Assembly (NCBI RefSeq): GCF_057098645.1
Contig: NZ_CM169472.1
Length of the DNA stretch: 64,000 nt
Direction: 5' to 3' (one strand)
Part shown: positions 1-64,000 of the stretch, in pieces
Layout of the letters: every line of letters starts with the position of its first letter
Position numbering within the stretch: the first letter of the stretch is position 1
Notes under the pieces: model-generated
What the model saw: the letters and a program-made list of their open reading frames with translations, nothing else
Databases searched by the model: none
Told to the model about the DNA's origin: nothing
Program-made: the position numbers and the translations under genes

Positions 1-31434: not shown

Positions 31435-32928
31435 TCAGAACTTCTGTTTTTTCTCTTCCACCTTCACCCCTTGTGTCGGCAGGCCGGTGTCATAGTCGCG
31501 TACCACTGGCGAATAACCATCTTGTGGGCGTGGACGAAATGCCCCCATCCAGCGCGGCTGTGCATCTTTACGCCACGGACGCAGGCTCCATTGGTAACTG
31601 CGGAACGGATCGCGAATTTTGTCCATATAATCCAATAAGGCATCATGCATTTTGCTGCGAACGTCGGCAAAATGGGCATCATCGATCAGGTTATGCATTT
31701 CATTTGGATCATTACGGCGATCGTAAAGTTCATCACTGGTGAAGAGGTTGAGCACCAGTTTAAAGTCATCCGTCACCCAGCAACGCACCGGAATAAAACC
31801 GCCAAAGCTGTCATGCTCAATCTCGTAGCGGTTAAATTCCACCATCACGCCGCGTGGCTCTTTCACTGCAAGGATATTTTCCCCCGGCAGAATCTCTGGT
31901 TTTTCAATATCTGCCAGCGCCATCATTGTCGGCAGTAAATCGATATGACTGACTGGCGTATCGACCTGTCGCCGCTCCCCTTGCGGCGAACGGATGATCA
32001 GCGGAATGCGGGTGATGTCGTCATACATCGCCGCCCCTTTACTGATCAGCTTATGTGCGCCCATCATTTCGCCGTGATCGGAGGTATAAATAACCCACGT
32101 ATTTTCACGTTGCTCTGGCTTTAAGGCATTGATGACCCGTCCGATTTGGTCATCAACAAAGTCATTACAGGCAAAATAGAGCGGATGGTGATAAAGCCCG
32201 TCATCACCGACTGGCGATGGCATCGCCTGCGCCCATAAGCGGTGATGTTCTGGTTTGTTCGCCAGGTCATCCTGTGCTTTCTCGCCCAGCTCGTAGTAAA
32301 AATCAGCGTATTTCTCTAAATACTCCACCGGACAGGTGAACGGGTGATGCGGCTCATCATACGAAACCACCATCAGGAAGGGTTCCTCGGCGCGCGCGGG
32401 CTGTTGCAGAAAATCCACCGCTCGATTGCTGATGCGGTGCGCCCAGGTGAAGGTTTCGTCAATATGGTTCGCCTGTAAATCTTCGACACTGTTTAGGCCA
32501 TTGCGCCACAGGCTAATCTCTTTTTCCGTCAGTTCGCTAAGATAGTTCGCCCCATCGAACCAGTAATCAGCGTCCCACTCCGGCGGACACTCGCCAGTGC
32601 CGAAATAGTCATGACCGTCGAGATGCCATTTGCCGATGTAACAGGTGTGATAGCCGGCATCCTTAAAGTAGCGCCCCATAGTGGAGATGTTTTTACCCGG
32701 CGCGACGTTGTTGGTCCACGGCCCGGACTGGTTAGCGTAGATACCGGTAAACAGCCCGGCGCGCGCCGGTGTACAAACCGGTGAACAGGTGTAGGCGGAA
32801 TTAAAGCGAATACCTTCCGCCGCCAGACTATCAATATTTTGCGTATTCAGCGGTTTACCGCTATAGCAACCGACCATATTGGGGGCCTGGGTATCGGTCA
32901 TGATGAACAGAAAATTGGGGCGTTTCAT
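31435..32928 (-). CDS. yidJ: putative sulfatase YidJ
   Basis: 497 aa ORF with sulfatase N-terminal motif (C-x-P-x-R: YTCSPVCTPARAGLFTG). Confidence 0.9.
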   Translation of the reverse strand: MKRPNFLFIMTDTQAPNMVGCYSGKPLNTQNIDSLAAEGIRFNSAYTCSPVCTPARAGLFTGIYANQSGPWTNNVAPGKNISTMGRYFKDAGYHTCYIGKWHLDGHDYFGTGECPPEWDADYWFDGANYLSELTEKEISLWRNGLNSVEDLQANHIDETFTWAHRISNRAVDFLQQPARAEEPFLMVVSYDEPHHPFTCPVEYLEKYADFYYELGEKAQDDLANKPEHHRLWAQAMPSPVGDDGLYHHPLYFACNDFVDDQIGRVINALKPEQRENTWVIYTSDHGEMMGAHKLISKGAAMYDDITRIPLIIRSPQGERRQVDTPVSHIDLLPTMMALADIEKPEILPGENILAVKEPRGVMVEFNRYEIEHDSFGGFIPVRCWVTDDFKLVLNLFTSDELYDRRNDPNEMHNLIDDAHFADVRSKMHDALLDYMDKIRDPFRSYQWSLRPWRKDAQPRWMGAFRPRPQDGYSPVVRDYDTGLPTQGVKVEEKKQKF

Positions 32929-34640
32929 AGGCTATCCTTCGCGTCGGGAGTAAAGGTTACGGCTGGGTCGTGACGATGCCGCCAGCTGTCAAAAATCAGG
33001 TAGACAATCACTACGGCGGCAATGAAATAACTGATCATCGCTAACCAGCGCGTACCGTAGCCGCCGAATTCAGCCAGCCCGGCATAGACGCCAATCATCG
33101 CGAACAGGATGCCAATTGACGCGATCTTGACGTTTTTCCACGGTTTCATGTCCACCGCAAACGCATCTTTGAAGGTGAACGGCGTGGCGCGCGGTTTGAT
33201 AAAACCGATCACCAGCATCACGACCACGTTGATGCAGAACGTACAGGCCAGCACATAGAGGAAATGGAAGTCGAACTTCACCAGATAGTTGATGGTGATG
33301 TAGCTGATTATGCCAATCCCCATCGCCACTTTTGCCGCCAGCGCCGGGATGCGCGGGAAGAAAAAGCCCATAATGATGATGGTAACCAGCGGCACGTTGT
33401 AAATGCCGTTGAGCTGTTTCATCCAGCTATACAGCCCCTGCGGCGCGTTGGCGATCCACGGCGCTACCAGCACCGAAACGATAGCGATAAAGAAACCAAA
33501 TTTGCGCCCGACGGTGACCAGCTGCTGCGGCTCGGCATTCTGGTTAATGATGCGACGGTAAATACCCATACTGAATAACGTACTGGCGCTATTCAGAAAG
33601 CCGTTGAAGGTACTGATCACTGCACCAAATAACACCGCGCCGAAGAAACCCACCAGTGGCACTGGCAGAACGTTATTGACCAGCGTCGGGTAGGCCATGT
33701 CGGCTTTCGGTAGATCCTGATACAGATGAAACGCAATCAACCCTGGCAGCACCAGTACCAGCGGGTCGAGCATTTTCAGCACCGCCGTTAACAGCGCCCC
33801 CTTTTGCCCTTCCGCCAGGCTTTTTGACGCCAGCGTGCGTTGCACGATGCCCTGATTTGTACACCAGTAAAAGGTGTTCACCAGAATTAAACCGGTAAAT
33901 GCCGCGCCAATCGGCAAGGGATCGGTCGGGCCACCGACTGAGTTTAATTTCTCGGCGTGAACGGTGGTAATTTGCTCAATGCCCTGCATAAAGCTGCCCT
34001 TGCCCATCGCGATCAAGCCAAATACCGGCACCATCAACCCGCCGATAACCAGCCCAATACCGTTGATGGAGTCCGCCACTGCCATTGCGCGCAGTCCGCC
34101 GATCACCGCATACAAAATTCCCGCCAGACCAAGCAAAATTACCAGTAGCCAGATAGCCGCACCGTGAGAAATCTGTAGCGATTCCCCGACGTGAAACAGG
34201 CTGTTGAGCGCCAACGCGCCGGAGTAGAGAACAATCGGCAGAAAGCAGACGCCGGTGGCAATGAGGAAGCAGAAGTCGATGATAATACGCGTCGTTTTAT
34301 CATAACGTTCCTCCAGAAAATCGGGGATGGTGGCAATGCCGCGCTTCAGATAGCGCGGTAAAAAGATTAGCGCGAGGAAGATCAGCGTCACCGCTGAAGT
34401 CACTTCCCAGCCCATCACCGACATGCCGCTTTTGTAGGCCTGCCCGGAAAGACCAACCAGTTGTTCCGTGGAAAGGTTGGTTAACATTAACGAAGCGGCA
34501 ATAACCGGCGCTTTTAGTGAACGTCCGGCAAGAAAATAGCCTTGTTGCGATCCGGTATCTGTTTTGCGAACCTTCCACCAGGTGATGATCGCCACCAGCA
34601 GCGTAAAACCGACAAAACTCAAGATTTGTAACGAATTCAT
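32925..34640 (-). CDS. yidK: sodium:solute symporter family transporter YidK
   Basis: 571 aa polytopic SSS-family ORF, translationally coupled to yidJ. Confidence 0.9.
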   Translation of the reverse strand: MNSLQILSFVGFTLLVAIITWWKVRKTDTGSQQGYFLAGRSLKAPVIAASLMLTNLSTEQLVGLSGQAYKSGMSVMGWEVTSAVTLIFLALIFLPRYLKRGIATIPDFLEERYDKTTRIIIDFCFLIATGVCFLPIVLYSGALALNSLFHVGESLQISHGAAIWLLVILLGLAGILYAVIGGLRAMAVADSINGIGLVIGGLMVPVFGLIAMGKGSFMQGIEQITTVHAEKLNSVGGPTDPLPIGAAFTGLILVNTFYWCTNQGIVQRTLASKSLAEGQKGALLTAVLKMLDPLVLVLPGLIAFHLYQDLPKADMAYPTLVNNVLPVPLVGFFGAVLFGAVISTFNGFLNSASTLFSMGIYRRIINQNAEPQQLVTVGRKFGFFIAIVSVLVAPWIANAPQGLYSWMKQLNGIYNVPLVTIIIMGFFFPRIPALAAKVAMGIGIISYITINYLVKFDFHFLYVLACTFCINVVVMLVIGFIKPRATPFTFKDAFAVDMKPWKNVKIASIGILFAMIGVYAGLAEFGGYGTRWLAMISYFIAAVVIVYLIFDSWRHRHDPAVTFTPDAKDSL

Positions 34641-34806
34641 CTCATAGCCCTTATTTATGTTTATGTCCCGGACGCATGAATATAGGGAGAGGTAAAATGC
34701 GTCGGGTCAGGCAGTCAGATTCTTAAAATACAAACGTCGTATCCCTGAACGGATTGTTTTCTGTTAAGTTCAGGTTGTGAGCATAATTCGCCGGAGGGAT
34801 ATTAAA

Positions 34807-38635
<3,829 letters not shown>

Positions 38636-38930
38636 TTCCACATCCTCTTTTCTCAATTCTGTAAGTAGGAAGCCTGATTGGTTATGCGGCAGGCCTGGAG
38701 CGAGGATAGGAAGATGCGATCGGCAGAACATGACGACCCAATGGGATTCGTGATCGCTTTCATGCTTTTCGTTGGGCGGTAGAGATCTACGTTTTCGCGA
38801 AAAAGTAGACATCTGTGAGCACTGGTACACAGCATCGAACACATCTTTAAAAAAAAGATGTTTTTTCAATCGATTAAGCAGAACTTGTGGGCGCATTACC
38901 CGGGCTTGCAGGCAAAAAAGAGATCTAGAG

Positions 38931-39647
38931 ATGATCTACAAAAGCATTGCGGAGCGGTTAAGAATTCGACTTAATTCCGCAGATTTCACGCTAAACAGCC
39001 TTCTTCCCGGTGAAAAAAAGTTGGCGGAAGAATTTGCGGTATCGCGGATGACCATCCGTAAAGCGATTGACCTGCTGGTAGCGTGGGGGTTGGTGGTCCG
39101 CCGCCACGGCAGCGGCACTTACCTGGTGCGCAAAGATGTACTGCATCAAACCGCCAGCCTGACCGGGCTGGTGGAGGTGTTAAAACGGCAGGGAAAAACA
39201 GTCACCAGCCAGGTGCTGATTTTTGAAATCATGCCTGCGCCTCCGGCCATTGCCAGCCAGTTACGGATTCAAATCAACGAGCAGATCTACTTCTCCCGTC
39301 GCGTTCGTTTTGTGGAAGGGAAACCGCTGATGCTGGAAGACAGCTATATGCCGGTAAAACTGTTCCGTAACCTTTCGCTGCAACATCTGGAAGGGTCGAA
39401 GTTTGAATATATTGAACAAGAGTGCGGGATTTTGATTGGCGGTAATTATGAAAGCCTGACGCCGGTGCTCGCCGATAGACTGCTGGCGCGGCAAATGAAG
39501 GTAGCGGAACACACGCCACTGCTGCGGATCACCTCGTTGTCATATAGCGAGAGCGGGGAGTTTTTGAATTATTCAGTGATGTTCAGAAATGCCAGCGAAT
39601 ACCAGGTGGAGTACCATTTACGGCGACTCCACCCGGACAAGAGTTAA
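38931..39647 (+). CDS. yidP: GntR-family transcriptional regulator YidP
   Basis: 238 aa from [10 protein letters not shown]...; N-terminal GntR HTH, UTRA-like C-terminus. Confidence 0.88.
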
Positions 39648-41305
39648 CCGATACTCCAGAAGAGCACCGCCAGTAATTGGGGGGTGATAATGCGCAGGAA
39701 CATCACTAACGGATAGACAGTGGCGTAAGAGAGCGCCGCCGCACCGCTAGTTGGATGAAGATTATTAGCAAACGCCAGCGCCGGAGGATCGGTCATGGAA
39801 CCTGCCAGCATCCCGCACATGGTCAGGTAATTCATTTTGGCTAACATCCGCGCCAGAATGCCAACAGTAATCAGCGGAACGGCGGTGATCAGGGCACCAT
39901 AACCAATCCAGCTTAGCCCTTCGCCATTGACCAGGGTATTCACAAAATCCCCACCAGATTTCAGACCAACGACCGAGAGGAACAGCACGATCCCCAGCTC
40001 CCGCAGCGCGAGGTTGGCACTTGGCGGCATAAACCAGTACAGCTTGCCGATACTGCCGATACGCCCGAGGATCAACGCCATAATCAGCGGACCGCCCGCC
40101 AGCCCCAGTTTCAACGCGGCCGGGAATCCCGGCACAAAGACGGGAATAGAACCTAACAATACGCCAAGCCCGATGCCAATAAACACAGGCAGCATCTGAA
40201 CCTGTTGCAGTTTTTGCTGCGCATTCCCCAGCACATTGGCAACGGCATCAATTGCGGACGGACGCCCCACCAGGTTGAGGATATCGCCGAACTGCAGGCT
40301 GATATCGCCACTGGCGACCAGTTCGACCCCGGCACGGTTCAGGCGCGAGATAACAACGTCATAGCGTTCTTTAAAATGCAGGTCGCGAATACGCTTACCA
40401 AGCACGTTTTCATTGGTGACCACCACACGCTCGACGCGCAAATCAGTGCCTTTCGTGGACAGCGAAGTATCGACCTCCTGACCAATCACCAGTTGCGCAT
40501 TATGTAAATCCGCTGGCTGACCCACCAGATGCAGCAAATCGCCCAGTTGGATAATGGTATCTGGCGAAGGAACTTTTAGGGTTTCTTCGCGTTTCAGACG
40601 CGAGCAGATAATTTTGTCGCCGTTGAGAATCGGTACATCTTTAATGGCTAAATCATGCAGGTTAGGGTTCTCAACGCGAATATTGATAGTCCTGATCAGC
40701 GCGCCGCCATTGGTGCGTGAAGACTCGTGCTGCTGGGCTTCTGTCTCGACATTGACGCGGAAAATAACCCGCAACATCCACATGGTGAACAAAATCCCGC
40801 AAATGCCGAATGGATACGCCATCGCGTAACTCATCCCCATCTGATCGACCATTTCCATTGGTGTACCCAGGTCGCGCAAGATCTGCTGCCCTGCCCCCAG
40901 CGCTGGCGTATTGGTAACCGCACCGGAGAAAATCCCCAGCACTACCGGCAGTGGAATATCAAACAGTTTATGCAGGATGGCGGTAACCAGACCACCGATG
41001 ATGACGATCAGAACAGCAAACAGGTTGAGGCGTAATCCGGAGACGCGCAATGAGGCAAAGAAGCCCGGCCCTACCTGAATCCCGATAGTATAAACGAACA
41101 GGATCAGGCCAAATTCCTGAATAACATGCAGCATATCGCTACTTAATGTCATCCCCGCCTGAGAAACAAAATGGCCGACGATGATCCCACCAAACAGCAC
41201 GCCGCCAATACCTAATCCTATGCCGCGAAATTTGACGTTGCCGATAAACAAACCGACGACTGCCACCAAAGCCAGAATACTGACCGTTAATGCTATATCA
41301 CTCAT
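39644..41305 (-). CDS. yidE: putative transporter YidE (AAE family, two TrkA-C domains)
   Basis: 553 aa from [16 protein letters not shown]... Confidence 0.9.
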
Positions 41306-41455
41306 CGTCCATTTCTCTTGAGATAACATTTTAATTGCTACGGATTATGGCTGAATCGGTGAAGCAGATTTGCCTTATAGCGCACATTATCACGGGAAAG
41401 AACGTGCCGAAATATCTTAAACAGTCGAAATTTAACGCATTGTTGAAGAAGAAAG

Positions 41456-41485
41456 ACAAAAAAAGCCCCACCAGAATGGCGGGGC
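41456..41485 (-). terminator. rho-independent terminator downstream of ibpB
   Basis: Minus-strand hairpin GCCCCGCCATTCTGGTGGGGC followed by a T-run. Confidence 0.7.
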
Positions 41486-41500
41486 AAAGAGAATAGCTAG

Positions 41501-41929
41501 TTAGCTATTTAACGCGGGACGTTCGCTGATAGCGATACGCTGCGCTGCGATGGGTTCAGGCTCATTACGAATTAAATCAATATGCAGTAAACCGTTTACG
41601 AAGGTTGCGCCAGAGACTTCCATATTTTCAGCCAGCGTAAAGCTCAGGCTAAATGGCTGATTCATAAGCCCTTGATGCAGCCATTTTTTCTCTTCTTTTG
41701 GCTGCTCCGGCGTGCCTTTTACACTCAGACGCGTACCTTCCAGTTGAATCTCTAAATCTTCCTGACGGAAACCTGCCAGCGCAAGGGTAATGCGGTAGTG
41801 GTTATCGTCGCTTTTCTCAATGTTGTACGGCGGGAAGCTCTGGCTTTCACCGGCGTTTTGCAGTGCGTTGGCCAGTTTGTCAAAACCGATCCATTGACGC
41901 ATCAGTGGGGATAAATCGAAGTTAGGCAT
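41501..41929 (-). CDS. ibpB: small heat shock protein IbpB
   Basis: 142 aa alpha-crystallin-domain protein (…[22 protein letters not shown]...). Confidence 0.95.
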
Positions 41930-42040
41930 AGTCATTTCTCCTTCTAAGAAGCGAGTAAGTACCTGCAAATCCGAAGATTCGCATATGCTCCCTGACGGCG
42001 AGCATGGAGATGTCAGGCCGCGCCAGGCGGCCTTAGGGAA

Positions 42041-42454
42041 TTAGTTGATTTCGATACGGCGCGGTTTTTTCGCTTCCGGAATCACGCGTTCGAGATCGAT
42101 ATACAGCAAACCATTTACCAGGTTAGCACCACGAACATGAATGTTCTCAGCTAACTGGAATTTGCGTTCAAAGTTGCGTTCAGCGATGCCCTGGTACAGA
42201 TAGGTGCGCTCTTTTTGTTCGTCGGCGTGAGCACCTTTCACCACCAGCAGATTATCCTGGGCGGTAATTTCCAGTTCGCTCTCAGCAAAACCAGCCACAG
42301 CGATAGCAATGCGGTAATGGTTTTCGTCTACCAGTTCAACGTTATACGGAGGGTAGCCGCCATTACTCTGGCTCTGGTTGTTTTCTAAGTGGTTAAACAA
42401 ACGGTCAAATCCAATAGCAGAACGGTAAAGCGGGGATAAATCAAAGTTACGCAT
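42041..42454 (-). CDS. ibpA: small heat shock protein IbpA
   Basis: 137 aa [40 protein letters not shown]... Confidence 0.95.
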
Positions 42455-42549
42455 AATCAATAGCTCCTGAAATCAGCGAGAATGTAAGACCTTCCACAAT
42501 GGACAGGTCAGGTAGCCAGAACACCCATCAGGCGCGTCCTCATCGGCTA

Positions 42550-42595
42550 CGATGTAAAAATGGGTCTGGAAATGAACTTTTCAAGCCTTATCAGC
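42550..42595 (-). promoter_or_regulatory. sigma-32 heat-shock promoter of ibpAB
   Basis: Minus strand reads CTTGAAAAGTTCATTTCCAGACCCATTTTTA, matching TTGAAA-N(13-15)-CCCCATNT. Confidence 0.75.
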
Positions 42596-42759
42596 GGACT
42601 TTTTTTTGCAGTTTATGGTCTATTGCATAGACTGAGGGGGCAGCACGAAACGTTAAAGTGCGATTGCCGCCACAGAGCGACGTAATGATGATGTTATTTT
42701 CAGCAAGGGATCGCTATAACTCATCAGGCCAACACCCACGATCAACAGATGAATTTATT

Positions 42760-43092
42760 ATGATAAGAAATGTGTTGTTAGCGTTCATGATATGCAGCGG
42801 AATGGCATTACTCGGAGGATGCTCCAGCGTGATGTCCCATACCGGAGGGAAAGAAGGAACGTATCCCGGCACCCGCGCCAGCGCCACCATGATTGGCGAT
42901 GATGAAACCAACTGGGGCACTAAGTCGCTGGCGATTCTCGATATGCCGTTTACCGCTGTGATGGACACGCTTTTATTACCGTGGGATGTGTTCCGCAAAG
43001 ACAGCTCGGTGCGCTCACGCGTTGAAAAAAGCGAAGCCAACGCGCAAGCCACCAATGCGGTTATTCCACCGGCCAGAATGCCTGATAACTGA
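42760..43092 (+). CDS. yidQ: lipoprotein YidQ
   Basis: 110 aa from MIRNVLLAFMICSGMALLGGCSS (lipobox). Confidence 0.85.
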   Translation: MIRNVLLAFMICSGMALLGGCSSVMSHTGGKEGTYPGTRASATMIGDDETNWGTKSLAILDMPFTAVMDTLLLPWDVFRKDSSVRSRVEKSEANAQATNAVIPPARMPDN

Positions 43093-43093
43093 T

Positions 43094-44326
43094 TTAGCGA
43101 TCAGTTTCGGTGATCCACAGCTGGCCGCCTTCCATCCACGCCAGCCACTGACCATCCGGCGAGAAGACCACGGCGTCCGCAGAAGGTGGATTGGCGTGGT
43201 TTTCGGTTAAATACTCAACCTCGCCGCTTTGCGCATGGGCACAAGCAATTCGATTACCCAGCACAAAGCCCAACCATTCTCCTGACGGATGCCAGTTAAA
43301 TGCAGACTGAATATCCGTTTTGTTATGGGTTAACTGGCGCGGCTCGCCGCCCTGTGGCGAGATAAGCCACAGTTGCACAATGCCGTTATCATCTCGCATT
43401 AAAAACGCGATTTGCGTACCCTGCGGATTACAGCGCACCCAGTGGCGCGGGACGTTGACTAACCCCGGATAAGCCCGATGGTGGGTAAAGGTTAAACGTC
43501 GCTGCACGACGCCACGCGGTGGCGCGGGCAGGGTTGTTTCCGTTCCACTTAACGGCGCATCACCTGCTGCTTTCCAGCCAGCTTCATCTTGCGGTAACTC
43601 AACGATAAACAGCTCCGGCACTTTCTCGCCCTTTGGCGAAAGCGTATCGCCAATAAACGCCAGCGCGTGATTTCCTACCCATCCTTCTTCATAAGCACGA
43701 TTGATTTCATCGCTGCCAGGCTGCGGCGTGGGCGTTGTTTTACTCACCAGTGCGCACCAGTGGCTACCGCTGTATTCACGCGGATGCTGCTTTTGTACGT
43801 TGACCGGGCCAAACGGTGCAGCAACCCCGACGTTTCGCAAATCCAGCGCCGGGCTGCGTTCATGCATTACATGGTCGTTATAGGTAAAGCTCACCATTTC
43901 ACCGTTCGGGCTAAAGACATGCACATGGCTGCCGCCGCGCAGCGCTCCTGGGGTGTACGGTGCAGTAATATCCATTGCATCGAGATTGCTCACCTTGCCG
44001 CCTTCAGCAATGACTCCGCGCCGATGATGGAAATCGTAATACCATGTTTCATCAGGATTTTCCGGGCCGTGAATGAAGACATATTTTTCTGACTTCGGAT
44101 GAACGGTCACCACGCCGACGTGTGCGCCCTGTGACGCGCGATAGATAACCTCGACCTCTCCAGTATGGATATTCACACGCTCAATGGTCTCGCCGGTAAA
44201 CGACGCCCCAGAAGGACGCACGTCAAATACCAGCCACTGGCTGTCGGGCGTCCAGGTATTGGTATTGGTGAGCAGGTGATTACGGGGAGCAAAGGTTATC
44301 TGTTTCATGGCGTGGTCCTGATACAA
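43094..44326 (-). CDS. yidR: DUF3748 beta-propeller protein YidR
   Basis: 410 aa ORF in the conserved position between yidQ and cbrA. Confidence 0.85.
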   Translation of the reverse strand: MYQDHAMKQITFAPRNHLLTNTNTWTPDSQWLVFDVRPSGASFTGETIERVNIHTGEVEVIYRASQGAHVGVVTVHPKSEKYVFIHGPENPDETWYYDFHHRRGVIAEGGKVSNLDAMDITAPYTPGALRGGSHVHVFSPNGEMVSFTYNDHVMHERSPALDLRNVGVAAPFGPVNVQKQHPREYSGSHWCALVSKTTPTPQPGSDEINRAYEEGWVGNHALAFIGDTLSPKGEKVPELFIVELPQDEAGWKAAGDAPLSGTETTLPAPPRGVVQRRLTFTHHRAYPGLVNVPRHWVRCNPQGTQIAFLMRDDNGIVQLWLISPQGGEPRQLTHNKTDIQSAFNWHPSGEWLGFVLGNRIACAHAQSGEVEYLTENHANPPSADAVVFSPDGQWLAWMEGGQLWITETDR

Positions 44327-44408
44327 AACGGTTCACGCCATCATACTTCACAAGGACTTCACTTTCAGACAATAGTCTTTTGCCATCGTGATGAATGTGA
44401 GTGAAAAG

Positions 44409-45509
44409 ATGGAACATTTCGACGTGGCGATTATTGGCCTCGGCCCGGCAGGGTCGGCGTTGGCGCGAAAGTTAGCAGGCAAAATGCAGGTGATCGCGCT
44501 GGATAAAAAGCACCAGTGTGGTACTGAAGGTTTCAGCAAACCCTGCGGCGGTCTGCTGGCACCGGACGCGCAGCGATCTTTTATTCGCGATGGACTGACG
44601 CTTCCTGTCGATGTGATCGCCAACCCGCAGATTTTCAGCGTCAAAACCGTCGACGTCGCCGCATCGCTCACGCGTAACTACCAGCGAAGCTATATCAATA
44701 TTAATCGCCATGCTTTCGACTTGTGGATGAAATCGCTGATCCCCGCCAGCGTTGAGGTTTATCACGACAGCCTGTGTCGAAAAATCTGGCGTGAGGATGA
44801 TAAATGGCATGTCATTTTTCGTGCAGACGGTTGGGAGCAGCATATTACCGCCCGCTATCTGGTCGGTGCCGATGGCGCAAACTCGATGGTGCGGCGACAT
44901 CTCTACCCGGATCATCAAATCCGTAAATATGTCGCTATCCAGCAGTGGTTCGCAGAGAAACATCCTGTGCCGTTCTACTCCTGCATCTTTGATAATGCGA
45001 TAACTGACTGTTACTCATGGAGTATCAGCAAAGACGGTTATTTTATCTTTGGCGGTGCCTATCCCATGAAAGACGGTCAGACGCGTTTCACGATGCTGAA
45101 AGAGAAAATGAGCGCCTTTCAGTTCCAGTTTGGTAAGGCGGTGAAAAGCGAAAAATGCACGGTGCTGTTTCCCTCGCGCTGGCAGGATTTTGTCTGCGGT
45201 AAGGACAACGCCTTTCTGATTGGTGAAGCGGCGGGATTTATCAGCGCCAGCTCGCTGGAGGGGATTAGCTATGCGCTGGATAGCGCAGAGATTCTGCGTG
45301 CGGTGTTCCTGAAACAGCCGGAGAAGAGCAACGCCGCTTACTGGCGCGCCACCCGCAAACTGCGTTTAAAACTCTTCGGCAAGATAGTAAAAAGCCGATG
45401 CCTGACCGCACCGGCTTTAAGAAAGTGGATTATGCGCAGTGGTGTGGCGCATATTCCACAGTTGAAAGATTATCCAACGTGCTTCACATCGCCCACCAGC
45501 AGGATGTAA
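44409..45509 (+). CDS. cbrA: FAD-binding oxidoreductase CbrA (colicin E2 tolerance protein)
   Basis: Starts [24 protein letters not shown] (FAD-binding GxGxxG). Confidence 0.9.
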
Positions 45510-45585
45510 GAGAGCGCGCCAATCAACGCGACGGCGGAGATATAAACCAGTGCCGGGGCGAACCCATAGCCTTGCAACAGATATT
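45471..45585 (-). pseudogene. dgoT: short 3' remnant of an MFS transporter gene, possibly dgoT
   Basis: Minus-strand frame encodes ...[37 protein letters not shown], a terminal TM helix with no upstream gene body; it sits where dgoT would end, convergent with cbrA. Confidence 0.4.
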
Positions 45586-45718
45586 AGTCCACAAAAAAAC
45601 ACCTCATAAGAAAAGGTCTTATATCGGGCAGAAATCTGAAAAGGGATATCAGGCGCTAATCAGGAGGGAAAGAAGAGTATGCTTTCAACGGCTTAGCTAC
45701 TCGTTTAAAGGATTAATC

Positions 45719-46375
45719 ATGAAGTTGAATTTTAAGGGATTTTTTAAGGCTGCCGGTATGTGTTCTTTGGCAGTTTCGTTGACCGGATGTATCACCTGGG
45801 GCTTGGTTTCCAATACTGCAAGCCGTCCACATGCCGAGCAATGGCGGTCAGACACGATTAAGGGTTTATCGCTGGCAGAGGATAGTAACGGTACGAAAGG
45901 CTATGTTTTTGTTGGTGAATCGTTGGACTATCTGTTGACCACCGGCGGCGGTGAGGTGGTTAAAATGCTGAACGATCCGGCAATTCATGGTGAAAGAATC
46001 ACCGTTTCTGATAACGCGAAATTTATTTTAAGCAGCAGTAATAAGAATTTCTCTGGTGCTATTACGCTCTATTACGACTGGAACAACGAAGAAGATAAGG
46101 CACTGGCAACACAATATGGTTTTATTTGTGATACCCGGCGTTGTACATGGATGCTGGACGGCCTGAAAGGCTCTATCCACCAGAAAAATAAAAAAGCGGA
46201 TTACTCAAACGTGATGGTTTTCCATCAACCCTTTACGGTGGGATTTTATGAGTACAAAGCATCAGATGGCGTTCCGCGCGGCCTCGTTAATGCGCTGCTA
46301 CCAGTCACTCTTACGCTGGATATAGTAACGTCACCACTCCAGTTCCTGATTTTATGCACTACCAGAAATTGTTAA
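45719..46375 (+). CDS. yidX: lipoprotein YidX
   Basis: 218 aa from [24 protein letters not shown] (lipobox). Confidence 0.85.
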
Positions 46376-46418
46376 TCGCTGCGGGCAAACGCGTTCATGC
46401 CGTTTGCCCGCCCACAGA

Positions 46419-47231
46419 TTAATTCAGCACATACTTCTCAATAGCAAACGCCACGCCATCTTCAAGGTTGGATTTGGTGACAAAGTTCGCCACTTCCTTC
46501 ACCGAAGGAATAGCGTTATCCATCGCCACACCGACGCCTGCATATTCAATCATTGCGATGTCGTTTTCCTGATCGCCAATCGCCATGATTTCTTCCGGTT
46601 TAATACCTAACACGTCGGCCAGTGATTTCACACCCGTACCCTTGTTAACGCGTTTATCGAGGATTTCGAGGAAGTACGGCGCACTTTTCAGCACGGTATA
46701 TTTCTCTTTCACTTCCTGCGGAATACGCGCGATAGCCTGGTCGAGGATGGCGGGTTCATCAATCATCATCACTTTCAGGAACTGGGTATTGGGGTCCATT
46801 TTCTCCGCTTCGCAGAACACCAGCGGAATGGTGGCAACGAAGGATTCATGCACCGTGTAGTAGCTGATATCACGGTTGGCGGTGTACAGCGTGGTGCGGT
46901 CCAGTGCGTGGAAATGAGAACCGACTTCGCGAGAGAGTTTTTCCAGGAAACGGTAGTCGTCATAGCTGAGAGCGGTTTGCGCCACAGTGCTACCATCAGC
47001 GGCCTTCTGTACCAGCGCGCCGTTATAAGTAATGCAGTAGTCGCCCGGCTGTTCCATATGCAGCTCTTTCAGGTAATTGTGAACACCTGCATAAGGGCGA
47101 CCCGTCGTTAGCACGACATTCACGCCACGGGCGCGAGCTGCGGCAATCGCATTTTTAACGGCGGGTGAAATGGTGTGATCGGGCAGCAGAAGGGTGCCAT
47201 CCATATCGATAGCAATGAGTTTGATAGCCAT
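46419..47231 (-). CDS. yidA: HAD-family sugar phosphatase YidA (Cof-type)
   Basis: 270 aa MAIKLIAIDMDGTLL... (HAD motif I DxDGT). Confidence 0.93.
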   Translation of the reverse strand: MAIKLIAIDMDGTLLLPDHTISPAVKNAIAAARARGVNVVLTTGRPYAGVHNYLKELHMEQPGDYCITYNGALVQKAADGSTVAQTALSYDDYRFLEKLSREVGSHFHALDRTTLYTANRDISYYTVHESFVATIPLVFCEAEKMDPNTQFLKVMMIDEPAILDQAIARIPQEVKEKYTVLKSAPYFLEILDKRVNKGTGVKSLADVLGIKPEEIMAIGDQENDIAMIEYAGVGVAMDNAIPSVKEVANFVTKSNLEDGVAFAIEKYVLN

Positions 47232-47345
47232 GAGTTCCCCAGGTAGATTGGTTCCTGACCCATGCTAACGCGATTCCGCTCAAAAATCAGTACAACACCC
47301 GAGGGAAAAGGGGGATGCAACGCGGGTTGCATGCTCCCCATTTGC

Positions 47346-47744
47346 TTAGCGGAAGAGTTTCCCTTTCAGCAGTTCCATGCCTGCGGAAAGCAGATCGTTA
47401 TTGGCTTGTGGTGACACTTCACCTTGCGGTGAGAGCGCATCAATAATCTTCGGCAATTGTTCTGCCAGTAAACTGGAAGCTGTACTGGTATCCACGCCAA
47501 GTTTTTGCCCGAGATCGGACACCGCATTTGTGCCGAGCGCCGATTCCAGTTGTTCGCCGCTCACCGATTGATTGCCCTGTTGATTACTCAGCCAGGTTGA
47601 GAGAATGGCCCCTAAGCCGCCACTTTGCAGTTTTTCCAGCAGCACCTGAATGCCACCCTGCTCCTCAACCCAACTTAAAATCGCCTGATATTTCCCCGCA
47701 TCGCCTTTCAGAAAGGCGCCGACAACTTCATCAAAAAGCCCCAT
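47346..47744 (-). CDS. yidB: DUF937 protein YidB
   Basis: About 132 aa from MGLFDEVVGAFLKG... Confidence 0.85.
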   Translation of the reverse strand: MGLFDEVVGAFLKGDAGKYQAILSWVEEQGGIQVLLEKLQSGGLGAILSTWLSNQQGNQSVSGEQLESALGTNAVSDLGQKLGVDTSTASSLLAEQLPKIIDALSPQGEVSPQANNDLLSAGMELLKGKLFR

Positions 47745-47822
47745 GATAATCACCTGTAAAGCGTTACGTGTTGACCCAAAAAGTATAGAACTGCGGGATG
47801 ATAATTGCGGATTGCAGAAATA

Positions 47823-47851
47823 AAAAGGGCGGAGATGATCTCCGCCCTTTT
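47823..47851 (-). terminator. rho-independent terminator downstream of gyrB
   Basis: Palindrome GGGCGGAGATCATCTCCGCCC followed by TTTTTATTT on the minus strand. Confidence 0.75.
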
Positions 47852-47867
47852 CTTATAGCTTCTTGCC

Positions 47868-47975
47868 GGATGCGGCGTGAACGCCTTATCCGGCCTACAA
47901 AAACATGCAAATTCAATATATTGCAGGGGTCTCGTAGGCCTGATAAGCGTAGCGCATCAGGCACGCTCGCATGGT
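47868..47975. repeat. REP/BIME repeats between yidB and gyrB
   Basis: GCCGGATGCGGCGTGAACGCCTTATCCGGCCTACA and inverted partner ...GTAGGCCTGATAAGCGTAGCGCATCAGGC... Confidence 0.85.
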
Positions 47976-47983
47976 TAACGCCA

Positions 47984-51499
<3,516 letters not shown>

Positions 51500-51500
<1 letters not shown>

Positions 51501-52600
51501 TACAGTCTCATTGGCATGACAACATAAGCCGCGCTCTGGCTGGCTGCATCTTCAATCTGCACGCTGGAAACCGAATCGGTCAGCATCATGCGGACGTTTT
51601 CGCATTTCAGCGCGTTCAGAACATCCAGCACATAGCTGACGTTGAAGCCGATTTCCATCTCCGCACCGCTATAGGTAACGTCGAGGATCTCTTCCGCTTC
51701 TTCCTGTTCCGGGTTGTTGGCGGTGATTTTCAGCTGGTTTTCGCTGACATACAGGCGCACACCGCGGAATTTCTCGTTAGAGAGAATTGCCGCGCGAGCA
51801 AACGCCTGCTTGAGGAGATCGCAGCCTGCTTCCAGATGTTTGTCCGGGTTCTTCGGCAGAACGCGGCGATAATCCGGGAAGCGACCATCCACCAGTTTGG
51901 AGGTGAAGATAAAGTCGCCAACGTGGGCGCGAATGTTGTTGCTGCCAATCTGCACGCGCAGCGGATTATCGCCGCCGTCGAGCATACGCATCAGTTCAAT
52001 CACGCCTTTACGCGGCACGATCACCGAATGGCTTGGCAAAGATTGACCAATTGGCATTGAACAGACTGCCAGACGGTGACCATCGGTCGCCACGGTACGC
52101 AGTTCTTCACCTTCGGTTTCAAACAGCATACCGTTTAAGTAATAGCGAACGTCCTGATGCGCCATCGAAAACTGGGTCGCTTCAATCAGACGCTTCATCG
52201 TCGCCTGCGGCAGGGTAAATTCGACTTCACTCTGCCAGTCATCGAGGTTCGGGAAATCCGCCGCTGGCAGGGTAGACAGCGAAAAACGGCTACGCCCGGA
52301 GCGCACCAGCATCCGCTCACCTTCCAGCTGCACGGCAATTTCCGCGCCTTCAGGCAGACCACGGCAGATATCAAAGAATTTGCGCGCCGGAACGGTCGTC
52401 GCCCCTGGCTCGTGTGGCTGAACCAGCGCAACGCGTGCCACCATTTCCATCTCGAGATCAGTACCGGTCAGCGACAACGTACCGTCAGCAACCTGTAACA
52501 GCAGATTACCGAGAATCGGTAGCGTAGGACGACCACCTAACGGACCGCTCACCTGTTGTAGCGGTTTTAATAAATGCTCACGTTCTACGGTAAATTTCAT
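51500..52600 (-). CDS. dnaN: DNA polymerase III beta sliding clamp
   Basis: 366 aa [37 protein letters not shown]... Confidence 0.98.
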
Positions 52601-52604
52601 AGGT

Positions 52605-54008
52605 TTACGATGACAATGTTCTGATTAAATTTGAAAAATCTTCTTTGATATCGTGGCTCTCTTCACGCAGCTGCTCGATCTTCCGGCAGGCATGAAGCAC
52701 CGTCGTGTGGTCACGACCACCAAACGCATCGCCAATCTCCGGCAGACTGTGGTTAGTCAGCTCTTTCGCCAGCGCCATCGCCATCTGACGCGGACGAGCC
52801 ACCGAGCGGGATCGACGCTTGGAAAGGAGATCCGCGACTTTGATCTTGTAGTACTCCGCCACCGTCTTCTGAATATTGTCGATGGTGACCAGTTTTTCCT
52901 GCAATGCCAGCAAGTCGCGCAGCGCCTCACGCACGAAGTCGATGGTGATCGCCCGTCCGGTAAAGTTGGCGTTAGCAATAACGCGGTTCAGCGCGCCTTC
53001 CAGCTCACGTACGTTAGATCGTAGACGCTTGGCGATAAAGAACGCCACTTCACCTGGCAAACGAATGTCATTTTCGTCGGCCTTTTTCATCAGGATCGCC
53101 ACGCGGGTTTCTAACTCTGGCGGTTCGATCGCCACAGTCAGCCCCCAGCCGAAGCGGGATTTCAAACGATCCTCAACGCCGTTGATCTCTTTCGGATAGC
53201 GATCCGAGGTGAGAATGATCTGTTGATTACCTTCCAGCAGGGCGTTGAAGGTGTGGAAAAACTCTTCCTGAGATCGTTCTTTATTAGCAAAAAACTGAAT
53301 ATCGTCGATCAGCAGTGCATCTACGGAACGGTAGTAGCGTTTAAACTCTTCGATCGCGTTGTTTTGCAGGGCTTTAACCATGTCCTGAACAAAGCGCTCG
53401 GAGTGCATATAAACCACTTTGGCATTCGGCTTGCGCGCCATAATGCCGTTCCCCACCGCATGCAGCAGGTGAGTTTTACCCAGACCCGTGCCGCCATAAA
53501 GGAACAACGGGTTATAGGCACCGCCAGGGTTATCCGCCACCTGGCGAGCCGCCGCGCGCGCCAGTTGGTTAGATTTACCTTCAACGAAGTTATCAAACGT
53601 GTGTTTGACGTTTACGTTAGAACGATAGGTCGGTTCTGCCGGGGCCGGGACGTTATCCCAACCTGAGCGCGTAGAAGGCGCAGCACGTTGCGGCTGCGTT
53701 TGCGCCACCTGTGCAGGGGCCGCGACGTTGCTCGTCACTGCCGCTTGTGGCGTTTGCGTCACCGGTTTGGTGCCGACTTCAAAACGCAGCTGTGGGGCAT
53801 CCGCTCCGCAGAAACTGGTTAGCAGTCCATTGATATTATTAAGGTACTTGTCCCGTACCCAATCGAGGACAAAACGGTTTGGCGCGTACAGGGCCAGCGT
53901 GTTATCGCTCAGTTCCGCCTGCAATGGGCGTATCCACATACTGAATTCTGTGGCTGGTAACTCATCCTGCAATCGGGCAAGACACTGCTGCCAAAGCGAA
54001 AGTGACAC
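52605..54008 (-). CDS. dnaA: chromosomal replication initiator DnaA
   Basis: 467 aa from GTG start ([17 protein letters not shown]...); AAA+ Walker [11 protein letters not shown]. Confidence 0.97.
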
Positions 54009-54131
54009 GGCGGACTCCACTCGAACAAAAGTCGATAATGACTAAGGCTGAAACATTCATGATTGTTGACGTACGTCGAAAAGACCCTGCTTGAGGGTGA
54101 CGCACGAACCGCTGTCTGCGGTTATATGCCC

Positions 54132-54226
54132 GATCAAGATCCTGCAAAACGATCGGGACCGCGGATCATAGCCTAAACTGCGCAAGAGATCTTCTGTTTC
54201 TCACAGATTTTCCCGATTTATCCACA
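54132..54226. promoter_or_regulatory. dnaA promoter region: GATC cluster and DnaA box
   Basis: Five GATC sites within 54132..54191 and TTATCCACA at 54218..54226, upstream of dnaA. Confidence 0.8.
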
Positions 54227-54602
54227 GGATGATCCAGAACTCGCTAAGTGTAAACGATCCTGCCGCGAGGCGGGCACGATTTACGCCGCATATTGGAAAA
54301 TTTAATGACCATAGACAAAAATTGGCTTAATCGATCTAATAAAGATCCAGGACGATCCTTGCGCTTTACCCATCAGCCCGTATAATCCTCCACCCGGCGC
54401 GCCATGCTGGTTTTCACTGGTGTGAGGCCGTACGTTTTCCCTGCGAAAAGGTGCGGAAAAGCGCGGTAAATAAGGAAAGAGAATTGACTCCGGAGTGTAC
54501 AATTATTACAATCCGGCCTCTTTAATCACCCATGGCTTCGGTGTCCATCGTTTCATTTTTCGGCGGATATCCAATAAAGCCATTGAATTTATTCAAGTTT
54601 AG

Positions 54603-54755
<153 letters not shown>

Positions 54756-54771
54756 TAAAGCTAACCCCTGA

Positions 54772-55131
54772 GTGGTTAAGCTCGCATTTCCCAGGGAGTT
54801 ACGCTTGTTAACTCCCAGTCAATTCACATTCGTCTTCCAGCAGCCACAACGGGCTGGCACGCCGCAAATTACCATTCTCGGCCGCCTGAATTCGCTGGGG
54901 CATCCCCGTATCGGTCTTACAGTCGCCAAGAAAAACGTTCGACGCGCCCATGAACGCAATCGGATTAAACGTCTGACGCGTGAAAGCTTCCGTCTGCGCC
55001 AACATGAACTCCCGGCTATGGATTTCGTGGTGGTGGCGAAAAAAGGGGTTGCCGACCTCGATAACCGTGCTCTCTCGGAAGCGTTGGAAAAATTATGGCG
55101 CCGCCACTGTCGCCTGGCTCGCGGGTCCTGA
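54772..55131 (+). CDS. rnpA: RNase P protein component
   Basis: 119 aa from GTG start: [31 protein letters not shown]... Confidence 0.97.
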
Positions 55132-55352
55132 TAGCCCTCATTCGGGTCTATCAACGCCTGATTAGTCCGCTACTCGGGCCGCATTGTCGTTTCACTCCAA
55201 CCTGTTCAAGCTACGGAATTGAGGCATTGCGCAGGTTTGGAGTGATAAAAGGCAGTTGGTTGACGGTGAAACGCGTATTAAAATGCCACCCTTTACACCC
55301 TGGTGGTGACGATCCCGTCCCGCCCGGACCATTTGATACCAGAGAACACTAA
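55095..55352 (+). CDS. yidD: membrane protein insertion efficiency factor YidD
   Basis: 85 aa ...[18 protein letters not shown]...; overlaps the rnpA 3' end. Confidence 0.93.
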
Positions 55353-55354
55353 CG

Positions 55355-57001
55355 ATGGATTCGCAACGCAATCTTTTAGTCATCGCTTTGCTGTTCGTGT
55401 CTTTCATGATCTGGCAAGCCTGGGAGCAGGATAAAAACCCGCAACCTCAGGCCCAACAGACCACGCAGACAACGACCACCGCAGCGGGTAGCGCCGCCGA
55501 CCAGGGCGTACCGGCCAGTGGCCAGGGGAAACTGATCTCGGTTAAGACCGACGTGCTTGATCTGACCATCAACACCCGTGGTGGTGATGTTGAGCAAGCT
55601 CTGCTGCCTGCTTACCCGAAAGAGCTGAACTCTACCCAGCCGTTCCAGCTGCTGGAAACTTCACCGCAGTTTATTTATCAGGCACAGAGCGGTCTGACCG
55701 GTCGTGATGGCCCGGATAACCCGGCTAACGGCCCGCGTCCGCTGTATAACGTTGAAAAAGACGCTTATGTGCTGGCTGAAGGTCAAAACGAACTGCAGGT
55801 GCCGATGACGTATACCGACGCGGCAGGCAACACGTTTACCAAAACGTTTGTCCTGAAACGTGGTGATTACGCTGTCAACGTCAACTACAACGTGCAGAAC
55901 GCTGGCGAGAAACCGCTGGAAATCTCCTCGTTTGGTCAGTTGAAGCAATCCATCACTCTGCCACCGCATCTCGATACCGGAAGCAGCAACTTCGCACTGC
56001 ACACCTTCCGTGGCGCGGCGTACTCTACGCCTGACGAGAAGTACGAGAAATACAAGTTCGATACCATTGCCGATAACGAAAACCTGAACATCTCTTCGAA
56101 AGGTGGTTGGGTGGCAATGCTGCAACAGTATTTCGCGACAGCGTGGATCCCGCATAACGACGGTACCAATAACTTCTATACCGCTAATCTGGGTAACGGC
56201 ATCGCCGCTATCGGCTATAAATCTCAGCCGGTACTGGTTCAGCCTGGTCAGACTGGCGCGATGAACAGCACCCTGTGGGTTGGCCCGGAAATCCAGGACA
56301 AAATGGCAGCTGTTGCTCCGCACCTGGATCTGACCGTTGATTACGGTTGGTTGTGGTTCATCTCTCAACCGCTGTTCAAACTGCTGAAATGGATCCATAG
56401 CTTTGTGGGTAACTGGGGCTTCTCCATTATCATCATCACCTTTATCGTTCGTGGCATCATGTACCCGCTGACCAAAGCGCAGTACACCTCCATGGCGAAG
56501 ATGCGTATGCTGCAGCCGAAGATTCAGGCAATGCGTGAGCGTCTGGGCGATGACAAACAGCGTATCAGCCAGGAAATGATGGCGCTGTACAAAGCTGAGA
56601 AGGTTAACCCGCTGGGCGGCTGCTTCCCGCTGCTGATCCAGATGCCAATCTTCCTGGCGTTGTACTACATGCTGATGGGTTCCGTTGAACTGCGTCAGGC
56701 ACCGTTTGCACTGTGGATCCACGACCTCTCGGCACAGGACCCGTACTACATCCTGCCGATCCTGATGGGCGTAACGATGTTCTTCATTCAGAAGATGTCG
56801 CCGACCACAGTGACCGACCCGATGCAGCAGAAGATCATGACCTTTATGCCGGTCATCTTCACCGTGTTCTTCCTGTGGTTCCCGTCAGGTCTGGTGCTGT
56901 ACTATATCGTCAGCAACCTGGTAACCATTATCCAGCAGCAGCTGATTTACCGTGGTCTGGAAAAACGTGGCCTGCATAGCCGCGAGAAGAAAAAATCCTG
57001 A
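55355..57001 (+). CDS. yidC: membrane protein insertase YidC
   Basis: 548 aa [26 protein letters not shown]... Confidence 0.98.
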
Positions 57002-57022
57002 TTCGGTGAGTTTTCGCTAAAA

Positions 57023-57052
57023 TAAGGGCGGTCAGTTGACCGCCTTTTTTCT
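57023..57052 (+). terminator. rho-independent terminator after yidC
   Basis: GGGCGGTCAGTTGACCGCCC followed by TTTTTTCTTTTC. Confidence 0.8.
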
Positions 57053-57106
57053 TTTCGTAGGGCGGATAAGCACCGCGCATCCGCCACACAAAGCAACAGG
57101 AACATC

Positions 57107-58471
57107 ATGAGCGATAATGACACTATCGTAGCCCAGGCCACGCCTCCGGGACGTGGCGGCGTTGGCATCCTGCGCATCTCCGGCTTCAAAGCCCGTGAAG
57201 TTGCCGAAACCGTGCTGGGTAAACTGCCTAAGCCGCGCTACGCCGATTATCTTCCGTTTAAAGACGCCGACGGCAGCGTGCTCGATCAGGGGATTGCGCT
57301 ATGGTTCCCTGGCCCGAACTCGTTCACCGGCGAAGATGTGCTGGAACTGCAGGGTCATGGCGGTCCGGTGATCCTCGACCTGCTGTTAAAACGCATTCTG
57401 ACCATTCCCGGCCTGCGGATTGCTCGCCCTGGTGAGTTTTCCGAACGCGCGTTTCTTAACGATAAACTCGACTTAGCCCAGGCCGAGGCGATTGCCGATC
57501 TTATCGACGCCAGTTCGGAACAGGCGGCCCGTTCGGCACTTAACTCGCTGCAAGGCGCATTCTCCGCACGGGTTAATCATCTGGTAGAAGCCCTCACCCA
57601 CTTGCGCATTTACGTTGAAGCGGCAATTGATTTCCCCGATGAAGAGATCGATTTCCTCTCCGACGGAAAAATTGAAGCCCAGCTTAATGACGTGATTGCC
57701 GATCTCGATGCAGTGCGTGCTGAAGCACGTCAGGGTAGTTTGTTGCGCGAAGGGATGAAGGTGGTGATTGCCGGACGTCCTAATGCCGGTAAATCGAGCC
57801 TGTTAAACGCGCTGGCGGGCCGTGAAGCGGCAATCGTAACCGATATCGCCGGAACCACGCGTGACGTGCTGCGTGAGCATATCCATATTGACGGAATGCC
57901 GCTGCATATCATCGATACCGCCGGGCTACGTGAAGCCAGTGACGAAGTGGAACGTATTGGGATCGAGCGCGCGTGGCAGGAAATTGAACAGGCCGACCGC
58001 GTGCTGTTTATGGTCGATGGCACCACGACAGACGCCGTTGATCCGGCAGAGATCTGGCCGGAATTTATCGCCCGTCTGCCCGCGAAACTGCCGATCACCG
58101 TGGTGCGCAATAAAGCCGATATCACCGGCGAAACGCTGGGAATAAGTGAAGTGAACGGTCACGCGTTAATTCGTCTGTCTGCAAGGACTGGCGAAGGCGT
58201 GGACGTGCTGCGTAACCATCTCAAACAGAGCATGGGCTTTGACACCAACATGGAAGGCGGCTTCCTGGCGCGCCGTCGCCACCTACAGGCGCTGGAACAG
58301 GCAGCGGAGCATTTGCAGCAAGGTAAAGCGCAACTATTAGGTGCCTGGGCAGGCGAACTACTGGCAGAAGAGTTGCGCCTGGCGCAGCAGAACTTAAGCG
58401 AAATCACCGGGGAATTTACCTCTGACGACCTGCTGGGGCGGATTTTCTCCAGCTTCTGTATTGGTAAGTAA
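57107..58471 (+). CDS. mnmE: tRNA modification GTPase MnmE (TrmE)
   Basis: 454 aa with G-domain motifs ([14 protein letters not shown]) and C-terminal CIGK. Confidence 0.98.
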
Positions 58472-58713
58472 CCGCGCTTACGAAGCCGCATTCTGACTGT
58501 CAGATGCGGCTTCGCTTCATTATTAGCACTCCTGTTATTCCTCAACCCTTTTTTTAAACATTAAAATTCTTACGTAATTTATACTCTTTAAAAAAAGCAT
58601 TTAATATTGCGTCCCGAACGATTGTGATTCTATTCACATTTAAACAATTTCAGAATAGACAAATTTCTTGAGTATTATACTGTAGCTTCGTGTCTTTCGA
58701 GGATAAGTGCATT

Positions 58714-58788
58714 ATGAATATCTTACATATATGTGTGACCTCAAAATGGTTCAATATTGACAACAAGATTGTCGATCACCGCCCTTGA
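58714..58788 (+). CDS. tnaC: tryptophanase operon leader peptide TnaC
   Basis: Translation MNILHICVTSKWFNIDNKIVDHRP (24 aa) with the regulatory Trp12 and Pro24-stop arrangement. Confidence 0.95.
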   Translation: MNILHICVTSKWFNIDNKIVDHRP

Positions 58789-59008
58789 TTTGCCCTTCTG
58801 TAGCCATCACCAGAGCCAAACCGATTAGATTCAATGTGATCTATTTGTTTGCTATATCTTAAATTTGCCTTTTGTAAAGGCCATCTCTCGTTTATTTACT
58901 TGTTTTAGTAAATGATGGTGCTTGCATATATATCTGGCAAATTAATCGGTATTGCAGATGTAATATTCACAGGGATCACTGTAATTAAAATAAATGAAGG
59001 ATTATGTA
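58789..59008 (+). promoter_or_regulatory. tnaC-tnaA spacer (expected Rho-dependent attenuation region)
   Basis: About 220 nt untranslated spacer immediately after the tnaC stop; role inferred from known tna operon architecture. Confidence 0.65.
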
Positions 59009-60424
59009 ATGGAAAACTTTAAACATCTCCCTGAACCGTTCCGCATTCGTGTTATTGAGCCAGTAAAACGTACCACTCGCGCTTATCGTGAAGAGGCAAT
59101 TATTAAATCCGGTATGAACCCGTTCCTGCTGGATAGCGAAGATGTGTTTATCGATTTACTGACCGACAGCGGCACCGGGGCGGTGACGCAGAGTATGCAG
59201 GCCGCGATGATGCGCGGCGACGAAGCTTACAGCGGCAGCCGCAGCTACTATGCGTTAGCCGAGTCAGTGAAAAATATCTTTGGTTATCAATACACCATTC
59301 CGACTCACCAGGGCCGTGGTGCAGAACAAATCTATATTCCGGTACTGATTAAAAAACGCGAGCAGGAAAAAGGCCTGGATCGCAGCAAAATGGTGGCGTT
59401 CTCTAACTATTTCTTTGATACCACGCAGGGCCATAGCCAGATTAACGGCTGTACCGTGCGTAACGTCTATATCAAAGAAGCCTTCGATACGGGCGTGCGT
59501 TACGACTTTAAAGGCAACTTTGACCTTGAGGGATTAGAACGCGGTATTGAAGAAGTTGGTCCGAATAACGTGCCGTATATCGTTGCAACCATCACCAGTA
59601 ACTCCGCAGGCGGTCAGCCGGTTTCACTGGCAAATTTAAAAGCGATGTACAGCATCGCGAAGAAATACGATATTCCGGTGGTAATGGACTCTGCACGCTT
59701 TGCTGAAAACGCCTATTTCATCAAGCAGCGTGAAGCAGAATACAAAGACTGGACCATCGAGCAGATCACCCGCGAAACCTACAAATATGCCGATATGCTG
59801 GCGATGTCCGCCAAGAAAGATGCGATGGTGCCGATGGGCGGCTTGCTGTGCATGAAAGACGACAGCTTCTTTGATGTGTATACCGAGTGCAGAACCCTTT
59901 GCGTGGTACAGGAAGGCTTCCCGACATATGGCGGCCTGGAAGGCGGCGCGATGGAGCGTCTGGCCGTAGGTCTGTATGACGGCATGAATCTGGACTGGCT
60001 GGCTTATCGTATTGCGCAGGTGCAGTATCTGGTCGATGGTCTGGAAGAGATTGGCGTTGTCTGCCAGCAGGCGGGCGGTCACGCGGCATTCGTTGATGCC
60101 GGTAAACTGTTGCCGCATATCCCGGCAGATCAGTTCCCGGCACAGGCGCTGGCCTGCGAGCTGTATAAAGTCGCCGGTATCCGTGCGGTAGAAATTGGCT
60201 CTTTCCTGTTAGGCCGCGATCCGAAAACCGGTAAACAACTGCCATGCCCGGCAGAACTACTGCGTTTAACCATTCCGCGCGCAACATATACTCAAACACA
60301 TATGGACTTCATTATTGAAGCCTTTAAACATGTGAAAGAGAACGCGGCGAATATTAAAGGGTTAACCTTTACCTACGAACCGAAAGTATTGCGTCACTTC
60401 ACCGCAAAACTGAAAGAAGTTTAA
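59009..60424 (+). CDS. tnaA: tryptophanase
   Basis: 471 aa from [33 protein letters not shown]... Confidence 0.98.
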
Positions 60425-60514
60425 TTAATACTACAGAGTGGCTATAAGGATGTTAGCCACTCTCTTACCCTACATCCTCAATAACAAAAATAGCCTTCCT
60501 CTAAAGGTGGCATC

Positions 60515-61762
60515 ATGACTGATCAAGCTGAAAAAAAGCACTCTGCATTTTGGGGTGTTATGGTTATAGCAGGTACAGTAATCGGTGGAGGTATGTTTGC
60601 TTTACCTGTTGATCTTGCCGGTGCCTGGTTTTTCTGGGGTGCCTTTATCCTTATCATTGCCTGGTTTTCAATGCTTCATTCCGGGTTATTGTTATTAGAA
60701 GCAAATTTAAATTATCCCGTCGGCTCCAGTTTTAACACCATCACCAAAGATTTAATCGGTAACACCTGGAACATTATCAGCGGTATTACCGTTGCCTTTG
60801 TTCTCTATATCCTCACTTATGCCTATATCTCTGCTAATGGTGCGATCATTAGTGAAACGATATCAATGAATTTGGGTTATCACGCTAATCCACGTATTGT
60901 CGGGATCTGCACAGCCATTTTCGTTGCCAGCGTATTGTGGATAAGCTCGTTAGCCGCCAGTCGTATTACCTCATTGTTCCTCGGGCTGAAGATTATCTCC
61001 TTTGTGATCGTGTTTGGTTCTTTCTTCTTCCAGGTCGATTACTCCATTCTGCGCGATGCCACCAGCTCCACTGCGGGAACGTCTTACTTCCCGTATATCT
61101 TTATGGCTTTGCCGGTGTGTCTGGCGTCATTTGGTTTCCACGGCAATATTCCCAGCCTGATTATTTGCTATGGCAAACGCAAAGATAAGCTAATCAAAAG
61201 CGTGGTCTTCGGTTCGCTGCTGGCGCTGGTGATTTATCTCTTCTGGCTCTATTGCACCATGGGGAATATTCCGCGAGAAAGCTTTAAGGCGATTATTTCC
61301 TCAGGCGGCAACGTTGATTCACTGGTGAAATCGTTCCTCGGCACCAAACAGCACGGCATTATCGAGTTTTGCCTGCTGGTGTTCTCCAACTTAGCTGTCG
61401 CCAGCTCGTTTTTTGGTGTCACGCTGGGATTGTTCGATTATCTGGCGGATCTGTTTAAGATTGATAACTCCCACGCCGGGCGTTTCAAAACCGTGCTGTT
61501 AACCTTCCTGCCACCCGCGTTGTTGTATCTGATCTTCCCGAACGGCTTTATTTACGGGATCGGCGGTGCCGGACTGTGCGCCACTATCTGGGCGGTCATT
61601 ATCCCCGCGGTGCTGGCAATAAAAGCTCGCAAGAAGTTTCCCAATCAGATGTTCACGGTCTGGGGTGGCAATCTTATTCCGGCGATTGTCATTCTCTTTG
61701 GTATAACCGTAATTTTGTGCTGGTTCGGCAACGTCTTTAACGTGTTACCTAAATTTGGCTAA
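60515..61762 (+). CDS. tnaB: low-affinity tryptophan permease TnaB
   Basis: 415 aa aromatic amino acid permease family ORF downstream of tnaA. Confidence 0.97.
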   Translation: MTDQAEKKHSAFWGVMVIAGTVIGGGMFALPVDLAGAWFFWGAFILIIAWFSMLHSGLLLLEANLNYPVGSSFNTITKDLIGNTWNIISGITVAFVLYILTYAYISANGAIISETISMNLGYHANPRIVGICTAIFVASVLWISSLAASRITSLFLGLKIISFVIVFGSFFFQVDYSILRDATSSTAGTSYFPYIFMALPVCLASFGFHGNIPSLIICYGKRKDKLIKSVVFGSLLALVIYLFWLYCTMGNIPRESFKAIISSGGNVDSLVKSFLGTKQHGIIEFCLLVFSNLAVASSFFGVTLGLFDYLADLFKIDNSHAGRFKTVLLTFLPPALLYLIFPNGFIYGIGGAGLCATIWAVIIPAVLAIKARKKFPNQMFTVWGGNLIPAIVILFGITVILCWFGNVFNVLPKFG

Positions 61763-61767
61763 ATCCT

Positions 61768-61797
61768 TCAAGAAGCCAGTCATTCGCTGGCTTCTTG
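61768..61797 (+). terminator. rho-independent terminator after tnaB
   Basis: Inverted repeat CAAGAAGCCAG...CTGGCTTCTTG immediately after the tnaB stop. Confidence 0.65.
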
Positions 61798-61893
61798 CCT
61801 CTCAGGAAATCACTTATGTCCAAATGGCAACTCGCCTGATCCTCCTTCACCACGTATGCTTTGCGTCACCTTACTATCAGGACGCTTTAGCCC

Positions 61894-63069
61894 ATGTCCC
61901 GCTTTTTGATTTGTAGTTTTGCCCTGGTTTTACTTTATCCCGCTGGGATTGATATGTACCTCGTTGGTTTACCGCGCATCGCCGCCGATCTCAATGCCAG
62001 CGAAGCGCAGTTACATATTGCGTTCTCCGTTTATCTGGCAGGTATGGCAGCTGCGATGTTATTTGCCGGTAAAGTGGCCGATCGTTCAGGGAGAAAACCG
62101 GTCGCCATACCCGGCGCGGCGCTATTTATTATCGCCTCGGTGTTCTGTTCACTGGCTGAAACCAGCACGTTATTTCTTGCAGGGCGCTTTCTACAGGGGT
62201 TGGGCGCGGGCTGTTGTTACGTGGTGGCATTCGCCATTTTGCGCGACACGCTGGATGATCGACGTCGGGCAAAAGTGCTGTCGTTACTCAACGGCATTAC
62301 CTGCATCATTCCGGTGTTAGCGCCGGTGCTCGGTCATCTGATTATGCTTAAATTCCCGTGGCAGAGTCTGTTCTGGACGATGGCAATAATGGGCATCGCG
62401 GTACTGATGTTGTCTTTGTTTATTTTAAAAGAAACGCGCCCTGCCGCCCCCGCAGCTTCGGACAAATCACGAGAAAATAGCGAGTCGCTGCTTAATCGGT
62501 TTTTCCTCAGCCGTGTTGTTATCACCACCCTCAGCGTTTCGGTGATCCTCACCTTCGTCAACACGTCGCCGGTATTGCTGATGGAAATCATGGGTTTTGA
62601 GCGCGGAGAATACGCCACCATTATGGCGTTGACCGCTGGCGTCAGCATGACCGTTTCATTTTCCACGCCATTTGCGCTGGGAATTTTTAAGCCACGTACG
62701 TTGATGATCACCTCACAGGTGTTATTCCTGGCGGCGGGCATCACTCTTACCGTTTCACCTTCCCATGCGGTTTCTCTGTTTGGTATCACGCTGATTTGCG
62801 CCGGTTTCTCGGTAGGTTTTGGTGTGGCGATGAGTCAGGCGTTAGGGCCGTTTTCATTACGCGCGGGCGTAGCCAGCTCGACCTTAGGTATTGCGCAGGT
62901 TTGCGGTTCGTCACTGTGGATTTGGCTGGCAGCGGTGGTTGGTATCGGCGCATGGAATATGCTGATCGGGATTCTGATTGCCTGTAGCATAGTGAGCCTG
63001 TTGCTGATTATGTTCGTCGCGCCTGGACGCCCGGTTGCCGCTCATGAAGAAATCCATCACCACGCTTGA
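61894..63069 (+). CDS. mdtL: MFS multidrug efflux transporter MdtL
   Basis: 391 aa [39 protein letters not shown]... Confidence 0.95.

Positions 63070-64000: not shown

Follow-up and report, generated by a model that had tools for sequence, protein, structure and literature searches.

The chromosome described here has lost the D-galactonate operon dgoRKADT from between cbrA and yidX, and the short interval now in its place is, with high confidence, the scar that one non-homologous deletion of 4,750 bp left behind. The allele occurs in O145:H28, O55:H7 and O157:H7, and beyond these in a minority of E. coli. That one event was responsible is suggested by the identity of the junction among its carriers rather than by a phylogeny. 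The finding is correct and already known: this is a catalogued, annotated and lineage-wide deletion of the dgo operon. K-loops and K-islands are segments of the K-12 chromosome that are absent from O157 strains Sakai and EDL933, as defined in the genome comparisons of 2001. The dgo region is listed as K-island 161/K-loop 267 and is variably present in porcine EPEC O45 (PMC2749873). In EDL933 and Sakai, K-island #161/K-loop #267 has the same junction as our sequence; compared with theirs, the stretch studied here, from the O145:H28 lineage, has two further SNPs close to the junction, no longer has the cbrA stop, and carries another yidX allele. In the literature searched, we found the K-island listing and nothing that says explicitly that O157 or O145 strains are unable to use D-galactonate.

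We analyzed a stretch of 64,000 nucleotides (RefSeq assembly GCF_057098645.1, contig NZ_CM169472.1), referred to below as the window, which belongs to a chromosome of the E. coli O145:H28 lineage. [quoted passage not shown] The source strain, of the O145:H28 type, may therefore be other than RM9872. The window starts inside the LEE (1-7612), with escU, escT, escS, escR, espL, cesAB, escE, and ler, followed by espG and an SdiA-regulated-domain gene. Further along, the interval between nepI and yicN (12357-13017) contains one gene for a RelE/ParE-family toxin and one that is HTH antitoxin-like; adeQ, coding for an adenine permease (13638-14971), is a frameshifted pseudogene in the matching RM9872 record; and a block of hypothetical genes between uhpA and ilvN (22070-25062), one of them frameshifted, looks like a small strain-variable insertion. 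Genes for a 6-phospho-alpha-glucosidase and a PTS transporter are annotated as intact at 35697-38635. Their K-12 counterpart, located upstream of yidP, has a PTS gene with an internal stop and an adjacent frameshifted gene, and Escherichia sp. E1V33 has no equivalent of window positions 35671-39543.

The first-pass annotation, made from the letters of the window, placed the D-galactonate operon of K-12 between cbrA and yidX. This is correct: dgoT, dgoD, dgoA, dgoK, and dgoR are all annotated there, in the order cbrA, dgoT-dgoD-dgoA-dgoK-dgoR, yidX. The order in the window is yidR(-), cbrA(+), dgoT remnant(-), yidX(+), yidA(-), yidB(-), gyrB(-) (Table 1). In K-12, cbrA (coordinates 7410-8474) and dgoT (8471-9808) are placed tail-to-tail with their ends overlapping by 4 bp. 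The window retains this placement with overlapping ends, the remnant running from 45470 and the K-12-type cbrA stop position falling at 45471-45473. The gap, put at about 210 bp in the first-pass annotation, indeed measures 209 bp from the end of the cbrA open reading frame (45509) to the yidX ATG (45719), or 245 bp if counted from the K-12-type stop position. The two values differ because that stop codon reads TAT in the window, versus TAG in K-12 and O157, and cbrA therefore runs on for another 12 codons (366 codons versus 354). These extra codons (45471-45509) are read antisense through the dgoT remnant. Over 354 amino acids, CbrA is 97.2% identical to its K-12 counterpart. The long form of cbrA is also annotated in the scar-bearing strains PapRG-04-4 and 06-00048, and not in O157 Z1825, GF66.1, or ETEC6335.

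Table 1. Features of the yidR-yidX region in the 64-kb window (positions are those of the window).
Feature	Position	Strand	Basis
yidR	43094-44308	-	ORF/annotation
cbrA (yidS), 366 codons	44409-45509	+	RefSeq annotation of the identical RM9872 locus; comparison with K-12 and O157 tails
dgoT 3' remnant, codons 409-445 plus stop, pseudogene, 114 bp	45470-45583	-	tblastn, base identity, PGAP
Deletion junction	45583/45584		blastn and alignments; breakpoint coordinates from E1V33 versus K-12
In-frame TAA directly 5' of the remnant	45584-45586	-	Translated reverse complement of 45470-45589 (D*YLLQ...)
Diverged junction-core tract	45554-45624		Alignments to K-12, O157, E1V33, and other genera
135 bp kept 5' of yidX	45584-45718	+	Alignment to K-12
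yidX, lipoprotein-like, 218 aa, divergent 'type B' allele	45719-46375	+	Annotation; allele comparison

DgoT is a major facilitator superfamily (MFS) D-galactonate:H+ symporter of the ACS/SLC17 family. The minus strand of the gap had been described in the first pass as encoding the last 37 or so residues of a transporter-like protein, and these are residues 409-445 of DgoT: they match window positions 45583-45473 with 35 of 37 residues identical (94.6%; E = 1.8e-14 in a tblastn search within the window). At the nucleotide level, 102 of the 114 bases are identical to the 3' end of K-12 dgoT, in register with the stop codon, and blastn aligns window positions 45000-45575 continuously to K-12 cbrA and dgoT at 95.5% identity. 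The match is real and well past chance level. What is left of dgoT is its final 37 codons, positioned and oriented with respect to cbrA as in K-12; what K-12 has and the window lacks are the other 408 dgoT codons, dgoD, dgoA, dgoK, dgoR, and a promoter region with an inverted repeat, which together make up everything that function requires. A full-length dgoT open reading frame, of about 445 amino acids with the MFS transmembrane helices, is thus absent. The stop codon noticed immediately upstream of the remnant is also there, a TAA supplied by the right-hand (yidX-upstream) flank (TTAG). Since only residues 409-445 are encoded and a TAA directly precedes them, the remnant is a pseudogene fragment, not a gene, and PGAP/RefSeq calls the RM9872 locus a pseudogene (I3Y_RS29110, 'hypothetical protein, missing N-terminus'). 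The proposal of a deletion scar at the 3' end of dgoT is borne out by this in-register alignment, which includes the stop codon overlapping the end of cbrA.

Alignment to K-12, which the first-pass annotation had suggested, placed the breakpoints. By blastn and alignments, homology ends at position 8584 of the K-12 locus (L002) on the left and resumes at position 13335 on the right, with 4,750 bp missing in between: dgoT codons 1-408, dgoD, dgoA, dgoK, dgoR, and 141 bp from between dgoR and yidX. K-12 has a perfect 10-bp inverted repeat, TGTAGTACAA / TTGTACTACA, at L002 positions 13303-13312 and 13323-13332, that is, inside the deleted segment and ending two bases short of the right breakpoint; we take it to be part of the dgo promoter/control region. 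There is no insertion sequence (IS) element at window positions 45470-45718, no direct-repeat family in the K-12 locus has copies at both 8584 and 13335, and microhomology at the junction amounts to 1-2 nt at most. Together, these observations point to an illegitimate, non-homologous deletion. An IS- or repeat-mediated deletion was rejected, there being no IS element and no direct repeat of about 8 bp or longer at both breakpoints. In the mechanism that we propose, one deletion would have removed dgoR, dgoK, dgoA, dgoD, codons 1-408 of dgoT, and the promoter region with the inverted repeat. The 37 C-terminal dgoT codons would have stayed behind as a dead fragment abutting the yidX upstream region, and cbrA and yidX would have become co-directional neighbors.

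The junction was searched for with a 91-bp query in 5,426 complete E. coli genomes. Of these, 413 have one full-length match each, always on the chromosome, and partial matches are absent from the whole set, also in the sensitive mode of blastn. Carriers of the scar belong to O145:H28, O55:H7, and O157:H7, with EDL933 and Sakai among them (97.8% identity in both, with 100% of the query covered); the alignment of O157 Z1825 agrees with the same junction. Carriers also include non-EHEC strains from chicken meat, pigs, a baboon, and humans. The deletion is a shared allele, not one peculiar to the source strain.

The number of complete genomes from which dgoD is missing, 405 of 5,426, is near that of the scar-bearers. 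On the other hand, dgoD is present in 5,021 genomes, and the sum of 413 and 5,021 exceeds 5,426; therefore, at least 8 genomes hold both the scar and a copy of dgoD, and a secondary copy is possible in principle. These genomes suggest that a second dgo copy or a re-acquisition exists somewhere. They also provide an argument for the view that the dgo genes have moved to another locus or replicon and that D-galactonate is still used, as do a few E. coli plasmids of 150-180 kb that carry dgoD and dgoA (CP084536.1, AP026488.1, NZ_AP022088.1, and NZ_CP128940.1). We nevertheless consider such a relocation very unlikely in the source lineage. Plasmids seldom carry dgoD (matches in 10 of 72,556 records, several of which are chromosome-sized). 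The 64-kb window contains no match to DgoD, DgoA, DgoK, or DgoR, and the only other matches to DgoT in it are UhpC and UhpT, distant MFS paralogs with approximately 21% identity. Of the dgo genes, dgoD alone was searched genome-wide, the other Dgo proteins being searched within the window. For this, a chimeric query that joined an espG anchor to dgoD was run on E. coli chromosomes; in the best 60 records examined (26 O145-type genomes including RM9872, then O55:H7 and O157:H7), none had dgoD on the chromosome, and the match was to the anchor alone. An earlier chimeric query, in which the LEE intergenic region and espG were joined to dgoD and dgoA, contained an ERIC-type anchor repeat that matched several places per genome. 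The ler-espG spacer (within 4300-5520) is where this repeat, which we take to be of the ERIC type, is found, and it has several matches in every E. coli genome. The claim of the first pass that the operon is absent thus stands for DgoD, DgoA, DgoK, and DgoR within the window and, genome-wide, for dgoD on the chromosomes of the 26 O145-type genomes.

In strain comparisons the dgo region acts as a presence/absence island, which would also agree with a lineage that never had the operon, other E. coli lineages having gained it by insertion between cbrA and yidX. However, an insertion does not predict a 114-bp in-register piece of the dgoT 3' end (35 of 37 amino acids), and this refutes the idea. 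Moreover, the geometry of the 4-bp overlap between the ends of dgoT and cbrA in K-12 is kept in the window, and dgoKADT is also carried by Klebsiella, Enterobacter, and Salmonella, where in the first two it is found beside yidR and ibpA. We regard primary absence of the operon as scarcely credible and its deletion as the origin of the scar. It is just as hard to believe that the remnant left by this deletion has been re-used as a small gene. A 35-codon open reading frame with a TTG start at 45577 on the minus strand does exist, with the potential to encode a 35-aa hydrophobic peptide, and the junction core is invariant among scar-bearers. However, neither strand of 45300-45800 showed a promoter-like site, the C-terminal residues vary by lineage (KHVG in O145 and TRVG in O157), cbrA is translated antisense through the remnant in O145-type strains, and PGAP calls the remnant a pseudogene. 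Finally, an assembly or sequencing artefact as the cause of the gap is virtually impossible and is refuted by the occurrence of the same junction, once each, in 413 independently assembled complete genomes, as well as in the draft genome of another Escherichia species.

A simple recent deletion does not account for the strong sequence divergence around the junction. The remnant is identical to K-12 at 75 of 78 bases in its 3' part, versus 27 of 36 in the part beside the junction. To the right of the junction, approximately 13 of the first 46 bases differ from K-12, together with a 1-nt indel, after which identity is nearly 100%. The resulting core of about 70 bases differs by approximately 25% from all the dgo-positive E. 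coli in the comparison, and it is invariant among scar-bearers, with a slightly shorter left side in O157 than in O145 and E1V33. Read in the dgoT frame, the changes beside the junction are synonymous third-position changes (TAC>TAT, CAG>CAA, GGT>GGC, TAC>TAT, and GGT>GGG), to which O145-type strains add synonymous GCA>GCC and CCT>CCG; one core change, Ala>Leu (GCG>TTG), is nonsynonymous. Because the changes are mostly synonymous and in third positions, the core resembles sequence that evolved in a distant lineage while the gene still worked, and it is unlike the product of random damage.

The core differs from K-12 about as much as Salmonella does in these codons. In a comparison of 33 nt, the core has 9 mismatches to K-12 and 8-10 mismatches to dgoT from Salmonella, Klebsiella oxytoca, and Enterobacter ludwigii. 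These three were considered as donors of the core and rejected, none being closer to it than K-12. The leucine of the scar (YLLQGYGF) is absent from the 120 best DgoT homologs and from the named cluster members with a complete C-terminus, all of which have YLAQ. No dgo-positive carrier of the core sequence was found in the 5,426 E. coli genomes, the GTDB species representatives, or the JGI metagenome contigs, the last of which gave no matches to the core. Its exact left 20-mer is present in one GTDB species representative, Escherichia sp. E1V33, which itself bears the scar (core at positions 10631-10701 of locus L011).

Judging by sequence identity, E1V33 is clearly a non-coli Escherichia at this locus, with flanking genes that diverge from E. 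coli by 4-13%: it is 93.5% identical to the window in gyrB, 91.8% in yidR, 88.3% in yidQ, and 86.7% in yidE, whereas the same genes are 96.5-100% identical among E. coli. In the 98 bases centered on the junction, E1V33 and the window have no mismatches; the flanks have 2-5 in every 50 bases. Within E. coli, the cbrA and yidX backgrounds of the scar are heterogeneous: identity in cbrA between scar-bearers is 95.7-98.7% (1.3-4.3% differing), which is about the same as between scar-bearers and dgo-positive strains. A tentative explanation, which we offer as possible rather than probable, is that the scar is a horizontally traveling loss allele and not a plain vertical marker: it may have arisen once, in a deeply diverged haplotype, and spread among Escherichia lineages by homologous recombination. 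The flanks would then have been repeatedly overwritten by dgo-positive donors to within a few tens of bases of the junction, while any replacement of the junction core by such a donor would have brought the operon back. Alternatively, the core may owe its divergence to local mutagenesis when the deletion occurred.

The second unusual feature of the locus is yidX, whose alleles fall into two classes that have diverged deeply. That of the window is 61.5% identical to the K-12 allele in amino acids and 76.8% in nucleotides, both from gapped alignments, which we prefer as ungapped comparisons understate between-class identity; nucleotide identity to K-12 and O157 is approximately 77%. Strains elppa4 and A10 have yidX genes that are 98% identical in nucleotides to that of the window. 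The divergent stretch coincides with the coding sequence, beginning and ending with it. In the other scar-bearers examined, yidX is of the K-12 type, which suggests that yidX was swapped in the O145 lineage once the deletion was in place. Only two points merit a further look, namely this allele dimorphism of yidX and the junction core. The main result is of little consequence and finds a catalogued gene loss again.

Presumably lacking a D-galactonate transporter, dehydratase, kinase, and aldolase, the strain should fail to grow on D-galactonate, as predicted from the pathway. Between cbrA and yidX, no terminator-like or promoter-like site was predicted on the plus strand; with the two genes co-directional and no predicted terminator between them, transcription may read through from cbrA into yidX. 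D-Galactonate is a gut sugar acid that has been tied to E. coli physiology in host habitats, and in some E. coli isolates the structural dgo genes are reported to be lacking or pseudogenized, with dgoR intact (PMC12288454). Those isolates and the window are alike as cases in which E. coli has naturally lost its potential for D-galactonate catabolism; however, the isolates keep dgoR, whereas the window has neither dgoR nor its operator region. O157:H7, O55:H7, and O145:H28 pathogens are predicted to be unable to use D-galactonate, and the scar could act as a simple lineage marker. If the core is really a relic of a distant haplotype that is shared across species, then it would present a clean, small case of a deletion allele spreading by recombination, and it would illustrate the protection that an indel gives neighboring sequence against overwriting.
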